Counted from the first letter of the stretch, positions 1 through 64,000 are shown. The stretch: DNA of 64,000 bases from Blepharisma stoltei ATCC 30299 (GCA_965603825.1 CBFDEM010000012.1:744001-808000), one strand, 5' to 3'. Numbers and translations are program-made. The notes: a model not told the origin generated them from the sequence alone.

Positions 1-1018
1 CTACTTGTGGGATTTATGTCAACTCTGATTGGTGGCCTTAAAATAAAATCTTCCTTAAAAATTGAAAAAATTAAATTTCATAGCATTTTTTAAATTAGAA
101 AATCTTTGGAGGTTTCTATAAGTTTTATAGAATTTTGCACGATTAAAAATAAGTAGGAGTTATGATAAATTTAGAAAGGTCTAGTCGAATTTTAATAGTA
201 TTTTTATGGAAATTTTGTTGCGGTGAGCGTCTTAATATTCCAAATAATATACGCAAAGACTGAGTTTTTTTATTGAGGAATAATTTGGTATTCAATTTAA
301 ATGCATTTATAGGCTGTTTTTATTTCCAAAGTTCTTATAAAAACAGAAGCCCTTCTTAAAATAGTAAAATTTCTTCTCTATATTCGGATAAAGAATTTCA
401 TTTTCATTTTTGATTTTGATTTAAAAAATCTTTATAAATATAAATTATTATTAAATGGGCTAATCAATTTTATTCTTGCTTTGGCATAACAGCTAAAAAA
501 TCTTGGTCAGAGTCTCGGGGTCTATACAATTCATAATGATTTAAGCCAAATTATTGCACGGTCTTAGGTTGGGATGGCCAAGGCTCCTCTATAGTATTAT
601 AATTATGATAATAGCCAAAACTTTTTGCTGATTTCAAGACATTAGAGGATGATTACACCCTGATATAAAGCAGTATCATGGGCAACGAGCAGTTTGTGCT
701 GAAAGTGTTAATCTTGATTGGCCTTAATTACCCACTTTCACAAGAGATCTTGAAGATATAAATGTTTAATCTTATACGAATCCATCATATTTTTTATAAA
801 TATTAAAGAAAATTCTAATAAAAAAATTTTGAATCAATTAAATATATCTATACTAGTTATGTCCAAGAAAAGAAATAATTGATGGCATGATATAGATTTT
901 AAAATTAATTGTAATCCTTATCATTATTTCTAATAAATAAATCCTGAATTACACATTAAAATTATTTTTCTGCCTAATTAACTCATAATAATCTATTTAT
1001 TGACTGATAGATACAATT

Positions 1019-4000
1019 ATGGAAACTGTTGAAGGTCAAGCAGAAAACTTTTTTAAAGAAGGAAAATATGATCAAGCAATTGAAAAGTATAGCCAATTAA
1101 TAATAGCAAAACCTTCCTGGCTTGCTTTTAATAATCGAGCTTGCTGCTATATGTACCTAAATAAGTGGCAAGAATCTGAAAAAGATTTTACTGAGTCAAT
1201 AAAACTGCTGAAAATTTCTCAGCCTTTCGAAGAAGACCAATATTACAAATCTCTCTATAGAAGGGCACAGATTTATGAAAGACTTTCAAAAATTGATCAA
1301 GCAATTGATGATTTGCATAAAGTAATATCGTTTGGGAAAAAATGGAATTTAAGATCAGAAGCCCAAGATATGTTTTCTCGATTAAAAAGCAGTAGTAGCA
1401 GAGAATACGACGAAGCATTACTGGTGTCTGAAAGAGAAGAGTTTTTAAACATTTTTAGAGAAAACATGGCAATTCATCCAGGCTCAGAATGGCACGTAGT
1501 CAGCAATGCGTGGTTTCAAAATTGGCAAGCCTATGTGAACCTTACAGTCAGAGATGGCAACGAAGACTTGCCCTTTAATTTCAATATTGAAGGAAAAGTA
1601 GAACACCCTGGAACTATTAATAATAAAGACATCATAGACAGCGACGCAACGAATGCTACCATTTCAGAAAATCCAACCTCAACTAATAAAATCTGCTTAA
1701 AGCCAGAATTAATAGAAAATGTCAATTATGTTGTATTGCCTAGAGAAGCATTCAAATTTTTAGAAGGAATTTATCGGTGTGCCAATGATATTAAGCGATT
1801 CGCGATCGAAGTCAATGACTCGATTTATCAGGTAGAAATATTTTTAAAAAGAGTAAAAATTGGGTTTCCGAGCTTAATGACTCTGGATATTGGATTTATT
1901 AATATGAGCAGGAAAGAAACTATAGCAAACCTTAAGAAAAGCTATTTGAATTATAGAGGATCTTCAATAAATGCGAGGGTTTGGAAAGTAAATTTAGGCT
2001 CAATTTCATTAGAAAGGCTACAAGCAATTACTGTATTAAATAGCAAAGTTTATATAGAAGGAGGGATGATTGTTAAAGAAGACTTGCAGCTAGATGATGC
2101 AGAAATTGGGGATGAAGACATCATTTTGATAGAGCCAGCTAGAAATGGCATCTTTTTATTTTCAGATGACCCAGCCATAGCTGTCGATAAATGCGTTTTT
2201 TGCCAAAAATCAGGAAGCGCTAATATATCATGCAGTTTATGCAAAAAAGTAAAATATTGTACAGCCATCTGCAAACGAAAGCACGCCGAAGAGCACAAAG
2301 CCAACTGCAAGCAGCCAAAAAAGCTCAGCATTTTCAGATGCTTATGCCGACACTCAGAAAAGCTAGAAAATTACGACGAAGACGAAGTAGTAGTCTCTGC
2401 ACAAAGGCAGATAATAAGAAGCAAAAACACAGCTACTGGCCTACAGAATTTAGGAAACACTTGCTTTATGAACTCTGCTTTACAATGTTTATCCCACACC
2501 GAAGAATTAACTCGATATTTCTTAACCAATGAATACTCCAGAGAAATCAACAAATCCAACCCACTCGGGACTAAAGGAAAATTGGCCACTGCTTATGCCG
2601 AACTTTTAGAAAATTTGTGGAAAAGTGGTGCCTTATCATTTGCGCCTTGGAAATTTAAAAAGACTTTATCGTCATTTGCTCCTCAATTTGTAGGGTACCA
2701 TCAGCATGATGCTCATGAACTTTTGTGCTACCTTTTAGATGGGCTTCATGAAGACTTAAATAAAGTCAAGAAAAAACCGTATTTTGAAGATGTGGACGAT
2801 AAAGGAAAATCTGATGAAATGCTATCACAAGAAAGCTGGGATAGACATATTGCAAGAAACCAAAGCATTGTGGTAGACTTGATGCATGGCCAATACAAAT
2901 CGACACTATTCTGCCCTACTTGTAAAAATTATTCACATACTTTTGACCCTTTTAACTCGATATCTCTTCCTATCCCTCAGCCTCAAGAACGAAAATTGCT
3001 ATTTTACTACATAAAATCAAGCCCAAATGAGCCTCCTTTAAGAATGGGTTGTGACGTGTCAAATGATTCATCTTTATCATATGTCCGGCATTCAGTAGCT
3101 AAAGCCTTAAAAATCCCTCAAAATTCTTTTCTTTTTATATCTATAGTAAATGACGTGGTCAGAGAAATTTTGGATGATGACAGAAAAATCGATACATTAA
3201 AATCCATCACATTATTTGCGTTCCAAGAAGAAGACTGCACCATAAAACTCCCTGTAGAAATGCAGATTACAAAAGAGAGGCATAAAAACAAATTTATTGC
3301 TTTCCCCAGAATAGTTTTTATCCATAAGTCAAATTCTTTTAAAAATCTTCATTTGGAAGCTTTTAAAAAAGTCAAAATTTATATAGAAAAATACAAAGAA
3401 ATTGCCCCAAAAAATACTCAGGCTTCTTATGAGAAATTTATACAGAGTCCTGCGTATAGATTATATTTTAGTGTTAAAAAAGATTCTAACTGCCCATTGT
3501 GCAAAGAATCCTCATGCCCTGGCTGCCAAGTGCCTTATTCTACAGATCTAATCGAATCTCTGCATATTAAGGGGCGGATTATTATTGAACTAAGATGGAA
3601 AGAAGATTGCAATGATTTAGGTGTAAATTTACAAGATATAAATAGATGCTCAGAACATCCATCAGCTAGTGAAGAAAGAGTTACAGCAAGGCCTCCAATC
3701 AGCATAAATGAGTGCTTTCACATGTTCAGGATCCCAGAAGAGCTTGAAAAAGAAAACTCATGGTTCTGTCCAACATGCCGCACACATGTTCAAGCTACAA
3801 AACAAATGGAGATCTACAAGGTTCCACCAATTCTGATTATCCACTTGAAGCGCTTCAAAACTCATGGATATTATAGAGAAAAACTCTCAACAGTTGTCAC
3901 TTTTCCAGACCAAGGACTTGATATTAGTGGCTTTGTAATTGGACCTGAAAAGCCGCCTTTATATGATTTGTATGCAGTTTCCAATCATTTTGGAAATTTA

Positions 4001-4138
4001 GGTGGAGGGCATTATACAGCGACGTGCTTTGACGTTGAGCAAAACAAGTGGCTTGAGTTTAATGACTCTAAAGTGACAGAAGCGACAGATATTGGAACTG
4101 CGTCATCTTATTTGTTGTTTTATAAAGCTAGACCGTAA
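1019..4138 (+). CDS. Ubiquitin-specific protease (USP4/11/15-like) with N-terminal TPRs, DUSP and MYND-type zinc finger
   Basis: TPR repeats at N-terminus; DUSP-like WFQNWQAY..HPGTINN; CVFC..CSLC..YC..CKRKH..H..C MYND; Cys box GLQNLGNTCFMNSALQCL; QHDAHE; His box HFGNLGGGHYTA. Confidence 0.92.
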   Translation: METVEGQAENFFKEGKYDQAIEKYSQLIIAKPSWLAFNNRACCYMYLNKWQESEKDFTESIKLLKISQPFEEDQYYKSLYRRAQIYERLSKIDQAIDDLHKVISFGKKWNLRSEAQDMFSRLKSSSSREYDEALLVSEREEFLNIFRENMAIHPGSEWHVVSNAWFQNWQAYVNLTVRDGNEDLPFNFNIEGKVEHPGTINNKDIIDSDATNATISENPTSTNKICLKPELIENVNYVVLPREAFKFLEGIYRCANDIKRFAIEVNDSIYQVEIFLKRVKIGFPSLMTLDIGFINMSRKETIANLKKSYLNYRGSSINARVWKVNLGSISLERLQAITVLNSKVYIEGGMIVKEDLQLDDAEIGDEDIILIEPARNGIFLFSDDPAIAVDKCVFCQKSGSANISCSLCKKVKYCTAICKRKHAEEHKANCKQPKKLSIFRCLCRHSEKLENYDEDEVVVSAQRQIIRSKNTATGLQNLGNTCFMNSALQCLSHTEELTRYFLTNEYSREINKSNPLGTKGKLATAYAELLENLWKSGALSFAPWKFKKTLSSFAPQFVGYHQHDAHELLCYLLDGLHEDLNKVKKKPYFEDVDDKGKSDEMLSQESWDRHIARNQSIVVDLMHGQYKSTLFCPTCKNYSHTFDPFNSISLPIPQPQERKLLFYYIKSSPNEPPLRMGCDVSNDSSLSYVRHSVAKALKIPQNSFLFISIVNDVVREILDDDRKIDTLKSITLFAFQEEDCTIKLPVEMQITKERHKNKFIAFPRIVFIHKSNSFKNLHLEAFKKVKIYIEKYKEIAPKNTQASYEKFIQSPAYRLYFSVKKDSNCPLCKESSCPGCQVPYSTDLIESLHIKGRIIIELRWKEDCNDLGVNLQDINRCSEHPSASEERVTARPPISINECFHMFRIPEELEKENSWFCPTCRTHVQATKQMEIYKVPPILIIHLKRFKTHGYYREKLSTVVTFPDQGLDISGFVIGPEKPPLYDLYAVSNHFGNLGGGHYTATCFDVEQNKWLEFNDSKVTEATDIGTASSYLLFYKARP

Positions 4139-4183
4139 TATAATAATTTTTTAAAATTTGGAGTGAATTGGTTAACTTTAGTC

Positions 4184-4375
4184 TTATTTGGATTGAGCAT
4201 TTGGTCCCTTCTTCTTGCCTGGGCCTGAGACTATGTTAAGGAATCTTCTGTTATAGAGGTTTCTCTTCTTAGCTCTTCCTTGAAGGATTTTTTTACGTCT
4301 TTCTTGCTTAGCAACTTTTGGAGTTTGATTTCTTACCTTTCCGGAACGAGCCAAACCACCATGCACCTTTCCCAT
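4184..4375 (-). CDS. RPS30: 40S ribosomal protein eS30 (no ubiquitin-like fusion)
   Basis: [33 protein letters not shown]. Confidence 0.97.
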
Positions 4376-5423
4376 ATTTTGTGTTAAGAAATGCTTAATT
4401 AATGGATTTATAAAAAGGATTGATAGATCAAGCTGAGTTCTTTTTAGATAATAAATGATATGAAATTGAATTTTTGTTTAAGAAGAAAAAATTAATCATT
4501 GCTGGGCAATTAAATTAAATTCAATTATTCAGGGCAGAAATATCTTTAAATTTTTCATGTTTTAATCTTTTTCTAGTTAATTTTTCTTTAATATTAATTA
4601 ATATAATTGTGGCAGTAATAGCAAAAATCTTACCTAAATATTTTATCAAATAATTCTTTTTCTTTTAATAAACTTTTTATAATTAGAAAATATAAAATAT
4701 CTCCTTTAATTGATCCCTTTTACCTAACAATTTCAATCTCAGAATTAAAGATTATTCTGAAAATAAAGGTATAAATATAGTTTAATTTGAAATCATTTTA
4801 AACTCAAATGGAAAATGGGTTTTAGCTTGGCTCACCCCAATCTTATTGACAAAGATCTTTTATATATAATTTTGTGAATTATTTAAATATTATTCAAGTA
4901 ATTTTCTTACTTGTTTAGATAATGCATGCTACATCAAATAAGGTGAATTTAAAAAAAATACGAGAGCAGGTAATAAATAAATATTTTTAAAAAATTTGAG
5001 AAAATACTCTTGTAAAGAAGAAAGCTTCTTGGCTTATGATTATAATTTTCTTAAACTTGTATTCACTTTTTTACCTAAATACAGGAATTTAAAACGTGTT
5101 GCCATTATAAAATTTTGGCCTAATAAATATGCATAATGTCATTACTAAACATGCATCAAACAATCTTTTTTATGCATAAGAAATGTCAATTTCTATCAAA
5201 AACCTAAAATTAAGCCAAAAAACAATAGAGCCTATGGAATTCAAGATCGTTTAAAGCAATCTTTTCCTCAAATAGAAAAAAATTTTATTATATCAAAAGA
5301 CAATATAAAATGCAAAGGTAATTAATATGTATATTTTTTGATTAGTGTACTATCTAGTTATACTTTTTTAAACTATTTAATCATTCTTTCTTAGATTTTC
5401 AGCATTAATATAATTAAAAAATA

Positions 5424-6065
5424 TTATGCTCATTTTGCCTTATATAATTTAAAAACCATAATTTGACTTTCTCTCTCCATTGCCAGCAAATTTTGTACAG
5501 CTGGATGGTCTATACCAAGGATTGCAATTGCTTGCTCCTTTGTGACAAATCTCCCTTTAATTCTAAGACGATTGTCAGCAACTCTTTTTCTGCAGTCGTA
5601 TGAAATTTTTTTGTTCCACGTTCTTCGTTGTCTTTTTTCTAGGTACTTTTTGATCTTTTTTCGCCTTTCTTCAAGAGTAATTGTACCGATAATGTGGTCT
5701 GGCGTTAATTCGACAGGCTTGTGTATGACTACAACGGTCTCTTTCGTAACGACTTGTTTTTTTTTCTTCAGTTTTTGCATTTGAGTCTCATAAATATCAT
5801 AAATTAAAGGGTTTAAAGTGATTTCCCCATCATCTTGGGTGCTGAAAGATTGTGTAAGGGCTTGCTCATCAAAGTGCTCAGGCATAGATTCTATGCTGGG
5901 CAAAGAGTTTACATCTGTGTAATACGAATATGAATGGCTTAGTAAGTCGACAAATGACAACTTACGTTCTCTAGGGTGCATTAATTCACTTTGCATTGAC
6001 TCAAGCATGAGTTCAAGTGGGACTGTACATTCAGGTCCTAGGAAATCGTCAACGCATTCAACCAT
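5424..6065 (-). CDS. CCT-motif protein
   Basis: ERRKKIKKYLEKRQRRTWNKKISYDCRKRVADNRLRIKGRFV matches the CCT motif; TGA 5432-5430 read as Trp, TAA at 5426-5424. Confidence 0.85.
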
Positions 6066-6454
6066 TTTAGAAAAATTTAATTATTGGTTAGTAAAATTAT
6101 CCGAGAAAAATGGGCTTAAACTTTTCATATATTTTTCTTAATATTTTTTGTCAATTAAATTCAAAAAATATAATTTTTGGCATTGAGGAAATCTTATTTA
6201 AGATTTCAATTGCATTTTTATATCTTGAATTTAAAATTTTTCTGAAAAAGCTTACTAAATCAGGACTAAAATTGAGATTCTGTCAGCCTCAGATATCTCA
6301 AAATATAATCTCGATAGCTTTTATAAAGCCTTTTTTGCTAAAGAAGGCTTCTTTCATTTTCCATAAATAAATTTATTATGCAATATTACATGGAAAACCC
6401 ACTTTATTTGTAAAGCCATAATAAAAGTAAAATAATCGTTATAAATTCACTAAT

Positions 6455-7624
6455 TTATTTATTTGACTTTGGAAACGACAGATCAGGTAAATTTCCTTTG
6501 ATATTTATAAATTTGCCATCCCCGCCGCTGATTTTATTAATTGTTGTTTCTATCGCAGCCTCTGCATTATCTCCACCATGAAGGACAAATCTGCTTCTTT
6601 TGCCATACTTTAAAAACACCAAATTCCCAGCCCCAACGCCTTCAAATTTGTCAGCAAAAGCTTTGTCAGCACTAAGATCAAGCCACATAAACTTAACAGA
6701 AACTCCTCTGTCTTTGTTTTTCCCAATAATATTGACGACTTCTTTTGCAGTATTGATAAGGGAGTCATTAGGAGGGGAGTTTAAGAAAAATATCCCACAG
6801 AGAACTTCTTGTTTATAGCAAATATCATCAGCTGAAAGTCTATGTAACTGAGGTAAAGCTTCAACGATCCAGGACTTCGTGCTTGAGCTTTCTTCAGTCC
6901 CTCCATGTACAAAGGTTTCTGAATGTACATTTAGCCACTCAAATATTGATCTATATTTAATTTCTCCTTTATACTCAGTCGTTTTCGCATCTACAGTCTT
7001 ATAAAGCAAAATTTTTGGGAATTGCTTGATTTTGAACTTTTTAATCGCTTCTGTGTCCTCTTGCCTCACAATCCCAAAAAACATTTTCGATTCAAATGCT
7101 ACACTCAGTGCTTTATATAAAGTTGGAACTGACGATTTTTCAGTAAAAAGCAAAACTTTAGGGACAGCTGGCTTATCCTCTAGGAAAGTTTGATAGTTTT
7201 CATTGCTAAGTTCAATTACATAAGATGGGATAAATTTGGCAGCATAAGCACTTATAGCTTTTGACGTGACTTCCCCTTCATAAACCCCGACTGGCGCTGG
7301 AAAAGGTGGATAAACTTTAATTGCAGGGACTTCTCTGATGTCTTGTGCTTCACAAAGCTCATAATGTGTGTCACAATTAACAACCCCTACTATAAAAACA
7401 CCTTGCCACTCATCAGCAAAGTGATTGAATTCTTCAGCCTGAATTTTAGATCTGCTATCTTTTTCTTTATAAAAATGAATGACACTGACCCATTTGTCTC
7501 GTCTCCTAGTTACTTGCTTATCAAAATTTTGTGATGTCAAAATATGGACACTTGTAGAGGAATAGTCATAAAGAACAGCTTGGGACAAGCAAATCAAGCT
7601 TAAAAACACGTGTAAGTATGCCAT
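6455..7624 (-). CDS. Secretory-pathway multi-thioredoxin-fold (PDI-like) protein lacking the CXXC active site
   Basis: Signal peptide; VHILTSQNFDKQV, VGVVNCD..ELC..IREVPAIKVY thioredoxin-fold signatures; no WCXXC. Confidence 0.75.
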   Translation of the reverse strand: MAYLHVFLSLICLSQAVLYDYSSTSVHILTSQNFDKQVTRRRDKWVSVIHFYKEKDSRSKIQAEEFNHFADEWQGVFIVGVVNCDTHYELCEAQDIREVPAIKVYPPFPAPVGVYEGEVTSKAISAYAAKFIPSYVIELSNENYQTFLEDKPAVPKVLLFTEKSSVPTLYKALSVAFESKMFFGIVRQEDTEAIKKFKIKQFPKILLYKTVDAKTTEYKGEIKYRSIFEWLNVHSETFVHGGTEESSSTKSWIVEALPQLHRLSADDICYKQEVLCGIFFLNSPPNDSLINTAKEVVNIIGKNKDRGVSVKFMWLDLSADKAFADKFEGVGAGNLVFLKYGKRSRFVLHGGDNAEAAIETTINKISGGDGKFINIKGNLPDLSFPKSNK

Positions 7625-7657
7625 ATTTGTATAGTTTTAATATAGGGAATAATTATA

Positions 7658-7990
7658 ATGGGCTGCTGTCAAGGAATTAATTTTGAAAAATCTGAGTTTG
7701 CAATACCGAGCTATGAGGCTGCTATGATAATGAGAGAAAAAAGAAAGTCACTTGATGAAGAATTTGAAGATATAAGTCTTATTTCTAGAAGAGTGACTCA
7801 AGGAGATGTCGAATATTTCGATGAAAAAACAGAGTGCAATTCAAAATTTATAATGGATTCGTTTATGACCAATACCTTTACGATGAGAAATGACTTTGAG
7901 TCAGCTTTTCTTGTGTCTGACTCAGTGTTTCTCAGCAGTAGAGATCTTATTAGTTTTATTAAACAAGACATAGGTAAATTATCTGCTTAG
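7658..7990 (+). CDS. Small hypothetical protein with MGCC N-terminus (predicted myristoylation/palmitoylation)
   Basis: ATG ORF of 110 aa ending in TAG; MGCCQG dual acylation motif. Confidence 0.65.
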   Translation: MGCCQGINFEKSEFAIPSYEAAMIMREKRKSLDEEFEDISLISRRVTQGDVEYFDEKTECNSKFIMDSFMTNTFTMRNDFESAFLVSDSVFLSSRDLISFIKQDIGKLSA

Positions 7991-8202
7991 CTTGAAGCTA
8001 AGGTAGTGGATTTATTAATTTAAGGAAATTTCGTCAATAATTTGAATTGGTGATTTCTAAGATAGTGGCTAAAATTAATCATAGATATTTTGAGAAAATA
8101 AGATGGATATTTTGCAGTCTTTATCACAAATTTATATTAAAAATAACACTTATTTCAATTACTATTAAAATGATTTTTCTATAAGAAAACCCTTATTTTT
8201 AA

Positions 8203-9054
8203 TTAATTTTCTTTCTTTTTATCTCCTTTACCTGATGAAATAATAGCTCCTCCTGCCAGTATTCCAATAATCCCTATAATAACCAGCCCAGGCCCACTCA
8301 TAATCACTGACAGCAAAGAATCCGACTCTTCAATTGTGTGGATTTCCTGCTCATAGCTTTCAAAATCAGTGTCGTCCAGGACTTCTTTTCTTTCCTCTTT
8401 ATTCACCTTTTCTCTCGCTTGCTGCTGTGCTGCAATTCTTTCCTTTTGAATTCGTGCCAGGGCTTGGTTTTGTTCAAACTGATGTGTATCCTCTAATCCC
8501 CCTTTAACCAAAACAATAGCATTTATTTTTGGGTTGTCTTTTGGCCCTTTTTCAAAAGTGATGGTCATTTTCCCATTAGAAATTCCGCCTTGTACAACTT
8601 TTTCTTTAATTTTTAATTTTCCTGCTTCATAGGTAAATTCAATAAATTCATCATAAGCAGCAGCCTTCCCTACCTTGGAGAAAATGTCTAATTGTTTGAC
8701 TATATAAGTATCCCCAATTCTTACGTGGAAGATTTTAGCGTCTGGGTATGAGAAATATACTTCAGAAAAGCGTAAAATAAGCACGTAATTTCCTTCCTCT
8801 TTTATTGGGACTGTGTATGTGAAATCTTGCTCATCATAACGCTCAGTTTGATAGATTTCTGTATCTCTTGTGAGGCGAATCGGAAATTGTTTGCCGTAAT
8901 CGCTAGCTGTGCCTGAGGAAAAACCGTTGTCTTGGATGTAGGTGACACCGTCTGGCGCAACAATAGAGTCGCCGCCACAGTTGACGGCGTATTTTACAAG
9001 TTTGGGGTCTAGAGAAAGCACGAGAGAAAATAAAAGGGGAAAGAGAAGAGCCAT
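8203..9054 (-). CDS. MLEC: Malectin
   Basis: Signal peptide; YAVNCGG, IYQTERY, LRFSEVYF, LDIFSKVGKAAAYDE, DNPKINAI; C-terminal TM. Confidence 0.93.
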   Translation of the reverse strand: MALLFPLLFSLVLSLDPKLVKYAVNCGGDSIVAPDGVTYIQDNGFSSGTASDYGKQFPIRLTRDTEIYQTERYDEQDFTYTVPIKEEGNYVLILRFSEVYFSYPDAKIFHVRIGDTYIVKQLDIFSKVGKAAAYDEFIEFTYEAGKLKIKEKVVQGGISNGKMTITFEKGPKDNPKINAIVLVKGGLEDTHQFEQNQALARIQKERIAAQQQAREKVNKEERKEVLDDTDFESYEQEIHTIEESDSLLSVIMSGPGLVIIGIIGILAGGAIISSGKGDKKKEN

Positions 9055-9273
9055 TTTATAAGAATAAAATTAAGGAAATGCAATGCATTTCAAAAGTCTG
9101 GGCAAGCATTATATGGGTTATAAATTAGCATTATCATCAACAAATATAGAAATATATTTATTTTTAGGTTTTTATATATAATTTAGAGTAATTAGACTTA
9201 TACAGTAAATAAATTCCTATAAATAATCGATTATATGATATTATCACTAATTATTATCTATAACAGTTATAAA

Positions 9274-9843
9274 ATGGAAGACAAACCTGCAAACAAAGCA
9301 ATTAACTTTCTCGAAAAAAACGGCTTAGTCCAAGCTTATGAGTGTAATCACTAACCAGATCTTCTGACAAGTCTCTGTGAGCATGGCCTGCCTACTGGTG
9401 ACCTTTATGAATTTGCAGCACTTATGATGCTGAAATTTGAAAAGAAATGGAAAGCAAAGCAGCGACAGTTAGCTCTTAAAGCCAAGCAAGAAGCCACCCC
9501 AGAGAAAAAAGTAAAAGGTGAAGAGCCTAGAGAAGAAGAAAAAAAGAAACCTCCAGAGCCTAATAAGAAAAAAGGAATCGAGGATGAGAAAAAAGGAAAA
9601 ATTGTCCAAGAAGAGGATAAAAAAGCAAAAAATCGATCGCCTGAAAGAGTCCCAGAAGAAGGGAAAAAAGGTAAAAACGCTCCTGTTGTAGAGGAAGAGA
9701 GAAAAGGAAAAAATAAAGAAGAAATTAAGCGTGTACAGCCAGATGAGCCGAAAAAAGGGACATCGAGAAAAACAGATGAGACTTCGAGATCTCCTGAGCC
9801 TCAGAGAAAAATGCCACAGGAGTCAGTGAGAAGTAAAAAATAA
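9274..9843 (+). CDS. Hypothetical protein: RIIa/Dpy-30-like helical N-terminus plus K/E-rich tail; one 15-nt intron
   Basis: ATG 9274; removing 9344-9358 gives MEDKPANKAINFLEKNGLVQAYEYLLTSLCEHGLPTGDLYEFAA in frame with the 9424 ORF. Confidence 0.75.
9344..9358 (+). other. 15-nt spliceosomal intron
   Basis: GTAATCACTAACCAG, contains in-frame TAA. Confidence 0.85.
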
Positions 9844-10775
9844 AAGCATCAAATAATTATCATAAAATAATTTATAGGTTAGAAATATAATTCATAGTAA
9901 AATAAAGAGTTTAAAAAGCATCAGGGATACAAAAATTGACATATAATTGTTCATTTTTATTATAATTAACTGAGTTAAGAATTTCAAATTAAGCTCAACC
10001 GCTGCAATATCTTGCAATTAAAATAAGCAATTAAATGCATAGTTTAGATTGAAAATCATAATTAAAACACATCAAGGTGGTAAAATGTAGTATTATTGCA
10101 AACTATATATTAAAAAATATATTTTCATGTATTAAGGTAACTCCTATTTATTTCATATTTTACAAAAAAGTTAATAAGTTCTAAATAAGTTAGAAATAAT
10201 GTAGAATATGCGCTATAAATAGTTAAACTAAAAATAGTTGATCTTTACTTTGAATTTATAGAAAGCACGCCTATAAAAACAAACTTATATTTACTTTATA
10301 AAAATGCTCAAAATTTTGTCCGCAGCGATGATTCGATTACCACATTAACGCCAACGTTTGATTAAGGGTAATTTTGAGCTTTTCATCAGTAATTATTGAT
10401 AATTTCTCTATAAAAACTATATCTTAAAACATATTTTATTAGAAGAGAAATTGAAACGCTTTTGAGATCTCTCTGCCTATATACAGCTCAAGACAGTTTT
10501 ATTGCAGATTAAGAGCATTCAAGATATTCTCTACAATATTTAATATCAGTTCTCTTAGTCTTCTCTCTTCCAAAAGTCCATCACCCGTTACAACTTTTAT
10601 GAGTTTCATTTTTTCAATAAATATTTTTTCGTTATAAGTCAGCTCTATCTTCTGATCCTTCAATATCTAATCACTTATCTATCTGCCTCAAATAATAAAA
10701 ATCCTGTAACTTCATATTGCAATGCATAAAACATATAAAACGCATCGCAAAATGAATCTTATAATATTTAAAATC

Positions 10776-11276
10776 ATGGATAAGTTTTCAAGAGCGTGCC
10801 TAGAATCGATGACTCTTTATTGTTGCTACCACCTAAACTGTGGTAATACATATACAACAAAATTCAACCTCAAGCATCATATAGAAACAATACATCTTAA
10901 AGTCAAAAAATTCGAATGTGTTGTGTGCAAAAAAAATTTGTCAAGTAAACAGAATTTAAGGGAGCACATGCATATACATAATGGAGTTAAACCTTTTGTC
11001 TGTGAAAACTGTGGTAAATCATATAGACAAGCTAGTCAACTGACACTCCATAAAAGAATCCACATAAAAGAGGGAAATATTGAAATTGTACAAAATAATG
11101 GAATTACTAAAATACATATACCTGATTTGATTTACAGTAACCCAGAAAAGCTAAACTGAGAAAAATTCGAAATCGAGCAGCCCCAACTTCCACTACTTAA
11201 AATGGGGAACAGCCAGGGGACAATAACCCTGCCTTCGTTTACAAACCTGTTCAAATCTAATATAAAGCAGTCATAA
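10776..11276 (+). CDS. C2H2 zinc-finger protein (3 fingers)
   Basis: Three CxxC..HxxxH fingers with HNGVKPF linker; TGA 11157-11159 as Trp, TAA 11274-11276; start uncertain (10722/10776/10809). Confidence 0.85.
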
Positions 11277-11504
11277 TATCTAATTTTAATGCTTTATTCA
11301 AAAATCTTTCTGCTTCATTCTTATATAATTCTTTTGGTATCTCTCAAATATTAAGGGCTTTCCCTCCAAAACTGAGCCAAAATATTTGCTTTGGCTTAAA
11401 AATAACTGCCTCATAATTTTTGTCTAATATTTTTATTCAAGCATGCTTAATCTGAGAAGAGTAATTATTTAAGAAAAACTGCGTTACAAATTTCAAAAGA
11501 CAGG

Positions 11505-11822
11505 ATGCTTGAAGGCAGGATAAAGGATGATAGGATAATGAGAACTGGAATAAGAAAAGGCATTTTTCCCAGTAGGAATGATGACTGGATTGCATTATGA
11601 AGCGAGGAAGAATTGAAAATTTTAATTTAAAAATTGAGAAAGAAAAATTTAATAAACAGAGATAATTGGGGAGGTATAAGAGAGGAATCTAATAATCATA
11701 AACCTGGGTCAGATCTTACTGGCTTGGTGAATCATATCAGAGGTAACTCCCTTAAAACTTTCAGAATTATTCTGTGTCAGACTTTTAAGTGCATATTTTA
11801 TAACTCGCAACTCCTGCTTTAG
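11505..11822 (+). pseudogene. Possible decayed Myb/SANT-like fragment
   Basis: One frame reads ..ALW(TGA)SEEELKILI*KLRKKNLINRDNWGGI.., interrupted by TAA 11628-11630. Confidence 0.25.
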
Positions 11823-12905
11823 GGCAATTTTTGTTAGAAGAATATTTACTATGATTTCAAAAATGTGATAACCTTTTAAATTTGTTCTATGCAAAAGATG
11901 TCTGAATCTAATATAAGTGCAATTTAAAAGTCATGCATTTACATATAGTCTCAAATTAAATTTTATTTGACTCATGCTTATATAGTAATATTCTTTTGTT
12001 TCAGTCTTCCGATTCCAATATAAGTTGACTGTTTTGATTCTTCAGCAATGATAAGTGAACTATATTTTTCTCAAGATTATTTATATTTATTAGAAAATTC
12101 ATATATTTTCTATATATAGCATAAAAAATGAGAGAATGTTTAACTCATATTTTAATTGCTATTCGAATAATTTTTTATCAAAATATTTTAACATAGAACT
12201 ATGTTTATATTTTGACACATTTATGCATAACTATAGTCCTCATAGAAATTAAAATAACTTGAGTCAGAGAATGGCAAATAATAAAGTATGAAGAAATTAC
12301 TAGAAAAGAGATCAATTAGCCTTGAATAATTTTGTTTGAAATAAAATTATTATATCAAGGACTTTCAGTAACTTTTTGATAATTTTTTTATTTAAGATAA
12401 AATTTCTATTTATATGAAATATGTAAAACAAAGTTTAAAGATAAAGCTTCAAAATCGAGTATATAAATTGGCAGTCTAAAATATTTGGAAAATAATCAGG
12501 AATTTTAGCCTATTTCCAAAAAATATGCTTATTGATATTCCTCATCTAATGAACAAATAGGACAACCAGAGTCTTCCTGCTGCAATTCAAAACTCATCCA
12601 CAAATATTTACCTATCCATCTATACAACTCAAAGCCGCTTAACTTCAGCAAAATGATCAAGTTTTAAAGCAATTAAACGTGCACTTAAGAATTTCCAAAA
12701 AATTCTATTCCATTGCTACTAAAGCAAAAGTCATTAAAAGATGACTATCTTTAATTATATCGTAAATTTAAACGCCTTCTGCATCGCTGATAAGGCAAAC
12801 TATTTTTTTAAAAGTTGTTAGTTGGTCTTCTTACCATATTTGAAAACTTTTCTCCAAACAATTACTCACCATTTTTGAGGTGTCGACCAAATAGCTAATA
12901 ATAAA

Positions 12906-15900
12906 ATGATAGTAGACACCGAAGAAGTCAACACTCTTTTTCCCGAAAATTCTAAGCCAAATCAAACGAAAAAGAGCTCCATAAAAGAACTGTACACATA
13001 TGCAACCCCATTTGACTATTTCTTAATCGCCGTTGGAAGCATTTCTGCCATTGCAATGGGATCAATCCAGCCTCTATTTTTTATTTTCATGGGAAATTTC
13101 TTTGGAGATATGGGACCAGACACTTCTGCAAACGAATTTTATGACAACGCGAAGATTGTGTGTTACCAATTTATAGGTTGTGCCTTCGTTTTTGGGGTGA
13201 CTGGATATTTATCAGTCATGTGCTTTATCAATGTTGGGGCGAGACAAGCCTTTAACTTCCGCAAAAAATATTTCGAGTCCATAATGAGCTGTGACCCTTC
13301 ATGGTTTGACCTCAAACAAGTCGCTGAGCTTCCTCAGTCCTTAGCTACAGAAACCCTAATGGTCGAAAGAGCCACAGGTGACAAACTTGTTATATTGATT
13401 TTTACCATAGGGATGATCCTATCCTCCTTTATCATTTCTATAATAGAAGGTACCCAATTAACCTTATTTTGCTTACTATTTTGCCCTACGATTGTAGGTG
13501 GTTTTTTCTTGGCCAATAAAGGACTTGAGCAAAATGCAAAATTCGCTGACACTTCTTATAAAAAAGCTGGTGGAATTGCAGAAGAAGCACTAGAAGAAAT
13601 AAAAACAGTATCCTCCCTTAACGGACAAAAGCATGAAGCAAGTAAATATATAAATGCAGTAAAGGAGTCAAAAAAATCTATGTATGGAGGAGGGTTAAAA
13701 GCAGGGCTGGGGATTGCGATGGCGATGTCCTCTTTTATAGTAATGAATGGGATCACTTTTATTATTGGGGCGTGGTTTATTGATAAAAATGAAGACTGCT
13801 GGGTATTGCAGGAGCCTTATGATTTGACGAAGACTATTATTGTGATGTGGGTCAGTTTGATGACTTTTAACAATATTTCACTGTGTGTCCCGTGTTTGAA
13901 AATTATAAATCAAGGCAGAATAGCTGCTCATAGTATATTAGCAATTATAAATACAAAAAGTCAGCTTGTCCAAGGTACAAGGACTACTGAAATTTCAGGC
14001 AAAATCGTGTTTGATAATGTAAAATTCAGCTACCCTTCAACCCCACATTCAGAAATACTGAAAGGGATGAGTTTTGAGCTTGAACCAGGACAAAGATTAG
14101 GTGTTGTAGGTAGCACTGGCTCAGGGAAAAGCACCATAATTCAGCTGCTATTAAGGTACTATGAGCCAACTTCAGGAAGTATTTTTATTGATGGGCATGA
14201 TATCAGAGAATACTCAATCAGCTATTTAAGAGAAAATATAGGAATTGTCAGCCAAGAGCCTTTGTTGTTCAATACAAGTATTTATGAAAATATAAGGTAT
14301 GGCAAACTAGATGCAAAAGAAGCTGAAATCCATTCTGCAGCTGGAAAAGCGGGAGCTCACGACTTTATTAGAAAATTACCTTTAGGCTACGAAACCCCTG
14401 CTGGCGCAAAAGGTTCTCAGCTTTCAGGAGGCCAAAAACAAAGGATAGCTATTGCAAGAGCTATTATAAGAAACCCAAAAATTCTGTTATTAGATGAAGC
14501 TACAAGTGCTTTAGATCGACAGACCGAGCAAGCTGTTGTTGACGATATTGATAAAGCTATGCCTGAAAGCACGAGGATCACTATTGCACAGAATTTACTC
14601 ACAATAAAAGACTCCACTTTTATCATAATGATTGATCAAGGCACTGTCCTTGAGTATGGCAATCACAAGCAGTTAATGAAAAACAAGTCAAAATACTATC
14701 ACCTTATAAAAATGCAAAAAATACAACAGAGAAATGCAGATGAGGAACAAGTCAAAGGAAAATTGACAGACCTAGACGCAAGCAAATCGATAAGTGAAGG
14801 TGAAAAAGTGGTTCAAGAAGAAGACGTCAACGTCAGGAAAAAAATGCTGAGTTTTTCAAAAAGTGAAAGATTTTGGCTTTATTTCGGAATTTTTGGGTCG
14901 CTAGTTGTTGCTGCTTCTTATCCAATATCAGGAATGCTTAATGGGAAACAAATTTTTGTCCTGTCCAATGAAGATAATGATATGCTAAGTAAAAGTGCAG
15001 AGTATGGAGGATGAATCTGCTTCCTTGCCTTTTTTGTAGCTATAGGCTTAATTATGGAAAGCATCAGCTATCCAAGAATGAGTGCAAATATTACTACAAA
15101 AATGAGAGAAGCCAGCTTTAAAGCTCTTCTTAAATTTGAAGCAGCATTTTTTGATATCCCAGAAAACAACTGCAGTGCTCTCTCAGCAAGACTTTGCAAC
15201 GACTGTGAAAAAGTAAATGGTTTATCAGGCAGCATGATAGGAATTTTAATCAGCATCGCTGCATCCCTAGCAGTTGCCCATGGGACTGCTGCTGCTTTTT
15301 CATGGAGAATGAGCTTAGTTTTCTTAGCTGTTATCCCTGTTATTTTTACCGCAACTGCAGCATCATTTCTTGCCCAGTCTGTTGGGGTTGTCAAATTTGA
15401 CTATGAGTCTTGCACTTCGACAGCGGCTGATGCTATAATGAACTATAGAACAGCCAAAGCCTTTAACTTGGAAAATATTATGCTTGAAAGGTACTTGGAG
15501 CCTGCCAAGGCTGAGTTTGCAGGCATCAAGAAAAAGGCTCAGCTATCAGGGTTTACCTATGGGCTAGGCTTTGGGGCTATTTTTTGTGTATATTCGCTGC
15601 TTTTTTGGTATGGAGCTAAGCTGGTAGTTGATGGCCTTGATTCTTATGAAAATATGGTCATTGCTATGGTAACTTGCCAATTTGGGTCTGACTCCTTTAT
15701 GATTGCAGGAGTTTATATGCCAGACGTAAAAAATGGGATTGAGGCAGCAAAGAGGCTGTTTAAGATCCTTGAGTATAAGCCTACAATAAATGTTAATAGC
15801 AAAGATGGAGACAAAAAAGAAATTGAAGGAAAAGTTGAGTTTAAAGATGTATCCTTTAGCTATCCCAATAGAAACTATATGGCTTTGAAATCGCTGAGCT

Positions 15901-16550
15901 TTTCTATTGAACCTGGCACTCATTTTGCGATTATTGGCAGGACTGGGTCAGGGAAATCGACAGTAATTCAACTATTGCTGAGGCTTTATGACCCAGCTGG
16001 CGGAAAAGTACTAATAGACAACATGGATATTAAAAAATACAATCTTAAACACTTAAGAAGACAAATAGGATATGTAGGCCAAGAGCCTGTGCTGTTTTCT
16101 GGATCTATTGCAGAAAATATATCTTATGGAGTAAAGTCTGATCAAGAAGAAATAGAAGAGGCTGCAAGAAAAGCCCAGGCTCTGGAGTTTATAACAGATT
16201 CCAAATACCCTGAAACCTTTGATCGCCAAGTTGGGATTAAAGGAAGCATGCTCAGTGGTGGCCAAAAACAACGTATTGCTATAGCAAGAGCTATTATTAG
16301 GAATCCTAAAATATTAATATTTGACGAAGCTACAAGTGCACTGGACCCAAAAACTGAGGCAGTTCTGCTTTCTACAATAAAAGAAGTGATGGCAGAAAAA
16401 ACCTGCATTATGATTGCCCATCGCCTGAAAACCATTTCTGAAGCACATCAAGTTATGGTTTTAGAAAGTGGAAAAATCCTAGAAATTGGGACTAGAGAAG
16501 ATTTGATGAGTCAAAAAGGCTACTTTTACAACATGATTAGTAACCTTTAA
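12906..16550 (+). CDS. Full-length ABCB (MDR/P-glycoprotein-type) transporter, TMD-NBD-TMD-NBD
   Basis: Two ORFs joined in frame across TGA 15012-15014; Walker A GSTGSGKS and GRTGSGKS; LSGGQKQR twice; DEATSALD twice. Confidence 0.95.
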
Positions 16551-17012
16551 TTATTCTTTATTGAAAATATAGAGTTTATTGAATTTCTTTATAGAATTTA
16601 ATATTTAAGGGAGATTTTAAAATAGTAAATAAATTTTGCCATACGATTTAATAATTAATATAAGTTTTAAAAGCTCATAAAATTAAATAATTTTAAATAA
16701 ATGCTAATTCTAAACAATAGCAAAAATTATCATCTGTCGCTGATAATTTCTACTTATCAAAGAGACAAAGGATTAAAAAATATCATCCAATAATAAGGCA
16801 GTTTATCAATAATTATACAATAAAGCCTTTTCTATTAATTTTGGCATTTTGTGAGCTAAAATTTACTTTAAAATAGAAATAATCTTAATCAAATAAATGC
16901 AAATAATTGTATAAATTCTGCCTTTTTACATAGCAAAATCAGACTTGCATTTGATCTGTATACTTAGAAAATATTAAACCAAAATTAATTCGTAATTGGA
17001 TAAATTCATTCT

Positions 17013-17594
17013 TTATGCAACAGACAAAATCCAATTAATTACTTTTTCAATCCCCTCCTGTGTATACGATGACCCATACATAATCTCAACTGACCTTCCT
17101 TCTATAGTATCTGTTTCAAACATTTCCCTTATAAATCCAATACTTGCACACGAGTCCTGGTCATGCTTATTAATAATAATAGCCAAAGGCACCCCTTTCA
17201 GCTGGCTTTCAGCCAAAGTTTGCTTTAAAACTTCATTAAGTTCTTGGAATCTATTTCTATCACATCCGTCTATCATGAAAATTAAAGCTTGGGCTTCAGA
17301 GTAATAGTGGTTCCAAATCTGCCTTATCCCTTCTTTTCCTCCTAAATCCCAGATTAATACTTGAATATTGTTGTGAGTTAGCTTTGCGACTATATAAATT
17401 TTACTGTTTAAACCTACTGTAGGAGGGATTTTATGAATTGGCATGGATCGCTGCCCAAAAAGCTTCTTTATTTGTTCTAAAAAGGTCTGTGTAGAGCTTA
17501 CTGTTTTTCCTGAGTTATCTAAGCCTAGCAAAAGAACTCTGACGACTTTTTTGGCAAAACATCAACTGAGAGTACCTTTGATGAGTGAAAACAT
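17013..17594 (-). CDS. ARFRP1: ARF-related GTPase ARFRP1-like; two 15-nt introns and one TGA-Trp
   Basis: Spliced product MFSLIKGTLSW..LLLGLDNSGKTTFLEQIK..PTVGLNIAK..WDLGG..NKHD matches ARFRP1 (GLDNAGKTTFLEQ, TVGLNI). Confidence 0.88.
17390..17404 (-). other. 15-nt intron (in frame, no stop)
   Basis: GTAAAATTTATATAG; removal restores TVGLNI. Confidence 0.88.
17487..17501 (-). other. 15-nt intron (in frame, no stop)
   Basis: GTAAGCTCTACACAG; removal restores P-loop GKTT. Confidence 0.9.
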
Positions 17595-17934
17595 ATTTTC
17601 TGAGATTTAAAAGAAAATTAAAGGGAAATAATCAAAAATTGTATTCTTTCACTAATTTTAGCTTGATATGGCCTTTAAAAAATAATTCCTTGATAATTAA
17701 GCTTAAGAAAGAATTATAAATTTTATCCAATTTTTAATTTTTCCTTAAAATTTTTTGATTTTTCGTAAATTATATTTAATTAGTTTGTTCAAAAATTTTA
17801 TCTTGAAGATTTTCAACTGCAGTTAAAATACTTATTCATTACTTCTAAAATGGACTATCAGCTCAGATTATTAGTCCGGTTAAATATAAAAAGGGGAAAA
17901 AAAATGGCTTTCAAATTTAAATTTTTTATTAAGT

Positions 17935-18333
17935 TTAACAAAATATTGGACTTAATTTGATGTCTTCCAATTTATATGGTCCTGATGGAATTTCAAAGAT
18001 CATTGGTTTTTCATCAATAAAAAGTTTGATTTTCCAGTCTATAATGAAATTTTTTCTTGGAACGCAGGCTTTCATGTGTTTTCTCTTATGGACTGACAGC
18101 TGGCTCACTTGTCTATATCGCTTTCCGCACCCTTTAGCTTTGCAAATATATGGTTTTTCTCCTGTGTGGACATACATATGGTCTTGTAAATTTTGTGCAG
18201 AAGATAAAAGCTGCCCACATTCATCACATCTGTATCTTACTCCTACGTGGAATACTCTTATGTGTCGATTTAAATTATACTTTGTGCTGTATTCAAGATC
18301 GCATCCAGGAAGATTGCATTTAAATTGTTTCAT
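17935..18333 (-). CDS. C2H2 zinc-finger protein (3 fingers)
   Basis: Three fingers with HTGEKPY linker. Confidence 0.9.
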   Translation of the reverse strand: MKQFKCNLPGCDLEYSTKYNLNRHIRVFHVGVRYRCDECGQLLSSAQNLQDHMYVHTGEKPYICKAKGCGKRYRQVSQLSVHKRKHMKACVPRKNFIIDWKIKLFIDEKPMIFEIPSGPYKLEDIKLSPIFC

Positions 18334-18543
18334 TTATTTATTTATAAATCAATAATTTGGCTCGTAAAAATATGTCTGATTTAATGAGTATTAAATCTAT
18401 TATGAAATTATTTAAAGTAAAAAATTTAGATATTAGTGTATTAGATTAGAAGGAAATTCATCATATATTCTGTTTATTCAAAATATTGATTATAAATTGT
18501 AGTGATAAAAATTTTTATTAAGATGTACTGATATTTAATTGTA

Positions 18544-18621
18544 TGTCTAATGGATAGCTTATGTTAAGAATGATAATTATCTGTCTAATGGATAGCTCAT
18601 CATTAAGAATGATAATAAATC
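18544..18621. repeat. Two-copy tandem duplication, ~38-40 bp unit
   Basis: tgtctaatggatagcttatgttaagaatgataattatc followed by tgtctaatggatagctcatcattaagaatgataataaatc. Confidence 0.85.
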
Positions 18622-19034
18622 TGTTGGGAAGAAATATAACGGAATTTTTTGTAATAGACTCTTATAGGACTGCACAAAAAATTATTATTTTTTCAAATAA
18701 ACTGCTTATTTTTCTATTTTTAATACTCTATAGTTTTAGTAACTAAAGCTCTTTATTTTAATATTGTTTGTTTTTCTAGCTAAATGAATCTAGGCATTTT
18801 CATTTTTTTGATCGTACTTTATAAGATTTAAGAAATAAATTAATTTTCATTTCTATTTTGCATATTTTAATATCTATAGAGTAGCTTGAAGTATAAGAAA
18901 GATTTTGCAATGAAAATTCAAGAGCAATGATAAAAAAAATTGAGAGCAAAAATTTCCATTTTAATTATATTAATAGGCACATTTAGCAATAATTTGAAGC
19001 AATAAAATATAATTGTGCAAGTTATTTATTCATA

Positions 19035-19682
19035 TTAAAAAGCATCTTCAATAAATCCTTGCGATTTTCTATATTCGCTTAACTCTCTCTTTTTTGCAAA
19101 AAGTTGATTTTCCAATAAGGCTTCTTTTATTTTTAATTCGAAAATTTTTGATAAAATTTTTTCATTTTCTGATTCATAAAGGCTTTCTCATTTAATATCA
19201 TTATTTCATACTTTTAAAGCTTTTGATTCATCTAATGGCTCTTTGTTTTTATAATCTTTTATATCATTTTCGTAAAATTTTAACTTTTCGTATATCAACC
19301 CTGAATCTCTTTTTTTTCTGTTAAGCAAAATTTGATGATTTAATAATTCCATTTGCTCCATTGTCATTCGATTTCTTAATAAATAAAAGTGACTCTTTAT
19401 TGATTTTGGCCCTCTATTATTAAATAGCGAGGTAAATAAAGTTCAATTAGGTCCATGCTCGATGTATTGACGAATTAATAAGAAATCTTCATCAGCGTGC
19501 CATTTGCCTTTTCGTCTTTTTATTATTGAATTTGTTTCGCAATTTATTTCATTATTTAATATAGGAACTTGGCAGCTATTCAAGAAATAATTAGATGCAG
19601 GATTTATATCTTCTTGATCAAAATTATCTTTGAATTGGGTATCATTTTCAGAAACCTCTCTTTCTGAACAGATTCTTTTCAT
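19035..19682 (-). CDS. Single-repeat Myb/SANT-domain protein
   Basis: KGKWHADEDFLLIRQYIEHGPNW(TGA)TLFTSLFNNRGPKSIKSHFY; frame open through three TGA to TAA 19037-19035. Confidence 0.8.
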
Positions 19683-19996
19683 TTTCTTTATATAATAATT
19701 ATTTCATAATTAAAATAAGAAATTTCATAAGTTAATAATATTGAGAAATTGAGATAGAAACATATATATTTGAAAATAAATTAATATAAAAAGCCCTATA
19801 AAAAGATAGAGATGTTTTTATAGAAGAATAAAGCATTTTAAACTAAATTTTATATGTCATTTAAATCTTTATAAAAATATTTTCTTATAAAATAGAAATA
19901 TAATTAATTAATTAAAATTAAGCCACAGCAAAAATGGCAAGATTCTGACTGCAAAAATTAGTGAGATAAAGCTTTCATTAATAATAAATAAAAATT

Positions 19997-20695
19997 ATGG
20001 GAAACACTGAGAAAAAGCATATTGTTTTTCAAAAAGACTCAGAAAGCCCTGTCTCAAGTAGTTCTTTCAGAAACCTAAGAAAAAATGAAGAGGCCAATAA
20101 AGCTGCAATTGTGAAGAAATCAAAGGAATATGCTCCAAATGCAGATGAAGAATCAGAAAATCAGCAAGAAAGCTCTGATTCCTCTAAATCTAACTCAAAC
20201 TTACAAGGCACAGCAAAATTTGACCAACCAAAGCGAGTTAGAATAATTCCATCCGAGGAGAAGCCTAAATTGTCAGAAACTGAAAAAATGATTTTTAGAA
20301 AAAAATCAAGGGAATTTGAAAAATGAGAATTCTCAGAGGCTGTAAAAGCGCAAGCTAAACATGTAGATATTATAGATCAACCAACTCATAGAGATACAAG
20401 TACCGACTTTCAAAAACAATTGCATGAATTCGAAGCTAATGAATTCAACATTGCAAAAAAACTTGCCAACGAACAAACTGAAAAAGCACCTCCAAAAACT
20501 GTCAAAGTTATAGGGAGACATAGACACTCTTTTTCATCTAATTTTGCAAAGAAAACAAAAGAGTTCGAAAAAGAAGAATACACAAATTCAAGAAGAGCAA
20601 GCATAGCTATTCAAGCATTTGATAAAAATATAGACCCATTAGCGATATTAGCTCAAAGCAACTCAAAATTAAACATGAATACTAAAAAGGTGTAA
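19997..20695 (+). CDS. Hypothetical protein with MGN start and a thrice-repeated EFExxE[FY] motif
   Basis: Two ORFs in frame across TGA 20324-20326. Confidence 0.75.
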
Positions 20696-20871
20696 ATATT
20701 TAATATAATTTCTTGTATAAAGCTAATTCAAAATAATTTTTCTTATTAATATAATCTTTATTCATTAAAACTCTTTAAAGATACCTTAGAAAAAATTTTC
20801 CATTTATTAGAAAAATTATTTTATTTTCTTTAGTAATCTCTTCATTTTAATTATGATATTATTTGTTTAGA

Positions 20872-22923
20872 ATGGAAATTCCAAAAATCTTGGAGAATCT
20901 GAATGATTATCATCAGAACGCCTATGAGAAAAATGAAATACTCAGCTTTGGAGAAGATCTCAAAGCTCTAATCACAGAATCAACTAATGGCCGTCAAGCT
21001 TTCTGCCCAGATATAACAGCCAACAACATGATTAAACGACTAAATAATTTACTCCCAAAGTCATCAGCCAAAGCCTTAAATCTTTTCAATATGCTCGCAA
21101 AGTACTCAAACATCTGCAAAGTCTATGCAAATATCCCACCGACCCTTGTAAGATATGAAGGCAAAATGTATTTATTGCAAACAAAAAAAGATACAAAGAT
21201 AATCCAATCCAAACAATGCACAGAGCATGAATTTTTCAGCCTTCCAAGTATGGGAAATGATAATTATTTCCCTTTATTCTGCTATAAAATATCAGGGAAA
21301 AATCCTGTCACGTTATTTTCAGAAGAAAGTGCTTTGGAGTTATGAAATTCATCGTTTACTGCTGCAATAATTCAGAGCTATGTACAGAATAACGCTAATC
21401 CTATTACAATTATCAGGGTGTTGTGGAGAAAAGGATTTAAAAATAAATATTACACTATTACAAATCGGAAAAAAGTTGTGAAAAAATTACACAAACAGCC
21501 TAGCAATTCTTCTAATCCAACTCATAGACGAGGAGGACTAAGCAAACAATCAACCGATCTAATTAGCCATCAAGCCTCAATATCTCCAACCCCAGAGCCA
21601 GATCCTGATCCGTTTCCTTTGCCTGTACCTCTGAATCGGAATAATCGGCGAAAGCACTTAACAATGTGCCCTTTTGAGTGGCAAGAAGAAGCTATGCATC
21701 ATGACTCTTTGAAATCTCTATTTAAGAATAAAGAAACCGACGGTTACAGCCCAATCACAACGAGAAGCATCCCTCATTGACAAGTCGAATCAAGCGAAGA
21801 ATTTTTTGTGTTGACCCGAAACACCGAAAGCTGCTATGCCTGCAAAAGCTCCACCAGAATAAACGAAATCGAGTTCATGGTAGACCAAATCGTGGATTTC
21901 CTCAATTCTCAAGCATTTCAGCGTAATGAGCTTAAAGGGATTGTGATTGATTTTTTAAAAGACAAAAATAACAGCTGAGTTTTATTAGACAGCCGAGAAC
22001 ACTGCACTGACCAAAACAACGAAAAACTGAAAGAAAAAAAGACCTTATTAAGACTGGAAACACCAAAAAACTCGTTAAATCTACCAAAAATAGAAGTGCA
22101 CCAGCCAAGATGTGAATCGGAAACCAGATTTTTAACACCTACAGCTGAAGAAAATTCCAGATTAGAAGTTGAGCCTGAAACTTGTCCATTTAAAATACGA
22201 TCTAAGCCAAGAAGATTTGAGTCTTCTTCATTGACAGAAAGAGATTTTATGGAAAGGCTGAACAGGATTAATGAAAAAATACACCACCCGACTGAGCTTG
22301 AAACACCTAGGAATCCATTTATATCAGGGAGAGAAGAAGGGATCAGCTATTATGTGAAAAATTTTAATAACCAAAATCCCTCATATAGAGGAACACCAGT
22401 CCCAAATACTTCTCGCATTTTTAGTGAGTCAAGATCATATTTGCACACAGACCAACTGCCAATTGTGGATAGTCAGCTGGTTTATATTAAAAAACATTTC
22501 ACAGAAGTGATTGATCATCTTGAACAAATGAAAACAAATGTGAGAGCAGCCAAAGTTAAGCAGCAAAATATCGTCAAAAAATACGGTGGGGCTGAGTTTT
22601 GGAATAAATTTATTATTTCGTTATATAAAAAAGTGCTGGCATGTGATATTTTAAACAAGCATTTCAAAGACTGCAAAATGGAGAGTTTTGAAAAAATCAT
22701 TATAGGGATGTTTAAGATTATTCAAGGAAATATTAATTTAGATTTAAGAAGAAGACTTAGGGTAGCTCACTATGCGAAAGGGATTAGTGAATTAGAGTTC
22801 AACTGCTATGTTGATATTTTTGAGGACACAATAGTGGATTTCAATATCATTGAAGAAGATAGACAAGGAATTATGTCACAAATAAGATCAATGAAAAGTC
22901 TAATATGTAAGTCAACCCTTTAA
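20872..22923 (+). CDS. ATP-grasp-like domain fused to C-terminal truncated (2/2) globin, paralog 1
   Basis: Single frame across TGA 21343, 21778, 21976; C-terminus KYGG..LYKKV..HF..RLRVAH..GISELEF fits group I truncated hemoglobin; colinear with the neighbouring paralog. Confidence 0.85.
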
Positions 22924-23313
22924 TTTCAGCATGATAAATTAAATTGTATTCATTTTTACTGATTTATTATTATGTCTTATTATTTGTGACATATTATCAG
23001 CAATGGATTTTAGCTGCTCAATGGGAGGATAAAGAATAATGATTAATTTTTTGCAAAAAAGACAGGAGATTTGATATAAATAAAAATTGAATTAAATAAT
23101 TATAAGAGGATATTAGAATTTATTAACCTAATCTGAAAACCCATTTAATTAATAAACTTTAATTTACTTAACCTCCAATCTTCATATCAAAATCTAAATA
23201 AAACCACCTAAGTATTCCATCCCTTATTCTTAGAATTATCTAATATCTAGCTATTATATCTCCTGTTAAATAAAAAACAAAAAATAATTGCATCTCTTCC
23301 ATTTCTTTACTAA

Positions 23314-25305
23314 ATGGATATTCCAAGGATATTAGAACACCTAAACGACTATCATCAAAATCCCAACGACGAAAACGGAATCGACGCTTTCAGTGAAGAA
23401 ATCAAAACTCTACTGGCTGAATCTACCAAAATTTTGGATAGCATTGGCTCCGATATCAGCTGAAACACAATGATAAGCAGAATCAATAATCTTCTACCCA
23501 AGTCTCCTAACCACCAAGAAATAAAATTTTTTAGCCTTCTTGCGACACATGCAAACTCAGCTAAACTAAATATTAATATCCCAACCACCCTTATTAGGCT
23601 GAAATCAGAACCGTCTCCTCTTCTAATTCAAACCAATAAAAAAAATATTGTGGAGATAAGAGAATGTGTGGAAAAAGAATTTTTTGAGCTGGAAAGCACA
23701 AGCAGCAGCCCAGGCTTCCCTTCGTTCTGCTTTAAAAATTTCGCTAAAGAAATCGTAGTTGCGTTTTCAAAAGAAACGGCAGCCAAACTGTGAAATTCTA
23801 GCAACGATGACGCTTTGATGCAATTTTTCATACAAAGTCAAGCAAACCCATCAGCGATTACCAGGGTGTTATGGAAAAAAGGGACAAAAAATAAATATTT
23901 TACTATAATAAATAGAAAAGCAGCCACAAAAAGGCTCATACACAACGCTTCAGGGACTTTGACATCTAAACGAAAAAAGCTTACGACTGGGTTCCGCTAT
24001 TCTCTTGCCTCGTTGCCTAGCCCTTCTCCTACCTACCCATTTAAATCCAAAAAATCTTCCAAAGGTGAAAACCCTTTTGGCTCCCCTTATATGTCCAAAA
24101 ATAAATCCCGCAGGTCCGATATTTTTAAAACCTTTTCCAACGATACAAAATCCGCGACTAATTTTGACAATTTAATTGAGAAAAATATGGTGATTCACGG
24201 GAATAAATGCAAAGAATATTTAGTTATCACAAATGATACAGCCAGCTGCCTGGCTAGCGAAAGTTTTGGGAAAATTGAAGAAATTGATGAAATGGTCAAT
24301 GAGGTGGCTGAGTTTTTGACTTATCATGTATTTAATAGAGAAACAAAAGGACTAGTACTTGACTTTGTGAAGGATATTAATAATAAATGGTTTTTACTTG
24401 ACTGTAAAGAACATCTAATTGACCATTCGAAACATATGGAGAAAAGCAATAAGGTGCATAGCCCGAAATACCCATTGAAACTGACTGATATGGACATTCC
24501 AGGGATGCATAGGACTGATACAGGGAGCATGAGCGAGCTGAACCACCCAATGTCTGCAAGGGCTAAACAAGTTCAAAGGAGGAAAACAGTGGAAAAGCTG
24601 ACCCCGATTAAGAAAAGAAAAGCAACTGTAAAAATGAATGATATTTATGACAGGTTTAACAAAATTAATGAAAAAATAGACCGCTTAAGCTCTCAAAAGA
24701 TTTCTCATTCCTCATTGACAAGGTCAGAAAGCATCCAAAATTACCTTAGTAATTATAATAATTTTCAGCCTCATCTTCCTGACTTAACTCCTACCCATGC
24801 TTCAGTCGCTAAATTTGATAAATGTCCATTTGGAGAGCAAAAGCATGACGAAAGCCCTGTGGTTTTATCTACACGAAAATATTTTTCAGAAGCTGTTGAC
24901 AATTACGAAGAAATGAAAATGAATGTAAATATCGCAAAAACAAAAAAAATAAATTTATTCACAAAATATGGTGGAGAAGCTTTTTGGAGCAAATTTATAG
25001 TTTCTCTCTATAACAAAGTATTGGGCTGTGACGAGCTAAATAAGTATTTTAAAGACTCAAAAATCGAAAGTTTCCAAATGATCGTAAAAGGGATGTTCAA
25101 AATGTTCCATGGAAACCTTAACCTAGAATTACGAGGAAGATTAAGAGCTGCCCATCATGCAAAAGGAATTACAGTTAAAGAATACAATTGTTATGCAGAA
25201 ATGTTTTATTTGACGCTTACTGAGTTTAAGGTAGATGACGAAGATATCCAAGGGATGATGTCCCAAATTAGTATGATGAAAAGCTTGATTTGTAAAGACG
25301 CATAG
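23314..25305 (+). CDS. ATP-grasp-like domain fused to C-terminal truncated (2/2) globin, paralog 2
   Basis: ATG 23314 (MDIPRILEHLNDYHQN vs MEIPKILENLNDYHQN); TGA 23461 and 23791 as Trp; KYGG..LYNKV..YF..RLRAAH..GITVKEY. Confidence 0.85.
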
Positions 25306-25352
25306 TATGATAAGTCTTATATAAGAAATATTTAAAATAAATTACGGCAAGT

Positions 25353-26387
25353 TTATTTCTTTTTCTTGCCTTTCTTCTTACCTTTTTTCTTCTTTTTCCC
25401 TTTAGTTCTCAGCTTTTTGTTGTCTTTGATAGCTTTTTCAATTGCTTTTAGAGTGTCTCGTGATATTTTTTCTGGCAGCTTAATTTCGTTTATGGCGTAG
25501 ACAATGTCAGCTCCTTCATCATTTTTCTCAGTCAAAAACCCAAGAATAAACTGTGCGCCAGTCTCGTAAAATCCATTATGGGTAAAATCCAAAGTTTTTA
25601 GAGTTTTATTAGTAAAAACCAAATTTCTCAGAGTTGTCAGGACTAATTCTTCTTCTCCAAACTGATTATCAGTCAAATCTACTGACACAACTGAGCTGTT
25701 TATCATTAACCCTCTAAATAAAATAACGACTCCTTGGTTTCTTAAACAATTCCCTTGAAGATTTAGATCTTTAATATTGCATTGCTGATTAATGATGATT
25801 TCCATGATGAATCTTGCGCCTTCTCCTGTTATTCCACAAAACGCGAGGCTTAAGTGAAATAGAGTTTGGTTTAGCCGAAGCCCTTTAGAAAGCAGCTCTA
25901 CCCCTGCATCGCCAAAGTTATTGTAGTCTAGCTTTAAGCTCAATATAAAATTTCTTGAACCGATACCAAAAATTTGGCCTATGAACTCACAGCCTAAAGG
26001 ACTGATTTTACTATTCACAATTTCAATAGTCCTCATTGAGATAGCGTTTATTAAGTACATGGATAGAGACCTTGCACCTTCATCTTCGATTCCAGCATCC
26101 CATAGATGAACTTCTTTTAAGTATTTATAGTCATACTCTCTTAGGGCGTCTGCTAGACATTTCATTCCTTCTGGGCCGATGTTTTCTCATAGGGCAAGCT
26201 CTTCTAGATTTCCTGGGGTTTTTTCATCTCTTAAAATAATGAATTTTTCTATTAGCTTACGAGGCATGGCAAGGCCAGCTGCTTGGAGATTTTTTCTGTA
26301 CAGTCTATATACTTTTTCTGTGGTTTCGTCTTGGAGCATATCTTTTTTGGATCGTCCTCCAGGTTTCCCTGCAGTTTTTGGAGGCAT
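25353..26387 (-). CDS. RNI-like leucine-rich repeat protein with poly-Lys tail
   Basis: ORFs joined across TGA 26189-26187; LxLxxNxxGxxG repeats. Confidence 0.88.
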
Positions 26388-26474
26388 CAGTTATTTATAT
26401 TTAAAATGTTTAATTGAATAATTTGATAAATATAAATCGATTCTTAATTTTCAAAAATATTTATTATTTTCCAA

Positions 26475-27644
26475 TTAAATGAGCTCAGCAATGTCTTTCG
26501 GCATCTCATCAATTTGTGTTGAATAATACTGCTCAATATCTCTCAAAAGTCTCACATCTTCATTTCTTACCAAATTAATCGCAACTCCTTTTCTCCCATA
26601 TCTCCCACTTCTCCCAATTCTATGAATATACAACTCTCTATTCGTTGGAATATCATAATTAATCACAAGTGACACCTGCTGGACATCTAGCCCTCTTCCC
26701 CATATATCAGTTGCAATTAGAACCCTGCTGGTCCCGCTCCTAAAGTCCTCCATAATTGCGTCTCTTTCTTTCTGTGGCATTTCTCCATGCATCATAGCCA
26801 CAGTAAAATTTGCCTCCCTCATCTTCCCAGTCAGCCATTCTACTTTTCTCCTTGTATTTACAAAAATGACGGCTTGTGTAATGACTAGTGTATCATATAA
26901 ATCACAAAGGGTGTCAAATTTCCATTCTTCCTTTTCCACAGCTACAAAAAACTGTTTAATTCCTTCTAAGGAAAGCTCGTCTCTTTTTACTAAAATTTTG
27001 ACAGGATTTTTCATGAAGTTTTCAGTCATGATCAGGATTTCTTTGGGGAGAGTCGCGGAGACAACAATACATTGGGTGTTAAACGGGAGGTAACGGTAGA
27101 TGTCGTAGACTTGGTCTTTAAAGCCTTTGCTGAGCATTTCGTCAGCTTCGTCAAGAATTAGTAGACGGATCGATCGAGTGCGAAGATTTCGACGCTGGAT
27201 CATGTCAAAAACACGTCCAGGAGTGCCAGAAACGATGTGAACACCATGGTCAAGCCTTCTGATATCCTCTGCAAGGGATTTTCCGCCGATACAAGCATGA
27301 ACTTGAACACTCATATAGTCTCCGAGTGCCATAGCCACTCTTTGGCTTTGCTCTGCAAGTTCTCTTGTAGGTGACAGGATCAAGCATTGAGGCTCTCTGA
27401 CTGACAAGTCAAGGCTTTGCAAAGCTGCGACACAGAAAACGCAGGTTTTGCCAGTCCCTGCCTGGCTTTGGACAATTACATCTCTTCCTTCAATAATTGG
27501 CAAAATTGCTCTTTGTTGAACAGCTGATGGTTTTTCAAAGCCATAACTGTAAATTCCTCTTAAAAGGTCTTCTCGAAGGCCAAGCAAGTCAAAAGAAGGC
27601 ACAACCCTGATGTCTTCAGAACTCTCGAAAGTCACTGATTCCAT
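26475..27644 (-). CDS. EIF4A3: DEAD-box helicase eIF4A-III (EJC core)
   Basis: [45 protein letters not shown]. Confidence 0.96.
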
Positions 27645-27674
27645 TTAAAAAATAATAATAAATCCAATTTAAAT

Positions 27675-28337
27675 ATGATACAAGCAACTGATAAGGCGTC
27701 AATCAGAAATGCCGTCAATAGGTTTGGGCCTGCCCCAGGCGCTCAAGCTATGCTAAGCCTAGAAATGCAAGCAGCTCAGCTGGCAATAGAAAGAGGGCTC
27801 TATATAACTTGGAGATCGCCTTCTACAAGGCACGAATGCACCCGTGTAGGTCCAGGCTGCAAATGCTTTTGTGGGCACTTTTTTCAAGACCATGATATTA
27901 ATAAGAAAACAAACCCTTGTCAAGCTTGTGTTTGTAAAAGATTTCAGTTTATTCCACAAAGGCCAGAAGAGGTTGGAGAATGGTGGTTACCTAGACGTAA
28001 AGAATTCAATATAAATACCTATCGAGTAAAATGTAAATGTAACCATACCCATGAAGAGCATAACCCAAATACTCAGTCCTGTGTATTGTGCCCCTGCTAC
28101 AGATTTGAGTCAAATTTCTTGTGCTTGGTATGCGATAAACACTGAGAAGAGCATGAAGTCTTTTATGAGATGGAGTGGGAAAGGAGAGCTGAAGGGAGAA
28201 CAACTGGGCAAGAGTTCTTGCCACTAGCCCAGGATAGAGATATACAAGAAGCAGTTTTTAATAATCCTAGACCTCCTGTGCAATTTGTCCGCCCACAGCA
28301 GAAAAAAGGCAAAGTAGGAAAAATAATGAAAAAATAA
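27675..28337 (+). CDS. FAM221-family Cys/His-rich protein
   Basis: CTRVGP.CKCFCGH, FIPQRPEEVGEWWL, CKCNHTHEEH, CDKHW(TGA)EEHE; TAA 28335-28337. Confidence 0.87.
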
Positions 28338-28453
28338 TTATATAGGTATAAACCAAGATTTAAAGAAATGCATAAACGTGAATTGATTATTATTAATAAT
28401 TTAATCTAATTTCAGCTATTCCATATAAAATCCTATACCTTCTACTAAAATAA

Positions 28454-29425
28454 ATGGCGAAGCTACCTGACGAGTTGAAATTTATCAAGCCCTTCCTAGT
28501 TCGGTCCCTTGAAATGGAAACCGCAATGCCGCTGGTCTCCTATTACACCCACCTCTACGCTGTGCAGCTTGCAATGGAGTACCACAAGCAAAACTCCAAA
28601 AACCAAACAGTCCGACAATATGTCATTACCCTCTTAAATGAGACTGAACAAAAAAAAGCCCAGCTTGGCGAAGTCCAGAACCCTAAAGACCAATTTGAGT
28701 CCTTCTGCACTGCCTTATTCGTCAAAGCTGATACTGAAGATCGCAAAGAAGGCTCAACAAAACTTACGGCACAGACCTTTTTGGTCACCAGCTATTTCAT
28801 AGAAGCTATGAGGGTGTTTGAGGAGCTGCCGCCTGACTGGGAAGAGAAAAGGGTCTATTGTAAGTGGAAAGCTAATGATATCAATAAAGCGCTGAAAGCA
28901 GGACTTGTGCCTCAGAGAGGGGGACCAGGAGAAGCCCAAGCAGAAAATGAGCAAGGAGAAGTACAGCCGGAGCAAGGGGATAAGAGCTTGGAGAAGGAAT
29001 ATGATGATTTGTCGCTGCCTAGTCCGCCGACAGGATTCCAATCAAAAGGTTCTACACCTTCTGCTGATTTTTATCCACCTCCTCCACCTGCTCAGACAAG
29101 ACAGCCACCTCCAAGTCCGCCTTCTGATTTTTATCCACCTCCTCCAGCTCAGACAAGATTGCCTCCTCCAAGCCAGCCTTCTGGGTACGACCTACCTCCT
29201 CCTCAGCCATATACAACCCCTCAGCCTCAAAATAATCCTCCTCCACCCTCAAAACCAGCTACTATCCCATCTGGAGTACCAAAAGGGCAAAGAGAAATTA
29301 GAGCTGCCATAGAAAAAGCCAAAAAAGAAGCCCAATATGCAATTCAAGAACTAGAATATAAAAACGTAGCCCCTGCAATTAAAAACCTCCAAAATGCATT
29401 GAATATACTAAATGAATTTCAATAA
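28454..29425 (+). CDS. VTA1: Vps4 activator VTA1/LIP5
   Basis: N-terminal MIT region (LVSYY..LYAVQ, YCKWKA), Pro-rich linker, C-terminal VSL (AKKEAQYAIQELEY.NV..AI.NL..AL). Confidence 0.9.
   Translation: MAKLPDELKFIKPFLVRSLEMETAMPLVSYYTHLYAVQLAMEYHKQNSKNQTVRQYVITLLNETEQKKAQLGEVQNPKDQFESFCTALFVKADTEDRKEGSTKLTAQTFLVTSYFIEAMRVFEELPPDWEEKRVYCKWKANDINKALKAGLVPQRGGPGEAQAENEQGEVQPEQGDKSLEKEYDDLSLPSPPTGFQSKGSTPSADFYPPPPPAQTRQPPPSPPSDFYPPPPAQTRLPPPSQPSGYDLPPPQPYTTPQPQNNPPPPSKPATIPSGVPKGQREIRAAIEKAKKEAQYAIQELEYKNVAPAIKNLQNALNILNEFQ
29064..29208 (+). repeat. Coding ~60-bp tandem repeat in the VTA1 linker
   Basis: DFYPPPP(P)AQTRxPPPSxPS twice plus a degenerate third copy. Confidence 0.85.
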
Positions 29426-29478
29426 ATTATTTTTACTATCTAAATTAATACAAATTTCCCTATTTTCTATTAATTAAC

Positions 29479-32013
29479 ATGTCCAAAGAGTCATCCAGTC
29501 CCACACATTTCCCGAAACTTACAAAGCCAGGCTATTTCACCATTCCAAGTATAAGCGCTTTATCTGATTTTTCAAGTGAGCAGCTTTCTAGAGTTAACGG
29601 ATTCACAATTGCAAACAGGCATGGGAAAATTGTGTTTGAAGGCTTTACCGATTTAAGAGGCCTGGATCTTGATAAAATTGTGAATATAGAGAAAAATGAT
29701 GTCACAGTCTATCCTGATGATTTTTCCAAGCCAGTGGTAGGGGAAGGGCTAAATAAGCCAGCGTGCATAACTTTTTATGGTACCATTGCCAAAAAAAGCC
29801 TTAAAGTTTATAATCAAGCCCTTCTAAAGTTTTTGCCAGCATCAGATGTAAGGAATATTTAGTCAAAACTGGTTGAATCCAATAAAAATACCAATTCTTT
29901 AACATTTAAGGTACCCCATTTTACGCGCTATGGCTTCTTTGATGATACAGACTCAGACGAAGAGCAGCCTAACCCTAGAGATACCAAGCATCCAGACTAT
30001 CCCAAAGACAAAGGAGAAGGCTTATTTTCTGAAGAAGAGGAAGCACAAATTTATATCCCAGAATTCAAAGAGCCGCCATCACGAAAAGCCAAAGAAGAAG
30101 CTGAAGAAGCAGAAATGGTTGTTGAGCACCCTGCAGACGAGCCAAAACATATCTGTCTTAATGAGCATTTCCGCATCTGCTTCAGTCCTAACGGTAAATT
30201 TTTTTTGCCGACTGAAAAAAATGAGCTTGTCCCGTTTTCAGTTGCCAAGCCAGACCATGACGTCGCTGACTCTCTTGAGCTGCACCTACAATATCTCGAA
30301 CCCCCCAAAATCGCCAAAAAAGTTCCAGGAATAAGCGGATTTTCTTTTAAAAATAAGCAAAATTTATGGAAAAGACTAGCCAAGCTGTATATAATGAAGA
30401 TGAACAAAGAAGAGTGACCAGGAAACGCCATGCTCTGGAGCTTGGTAAATGTTCTGTATGGAGACTCCACAATAAATACATATGAAGCTTTAAATTCCCA
30501 AGAATACCTTGAAAACTGGACGAGCACTGAGCATAGTCCTGAAAGCGTGACATTAAACAGAAAAAGAGGCCTCAGGTATTGGATAAAGGCATGGAACTGC
30601 TTATTTGAGCCTTTAGAAACTGAAGATGCTGGCGAAAAAATCCTTAGCCAAATGGCAAGAGGTGAAATAAAAGAAGCTGTAATAACAGCAATCCAAAGCA
30701 AAAATCTGTTTTTAGCTAATTTACTAAGCCAAAGCACGTCTGGGGACTTTAAAAGATGTGTAAAAAGGCAGCTGGATGCGTGACTGGGTAACAAAACAGT
30801 TGATCTTTTCCCTGAGTCTATATATAAAATTTATAGACTTATGTCTGGAGAGCTTGATATAGCCCAGCTGGTTGACTGAAAACAGTCCCTTCAGCTAGTA
30901 ATGACGTATGGGCTTCCTTTAAATACAGACATCCAGCAGGCTTTTGAATATTTTGATAAGCATATTAAAGAAGAAAACGCTGAATGCTACCCATATTTGC
31001 CTATAAATAAGCAAAAAATCGACCTTTGCTACTATTTAATAGAGCTTTATTCTAGGCCAAAAGATGCAATAGAAAACCTTACTTTTGCGCTAAATCCTCA
31101 CACAATTCAGCAGAATTTTAATTTAGAAGCTTCATGAATGACTATGGTGGCTTTATATGGGGTCTACTATTATTCCAATTTCTCTGACAGTTTTTGGTCA
31201 AATCGGCTGAACTCTAACGTTGACGAAATTTTTAAAAATCTCCAAAAACTATCATATGCCTTCGCAGAAGAGCTGGAATTTAATGGAAATTGGCAATGGG
31301 CTGTCTATGTTCTAATGTTCATAACCAACTCTCAAAAATTGATAAAGCAGCTTATATCTCGCCATGCTTTTGAAATTGACCTTCATGAAGAGTTTTTAAT
31401 AGACGATTTGCATATCCCCAAAGCGTGAATAGATGAAGCCAAAGGTCTAGCTTGCGAAGCCACTTTTGACTACTTAAACTCCATCATGCACTATCTAAAC
31501 TGTGAAGACTACTATAGAGCTCATAACATTTTTATGGAAAACGCTGCCCCACAATGCATAATTTCTTTTGAAGGGGACGCCCTATATGAGCATCTATATG
31601 AGCGAATTATTCTCCCGCTTCAAGAAAAGTCACATGAGCTCGCTTCATGGAGCTTTAGTGGGGATTTATATTGTAAATACCTGCATATTGCACAAAGAAT
31701 GGAGGATTTTTATAGAAATGAGTTTAAATATTCAGATTTAGTAGAGCTTATCATCAAGATAAAAGAATTGGTAAGCGCAATGAAAGAGCTACCTATTTCT
31801 AGCATAAAGCAGCAGGCGGGGATTAGTATTATGGAAAAGAACTTGGGGGACTGGCATCTAGAGCTGAATCAGAAATTGTTGGTTTTAGATGACCATGAAG
31901 AAAACTTGCCTGAGAAGATTTATTTGAGGTTTATACAGAGAGGGGATGCGATTCAGCAAGCTGAAAAATTTGCAGGGTTATACTTGAAGCAGATGGCAAG
32001 TAAAATTAGATAA
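29479..32013 (+). CDS. NUP96: Nup96 precursor with N-terminal Nup98-type autoproteolytic domain and no FG repeats
   Basis: PKLTKPGYFTIPS..GLDLDKIV..VTVYPDD..GEGLNKPA; after intron 29848-29862 FKVPHFTRYG; Nup96 motifs DWKQSL, GNWQWAVYVL, IPKAWIDEAK; five TGA-Trp (30415, 30781, 30877, 31135, 31426). Confidence 0.92.
29848..29862 (+). other. 15-nt intron
   Basis: GTAAGGAATATTTAG, in-frame TAG. Confidence 0.9.
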
Positions 32014-32193
32014 AATTATTTCTATTTGAAAAGGTTAAATATCTTTATTAATATTATTGATATTTATAATTTGAGTTAAATCATTAGAGAAATAGCAACT
32101 GGAAATAATAAAAATATGCTTAATAAGGATATAAGTATTTTCATATCTTCATTAATTTGATTAGTTAAATATTAAGTGAGTAGTTAAATTAAA

Positions 32194-32700
32194 ATGTCTG
32201 TGGTTCAAGCAGTAACTTGTATGCTTGAGACTTATTTAGAGCAGACAGATCCCGAACCGAGTGTAAACCTAACTACATACTTTCATTCTAAAAAGCCTCC
32301 CAACATATCTATTAAGAATTATCTTCGAAGGCTTGAGGATTACATGAAATGCTCCGAAGAGTGCTACGTCCTTGCACTCATCTATATCGATCGAATAACG
32401 TCTAACGAGCGATTTTTCGTCATCGATTCCCTTTGCATCCATCGTCTAATATTGACAGGTGTGATGATAGCCGCAAAATTTTCAGAGGACATTTACTATA
32501 AAAACTCTTACTATGCAAAGGTAGGAGGGATTTCAAACTCTGAGCTAAACCTTTTGGAACTCCAATTTTTGCTCTTGCTTGATTTCAATTTGTTTGTTGC
32601 AGAAGAGGACTATCAAAAATACCAGAAAACGCTTCTTGAGCATTTCGGTCAAGTATCCGAAAAGGATATAATTGAGGGATTGACCAAGAAGTGTGAGTAA
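32194..32700 (+). CDS. PHO80/P(U)-type cyclin
   Basis: FHSKKPPNISIKNYLRR, ALIYIDR, AAKFSED, YYAKVGGIS.SELNLLE. Confidence 0.92.
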   Translation: MSVVQAVTCMLETYLEQTDPEPSVNLTTYFHSKKPPNISIKNYLRRLEDYMKCSEECYVLALIYIDRITSNERFFVIDSLCIHRLILTGVMIAAKFSEDIYYKNSYYAKVGGISNSELNLLELQFLLLLDFNLFVAEEDYQKYQKTLLEHFGQVSEKDIIEGLTKKCE

Positions 32701-33172
32701 ACGAGGGGATTATTTCTGAGTTTTTGGAGATTATTCGCGTTATTAAATAATCCTCTGGCTGTAAAAAAATAAAAATTTAAAGTATTCTCTGAATGGTTAG
32801 ATAAATAATAAAAATGCTAAAAGTATAAAGAACCTTTGCTATATGGTTGCATAAATAAATTGATTTTTATCGTTGAAGTTACAGAGATCATGCGCACAAA
32901 AAGAATAAAAAACACAAACACAAAGAGAATCATTTATAAATGAAATTTATGGTTGAGCTATTATTAAAATCAGTATTATTTATTCTGTTTAAATCAGAAT
33001 AAGATATCGTATTTAATTGAAAATTATCATTGCCGGTTCTTTTATGCTAAATAAATCTAATATTAGATTGATTAATTTTTCGCTAAGATTTTTTAATATA
33101 AATCTCAACCTATTTTCCCATTTCATTAATCAAGTTCTTGACAATTCAAATCTTTTCATATTTACTTTTATT

Positions 33173-36025
33173 ATGGAATATCGCAAAAGCTCCTACTGGG
33201 CTGACTCAATTACTTCAATAATGAGAAAAACCGAAATGAATCTTCATCGCATCCAAACCCCTCTCCAGCAGCTCTATGAAGAACAGTCTCGGCCAGCAAC
33301 CTCTGCTGTATATCAAAGCAATGATCCATCTGATATCCGATCAAGACCCAGAACTGCCAATCAGCCAGAAGACTCACCAATAGAACCAAATTACATGAAA
33401 ACTCACATAGAAAAAATCGTGACCGATTTTTTAAAATTCCAGCGACATGACATCAATAGCATAAACGACCGATTAGCCATTCTCGAAACAAGCCAAGCCC
33501 AGTCTGAAGCTAATAAAGAGAATTTCCAAAAGTCTTTAAATGCTGTAGAAAATAAATGCCTGGCAGAAACACGGAGACTTGAAGAAACTTTTCGTGGGTT
33601 TGTGACTCAAGATGATTTAAAAATAGTTGAAGAGTCTGTGAAAAACACCCATTTATACCAAATAGCCCAAGTTGAGCTTGATTTTAAAGATCTACGGAGC
33701 GAGCTGCATGGGATTAAAGAAGAAGCCTTTATTATGGTAGAAAACCGTCTCAGAGAGCTGGCAAAATCAATGATAAACCCTAAAGAAATTCTTGACTTGA
33801 AAAATGAAGTTATCAGAGAAACAGCTGAAAAAATAAACGAAATTGAAAATAAAATCAGCCAGGACTGGCAAACACTGCAAAATTTTAATTCAGAAACAGT
33901 AGAAATGTATGAGAAAAAGTTCAGGGATTTTAATGACGTGATTAATGACAGAATTGATGATGAAAATAAAGACTGGACCAAGAAAATTGCGACTGTCAAA
34001 AATAGTATTACAGAAGAGTGCGGAAAATTGAAAAGCGAAATTCAGAGGCTGGAAAATGAATTTTCCCTTGGGGATATTGAGTATGAGATTGGAGACCTAC
34101 GAAAACAGTTCACAAGTCTGCAAAAAAGTGTTGGGAATTTTGCATCTAAACAAGATTTAGAAGAAGTTAGAAAATCTGCAGCAAACAGCCAGCCTGTACA
34201 AATAGATACAGAGAATTTAGTAGAGAGAGAAGAAATCAATGAGATTATTAAAGAAATAAACAAAAGACTCGAAGAGGGGAAACTTTTGCAGATAGAAATC
34301 AAAAAAGAGCTCGAAGGGATTGAGATGAGGATAATTGAGCTTGAAAATGAGTCTTCAGGAAGCGAACAAGGGGATTTTGAGCTAATTGCCCAAGAAAAAA
34401 AGACTTTTCAAAAGCAAAAAGACGCAAATCCTTTTAAAAGTGCAAAGGCTGGCTTTGATAATATTGAGAAAGAAAGCCAAAAGTTTGAAAAATTGTCTTC
34501 TTTTGGGGCTCAAGGGATCCCTGAAGATATAAGATCTCTTTCAGATATTAAACCGAGGGATAGTGAGGATAGTAAAAGAGAAAGCCCAGTGCTCAAAGGG
34601 ATAAATATCCCAGATCAACCCCAAAAGAGCCCTAAAAAGGAGCCTGCAAAAGAAATCCAAGAAATAAAGCCTCAGCAGAAAGAGAAGCCACAGCTTGTTC
34701 AAAAAATGCCATCACCTGATATAAAGCCACCCCAAACATCTCCTGATATTAACCCGCAGCCAATCCAAAAGTCTCCTGATATAAAGCCGCAGCCAAAAAT
34801 TGTAGAAAACCCAATATTACCTCCTGAAGTAAAACCTCAGCCAAAAGCTGCAGAAGCCCCTAAAATTGCAGAACCAAAGAGTCAACCCCAAGAAGAGCCT
34901 AAAAAAATGAGCCGAAATGACCTACTAGCTCCATTTATCCAACAAATTACCAAAAATCTTTTCAACACTGAACTAGAAAAGTGTTTTGAAGAAGTTGCAC
35001 TTGCCAGAAAAAGGAGCCAACAATTAACCCAAGATCCTTATTCTTCTTATAAAACTCCACAAGAAGAAAAAAAGCTTAATATCAGCAGTGACAGCTTAAA
35101 AAATATCAGGCAGCTTAAAATAAGCCCAAACCATTCTTTCGCGAGCAGGCATGATAGCAGTGTTGAAGAAATCAAATATGCACCAAAACCTCAGCAAAAA
35201 GTAAATCAGCAGGCTAAAGATAGTAAGCCACCAGTGGATATTGCAAAAGGAAGCCAAAAAATACCTGAAAAGGTGTCTAAAGAAATCCCAAAACAGCCAG
35301 AAGTAATTTCTAAACAAATTCCTGGAAAGCCTGAAGTTGCAAAAGAAATTCCTAAGCAACCTGAGCCTGCTAAACAAATTCAAAAGCAGCCTGAACCAAT
35401 TAAACAAGCCCAAAAGCAGCCTGAGCCGATTAAACAAGTCCAAAAGCAGCCTGAGCCTGTAAAAGAAGTTAAAAAACCCTCAATAGTAGACGAAATTCTG
35501 CAAAAGAAGAAACAAGAAGAGCCTAAGCTTCCTAAAGAAATACCAAAGCAAAATGTGTATAAAGAAGAGCCTAAAAAGCCTGCAGCTAAGGATGAATGGA
35601 GCAATGTTCTAGATGAAGAAGACCCTTGGGAAGTATCTCCGAAGTCTTCTTCAAAAGCTCCTCTTCAGCAGTACAAGCAAGATCCTTGAAGTTCGTCTGC
35701 AAAAGCTCCTGTAAAGGAAAGTAAGGCAATTGTTCAACAGCCCAAACAAGAACTAGGAGAAGGGCTAGCATTTGATACTGGAAGCAGCATAGAAATAAAT
35801 GATGACTGGAACCTTGGCTTTTCTGTGGTAAACCAAAACCAAAACATTTTGGCATCCAAATCTCCTCAAAAGCCAAATCCTGTAAAAGAGCCTCCAAAGC
35901 CTGTAGTAAAAGCACAAGTTCCTCCTGTGAAAGGAAACAAAATGATAATAAACCCTCCAAATATTTCTGACTCTGAGTCTGATAAGATATCAATTGAATT
36001 TGATGACTTGCCCTTACCATTCTAA
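33173..36025 (+). CDS. Large coiled-coil protein with P/Q/K/E-rich repetitive tail and acidic-Trp (DPW) motifs
   Basis: First ATG in the long frame at 33173; frame continues across TGA 35687-35689 to TAA 36023-36025. Confidence 0.8.
35341..35470 (+). repeat. Coding 30-bp tandem repeat (KQPEPxKQxQ), about 4 copies
   Basis: caaaagcagcctgagccgattaaacaagtc-type units. Confidence 0.9.
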
Positions 36026-36307
36026 TGAAATATAATAATTTAACTTTATTAAAACAACCAAAATCTTAATCTATTTATAATCGATCATGCTGCTTAGTAT
36101 GATAAAATCTGAAAATAGCTTTTTTTAATTACCATAAATTCCAAAATTTTAATTATCTTATTGTGACTCCCTTATATAATATTTCTCCAATTTTAACTTT
36201 CTAATAAATTATTCTCTCCACCTCCAGCTCATCTATTTCTATTTCCTAAGTCTCATAATCTCCACCTGCAGAGTTCTCCCTAACTAATAGTGCTATAACG
36301 ATAATAT

Positions 36308-37057
36308 ATGGCTCATCACGAACTAGACAAAGAAGAGCTTGATTATCGCCTAAACTCAATTTTGAAGCAAGAAGACTTTGGAATCCCAACGTCAGAGCCA
36401 TTAGAAAACCCTCCAAACCTCGCTTTCCAAGCCTTAAAGGTTGAAACCAGCAGCCCAGAGATAGTCGTTCCAAAAATCGAGCCTAAGCCTGAGCCTTTAT
36501 CTCCAGGCTCAGAAAATCGCAAAAAGCGAGGCCGAAAACCAATCAGACCCAACGACCCCATTAAAAAGAAAACAGAAGAAAAGGACAAGTACTGGCTACG
36601 TGTATTTCGTGCTTATATGAAATCTAGATACTCCAAAATCAAGCAAAGGCTCAACACAACTGAACAGCTGTTTTGGTTAGAATATCTCGGGCCTAGCGGG
36701 AAGCCAGGCAAAGGTAACCAGTTCTTGTCATATGGCAAAAAATATAAAAACTTTCTGTTTTCTGAGCCAATTTTTGTAGCTGCTTTCCGGGACTGGTTTC
36801 AGAACAACGGACACGAAGATTTATCGAAAAAATGCCAGCCTGGCTCTGATTTGTGATATGTGTATTATGACTATGCAAGTAAGGATTTAATGAATTATAT
36901 CCCACATGGAGCATCCTCAGTTGACAGCGGGGACTCTCCATTGAGCTGCACCTCACCTCCAGAGCTGCAGGAGTCTCCGTTCACTGATGATATTGATTTC
37001 TGTATGGTTGGCACAGACAACGATACAGTCTTTGAGAATTTTATCAATCAAATGTAA
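36308..37057 (+). CDS. Hypothetical nuclear protein with AT-hook-like KKRGRKP and aromatic-rich helical domain
   Basis: ORFs joined across TGA 36854-36856. Confidence 0.8.
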
Positions 37058-37098
37058 TAAGCCTTATTTAATATGGTTTTATAAATTTTTGCAAAATT

Positions 37099-38784
37099 AT
37101 GCTGGATCTTAATCCTGGCCAACCTGACCCGCCATTTGAAGATGAATTGTATAAGGTACTAAGAGTTGTACCTTGAAAAGGGCCTTTTTTTACAATTCAA
37201 GAAGCTATTAATGCAGCATCGCCTGGTACTAGAATTATGATTGCTTCAGGATTATATACGCAAAATATTACAATCAGTATACCTGGTTTAGTATTGGAGC
37301 CACAGGAGCCGGAGGGACAGGTCCAAATTACTTGTCCCCAAGGTCCTATAATAACTGTTTCCCTAAAAGACAGTGAGTCCTGTACAATCAAAGGAATAAA
37401 AATAATCCATACTTCAACAGCAGGCAAAAGACAAGAAAGCTTCAGTAGCGCTACTGATGAAAGCTTTTATGGCCTATCTGATACCCAAAAAGGCAGCGAG
37501 CATTGAATTAGGTCACTAAAGATTTCTAGAAACATGAGCTGTGGCATCTGGGTTGACGGTGGAGTCGCCACCCTTGAGAATTGCAGGATTTCTTTAGCTT
37601 CTGCTAAGTCTCCACTCACAGGCATCGTCTGTAGCAATGGACACTTAAACCTAGACCGATGCTTAGTTAAAGGAAACGAAGAAGTCCCCACTGTAGGAGT
37701 TTATGTTAGTGAGGCAAACCTCACCTGCAAAAAGTCAAAAATCTTTAACCACAGAGGCGGAGGGCTCATTTTATACGGAACTCCTTTCAGCTCTATCTTT
37801 ATTTCAGAGTGCCAAATCGCCAATAACATGAATTGTGGCATTTTCTGCTCAGGCGAAGAATCAAGACCAACAATCCAAAGAAGTGTAATCTCCAATAACG
37901 ACGGGTCAGGCATCAGAGTTGGTCTTTTCTGCTGTGCACAAATAAAAGGCAATGAAATCAAAAATAATGAAAAAGGCATCGAGGTCGATAACGGCGACCC
38001 TTTTGTGTTTTTAAATATCATAAAATCGAACCTTGGAGAAGGCTGCATTTTTAAAGGTGACAAAGAGCTCAGATGTGATGGGAAACTGATGAGCAACGAT
38101 ATTTTTGAAAACGATAAAGGGATCGTCTGCGAAGGCCCCACCTGCCGCACTGTCATAGTGGGCAATGGAAAAATTTCTAATAGTAAAAAAACTGGGATTG
38201 AAGTCAGGGATAATGCCCATTGTGTGATCCTCAAGAACGATATTTTTGAGAATGGAACACAAGGGATTTTACTTGTAAAAGGATCTTCGGCTCATATAGA
38301 AAGGAATAGCGTCCATAATAATCTGAAGGCGAATATTGCCTTTGGGGGATGCGAAAATAGTGATACCACTATTATAGAGAACTCAATTTTTAGGAGCAAA
38401 AGTGAAGGGATTTTTAATTGCCAAGGAGGGGTGTCGTGGATAAAGAGGAACCATATATATGAAAATAGTGATGGGATTTTGGTGGTGGATAGCCACCCTG
38501 TTATTACAATGAATTCTGTTTATGATAATAGAAGGAGCGGGATTGTGGTAGCAGGAAGTAGTCAGCCAGATGTAGAAGATAATGAAGTGCTGAGGAACAC
38601 AGCAGTCGGGATATGTGTGAGAGATTTATCTGCAGGGCTGATTTTGAGAAACTATGCTTTTGGAAATTTGGTTCAGATGGCGATAATCACGAAGACGAAG
38701 ATGAATATCAAGCAAATTAAACGAGAAAATTATATAAAGGGAGAGGTTCAGCTTCCTCTCCCAGTTATGTGCTCGTTATTTTAA
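37099..38784 (+). CDS. Right-handed parallel beta-helix (PbH1/NosD, FBXO11-like repeats) protein with CaaX-like end
   Basis: FFTIQEAINAA..I..GLY; repeated IxxNxIxxNxxxGI; TGA 37174 and 37504 as Trp; ends CSLF. Confidence 0.88.
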
Positions 38785-38956
38785 TTATCTTAAGTTTCAT
38801 AAAGTTTGAAGCAAAACTATTCTTCAATCATATGCCATACAGTGCAGACAGATAAGACACTTCTTTAATATAGAAAAATTCTTAACTGGGCAAAAATAAA
38901 TAGACTGAATAGGCATTTTCTGTAGATCTAGAGGTCAAAATTACGGTTAATAAACA

Positions 38957-39376
38957 TTAAATCACAGTGCATCGATAACAAGACACTGCTCTGCTCGAAT
39001 TAATACCAGATAGCCGCTCTTTGTCAATTATCAGCTTGTGTTTCGAATTTTCGTTTGGCCTTGCTTGCGAAATCTTTGATTTTGGTAGCTCGAACTGAGA
39101 ACTATCTGGCCGTGTATGAGAATGCTCTAAATTTCCATGAGTATGGCGATGAGTAGCTTTCTTATTATGATTCGGGGATTCTTCTTCTGAGCTAGAATCT
39201 AATGAGTACCTTCTTTTCTTCCTCGCAATCATCTGTTGAGTTAAATCTAGAGTCAACGAATTCGGTCGTATCGGCTTATAACCTACAGGGCTTATATCTG
39301 CTTCTGACGAACTCTCATCAGAAGACGACTTATCAGAATCTGATTCTCCAGAGGTTTTTCATGTGTGAGATCTCAT
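38957..39376 (-). CDS. Small Ser-rich protein ending in CaaX (CTVI)
   Basis: ATG 39376, TGA-Trp at codon 6, in frame with the listed ORF; ends SCYRCTVI. Confidence 0.7.
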
Positions 39377-39408
39377 TTATTTTGACGATTTACTAATAAT
39401 TACTTATT

Positions 39409-40743
39409 ATGTTTAGAGCTGCATTTGGAAGTCGCCCCTCAAGAATTGAGCTTCCCGACGACGTAGAAGACTATCAGTGCTTCACTGATGCCCTGCTCAA
39501 GCCACGAGATCTTGGCTGCGAACCAATTTCAAGCCAACTTTATAATCGAGAATGCGGCCTGCCTGGCTCTTACAGCTATTGAAGTTCAAGCCGACTAGTC
39601 CCGTCAACAGTAAAACTAACGTAGTGTATCCCCCCTACGCTTGAATTTGACTCAAGAGTCTACAATGGCCAATTTTCCTGTACAGGCGATCTCTATTATT
39701 GCACTTCACAAGGTGATATCAAAATCTATGATACTTCAGACCCCTTAGACTGGAGTTTACTAAAAACCATCGATGGGATCGGAATCCAATGAACTATTAC
39801 AGATGCCGATATCAGCCCTTGCCAAAAATACATCATATATAGCACTTTTAACTCTAACATTTTTCTTGCCAATATTTCTCCGGACAGCGAAAACGTCTAT
39901 CAAACATCATCTGCTCAAATTAATGAACAAATAGCTATAAACACCTCAGCTCGTAATGATTATGCTGTTTTCAGCTTAAAATTCTCAGGAGAAGGCAACA
40001 AAGTAGTCGTCGGGACCAATGGGTTTTCACTTGAGGTTGTCGATTTAGTAAAGAAAAAAAACATTTGCAGTGTCCCAAATGCCCACCATGATGACGTAAA
40101 TACAGTTTGTTTTGCAGACAGAGAAGGGTCCAATGTGATTTTTTCAGGGTCTGATGATACAACGGTAAAGATATGGGATGTCAGGGCGATGAACGGAAGA
40201 GACTGCCAAGGAGTTTTGATAGGGCATAGAGAAGGGGTTACTCATGTGTCTTCTAAAGGGGATGAACTTTATTTGATTTCAAACTCAAAAGACCAAACGT
40301 TGAAGTTATGGGACTTGAGAAAGTGCTCGAGCAAGCACGAATATAAAGCATTTAGTAGGACTCACCATTATCAGTCAGGATTTGATTATCGGTGAAATAG
40401 GTATCCTATGGAAGGATATACGAAGAGGCTAGCTGCGGACACTTCGTTATTGACTTTTAGAGGCCACCACGTTTTGACTACTTTGATAAGGTGCTATTTT
40501 TCGCCTATTTTTATAACAGGACAGAGGTTTATTTATACAGGAGACTATAATGGGCAGGTTTATGTTTATGACGCGCACACAGGCAAGACTGTGAATGTTC
40601 TGAGATCGCTGACTCATGAGCAGATGTTGACTGGAGAGACGTGTTCGAGAGATGTATCATGGCATCCATTTATGCCTATGATATGCGCAACTTCGTTTCT
40701 CAATACCATCCACACCTACACCTATGACAGCGAGATTGATTAA
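39409..40743 (+). CDS. DCAF11: WD40 protein DCAF11/WDR23/LEC14B
   Basis: SRVYNGQFS, QW(TGA)TITD, AHHDDVNTVCFAD, LIGHREGVT, SNSKDQTLKLWDLRK, FDYRW(TGA), TLIRCYFSP, RDVSWHP; intron 39610-39624. Confidence 0.92.
39610..39624 (+). other. 15-nt intron
   Basis: GTAAAACTAACGTAG, in-frame TAG. Confidence 0.88.
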
Positions 40744-40800
40744 TGAATTTTTAATTTATTTCTTTTATTTTCTACACAATTTATTCCTAATTTTTGTAAT

Positions 40801-41340
40801 TTAATGAAATTCCAGCTCTGAAGGACTAATGCTTCGCTTTTTCGCTACCAGTGTGCTTTTTTCTTTGTCTCGGGGCATTGCTTTCCTCATATCGTAAGCG
40901 TCTTCTTCTGGCTGAGAATAGTAGTCTCGGACTTCTCGATATACGATGTAGCCTAACTTTTGGTAAAAACCTATAGCTACCTCATTGCTAGCCCTTACAA
41001 ATAAATCGACGAAATAGCCGTCATGGGCTATTGTGGTGTCTTCAAGAAATTTCATCAAGGCAGATGCTAAGCCTTGTCGTCGGTTTGTGGGAGCTACTGT
41101 TACAGCTGTGACGTGGCCGTGCCAGTCTCGTTTGATATCACAGTTCTTCGCGCCTTCAACTTTACCGAGGACGTAGCCTTGGATATCTCCAGTTGGACCT
41201 TCTGCGACTTTGCAGTATTCTGGCCATTTAGCAAGATAGCGGCCATAAAAGCCGACGTTATATGTCTCTGTAAGGATATCAAGGTTGACTTTGTTAAAGC
41301 TAAATATATCGCATAGAGAAAATTGCCTTAGTGTTGTCAT
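40801..41340 (-). CDS. NAA20: NatB catalytic subunit (N-alpha-acetyltransferase 20)
   Basis: MTTLRQF, NLDILTETY, WHGHVTAVTVAP, FVDLFVRASN, EDAYDMRK. Confidence 0.96.
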   Translation of the reverse strand: MTTLRQFSLCDIFSFNKVNLDILTETYNVGFYGRYLAKWPEYCKVAEGPTGDIQGYVLGKVEGAKNCDIKRDWHGHVTAVTVAPTNRRQGLASALMKFLEDTTIAHDGYFVDLFVRASNEVAIGFYQKLGYIVYREVRDYYSQPEEDAYDMRKAMPRDKEKSTLVAKKRSISPSELEFH

Positions 41341-41601
41341 TTTTATGTTATATGGTGTTAGCTAATTTTTGCTGCATGCCAAGTTATATATAATAGACAA
41401 AAATCCAAGGCTAATGCAAAAATTACCAAGCCTGTGCACTAATCGAGTAATTGCTAAAAACTATAGAAATTTTTAGTGCCGTAATTTTATAGAAAAAGCA
41501 TTATTCTGCATGCAATTGAAATTATAGTTCTAAAGATCTGCTATATTTAATAAAAACTTAGCTATTCCCATTTACACTTTTGTACATCGAAAGTCTATTT
41601 G

Positions 41602-44600
41602 TTAATAATTAAAACTTTCCAAACTTAAAGGTTGTGTATAAATTATATCACTTTTTGCCTCATTTCCGTCAAAATTTACATGCTCCATCACATTGCTATT
41701 AAGCATATTCCTATAATTTTCCCTTCTCTGCTTCAAATTTGTCGCTTTTTTCTTATTTTTGATTTTTCCAGAAATTTCATGATATGCCATTTCGAATTTT
41801 TTCATCGCCCCACCTGCCCCATTCACAATTCCAAAAATCGACCCTATTAAAATACTAGCAAGCATATTGAATGACATCTTTTGTGATCTTGTTGTAAATA
41901 AGCAGTTTTCTCGCTTATCAAGCCACACATTTATCTTTAATCCTGCTGAAAAAGGTAAGCTAATGATGTTTACTTCTGAACCTTCTTCTGGAGCTTCTAT
42001 AATAGAGACGTGGTATCCTGTAAGTTTGCTGGGTCATGAGGAAATTTCTGACATAAAATACGAAGGGATCAAAGAAAAATGAAACTGGCTTGGACTGGGC
42101 CCTCGAAATACAGTGGATTTATTAGCAGATAATGACTGATACATACTGCTTATTTCATCTGGGATTGAAGAAGTTGATGTAACGTTTACTTTAAATGCTG
42201 ACGCATAGCTGAATTTTTCTTTAAATGTCAGTTCTAGATGTGAGCCATATGAGAGTTCTGAGTTTGTAAAAACCACATTGATGATGCAGCTGCCTTCATT
42301 GTTTTTGGCACAGTAAATTTCATAGGAAGAATATGAGATGTATTGGAATGAAAATTCAGTGAGGTCTGAACAGACTTTGTCGGAGCCACAGGAGTCTCCG
42401 TAGCCGTACACGATAACTGATACTGTAATATTGGCTGAAAAAGTAGAAATTTGGTCTCATAAGGTAGTCAGTGGGATAAAATGCTTCATTTCTTGGACAT
42501 TGGTATTTATATAGCTGCCAATCTCATAGCTAGCCAATAAAAATGCAAGAAATATAAATATAGCTGTAAACACTCCTCCAATTTTAGTTCTCCTTAAAAT
42601 CATTACCGAATCATTTACGTAGTTATGCATTTCGTCATAAATATCGATTTTCGCAATTTCCTTTCTCAGTTTTTCAATAGAAATCAGCAGAAATAAGAAA
42701 ACTACAAAACTTAAGGATAAATTTAAAATTGTACTTGAAGCAGAAATTAGTGACCCACTAGTGTACAAATCAGGCTGAATTGACTCTTTATCGAGGTAAT
42801 TACTTTGATCAAGCGGGCTAACACTCCCTGTCAGACAAATTTTTCCAGCTGGACATTTCTTGCAAGCACTGCTACCTATTTCATTGCTAAAAGTATTTTC
42901 AGGACATGGATAGCACTGGCTATAAGAATTCAAGCCATAAGAAGGATTATATGTCCCTTCAGGACATGGTATACAGCTGGCCATCCCATAAAAATCAGTA
43001 TAACTCCCAGGCCCACACAGTTGGCATTCTCCATTATTGTCAAAAAAACCTGGACTGCACTCAAAATCTAACCCCTCAAAATCAACTTTTACAAAACTAT
43101 TTTTGCCTACCAAAATTCTCATAGAGTGGCCATACATTGACCCTCCTCCATGGATATAAATATTATTTTTATAATACACATAAGCTGCTCTATATATATA
43201 ATCCGGAAGCAGCCCTAAGGGTATAAAGCTTTTTTCTTTTAAATCCAAAATAAAAATATCCTTGTAGACATCAATAGCCCATAGATCTCCTCCCATTACT
43301 ATAATCTTGTCTGATACCTTTTGGACAACTGCATTAGCCCTATTTGTTATAGGAGTCTCATAATTTGTAGTGTATACATTTGTCCATTTATTAGAGGTAA
43401 AATTAAAATAGTCCACATCTCCTAATGGCGCTTCTCCTTTGCCAGTCCCATAAAAAGTGAAAAATAAGATGTTTTCACTGTCATCAATTTCGATTTTGCA
43501 AGAAGAAAAAGCAGAAGGTGCTGGACCTTCGTCAGTTCCATCGTAGACTAAAGTGTAGGTATAGGTAGAAATGTCAAAAATTCATAACTCATTGGAATAC
43601 CCAGCTAAGGCTAGGCCACCAAATATGAAAATGTAAGGAAAATAAATTTTGGCACAGGAGCCTGTCCGAGGAGTAGGGACATCATCAGATGAAGAGGGTT
43701 CTATTAAGCTTCATTGGTTAGAAAGGACGTTATACACATATAAATCATTAGAATATCCTGCATATCCTTCTCCCCCAAAAATTACCAAGATGTCACCTTT
43801 TGAGTCAGAGCCATGACCACTTCTTGGTGGTGGGTTATTTCCTAGCAGAAAAACAGGCTCCCAAATTTCTTTTTCTGGATAAAAAACCCAAAAATCGTTT
43901 AAAAGCAAAGTCTGATTTCTCCCTCCAAATAAATAAAGTTTATCATAAATGGCATTCAATGAGTGCCTTTCTCTGACACTTGGGCTTAAATATTCAGGCG
44001 AAATAAACTTATATTCTAGCTCAGTCCCATTTAAGGTATATTCTATCATATTGTTCAGTATAATTCCTAATGAAGCACTATACCCTCCAAACATATAAAA
44101 AGAGCCAGGCTTACTTGCAAAACTTAAAGAATCTCTGATAATCGGAAAAGAGACTGTATCAGCAGTTATAGGGTTAACGTATTTTCATTCATATGTATGG
44201 TCTGAAAGATCGACAGTCATAATATTTTCTATATCCCCATAAAATTCTTCAGATCAGCCATATAATAAATAAAAATTTGTGCCTATTATAGCACTTCCTG
44301 CGTAATAAGTGCTTGTATATGTATTCAGACTATTTGTGATATTTTCTCATAGATTATTGTGTATGTCATATCTAAAAAATTTTTGGTTAAAAGGGTTTGA
44401 GCTTTCTTTTTCGATTCCTCCACACATATATATAAAGCCATTTAGATGCTCAATTAACGCGAAATCTAGCTTAGGTGTAATTACTTTTTGAAAATTCTGA
44501 AGCGTCCAAGTAGAGTTTTCAACGTTAAATCTGACTTGAGATTACATAAATAGATTGTTATCGTATCCAAACGGCAGACATCCGCCATAAAGGGCAAACT

Positions 44601-45088
44601 TCAATTTTCTGTCAACAGTGTCATAATAGCTTGTATAACCAAATCTATACCTGGAGGAAGGAATATCGCCTTTCTGTTTTATACTATTTCATTGTAAACT
44701 TTTAAGATCATAACTTCACATATCGTTAAGTGGTCCATTTAGTGTCAGGCCTCCAAAAATATAAAGCTTGTTTTTTACAGAATCAACGAAACCTCCAAAA
44801 AATATTCTTGGAACTATAATAACAAATACTGGGCGAAATCTGTGAAAGTGGGACAAGGTTAGATCAGGTTTTTGTTTCTAAGGAAAATGATCATACGTCA
44901 TTATAGACAATTGATACGTCCAGGTTACCTCCAAATACAATCAAGTTATCTGTTTCATTGTTGTAAGCTAATAATGCGTATTCTCTTTTAGAAGGTGGAG
45001 AGTCCATTGCTGGGATTCTTGTAAAGGAGATTGAATAGGTTTGTGAGCAAGATAGGATATAGAGAAAAATCTTAATTATTTGGCCCAT
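41602..45088 (-). CDS. Multi-pass membrane protein: signal peptide, kelch repeats, Cys-rich (GCC2_GCC3/ephrin-receptor-like) repeats, three TM segments
   Basis: One frame after removing introns 44814-44829 and 44531-44545 and reading 11 TGA as Trp; kelch LYIFGG..ND.W motifs; CxxCPxGTY repeats. Confidence 0.87.
44531..44545 (-). other. 15-nt intron
   Basis: GTAATCTCAAGTCAG, in-frame TAA. Confidence 0.87.
44814..44829 (-). other. 16-nt intron
   Basis: GTATTTGTTATTATAG; removal restores the kelch reading frame (SPIPRIFFGG..LYIFGG). Confidence 0.85.
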
Positions 45089-45908
45089 TTATTTTGTTTT
45101 CATAATAATTAAAAATTGTCATAAATTCCTAAAAGTCATTTTTTTAAGAAACTGCTAAATAATCGTATGAAAATGGATGCTAATTATATTATCTGCACTC
45201 TTTCTTAATCCATCATCCCGATTAATTTTTAAAAGCTGCTATTTAATATTTTAAAGGTATTTTTTCCTTTTTCTCAAAAATAGAGTATTATTTATATTTT
45301 GATATCAGCCGTTTCATAACTTTCTTCAGCTCAATATTCACTTTTAATTATCTTAAATTTCTAAATGATTTTTATCAATAATCCAAAGCCAAAATTATTT
45401 TTCGTTATAAAAATTAGGAAAATAAACTATAAAGCTTATTTTTGTCAACCTAAGCTTAATAAATTTGCAGTCATTATTCACTCAACCTCCAATAATATCT
45501 AATTCCACCATTAAGCCTGAACTTTATTATAGATCTAATCTTGCATCTAATATCTTTTCTAGTACACACTCAAACTTTATATCATTAAATATTCGCACTG
45601 TTAATGCTTTCACATCTAGCCATCTGAAATCTAATAAATTACCAAATATTTTGCTGCTTAATTTGAGTCATTTGACTGTATTATTTTAATGAAAATTATT
45701 CCATAAAAATACAAAAAATCTACTAAATCTTAAGCTTTAATATAGCTCCCTAAAATAAATATTTTTCTATATAAAATATAATAAGTCTTCAGGTTGATAC
45801 TATGCTGAGTATGCTCGGATAGATTTCAGCTAAAGATAAATTCTCCTGCAATTTAGAAAAACTAATTCGATAATTAATTACACTTATTTAATTAATATAA
45901 ACTTTGAT

Positions 45909-46751
45909 ATGGTGGATGCTGATGAAGTTTATGATGTCGAAATGTATAACATCCTAAAAGAAAACCCAATATTTTACCACTGTCATGAGTATACAATAAT
46001 CAAAGGTTTATCTCCAAGCAAAACATATTCACAAGATTGCTTATCTGGCATGAAAATACTCGATCTTGCATGTGGGCAAGGCCGAGAAATAGGCCATCTA
46101 CTAGAAAAAGGCGCCCAAGAGGTCATTGGGCTCGATATTTCACAAGAAATGGTCGAAACTGCAAAAAAATTATTATCACACATAGAATTCCCAGGTCGCA
46201 AGTTTTCAGTATATAGAGCAGACTGTTTTTCCTCACAAGAAGTCCTATCAGTTTTACCTTTATCCGAATACCAATGCTATTTTGATGCAATTTCAGCGTT
46301 TTGACTGCATTGCTGTGCTCAAAATTTAGAACGGCTAAGCGAAGGCTTTCTTTTATGCAATAAATTACTTAAGCTTGGAGGAGAAATGGCATTTATTACA
46401 GCGAATCCTAGAGTTGCTACAGAATATGAAACATTTAGAGAGCTCACAAGCCACGATTTTTTCGCTATATTAAAAAATCCTGGCAATTCTAATGGAATTC
46501 CTACTTCTGAAATTGCGTTTGTGGACCTACAAACCAGAGAGGAAAAATTCGTTTTGATAGCGTATATTTATTCTTTGGAGCAGTTTTCTATGGTATTAGG
46601 GGATAATGGATTTGAGATGGTAGAGTCTAGTGGATTTGAAGCAAACCCTGAGTTTAATTTAAATGGATTTTCAGAGCAGTTTCGGGCTTTGATATGCGGA
46701 GAGTACTCAGAGGGGTATTATATAAAGGCCAGAAAAGTCATCAATAAATAG
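45909..46751 (+). CDS. Class I SAM-dependent methyltransferase (ToxA-like pattern)
   Basis: KILDLACGQG, VIGLDISQEMV, FDAISAFW(TGA)LHCCA, LKLGG; joined across TGA 46302-46304. Confidence 0.88.
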
Positions 46752-46873
46752 TATATTAACAATCATGATAAATTTATTAGCATATATTAGATTATACTGA
46801 TACATAATGACGTATATCTGAGTTAAGAAGTTCTTATACTATATTATTCATCATATCTAAAAGCCTTAATATT

Positions 46874-47785
46874 ATGCAGCAGCCTAAAGAAAATGCTTTA
46901 TTAGTAGATAATAATTCAGCACTGTATATAACAATGGAAACTTCTAATAAAATTTTAGATGACACTCTCACAGCTAAAAGCTCTTTCTCTTTATTGAATT
47001 TTCAGCTCTCTTATGCACCTCAACCTGAATCTCCTTACTTATTTTTCTTCATAGAGAACACAAAAACAATACAAAAGCTAAATCTTGAGGATTGAAATTC
47101 TGAATTTTCTAATTATGAATTAAAAAGCAAAGTCCAATATATATCCAGCATCTGCAAGCTTCCAAATGGACAGCTTTTTTGCCTTGCAAATCTTGTCAGT
47201 GATAATTCAGGGACTGCATTTATCATCGAGGACACTAAAAGGATAACTTATCTTCCTTTTAATCAACATTTTTCATATACAGAAGGGATTTACTATCAAG
47301 ATGCGGTATATATTCTGGGCAAATTGGATACAGATTGTCAAAAATTTGACTTGAACAGTAAAAAATGAGTAACATTAGCAAAACTTCCAGGCCGTTTACA
47401 AGAGTGCAATGCTTTGAAGTTTGGAGGCAAAATTTTATATGCTGGGCGTGGAGAAATCGTCGGAATTTATGATTTTATTGCAAATTCCCATATGATAGCC
47501 TTGCAAACGTCCTCTGCATTAAATTATGCATTTATTTGAGACGATAGGGCATATATTGTGTCGAGTCATGTAGGAAGAGGTGTTTGGCTATACGAAAGCA
47601 AATATAAAAATCCATATGATTGGGAAATTATTGAAAATCTCTGCTTGGCTGCTGGAAATTCTTGAATTATAAGGTCCAAAACTGTATATCAAGGGTCATG
47701 GTATTTCGAATTGGATAACAAAGTTTACAGATTTCACTTGCAAACTAAAGATTTACGACTACTGAAATTAATAAATAAACCTTAA
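46874..47785 (+). CDS. Divergent kelch-like beta-propeller protein
   Basis: Frame open for 303 aa with four TGA-Trp; VYILG..KFDLNSKKWVTLAKLP kelch pattern. Confidence 0.8.
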
Positions 47786-47807
47786 AGATACAAATTTTAC
47801 AATAAAT

Positions 47808-48680
47808 TTAAACTAAATATGCTTTTTCTGCGATATCAGATAAATCAAACACGCTTTTAGCCTCATTTCCGTATGCGAAATAAGTCCACGCTTCTAGCTC
47901 TTTGTTTGACCTTAGTTTTCTAGGCAAGTTTCTTTCAAGCTGCACCCCAAAAGAATCAAATGGGTATCGTTTAGGCTTGAGTTTTTTGCTTATATTATTT
48001 TTATGTAATTTGTTCAAGCAAACTTCATAAGCTCTTGCTCCATCACCTATAAGTGATTTATGAGCAAATCTAACGCTAATTTGCTTTCTCTCAGAAGTAA
48101 TAGGCCTAATTGAGCTTTTTCTTTCAGCTGAAAAGATATCTTCGACATGATAGATCGTCGTCCTCTGCTGCTTATTAGGACGGAAGATAAAATCCTTCAT
48201 ATTTGAGTCCACGATTGAGGACCCGTCCCATTGGTTTTCCAAGATTCTGCTGGTCTCATCAGAAACAATTTCAGGAACTGGGACTTTTTTTTTGCTTTTT
48301 ATATAGGTGCTATTGTTTGGTAGGGAAATTTCTTTTGAAATTTCCAGGTTTACTGTATGTATTGGGACTTCAGGTTTTATGTAGGCTGAATCGCTAACTG
48401 ATGATTTTTCTAGTTCAGCTGATTCTTCTCTAGGAATTGTAGGAAGTCTTAAATAATGGATTTGTTTGTTTGTCAGCTTATTCTTTTCAACAAGGCTTCG
48501 GTGGATCAGTTCAAGCTTCCTACTTTCTTCTAGGAGCCCCAGCACATTTTTTGACTCATCATTATTTTTGAGTTTAGGCAGATGAGAGACTGGAACTGAT
48601 TTTCGGCTTTGGAGGGCTGAAGAGTTTGTTTGGGTTAAAAAATTTGCATTAGGGTTTGCATAAGGGATTGAAAATTCCAT
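47808..48680 (-). CDS. Hypothetical protein
   Basis: 290-aa ATG ORF, no recognised domain. Confidence 0.7.
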   Translation of the reverse strand: MEFSIPYANPNANFLTQTNSSALQSRKSVPVSHLPKLKNNDESKNVLGLLEESRKLELIHRSLVEKNKLTNKQIHYLRLPTIPREESAELEKSSVSDSAYIKPEVPIHTVNLEISKEISLPNNSTYIKSKKKVPVPEIVSDETSRILENQWDGSSIVDSNMKDFIFRPNKQQRTTIYHVEDIFSAERKSSIRPITSERKQISVRFAHKSLIGDGARAYEVCLNKLHKNNISKKLKPKRYPFDSFGVQLERNLPRKLRSNKELEAWTYFAYGNEAKSVFDLSDIAEKAYLV

Positions 48681-48922
48681 CAATTATTATAACTAACCAT
48701 TTCTATCAAGGATTACTAATTTTAATAAATATTTTTTAATTTTAAAAAATAACAACAATGCCTCATTTGGCTTTATTCCAATTATAAGCCTTTTGGCTGG
48801 TTTAAAACATTAAATTTTTTATCCCAAATAAATATGCCAATTAAATTTTCTTTTTTTTTGTCAATGAAGGGAAAAAAATCAAATGATAGCTCATCCTTGA
48901 AACGGATTATTTAAATATAAAA

Positions 48923-50635
48923 ATGTCAAAGAAAGGAGAAGTCAAGATAGCGATCAATTTGGAGAAATTTGTGAACATAGAGCTTTTTAAACAAGGGATT
49001 TACCAGATTCGAATAAAACTATATTACACGTACCAAAATAAGGTAAGAAATAAATAGCTCAGTTACGCAAAGCCCATATTTTTTTGATTTTTCAGCAAAA
49101 AGCTAGGAAGATCTGACCCGAATTATGTTTCCCCATCATATATCCAAGACACTGACCACTCATATTGCTCCTGCTCCTTTCTGATCAGGTACCAAAAAGA
49201 AAAATTTAATCTTAATGAGCTTTGTGTTTTTTTATGCGAGGTCCCGCTTTATTTATCGTCCCCATTGTTTCTTGAAGCAGAACTTTTGTACGATAATCTT
49301 GATTTTCAAGCAGAAGCTGAAAGCCCTAGGCTTAAACTTGCAGATAGAAATGCTAATTTAAAGCCTGTATCTGTAAAAAGATATATCATAGCAAATATTT
49401 GAGAAACAGCCGATCAATATATTCCATTGAATTTTGAGCCTGAGTATTTCTGTGTGGTGGAGTCTGTAATTCATATTTTTTCTTCTACGTCTACAATTTC
49501 ATTGGACGGAATGATAAAAAGATATTATGACTCAAATATTAATTTCTTAGAATTTTTGAAAGCAACTTTTCATTATAAAAGCCGGGCATATTTCAACCAA
49601 TTCATTTCTGATGAAGAATTGAATGAGGGACATAATCCAATTGATAGAAAAATAAAAGTCAGAAATTTGAGATTTCGGTTGAAATTGCACTTAAATCCTG
49701 AGCCAAGTTTTATATATCCTGAGCATTTTTTTTCAAAAAATATAAATTTCCAGCCAATTTTCGTAGTTGAGAATTCAAATGATATTTTAGGGGAAACTGC
49801 TTTTCAGCCACAAGAAATTGATGATAATCCATATTGAAGAGTTAATGATATTTATCTTTTAGTATTAGTGCATGGGTTTCAAGGGAGCTCTCATGATATG
49901 ACACTAATTAAAGGCTACCTTAGCCACTTGTACCCTAATTTGACAATTTTAAATTCAAAATTCAATGAAAATTTATCAAACCATACAATTGGGTTCCAAG
50001 GAAAAAATCTTGCAACTGAAATAAACCAATTTTTAAGGGTCAATAATATTTCTCTTTCCCGTCTGAAGGTTTCTTTTTTAGCTCATTCACTAGGTGGGCT
50101 GATCGTTCGTGCTGCACTTCCTCATTTAGCTTTCTTAAAAAACAATATGTATTGCCTTATAACTTTGTCCACTCCCCACCTTGGTCTTGTAGCTTCATGA
50201 AGCCCATTATTTGAGTTCGGCAAATGGCTTATCAAAAAATGGCAAAATTCTCGGTCATTCGAGCAAATGTCCCTTTCTGACACTTCCCTGTCTAAACGAA
50301 GCTATATTTATGAATTAAGCAAAACCCCAGGCTTAGAATATTTTGAAAAAATTGTCTTATTTAGCTCCCCTGACGATATTTACGTTTCACAAGATTCTGC
50401 ACGAATAGAAAATAGTCAAAATTACTGCGAAGACCCTATTTATAGAGAAATGATTAATAATATATATGAAAGGGTAAATAAAGAAAAAGTCACTAAAATT
50501 GATGTGCATTTTAAGCAGACTAGTTTGGGGAAGATGCTTGTGTGCTGCAGAAATAGGCATATTGACTTTATTGATAATCCTTATTTTGTAAAGATGTTGT
50601 GCTACAGCTTTCCGAAACTGTTCTTACAAGCATAA
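48923..50635 (+). CDS. FAM135-like protein with DUF676 alpha/beta-hydrolase domain
   Basis: FVNIELFKQGIYQIR N-terminus; VLVHGFQG, SFLAHSLGGLIVR, TLSTPHLG; intron 49043-49057; TGA-Trp at 49085, 49400, 49835, 50198. Confidence 0.88.
49043..49057 (+). other. 15-nt intron
   Basis: GTAAGAAATAAATAG, in-frame TAG. Confidence 0.88.
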
Positions 50636-50831
50636 AAATAAAATTCTAAAAATTATTATAATTAAAAATGGCTGTTCTGATATTTTAATTGTAGAAATGG
50701 TGAATTTCTAATTGTAATTAGTAATATTGCAACCTAAAAAGACTCAAAATTCGTGTTTATATTTAATATTTCATTTAGCATAATAAATTGGAGATATTCT
50801 GCAAGCCAATTATTTGAAATAATTGTTAAAT

Positions 50832-51248
50832 ATGGCTGCAGTTTTTGTAAAGATAGCAATAGCCGGAATTATTTTAGTAGCGATAGCAGCAAAAGAAGAA
50901 CCGATAAGAGAAAACCTTAAAAAATTTGCCAAATGGCTAAAAAGAAAAATAAAGGGGAAAAAGGTGAAAGTTCCCACTGAAAGAAGAGAGAATGATGAAA
51001 CTGAGCAAGATGCTGAAGGAATGGAAGCGCTCTTATGCCCAATTTCTCATGAATTGATGACAAATCCTGTCATAACACCCTATGGGCACTGTTTTCAAAG
51101 GGAGCATATAGAGAGATGGCTGGAAAGTCATGATTTCTGCCCATTAACTAGGCAAAACTTATCAAGAAGAGACCTTAAACCATGCTATACTTTGAAATAT
51201 GCTGTCGATCAGTATATTAAGCTTCAAGACAAGCTTAAATTTGAGTAA
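50832..51248 (+). CDS. U-box E3 ligase with N-terminal membrane anchor
   Basis: Hydrophobic N-terminus; LLCPISHELMTNPVITPYGHCFQREHIERWL..CPLTRQ. Confidence 0.9.
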   Translation: MAAVFVKIAIAGIILVAIAAKEEPIRENLKKFAKWLKRKIKGKKVKVPTERRENDETEQDAEGMEALLCPISHELMTNPVITPYGHCFQREHIERWLESHDFCPLTRQNLSRRDLKPCYTLKYAVDQYIKLQDKLKFE

Positions 51249-51480
51249 TTAACTTATCATATATAAATTTCAAACCAAATTAAAAAATTCGATTTTCTAA
51301 ATTTTTATTTTTAAAAATCTACCATATTTAGCTTTCCAAAACTATTTTTTCTCTCAGCTCTAAATCTTATATTAATTTGTCTTCCGAAAAGGATTATTAT
51401 GATGAAAGATCAAAAATATTATAAATTCTAGTCTTATTGATATATTTTCTCAATATTTCTATTAAGCAGACCAATAATAA

Positions 51481-52390
51481 ATGGAAAGCAATAGTTTAGT
51501 TCCTCCACTAGCATTAGGCAATTCAGACGAAACAGACGAAATAATGTAAGATTTTACATAGTAAACAGCTAGAAACCCAAAGAACTACATATGAAAAATC
51601 AGGCCAGTTCCTCGAAGCTGAAAAAGTCCATCAAAGAATCCTCGATCTTAAAGCAGACCAAAAAAAAAGACGTGAAGATGAGCTCTCTGAGCGCCAAGCC
51701 AAAGAAGCTGCCGAATTAGAAACCACTTTTGAAGAAGAATTTAAAGCATTTAACGACGATTGGGACAATCGCATGAACACTTATAAAGAAAACTGCAAAG
51801 AAATGGAACAGCAAATGAGAAATAAACAAGAAAACGAGTTTGAGACCACCAAAAAAAGCTTAGAAGAAACAATCCCAATTATCCCAAAGCATTCTTCTGA
51901 GTATTTAAATCTTAAAAGAATCCAAGACACCTTAGTCAGAAATAAAGAATACGTAGAAGCTCACGCAATCCAGCAGCAGATGCTTGAGTTAGAAGAAAAC
52001 GAAAAAAAAGACTGAGGAAAAGACAGAGACACTCAAATTTCATTGAGTTTGGGAACTTTGGCCAAAAGGCATGAACACGAAATAGAGGCATTTAAGCTAA
52101 AAGCCAGCAAAGGCTTTGATGAACTTAAGAAATTAAGAGCTTCAGAGATGGAAAGCTTGCTAAAGAGGTACCAGAACTTAAAAGCTGAGCAGAAAAACAA
52201 CCACAAGCTGCAGAAAAATAGGTTTTACGGCAAACATACCACTGGGTCTGGGCTTTATAAAACAGAAAACACTGCTTCTTCAAAAGTGTTATTTAGCCCT
52301 AGGGCTCAATTAAATAGGCCATCAACAGCAGCTCTTAGGCTGACAGTTGAAAGCCAAAACGAAAATAATTCTCAAGTTAATAATCTTTAA
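51481..52390 (+). CDS. Coiled-coil protein of unknown function
   Basis: ATG 51481, 16-nt intron 51546-51561, TGA 52013-52015 as Trp. Confidence 0.8.
51546..51561 (+). other. 16-nt intron
   Basis: GTAAGATTTTACATAG; removal joins ATG 51481 to the downstream frame. Confidence 0.82.
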
Positions 52391-52411
52391 AAAAATTTAA
52401 AGGAAAAACGC

Positions 52412-53293
52412 ATGTCAGAAAATCCTGCATTTAAGCCACTTAAGGTCAAGAGAAAAGAAAAGCTTGACAATAATTTAGGAATTAATGAATTGAACGCCAG
52501 AAGACTGTTTAGAAAACTATCTCCAATACAGAGCCCAGCAGCCTCACAGCCACTTTCTCATATGCAGATGTTTCCAGCATACATGATTGATTACAAGAAG
52601 TGAAAAAACGAAAGCGAAACCAAAAAAAAGCGATCTCCTATCAGAATCCAAACAAAAATAAAATTCTCAAGAAATCTAGACACTTTGCAGAATCTGCAGC
52701 CTGGGGACTGTGCGAAATATATAAAATCGTGCTTTAAAGGACGCCATAAGAGGCACCACTCGACGAATTCTATTTTAGATTTTGCAGCAGTTCACAATGC
52801 AAGTTTAGAGAATACGAATTGCAGCACGAGGCACCAAGGTAATTCTGATGACTCAGAAGAGGAGCCTAAAAAGTTGCAGCTTAAAGTCCCTCAATCACGC
52901 TTGGATTTGGCTAATTTAAGGAAAATAAAAATGAAGCTTTCCAAATCAGAGCTGCATATTGACAATTGCAACCTATCAATAACTGAAAAAAAGAAAAGAA
53001 AGCAAGAAAGGTGAAGAAAAATTGAAAGAAATATAGAAGAATATAATAAAAGAAAATATAATACCAGCAGCTTGTCAGAATCCATGGACTCCCAAGCAAA
53101 TATCGCGAAATCAAGCAATGATTTACTTTGCATTTGCAAAGATAATGGGATTTATATCCCCAAGCCGAAATTCGTAAAGCAGACTTTCAAGCCAGACACT
53201 CTTGAAAAATTCAGCAAATTATTTAGAGAAACTATTGTAGGTTTATGTAAAAGTACGATTATGAATACACATATTAAAAAGAAAAGCTTATAA
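52412..53293 (+). CDS. Basic hypothetical protein
   Basis: Three ORFs in one frame across TGA 52601 and 53012. Confidence 0.75.
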
Positions 53294-53490
53294 ACAGAAC
53301 GTTTTAATTTTTAATTATTTTACCGTTATTTATAGAAAGTAGTGCTATACAGATTACACCATATTGTAAACAAGTAAAGTTTGCCAAATTTGTTCCTCCA
53401 GTTCTTTGGAGAATATTATATGGTAGTTTGCACTAATAAATTAAATAATGAATTAATTGGCTTCCATTGAATTATAGTAATTCATAAAAT

Positions 53491-55131
53491 ATGCAAATAG
53501 CAGAATCGATTTCAAAATTCCACAGAAACGTTCCTGAGCTCGCAATCCGCAGGAAAACAGTTGTTGATAATAAAGAAAAAAGTCATCAAATTGAACGAAG
53601 TGATTTTGCTGACATAATTAAAGCTCAAAATATTAATAGCATCCCGAAATCGTTTACAGATGATCTAAACACTCTTGCTGTTCATGTCCCAGGACTAAAA
53701 CACCAGAGGCAATCCTCAGTTACAGATCTTAAAAGATCTTATACAGAGCGCACACTTCTTAACGATGAGCCAGATTCAGCCAATGAGCTCAGCTCAAAAC
53801 TGAAAAACCGAGGATCAATAAGCAGTAGCCTGCATTATCAATTTCTCGATAAAATTTCCATTGAAGAATGACGCATTATTCATAGCGAAATATATGAAAT
53901 AGCAGAAAATACAAGGATAGGGCTACTTGAAAAAGTGTCAGGTTTAGGTATTTCAAAGCTGTCTCCTGAGGATATAAAAGAAATCAGACAATTAGGAAAA
54001 AACTCCTGCTTACTATGTGGTTGCAGCTGCCGAGCTAATAACAAAAACTTACCAAGAAATTTATCCCAATTAAAGCCAGAGCAGGCAAATTCTTTCCCAC
54101 AGACTAATATTTCTACTTTTGACCTTTCTGAAACAGCAAGCTTTAAGCGGTGTAAAAAATGCTTATGCCTAACCAATGTCTCAGACTCCAGTTCTTATTG
54201 TGAATATTGCTTGATTTCTCCAGTAAATGAAGCAATGCTAAATGACCAAATCGCTATTATTATGCAGATCAAGTCAAATTTAGAGATGCCGATAAGAAGC
54301 CAGAAATCGTCAAGAAATCACGATCCGCCACCGATTTCTTCAAATATGTTTGAAAATGGGAGGCTTAAATCAATAACCCCACCGAAGAGAAGACTGCCAA
54401 GCATATCTGGATGCTCTTCTAAAGAAATGCAGCAGGAAACCAGCCCTTTTGCAATTGATTTTTCTATAGGAGGAAATAAGCTGTCATTGGACTTATCGTT
54501 AAAATCGCAATATTTAAGGGTGATAATACCTCAATTTATTAATCAAAAAGAGACAAATGAAGGTAAGCGGCAAAATAACCCAGAAGCTTTAATGCAAACT
54601 TCTTTTACTCAGCTAGCGCCTCCATTTTCAATAAAAAACCCGATAACTCCCTGCTTTAAAGATCCAAATGAAGGGTCTAATAATGACGCAACTTCAGCTG
54701 ATATGAGTCGGATTATCAAGATAATCGGAAAACTAAAAGCTACTTGCGCACATTTGCAGAGTAAGTCCATAAGTTTGCTGAAGCAGATCATTGCTGATGG
54801 TTCAGATTATAAAAGTTTGTACCTTGACTATTTGGTTTGTATGAGTTCTATTCTTAAAGGGATTTACAAGGTATTTCCACAGCACGCTCAGCCGCTTGAG
54901 GCTATGATGAAATGTGTTTCTTTGCTTTTTGAGATAATGATGCAGAAAATTGAGAGTCTCACTCAAGAATCCTTGAGTTTTAAAGTAAAAGCGATCAGTT
55001 TGCAAGCTGAGATACAGAAAAAAGAAGAAGAGCATGAAGCGCAGTATTCTCAAATGAACAATATCCTTCAGAAATATGAAGGGATTATTGATTATTACAA
55101 GAACTGTGAGGCAAAATCTCTAAATGTTTAA
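53491..55131 (+). CDS. Hypothetical protein with Cys cluster and C-terminal coiled coil
   Basis: Joined across TGA 53869-53871; CLLCGCSC..CKKCLC..CEYC. Confidence 0.75.
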
Positions 55132-55564
55132 GTAAAATTATCCCATAAAAAATTAAAAATAATTCACTCAAAAGAAAAGAATTAATTTATGTCATTATGA
55201 TGCATTTGAATAGGCAAAACGCTATTAGGACTAAGCTTTTATATATAATTCTGGCCTATAAGACTCTAAAAATACTTTAAAAGTTTCTTTGAATTATTCG
55301 AAACAATTAATGAGAGCTAATGTAGAAATTCCCTCTCTGATAAATTCGCACAATAATATCCTTTCTGGCGTTTAGAAATCCCATGATTATTTTACATCCT
55401 AAAAGTGATTCAATCATATGGTAAAAGATCAATCAGAAACAAGCTATATCGCTATAATTATTTCATAATTAAGCATAAATGCCATTATTGTTTTTAGGAA
55501 AATGCTGAAAAATAAAGCATTAAACACCCATGTGAACTTTCTTAAATTATAATAATTATGATTA

Positions 55565-58500
55565 CTAATATCTTGCTTGATTCTCTTCTTCCCCTTCTTC
55601 TCCTTCATTTTCAGCTTTATCCATCATTGACCTTAATTCACTCACTGGGTCTGGCAACAACTTCAGCTGGCCAGAAGTTATACTTTGGTTGCACATAGGA
55701 CAGGTCGGCTCAGACTCCAACGACCTGACCAACTCTGACAATATTGCAGGGAATTTACAATTTGGACATTGGCTCCATTCCTTCAAAATCATATGCTTTC
55801 CTGATGCAACACAGTAAGGAATCGAGTTCTTGCAGCTCTCACACTCTAATTCATAATCAAAAATATAAGCATTACAAAACGGACACTGAGAAGTTGTCTC
55901 CTCTGGGTCAGCAACTTTTGGCCTTTTAATTGCTACTTTTTCAATAGGTTTCTTGTATTTTTCATCTAAATACACTCTATATTCAGGCCTAACCAGCACA
56001 CAGGCCCAGTTGTAAGCAGCTTCTTTAAGCCCAGCTTTGGTGCATTCTAAGACTGTAGATGTTAGGATTTGTACAGTGTGGGCTGGGAATTGAGAAATAT
56101 TCTTGCCAACTCGGTTCAAAAGTTTGGCAGCGGCTAAATGGTCTTGCAGCTTGGCGAGCCTTTTTACAATGACATAGGAGTGGACGATCATGAGCTTATT
56201 CTGCATTGCTTGAGGAACTCTTTGGCCTTCTTCTCTTAAGCGTTTTGTGGTGTCGTATAATATGGTGTGAGCTTTTTTATAGTTTCCTGCTTCCATCTCT
56301 TCAGTGGCTATAATTATTGCAGTATTTGCAGCTTCTTTAAGCCTTCCCATCACTAAATTTAGCCTAAAAATGTACTTAGGGTCCTTTGGAATCCCATCCC
56401 CCATTTCTCCCATAAAAAAGTCATATAATTGCATAGAAATTACGTCGCTTTTGGCTCTTCCCGCCATATCTATAGCTTCATCATAATACTCCTCCCCAGC
56501 CTGCATATAAAGCTGCAAGCATTTCTGCAGATTCCCTGCTTTCTCATAATGCCTAGCAGCTAGCCAAGGCTTATCTTGTCCTTCAGCAACAAGCGCAATT
56601 TTCACATGCTCTTCTACATTTTTATCATCTCTTTCTAGTACAATTTTTGAGTATTTTTCTATTAACTTATTGCTTTGAGCTAATACGGAAGCGTCCTGTT
56701 TTCTCTCAGCCATAATTAAAAATTCCAAGGCTTCTTCTTTTTTGCCTTTGTCAATTAAATAATCAGCCATCATAGAAGCTGCAGCTGTAGTTGGGCATTT
56801 TGTTTTTATTAAAGTTTTAGCTCTGTCTGGGTTATCAAGTGTCCCAAGATTAAGTCTTATCACGCTTTCGAAATCCCCAGCCTTTTCATAAGCTTCTTCT
56901 GCTTCTTTAAAAGAATTTTCAGCTTCTTTAGCTTTGGCCAACTGAATAAGGAGTTTTGGGGTCTTAATGACGCTCATAAGTTCAAGAGCTTCTTTCCATT
57001 TTTTCAGCCTGATATATAAGCTGGCTGCTTTTTCAGGCTGTCCTCCACTTTTGTAGAGCTGAGCAGCTTCAATGTAATGCTTCATTTGTTCACATACTTG
57101 GGCACAGTCTACTTTTAGCTGGGGATCGTTCAGTTCTAAAGCAATTTTATTGCCTCGGGTGATGTCGCCATTTCTTATGCTGGTCCTGGCCATTCCTGCG
57201 TAACTCTGCATAAGATTTTGGTTCAGCTCTTGAGAAGATAGTCCTGAGCCTTGCATGCTCTGAGCTGCTCTTTCAAATAGTCGTAAAGCTTCAGAATAAT
57301 TTCCTTGGGCTTCTAATTGTAAAGCCAGCTGTTTGCTAATGATTGGTTCTTCTTCTGGAGCTACAGATCTGGCAAGCTGTAAGGCAATAATTCAGTCCTG
57401 TAGGTCACATCTCATTTCTAAAGCTAGCTTCGGCTGTGAGGATTTCATATACAAATCTTGAGCTAAATCATGCTGATGTAAAATTAAAGCGACATTTCCA
57501 AGTAAAATCTGTTTTTCACTCTCATGCTTCATATTTTTAATAGCATACACCATCCCTACATTTTTAGAAATCTGATAAGCGCGCTCAGCTACCTCAAGAT
57601 CAAGATTTTGCAAGGCTAAATTTCCTAGCACCTCAGGGATTTTTACTCCTCCCAGCTTTTCTGCTACCAAAAAGCACTGTTGAAACCGCTTTAGCGATAA
57701 ATTTTGCAAGAAAAATTTATAATGGCCTTCTGGGGTATCACTTCTGCCTCTCCATTGGTTCAAGTACGTGTGGCTTGACAAAAAGTTTCCTTTGACATTC
57801 CCTTGTGATTCAGATAAGCAAAATAAAATTCCATTAAAAAGCAGCACCGGTTTTTGGCCTTTTTCTATAATAGTCACAGACTCCCTTAAATTCTTATCCA
57901 AATCTTCTACAGATAAAAGCTCCCTTACTGGCTCTATAGTAGCCCCATATAGTGTTACCGGACTATAAAGAAACGCCAGAACTTTTTCAGCTTCACAAAT
58001 GACAAATAAATTTTGGTCAGACGTGTCCCATATCACTTTAAGCACGCTGCTTGAAAAATTGGGAATGCTGAGTCTTTTTTCATTAGCTGGGGTGTATAAA
58101 AATCCAGCCCCAGTCACGTCTTTGACAACCACTTTAGTGCCGGTTTGGCTTGGATATACAGCCGCTATTGGGGATTCCATCCTATATTCACTTACAAAAT
58201 TCATATCTTCTAGCGAAAAGCATCTAATCCTATTAGAAGCGTCGCCAATAAACAAGAAACTTGGGCTCATAGCGATGCAAGCGACTTTTTCATCATTTCC
58301 TTCAGGAAACTGCTTTTCTGCTTTAGGGTCGTCGTTTTCTATTAAATGCAGAGAACAAATCCCATCAGAAAGAGTAGCGGTCCAGGCATGGTTAATTACC
58401 ATACTTTTGGCGCTGCCGCGGTAATCCCTTTTTCTTACACAGACTCCGCCGTCAATTAGGTCTTTTTTGTGGTCTCTTCATCTGTAGTACCATACACTGG

Positions 58501-59704
58501 CATTAATTCCTACACCTATATGGAAAGGTCCTAAGCACATAATAGAAGGCTCAGTCTCCAAGGTAACTTTATTGATAACTCTTACCCCGCCTGAACACTC
58601 AATAACTGAAATTTCAGTCAAAGACGTCAAAAGGCCTACCAAAGTCCCAAAAGAGCTCGAAAGAGAAGGCATAATCATCAAAAAGTTCAGCAATTTCCCA
58701 CCTGTGGTAGCTGCCGTCAAAATTTGTCCGTCATCAGTCCAATACATTTTCGTAATCCTCCCATCCTCAAAAGCCAGCTCAATTTTGTCACTCCTACTTT
58801 CCTTAAAATTTGACAAAGCCAAAATCCTAATTGAATTATCCCCTGCAATAGCCACCTTCCCTAAACTTTTGCATACACAAATAGCATCGAGTGTCGTATT
58901 AAAAAGCTTCACTGAATTTATCTCATTCCCCATTTCCGCTAAATGTGTAGTTATTGCTACAACCCAGCCTTCACTAAATCCTGCTATAATCCTATCCTCA
59001 CTAAACCACTCATAAGTCAAAAGCCGTCCATAATGCTGCTGAAAAGAAATTTCTATAGAGGATAAGTTATCATTTGTAAAATAAGCCAATAAACATTGGT
59101 CTTTTAGCATCATAGTTGCCATTCCTGCATTACCCCATTTTAAGTTCCAAGGTTGGGCCTTTATTTGCGAGCTCTGCATTTTGGTGTCTCCGTTCATAGT
59201 AGAAATTGTCAAAGTCTTATCGTCGCTTCCTGTTATTAAAAGATCATCTTTTGACCAGTCACCTGATATGACCTTCATTGAGTGCTTGCCGACGGTCGGG
59301 ATTTTGCGCTGAGTTCCTTTGTTATAGAAGACTAGGCCTCCTTTTTCTGAGCCAATTGCGAGGACTGGCTGAACCTTGCTCCATTTGATGAAACTCGGAC
59401 GGTCATTTGACCCGATTTCTAGCTGGGTGTAATTGCGGGTGTTTATATTTCAGACGAGGACGTAGGTGAGGCCTTCTTGGAGAATTGCAACTGCTTCTCC
59501 ATCTTTGTCCCAGTCAAGTTCCTTTAGTGGGCGGTTCTCAGGGAGGGAAAGCTCAGTGTATTTTTTGCCTTGGCGGTCAAGAATATGCACAATTCCACTG
59601 CTGCCACATACTGCAACTAGAGAGTCTGAACGCTGCCAGGCGAATAACAATTCTCCTTGTCCAAGCCAGTCTGAGCCTATTGAAAAGACTGCTTTGTTTG
59701 CCAT
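55565..59704 (-). CDS. WDR19: Intraflagellar transport protein IFT144/WDR19
   Basis: WD40 N-terminus, TPR-like helical region, LALEMRCDLQDW(TGA), ISQFPAHTVQILTSTVLEC, C-terminal Zn knuckles with PYCVASGKHM; TGA-Trp at 59452, 58480, 57394. Confidence 0.94.
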
Positions 59705-59787
59705 TTTATTTAAATTTTCCGAAAAGTGAAATTCAATAACTGACTTTGGGAAGAGGAATTGAAAAATTAAGATAAATACATGAATGC

Positions 59788-60873
59788 TTAACTATTGTTA
59801 CGAGGGTTCATATTTATATGCTGAAAAGAGTCCATCGGAGAAAAAGGCGGAAGTGTATAAGATTGTAAGCTGGATGCTCTCAGCTGCCTTAAGAAATCCA
59901 TGCTGATTTCTGATTTCCACCCTGATGAAGAATCATACTTTTTAAGGCTTTGAAGTGAATCAGATCGCTGAATTTCTTGGCCTATTTCTTGTACGCCTCC
60001 TAAAGAATCCCCTCTTTGTAGCGTCCCATCAAACACCTCAGGGTTATCCCAGTTGCAAATCGGAAAATCTTCAGGAAATTTAAGCATGTTATTTTTCTTG
60101 AAATTATACTCAGTCTGATAATTAGCCAAATTAAAAATTGGCATGGATGGCTCAATCTTAATATCGTCCTGCTTGATTTCTTCTGGCTGATATAACGGTG
60201 GACAAATAATACTTGATTTTTCTTTAGGCTCTTCATATAGAGAACATAGAATATTTGGTGTTTCGTCCTGAATATTTTCATCTTTTAAAGGCACTTCAGC
60301 TTGATTTTTAATGGGAGGAGATTTTAAAGGCTCTTTGTTATTAGGTAAAGGCTTTGTTTTTTTGTCTTCAGATTTGCGGACTGTACTTGTTTCCTTTGGG
60401 ATTTCAGAACTAGTTGCTAATATCGCATAGTAAGCTGGATTTTGCAAAATTTGTTTGACTTTGCCTAAAATCCTCTCATTTGGTGGCCTTTTTTTATTGT
60501 ATCGGCGAAGGTTTTTGCGGACTGTGCTGTAGAATTGGTTTTTAATTGAGTTGTCTGATCTTCCAGGAAGATATCTTGCAATTTCAGACCATTTGTTACC
60601 GTAGATTTGTTGGTACTCAAATAAAATCTTTTCTTCTTCTTTTGTCCAAGCTTCTTTGTTTATTACTGGGTTGATGTGGTTGTGCCATCTTTCTCTGCAT
60701 TGTTTTGCAGTTCTAAGTAATTATTACCTTCCCTTTACCTTATGACGCTCTTGTAAATTCTGGGCTATCAAAATCCAGTTCTTATCACCGAATTCCTCCA
60801 CAAGCTCCCTAATCCATTTGTCTTCCTATATGAAAATCACCTCTTCGTTCCAAATTTTTCCTTTTCGCATCAT
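59788..60873 (-). CDS. R2R3-type Myb transcription factor, two 15-nt introns
   Basis: Spliced: IWNEEEDKWIRELVEEFGDKNWILIA..GRTAKQCRERWHNHINP..WTKEEE..GNKWSEIARYLPGRSDNSIKNQFY. Confidence 0.93.
60713..60727 (-). other. 15-nt intron
   Basis: GTAATAATTACTTAG; removal restores GRTAKQCRER. Confidence 0.92.
60826..60840 (-). other. 15-nt intron (GTG donor)
   Basis: GTGATTTTCATATAG; removal restores WNEEED. Confidence 0.9.
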
Positions 60874-61288
60874 TTTTTTGTATACTAAAGATATTATTTT
60901 CTGACTATTATTTACTCATTAAATTAACCTGAATATGTGCAGCATAATGGTAATAGGAATTCTTAGAAATAGGATAAAAAATTACATTTAAATAAAAACA
61001 ACAAAGTAATCGTCTTGCACTTTCTAAGTAATCTTATTTAAAACATGAAGTATAATCATTCATGCTATGAGCTTCCTAATATTTATCAAACAATGATCTT
61101 GAGGATGTTATAGATATTCAAATTTTCAGAGAAATGATATTATTCACTTACCATTTTTTATGAATATGCTAATTTTTGTCTTGATATTAAATAATTAATA
61201 CTCATTTAAAAGCTGCATAATATATAATAAATAAATTTTAATTATACTCATAAATAATTTCTATAGAGTACTCAGAAAGATTAATTAT

Positions 61289-62365
61289 CTAATTCAATGC
61301 AATATTTCCTGTCAGCTTTTCCTCTTCTTTCTTTTTTCTCTCTTCATGCATAACTTTAGCAGTATCCCCAGTTCTGCTCTCCTTCGTCACCATTTGTCTC
61401 TTCCTTGGCTTACCTTCATCCATATCAATCATTTTTCTTCTTATCAAGGAATCAAACCTATCTTCAGTCACGTTTCCTTTCACACTAACTTTTCTTAAAT
61501 TACTAGGCAGATCAACAACCCCAATTGTTTCAGGAAGCTCATATCGGAACTTCCCCATTCTTATTTTCGGAGCTTTTTCTCCTCTCATTTCTAGCTCCTC
61601 CCTCAGTCTTTTTTGCAATTCAAACTCCTCTTTGCTTTGTTTTCGGATTTTCTCCTCTTTTTTAATTTCTCCCATAATCTGTGGTAGTTGATCTATCTGT
61701 TTTTTAAATTTCCTTTCGTCAGCTTGGATTTTTTTCAGCTTCTCTTTAAGTTTTCCACGCATTTTTACGTTTTTTTCTGTGTTTGTCAAAAATTTCTCTT
61801 TTACAGGAGGATTTTTAATGAAATTTGCAGGGGTGTCGTCTTCTTCTTCACTTTCTACTGGGCTTGGTAAATCATCAACTACCTTGTAGCTATTAAGGAT
61901 TTCATTGACTTTTTGCTTTTTTGCTTCTGCATTTTCCTCTTCTTCAATGATTTTTTCCAGTAAATCGTTATGCTCTTCTTTTGAAGGCAGGTAACTTTGC
62001 CCAGGGTGTGGGGCCAATACTGCAGGAATGTGTGTTTTTTTGGTTTCTGGAGCTGTGGCTTGTGTGTCGTCGTTCCATAAATCGTAAAGATTTTCTTCTT
62101 TTTGTGGCTTGGATTTTGAAGGCTTTAGTTTTTCAAGCCTCCTTTTTTCGCCTTTAGTGAAGCTGCGGATTTCTTTATCTTTTGCGAATTTTTCTGGGTA
62201 TTGAGGAGCTAATTTCTTTTGGATGGAATCGTCACCTTTTTTATCGATCATGAAGAGGTCTTTTGGGATTTTGGGTTTTGTGGTTTCTTCTTGAAGGTTT
62301 TCTATGCTTGTGGCTTCTGCTTTCTTTTTGTTAAGTTTGATCTTTTTAACCATATTAATTATCAT
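61289..62365 (-). CDS. NOP53: Ribosome biogenesis protein NOP53/GLTSCR2
   Basis: LFMIDKKG, YDLW, HPGQSYLPS.EEH, DRFDSLIRRKMI; start may be 62353. Confidence 0.85.
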   Translation of the reverse strand: MIINMVKKIKLNKKKAEATSIENLQEETTKPKIPKDLFMIDKKGDDSIQKKLAPQYPEKFAKDKEIRSFTKGEKRRLEKLKPSKSKPQKEENLYDLWNDDTQATAPETKKTHIPAVLAPHPGQSYLPSKEEHNDLLEKIIEEEENAEAKKQKVNEILNSYKVVDDLPSPVESEEEDDTPANFIKNPPVKEKFLTNTEKNVKMRGKLKEKLKKIQADERKFKKQIDQLPQIMGEIKKEEKIRKQSKEEFELQKRLREELEMRGEKAPKIRMGKFRYELPETIGVVDLPSNLRKVSVKGNVTEDRFDSLIRRKMIDMDEGKPRKRQMVTKESRTGDTAKVMHEERKKKEEEKLTGNIALN

Positions 62366-62545
62366 GGATTTAGAATTAGCCTAATTGATCTTAATTATTG
62401 GGATATAAATTCATTATTTTTCGATGCGATTATTATATTTTATGATTTATTAACGCTAAAGGGTATATATATTGACTATTTAAGGAAAATATGTCTATAT
62501 CTTTACTATTTAAGAGTTATTAACAAAAATCACATAAAGAACGAC

Positions 62546-63166
62546 TTAATTGGCTACTAATCTATCAGCAGATAGCCTTCTAATTCTGTTATAATAAGAA
62601 ATCGACGCACATAGAAGTGACAATATCGCTACCACAAGGTCATCGATACTTCCTATAGGCCCAACTTCAGCTTCATTTATTATATCTTCAGGTAGCATTA
62701 CATAAACTACACAAAACGCCACAAGTAAAATAACTTTCCAAAACCTGAAAATCCTCAAAAAATCCCCACTTATAATAAACCTTAATAGCAGCGTTGGAGC
62801 CTCTACAATGGTTTGCCAGATCGTCCTTGGATAGCGATCTGAATTGAATGTATTAATTTCTTTCATTAGTTCTTTTGTTTCTTCTGTTTCTTGAAAATCA
62901 GGGAAAAGCAAATGAACTGATGTTCTGCAAGCTGGGCATGACAAAGATCTGTCGTGCTTCCAGACTTGTATAATGCATTGACCACAATATTCATGTCCGC
63001 ATGAAGTTTGAACTGGATTATTTACACGATCTAAGCAGAGTAAGCACTCATCACTTCTGTATACTCTTTCAGGCCTTCGGGGATCAACAATAATTTTTGG
63101 TTTGAGAAGGTAAGAAGCTACAAAAATGAAAATCACGACAATTGCAGCGGCTACGTAATGATGCAT
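62546..63166 (-). CDS. RNF170: RNF170-like membrane RING E3 ligase
   Basis: N-terminal TM, RING CLLC..CGHEYCGQC..CPACR, C-terminal YVMLPEDII..GPIGSIDD (DUF1232-like). Confidence 0.85.
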   Translation of the reverse strand: MHHYVAAAIVVIFIFVASYLLKPKIIVDPRRPERVYRSDECLLCLDRVNNPVQTSCGHEYCGQCIIQVWKHDRSLSCPACRTSVHLLFPDFQETEETKELMKEINTFNSDRYPRTIWQTIVEAPTLLLRFIISGDFLRIFRFWKVILLVAFCVVYVMLPEDIINEAEVGPIGSIDDLVVAILSLLCASISYYNRIRRLSADRLVAN

Positions 63167-64000
63167 ATTTTTTATTAATGTTTAACAAAATATGAGGGGT
63201 TAATTGTAATTCAAAATAGCATATGATTCAAGCTAAATTTTGGAAAAGGTGTGAATTCAAGCGAATTATTTTGTACTAATTAATAAATGACTGAATTTTC
63301 AGACTTGAATCTAATTATTGAGCTTATCGATAGCAGAGCTGGACAAAATTATTGTTTCTGCTTAAAGAATTTATTTTTCAAAAGCTATTAAAGGTTTTAT
63401 ATTGTTTTTAAACAAATTTAAGATAATGTTATGCTGCTGATATCTTTCATTTAAAACATCAATTAGAAATTAGGGATGAGCAAGTAAATTTATCAAGCAG
63501 CTCTAAATAATTGAAACTTAAATTTACACAAGGCCTTTTTGAAAGATTTAGGTATAAACACATTTTAATTCCAATTTTGTATAGGACTTTCAGTTTATAG
63601 AATATAAGATTTCTGGATGGAAATTTAGAAAAGCTTTGACTAGCTTAAAAAAGCCAATTAAAATTATTTCACATGAGAATTCAAAATAAATAATCAAATT
63701 TATAAATTTTTATAGATACAATAATTATTAAATGCGGAAGAAGCTAAAAGCTACCAAAAATATTTAACTTGAATTTTAGAGATATGATTGCGAAGGGTTG
63801 ATTATTGATACCAATAAAGGATTTGGCTTTTTATGTTTGAGCCTGTGGCTATATTAGTAGCCTTATTATATTCTGCTCAAATTGATCTATATAGCTCAAA
63901 AAAATTTTTGTCAAAGATGTAAATTGATTTTGCTGAAATGCAAACATTTGGTAAGAATATTTTTATTGCAGTAGATTTATTAAATATTTATATAGTGCCT

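Follow-up and report, generated by a model that had tools for sequence, protein, structure and literature searches.

Ciliate truncated haemoglobins (trHbs) are textbook examples of single-domain 2/2 globins. The Tetrahymena pyriformis trHb (3aq5), Chlamydomonas THB1, M. tuberculosis HbN and Synechococcus GlbN have in common the 2/2 fold, a Gly-Gly motif (KYGG), Tyr B10, Phe CD1 and His F8. A second group of described proteins are globin-coupled sensors, which are comprised of an N-terminal 3/3 sensor globin and, at the C-terminus, an output domain (PMC7475203). A third is dDC4, an ATP-grasp-like protein that sits on the DC1/DC2 coiled coil and touches the ODA alpha heavy chain (PMC7617938); together with TbDC65, for which a literature search returned no paper, it represents, in the docking complex of the trypanosomatid outer dynein arms, the ATP-grasp-like subunit. 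Here we describe two genes, A and B, located in a window of 64,000 nucleotides of the Blepharisma stoltei ATCC 30299 genome (the whole stretch of DNA that was analysed), whose products combine a predicted DC4-type ATP-grasp-like domain with a 2/2 globin. Whereas each known ciliate trHb consists of a single domain (about 116-121 amino acids) and has Gln at E7 and E11, the globin is here a C-terminal module with Phe at E7 and Val or Ile at E11.

The coordinates of both genes and their domains are collected in Table 1. The initial annotation had described two colinear paralogues of 683 and 663 amino acids, hidden in the ORF track by TGA codons read as tryptophan. Translation with TGA as Trp bears out both genes, which are 38% identical and whose frames are closed by TAA (gene A) and TAG (gene B); in the list of bacterial-code ORFs both indeed appear as fragments only. 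In-frame TGA codons are found at 21343, 21778 and 21976 in gene A and at 23461 and 23791 in gene B. The reading of TGA as Trp finds support within the family: codon 369 of gene A (TGA) aligns with codon 359 of gene B (TGG) in a column that is Trp in 29 of 29 paralogues, and the TGA pair A158/B160 likewise occupies an invariant Trp column of the paralogue alignment. The motifs on which the annotation relied are all present in the N-terminal parts of genes A and B, namely NIPPTL/NIPTTL, FPLFCYK/FPSFCFK, IIQSYVQ/LMQFFIQ, IIRVLW/ITRVLW and GIVIDFLKD..WVLLD/GLVLDFVKD..WFLLD. Both genes are also found in public protein sets (P0013 for gene A, P0001 for gene B), and the search queries used here were pieces of the window together with these database copies.

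Genes A and B are expressed, each as one intron-less unit. Overlapping transcript-like contigs run through gene A without joints over the span given in Table 1, and single contigs of gene B (23290/23305/23309-25214 and 23327-25295) cross both domains, so that the transcripts are not split between them. The contigs, which derive from runs labelled RNA by guess only and give neither strand nor exact ends, are confined to the gene bodies.

Table 1. Features of genes A and B; positions are counted from the first nucleotide of the window.
Feature	Position	Strand	Residues or length	Basis and remarks
Gene A (P0013)	20872..22923	+	683 aa, intron-less	TGA=Trp translation; overlapping transcript-like contigs 20874-22958
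Gene A, DC4-type ATP-grasp-like domain	21034..22023	+	~55-384	homology to modelled domain of gene B; motifs
Gene A, predicted disordered insert	21472-21789	+	~201-306	homology to gene B
Gene A, pre-A helix and group I 2/2 globin	22513..22920	+		alignment A3; profile against PDB sequences
Gene A, poly(A) addition site	22958	+	35 nt past stop	contig end in run X1 with 11 unmatched A
Gene B (P0001)	23314..25305	+	663 aa, intron-less	TGA=Trp translation; transcript-like contigs
Gene B, DC4-type ATP-grasp-like domain	23476..24429	+	55-372	AF2, VIA-align, Foldseek, profile A4
Gene B, predicted disordered insert	23920-24204	+	203-297	AF2 pLDDT 28-45
Gene B, linker	24430..24897	+	373-528	AF2 model m5b0235274588; motifs of alignment A1
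Gene B, group I 2/2 globin	24898..25302	+	529-663	phmmer, profile, AF2, Foldseek

The proteins consist of a short conserved N-terminal peptide, the DC4-type domain with its insert, a linker with three conserved helices, and the globin. The insert (about 95-105 amino acids) differs in sequence among paralogues, in agreement with the low-complexity insert annotated initially, and is predicted to be disordered in gene B. The linker of about 160 amino acids is predicted to be largely disordered as well; its conserved helices in gene B comprise residues ~441-460, ~470-483 and a long pre-A helix (~515-542).

The N-terminal domain was annotated as ATP-grasp-like, and structural comparison agrees. In the AF2 models, which were built from family-only alignments, the confident core of the gene B domain comprises residues 64-200 and 300-370 (pLDDT 80-92), and the best 50 rows of VIA-align for this domain are all ATP-grasp proteins. 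The best match is dDC4 (9e78_5K, in the PDB sequence search named distal DC4, ODA dDC4) with Z 17.1 over 214 residues and an rmsd of 3.6, followed by TbDC65 (9e5c_7c, Z 15.5). The next family is synapsin (Z 11.3), with Ddl, TTLL, RimK and TTL within Z 8-11.3; bona fide ATP-grasp enzymes reach Z 8-10.4. Foldseek also separates the DC4 type (E 2e-8) from the next match (1e-3), and structure matches in the ESM Atlas agree with the ATP-grasp fold. The resemblance to RimK-type ligases seen in the initial annotation thus gives way to dDC4/TbDC65: RimK as closest family was rejected (Z 9.6 against 17.1 for dDC4), as was a kinase of the IPK/PIPK type, suggested by the 'IDF' motif, with ITPK1 at only Z 8.4-8.9. 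According to the model, residues ~64-372 adopt an ATP-grasp fold whose nearest relative is dDC4/TbDC65. A pre-ATP-grasp (Rossmann-like) subdomain is not seen in this model; residues 1-60 form low-confidence helices (pLDDT 32-57), and structural matches begin at about residue 62.

Homology to DC4 is also detectable in sequence, as a weak but specific signal at about 14-16% identity. A profile of 59 sequences (A4) searched against 177,635 PDB sequences finds dDC4 at E 1.6e-4 and TbDC65 at E 0.037. The link to dDC4 emerged only with this profile; a narrow profile of 10 N-domain sequences gave a spurious match to uS4 only (E 0.18). Pfam searches with window pieces and full-length paralogues returned no match of the N-terminal domain to any model, including every ATP-grasp model. 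Weak Pfam matches to DUF4125, HJURP_C, RVP_2 and PHL were judged to be chance.

The ligase site of the domain appears degenerate. The metal-binding triad (Asp/Glu...Glu-x-Asn) is incomplete in the family: where TTL has its catalytic Glu, genes A and B have D and the wider family varies (K11/G11/S8/A7), and the Asn position of E-x-N is K or R, which makes the earlier label of a pseudo-ligase a fair reading. In the Blepharisma-type subfamily and the wide family, respectively, the phosphate-binding Lys K141 occurs in 28/29 and only 33/59 members, Q170 in 29/29 and 55/59, and R184 in 29/29 and 52/59, where the mapping of these three residues to the enzymes derives from motif order and one weak HMM alignment. 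D350 is found in 28/29 and 53/59 members, and the Glu position, 363, is acidic in 22/29 Blepharisma-type members. Since K141, Q170, R184 and D350 are near-invariant and position 363 is mostly acidic in this subfamily, the products of genes A and B may still bind nucleotide or even be catalytic.

The globin domain comprises the last ~135 amino acids and thus forms the C-terminal sixth of proteins that are about 660-700 amino acids long. Its annotation as a group I truncated globin with Tyr B10, Phe CD1 and a proximal His is upheld by phmmer, profile, conservation and Foldseek alike. The gene B globin has a phmmer match to a cyanoglobin (E 0.0025), and the globin profile finds Tetrahymena trHbN (3aq5) among PDB sequences at E 1.2e-7; all significant PDB sequence matches are group I trHbs. 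The globin part of gene B is modelled with pLDDT 92-98 (AF2 model m5b0235274588), and its best 48 Foldseek matches in the PDB are all 2/2 globins, with target-normalised TM scores of 0.74-0.82 to THB1, HbN and the Tetrahymena pyriformis trHb. In Pfam searches with single sequences the Bac_globin model (PF01152) scores 13.2-13.7 bits, below its cut-off of 21. Sequence profile and model together place the C-terminal domain among the group I 2/2 globins.

Both genes carry KYGG, LYKKV (gene A) or LYNKV (gene B), and [HY]F. In gene A, Tyr B10 is codon 585, Phe E7 606, Ile E11 610 and His F8 633 (nt 22768-22770); in gene B, the residues are Y566 (B10), F579 (CD1), F587 (E7), V591 (E11) and H614 (F8; nt 25153-25155), so that both His codons are where they had been annotated. 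H633 and H614 share a column with the 3aq5 and 2ksc proximal His. His F8 is the most conserved single residue of the C-terminal half (57/58 family members); the Gly-Gly motif is present in 49/58 and Phe CD1 in 46/58, and Tyr B10 is kept in 33/58 members overall and in 27/29 of the Blepharisma-type subfamily. An ungapped alignment with 3aq5 pairs Y25 with Tyr, Q46 (E7) with Phe, Q50 (E11) with Val or Ile, and its proximal His with that of the family. The distal pocket of the family is therefore apolar at the two positions that are polar (Gln) in trHbN of the Tetrahymena and Paramecium type. HbN, too, has an apolar E7 residue (Leu), and we regard apolar E7/E11 as a variant within the group I trHbs that gives no ground for exclusion from the group. 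We infer that this domain binds haem and is reactive towards O2 or NO.

The tandem pair annotated in the window is real but not isolated: it is one locus among many of a family that numbers at least 55 full-length copies across the B. stoltei genome, including large tandem arrays. Stentor coeruleus has at least two copies of the fusion (OMJ80382.1 and SteCoe_23596), and about 40 distant proteins with the fusion occur in other eukaryote assemblies. Distant homologues of the fusion lie on a eukaryotic contig of 48% GC from SRR19603261, hence the family is not limited to Blepharisma and Stentor. Across this deep divergence the globin and the ATP-grasp-like domain are always on one polypeptide, and overall identity in the family alignment (58 members) is about 12-20%. 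Protein searches with a full-length alignment of 34 sequences or with the Stentor protein added almost nothing among the matches listed, and the Ploeotia protein P0122 had no useful match in the PDB. The chimeric family has neither a name nor a Pfam model for its N-terminal domain; in line with the initial annotation, no description of a fusion of an ATP-grasp-like or DC4 domain with a globin was found in the literature searched.

The explanation we prefer, at about even confidence, is that genes A and B are expressed members of a large ciliate family of chimeric haem proteins in which a degenerate docking domain tethers the haem domain. The ATP-grasp-like domain would serve in protein docking, as a module that has degenerated catalytically and is no ligase but may still bind nucleotide, and would hold the haem domain at a fixed cellular site. 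As the nearest relative of the N-terminal domain is DC4, our best current guess places this site on the doublet microtubules of cilia, at a coiled coil or at dynein; the analogy suggests a haem protein tethered to ciliary machinery. The tethered globin would deliver local O2/NO/redox chemistry or sensing, and haem would not switch an enzyme on or off. A narrower version, which we consider quite improbable, makes the family dynein-docking-complex-associated ciliary haemoproteins: the DC4-like domain would seat the trHb by the outer dynein arms, O2, NO or redox state would be read, or NO/O2 consumed, at the motor, and paralogues would mark ciliary territories or proximal-distal zones. If true, heterotrich ciliates would possess a built-in gas/redox input to ciliary beating. 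Several observations count against a docking role: in sequence DC4 is a weak match (E 1.6e-4) and is itself globin-free, at least 55 paralogues far exceed the need of one stoichiometric axonemal subunit, and the near-invariant K141, Q170, R184 and D350 of the Blepharisma-type subfamily would fit nucleotide binding or even catalysis by the products of genes A and B.

The initial annotation had instead proposed a heme/gas-regulated sensor, that is, a globin-coupled protein whose ATP-grasp domain binds ATP, hydrolyses it or acts as a ligase under the control of O2/NO/CO or redox state at the haem. The reality of the ATP-grasp fold in VIA-align and Foldseek speaks for such a sensor, as do the near-invariant K141, Q170, R184 and D350, the frequent acidic residue at 363 and the unbroken linkage of both domains on one polypeptide. 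We nevertheless consider it unlikely. Known globin-coupled sensors carry an N-terminal 3/3 globin (PMC7475203), whereas the globin of this family is 2/2-type and C-terminal, outside the S family of these sensors. Lys or Arg takes the place of the metal-site Asn, and across the wider family the Glu position is not conserved, so that a pseudo-ligase docking module is likelier than a gas-regulated enzyme. More generally, tethering of the haem domain through a docking domain is the likelier reading because the nearest relative is DC4, a structural and non-enzymatic docking subunit, because the AF2 model has no pre-ATP-grasp subdomain, and because the globin lies behind a mostly disordered linker of ~160 amino acids. 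The globin could also belong to a soluble haem enzyme (an NO dioxygenase, a nitrite reductase, or a handler of peroxide or ROS) with no ciliary link, whose ATP-grasp-like domain serves oligomerisation or client binding and whose genes multiplied in pigmented heterotrichs in response to oxidative or photodynamic stress. NO dioxygenase activity is established for group I trHbs, HbN for instance, the family keeps Tyr B10 and a long pre-A helix, and large tandem arrays are found more typically in families that respond to stress or environment than in those of structural subunits; yet the closest structural relative is axonemal, the apolar E7/E11 pair is unlike that of well-studied NO dioxygenases, and the fusion extends beyond Blepharisma and Stentor to the contig of 48% GC, which together leave this enzyme an improbable candidate. 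That the globin-like domain is now haem-free and a mere helical structural or interaction module seems to us highly improbable. The loss of the polar E7/E11 pair and single-sequence Pfam scores of 13-14 bits, below the gathering cut-off of 21, would fit it, but His F8 persists in all but one of 58 members despite the low overall identity, and this conservation, together with that of Phe CD1 and Gly-Gly, is hard to explain unless haem binding is kept.

Irrespective of its precise role, the family is large, expressed and expanded, carries a familiar globin type as its C-terminal module, and offers a new chimeric 2/2 globin class for protist research on haem-based sensing and NO chemistry. The N-terminal domain is a first clue to a DC4-type domain well outside the trypanosomatids, and its homology to a docking subunit discovered only recently yields a concrete, testable hypothesis on where the globin would act. 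Stentor coeruleus, which is amenable to RNAi and has few copies, is a practical test system.

Compared with known systems, the family resembles the synapsin C domain, TTL/TTLL, RimK and D-Ala-D-Ala ligase in having the same fold in its central and C-terminal subdomains (Z 8-11.3). The Lys strand, Gln hinge, Arg strand and DF...W-L-x motif follow in the same order as in ATP-grasp enzymes, and TTL aligns with the family over its DF..WLIEVN segment. In contrast to these enzymes, the family has Lys or Arg for the Asn, a variable Glu, and neither a pre-ATP-grasp domain nor a Pfam ATP-grasp match. With dDC4/TbDC65 it has in common the same ATP-grasp variant (Z 17.1 and 15.5 over 214-216 residues), the motifs IPxT, LQxFIxP...RVxW and W-LL-C, and the absence of a complete ligase metal site. 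DC4, however, is without a globin and has Tyr where the family has the near-invariant Asp of the DF motif, and the axonemal location established for DC4 is only presumed for the ciliate family. A globin joined to a non-globin domain is also found in bacterial globin-coupled sensors, in androglobin and in trHbs fused to a protein kinase, a nitrate reductase or a monooxygenase, none of which has an ATP-grasp or DC4 partner in the literature reached. The family differs from these chimeric globins in its partner and in a globin that is both C-terminal and 2/2; for a chimeric globin tied to cilia and flagella, androglobin provides the precedent (PMC7475203, PMC11077535, PMC7082302).

Genes A and B are tandem paralogues (38% identity) in an AT-rich window (GC ~34%; Blepharisma stoltei contig C12:744001-808000) and are visible only as fragments in the bacterial-code ORF track. 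The initial annotation proposed two paralogues hidden by TGA-encoded tryptophan, each fusing an ATP-grasp-like domain to a truncated haemoglobin. Translation with TGA=Trp yields both products at the predicted lengths, with all of the proposed motifs and both proximal His codons in place, and both are contained in public protein sets (P0013 for A, P0001 for B). The codon reassignment is backed internally, since TGA codons of both genes fall into invariant Trp columns: TGA codon 369 of A shares a column with TGG codon 359 of B (Trp in 29 of 29 paralogues), and a second invariant Trp column (A158/B160) has TGA in both genes. The two downstream neighbours, which are unrelated to A and B, have deeper contig cover than A/B.

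The locus is present in four sequencing runs, all from one study, whose RNA label is a guess; the run contigs show presence only and give no level, strand or exact ends. Contig cover is limited to the gene bodies and is zero at 22959-23289 between A and B. One contig stops at 22958 and continues into an unmatched A11 tail, indicating a poly(A) site of gene A 35 nt past the stop. Gene B is covered by single contigs (23290/23305/23309-25214 and 23327-25295), which place the ATP-grasp-like domain, the linker and the globin on one contig, in agreement with single transcripts to the extent that the runs are indeed RNA. A search for contig joints over A and B found none, so neither gene has introns. 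Within gene A, the stretches 21516-21657 and 21997-22113 are represented by two contig versions per run, of which one matches the window exactly and the second has 5-6 differences, and the assembly breaks there. These variants may be alleles or cross-mapping from a close paralogue.

The C-terminal domain of A and B is a group I 2/2 globin. The Pfam model Bac_globin scores 13-14 bits, below its cut-off of 21; a single-sequence search of gene B against PDB sequences returns truncated haemoglobins for all best matches, with cyanoglobin first (E 0.0025), followed by HbN, Chlamydomonas and Tetrahymena globins. A profile of 11 paralogous globin domains, run against PDB sequences, matches the Tetrahymena pyriformis truncated haemoglobin 3aq5 (E 1.2e-7), THB1 (E 7e-6), GlbN (E 8e-6) and HbN (E 3e-5). 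The alignment to 3aq5 is ungapped, hence residues map directly: Tyr B10 (Y25 in 3aq5) corresponds to Y585 of A and Y566 of B, and the proximal His to H633 and H614, respectively. The T. pyriformis protein has Gln at E7 (Q46) and E11 (Q50), whereas A and B have Phe at E7 and Ile (A) or Val (B) at E11. When the C-terminal half is modelled with AF2 on an alignment of 58 sequences, the globin reaches pLDDT 92-98, and 2/2 globins account for all of the best 48 Foldseek matches (target-normalised TM 0.74-0.82). The proximal His is the most conserved residue of this half, kept in 57 of 58 members at an overall identity of just ~12-20%; Gly-Gly is kept in 49, Phe CD1 in 46 and Tyr B10 in 33 of the 58 (27 of 29 within the Blepharisma-type subfamily). 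Judged by its sequence, the fused globin would retain haem binding.

In the linker (P0001 ~405-460; columns 470-530 of the paralogue alignment), the conserved motif C-P-F-K-I-R-[ST]-K-P-K-K precedes a helix that is likewise conserved, E-R-x-N-K-V-N-E-K-I-D-R-[LI] (AF2 pLDDT 85-91). This helix may serve as a coiled-coil or docking element.

The N-terminal domain is ATP-grasp-like and of the type of DC4, a subunit of the trypanosomatid outer-dynein-arm (ODA) docking complex. No Pfam model matches it, with pieces and paralogues searched. In the AF2 model of gene B residues 1-372, the stretches 64-200 and 300-370 form the confident core (pLDDT 80-92), and residues 1-48 and 203-297 are disordered. 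Foldseek ranks trypanosomatid doublet-microtubule chains first (9y6s/9e78 chain 5K, E 2e-8; 9e5c chain 7c, E 7e-7), and then synapsin, RiPP ATP-grasp ligases, Ddl, RimK and TTL. A second structure search, independent of Foldseek, gives 9e78_5K (Z 17.1, 214 aligned residues, rmsd 3.6), 9e5c_7c (Z 15.5, 216 aligned residues), synapsin (Z 11.3), DdlA (Z 10.4), TTLL11/6 (Z 9.7) and RimK (Z 9.6); ATP-grasp proteins fill all 50 best rows. ESM Atlas concurs on ATP-grasp, with eukaryotic clusters (ciliates, oomycetes) outranking bacterial ligases. A profile of 59 family N-domains, run against PDB sequences, retrieves 9e78_5K, labelled 'distal DC4' and 'ODA dDC4' (E 1.6e-4), and TbDC65 (E 0.037), with TTL third (E 0.52). 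The protein dDC4 touches the alpha heavy chain of the ODA, and swimming is slower when dDC4 is lost (PMC7617938).

In the profile alignment underlying the TTL match, FGFDF...WLIEVN of TTL aligns with DF..D....W.LL.C of the family, and the first Asp of the DF motif is kept in 53 of 59 members. At the catalytic Glu position, A and B have Asp, 22 of 29 Blepharisma-type members have an acidic residue, and the wider family has K, G, S or A; the metal-site Asn position is Lys or Arg in the family. The suspicion of a degenerate metal site, and hence of a pseudo-ligase, was therefore well founded. Of 29 close paralogues, 28 retain the strand Lys K141, compared to 33 of 59 members in the wider family, and nucleotide binding by Blepharisma-type members is possible on sequence grounds. 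The pre-ATP-grasp subdomain is not seen in the model of B 1-372, and most of the top-conserved N-domain residues (IPxTL, P136, Q170, R184, W187, DF and W359) are common to the family and to DC4, a structural protein. Taken together, the degenerate ligase site, the missing subdomain and the conservation common to DC4 lead us to favour a pseudo-ligase docking module. Both folds named in the initial annotation stand, whereas the gas-regulated nucleotide-binding sensor it derived from them is a possible but less favoured interpretation. The evidence better supports a 2/2 globin that bears haem and is tethered through a DC4-type docking domain, a degenerate form of ATP-grasp. By analogy with DC4, an axonemal site for the tethered globin would be the leading guess.

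A six-frame search of the B. stoltei genome gives 65 matches, at least 55 of which span nearly the whole protein. In the two large arrays of the fusion family (on C22 and C58), several members are interrupted by TAA or TAG within the match, or have a match split in two, and may be pseudogenes. The closest paralogues of A and B adjoin each other; the A-B pair was therefore duplicated as a unit, in a segmental or whole-genome duplication. Three globin-only matches of 107-118 aa lie within open frames of 121-135 aa; they are probably stand-alone truncated haemoglobins, and the fused globin may descend from a single-domain protein similar to them.

Coordinates of genes A and B, their neighbours and related loci (window positions, or contigs of the B. 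stoltei genome, G000)
Feature	Location	Strand	Description
Gene A	20872-22923	+	683 aa, 3 in-frame TGA codons
Gene B	23314-25305	+	663 aa, 2 in-frame TGA codons
Leucine-rich-repeat protein	25353-26165	-	LRR_6, E 1e-19
DEAD-box helicase	26475-27644	-	DEAD, E 5e-46; Helicase_C, E 2e-35
Same-strand tandem array	C22:175423-212905 (~175-212 kb)		roughly 15-17 copies, outside window
Same-strand tandem array	C58:651542-690220 (~651-690 kb)		roughly 15-17 copies, outside window
Second A-like/B-like tandem pair	C35:109480-113840		order and orientation as in A/B
Closest paralogue of A	C35:111810-113840		60% identity
Closest paralogue of B	C35:109480-111453		55% identity
L018	C38:533043-533378		globin-only match, KYGG motif
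L019	C11:16935-17288		globin-only match, RYG
L020	C18:829315-829635		globin-only match, RYG

Exhaustive profile searching across 1.8 billion representatives yields 130 proteins, ~70 of them with a C-terminal globin. The latter include two from Stentor coeruleus (OMJ80382.1, SteCoe_23596) and ~40 from ENA and Logan assemblies with just 20-30% identity. One distant fusion, P0079 (574 aa), reads intact with the standard code and lies on a gene-dense eukaryotic contig (L021, from SRR19603261; 15.2 kb, 48% GC), neighboured by genes for Arf, NAC, Sec6 and a PH-domain protein. Globin-free proteins with the DC4-like N-domain are found as well: other Blepharisma proteins, the EF-hand fusion P0113 (1006 aa; ENA/Logan), and P0122 (1419 aa) of the euglenid Ploeotia vitrea, a protein in which no Pfam domain is recognised.

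Our literature search found no paper on Blepharisma globins or on a globin combined with an ATP-grasp or DC4 domain, and an earlier survey possibly mentions such proteins as 'extended' truncated haemoglobins. Reviews describe chimeras of 2/2 globins with protein kinase, nitrate reductase and monooxygenase, multi-unit globins, extensions of unassigned function, and T1 chimeras in ciliates (PMC7475203, PMC7082302). To these the A/B fusion adds a further, new form of chimeric truncated haemoglobin, and it is the first sign that DC4-type domains are widespread beyond the trypanosomatids.
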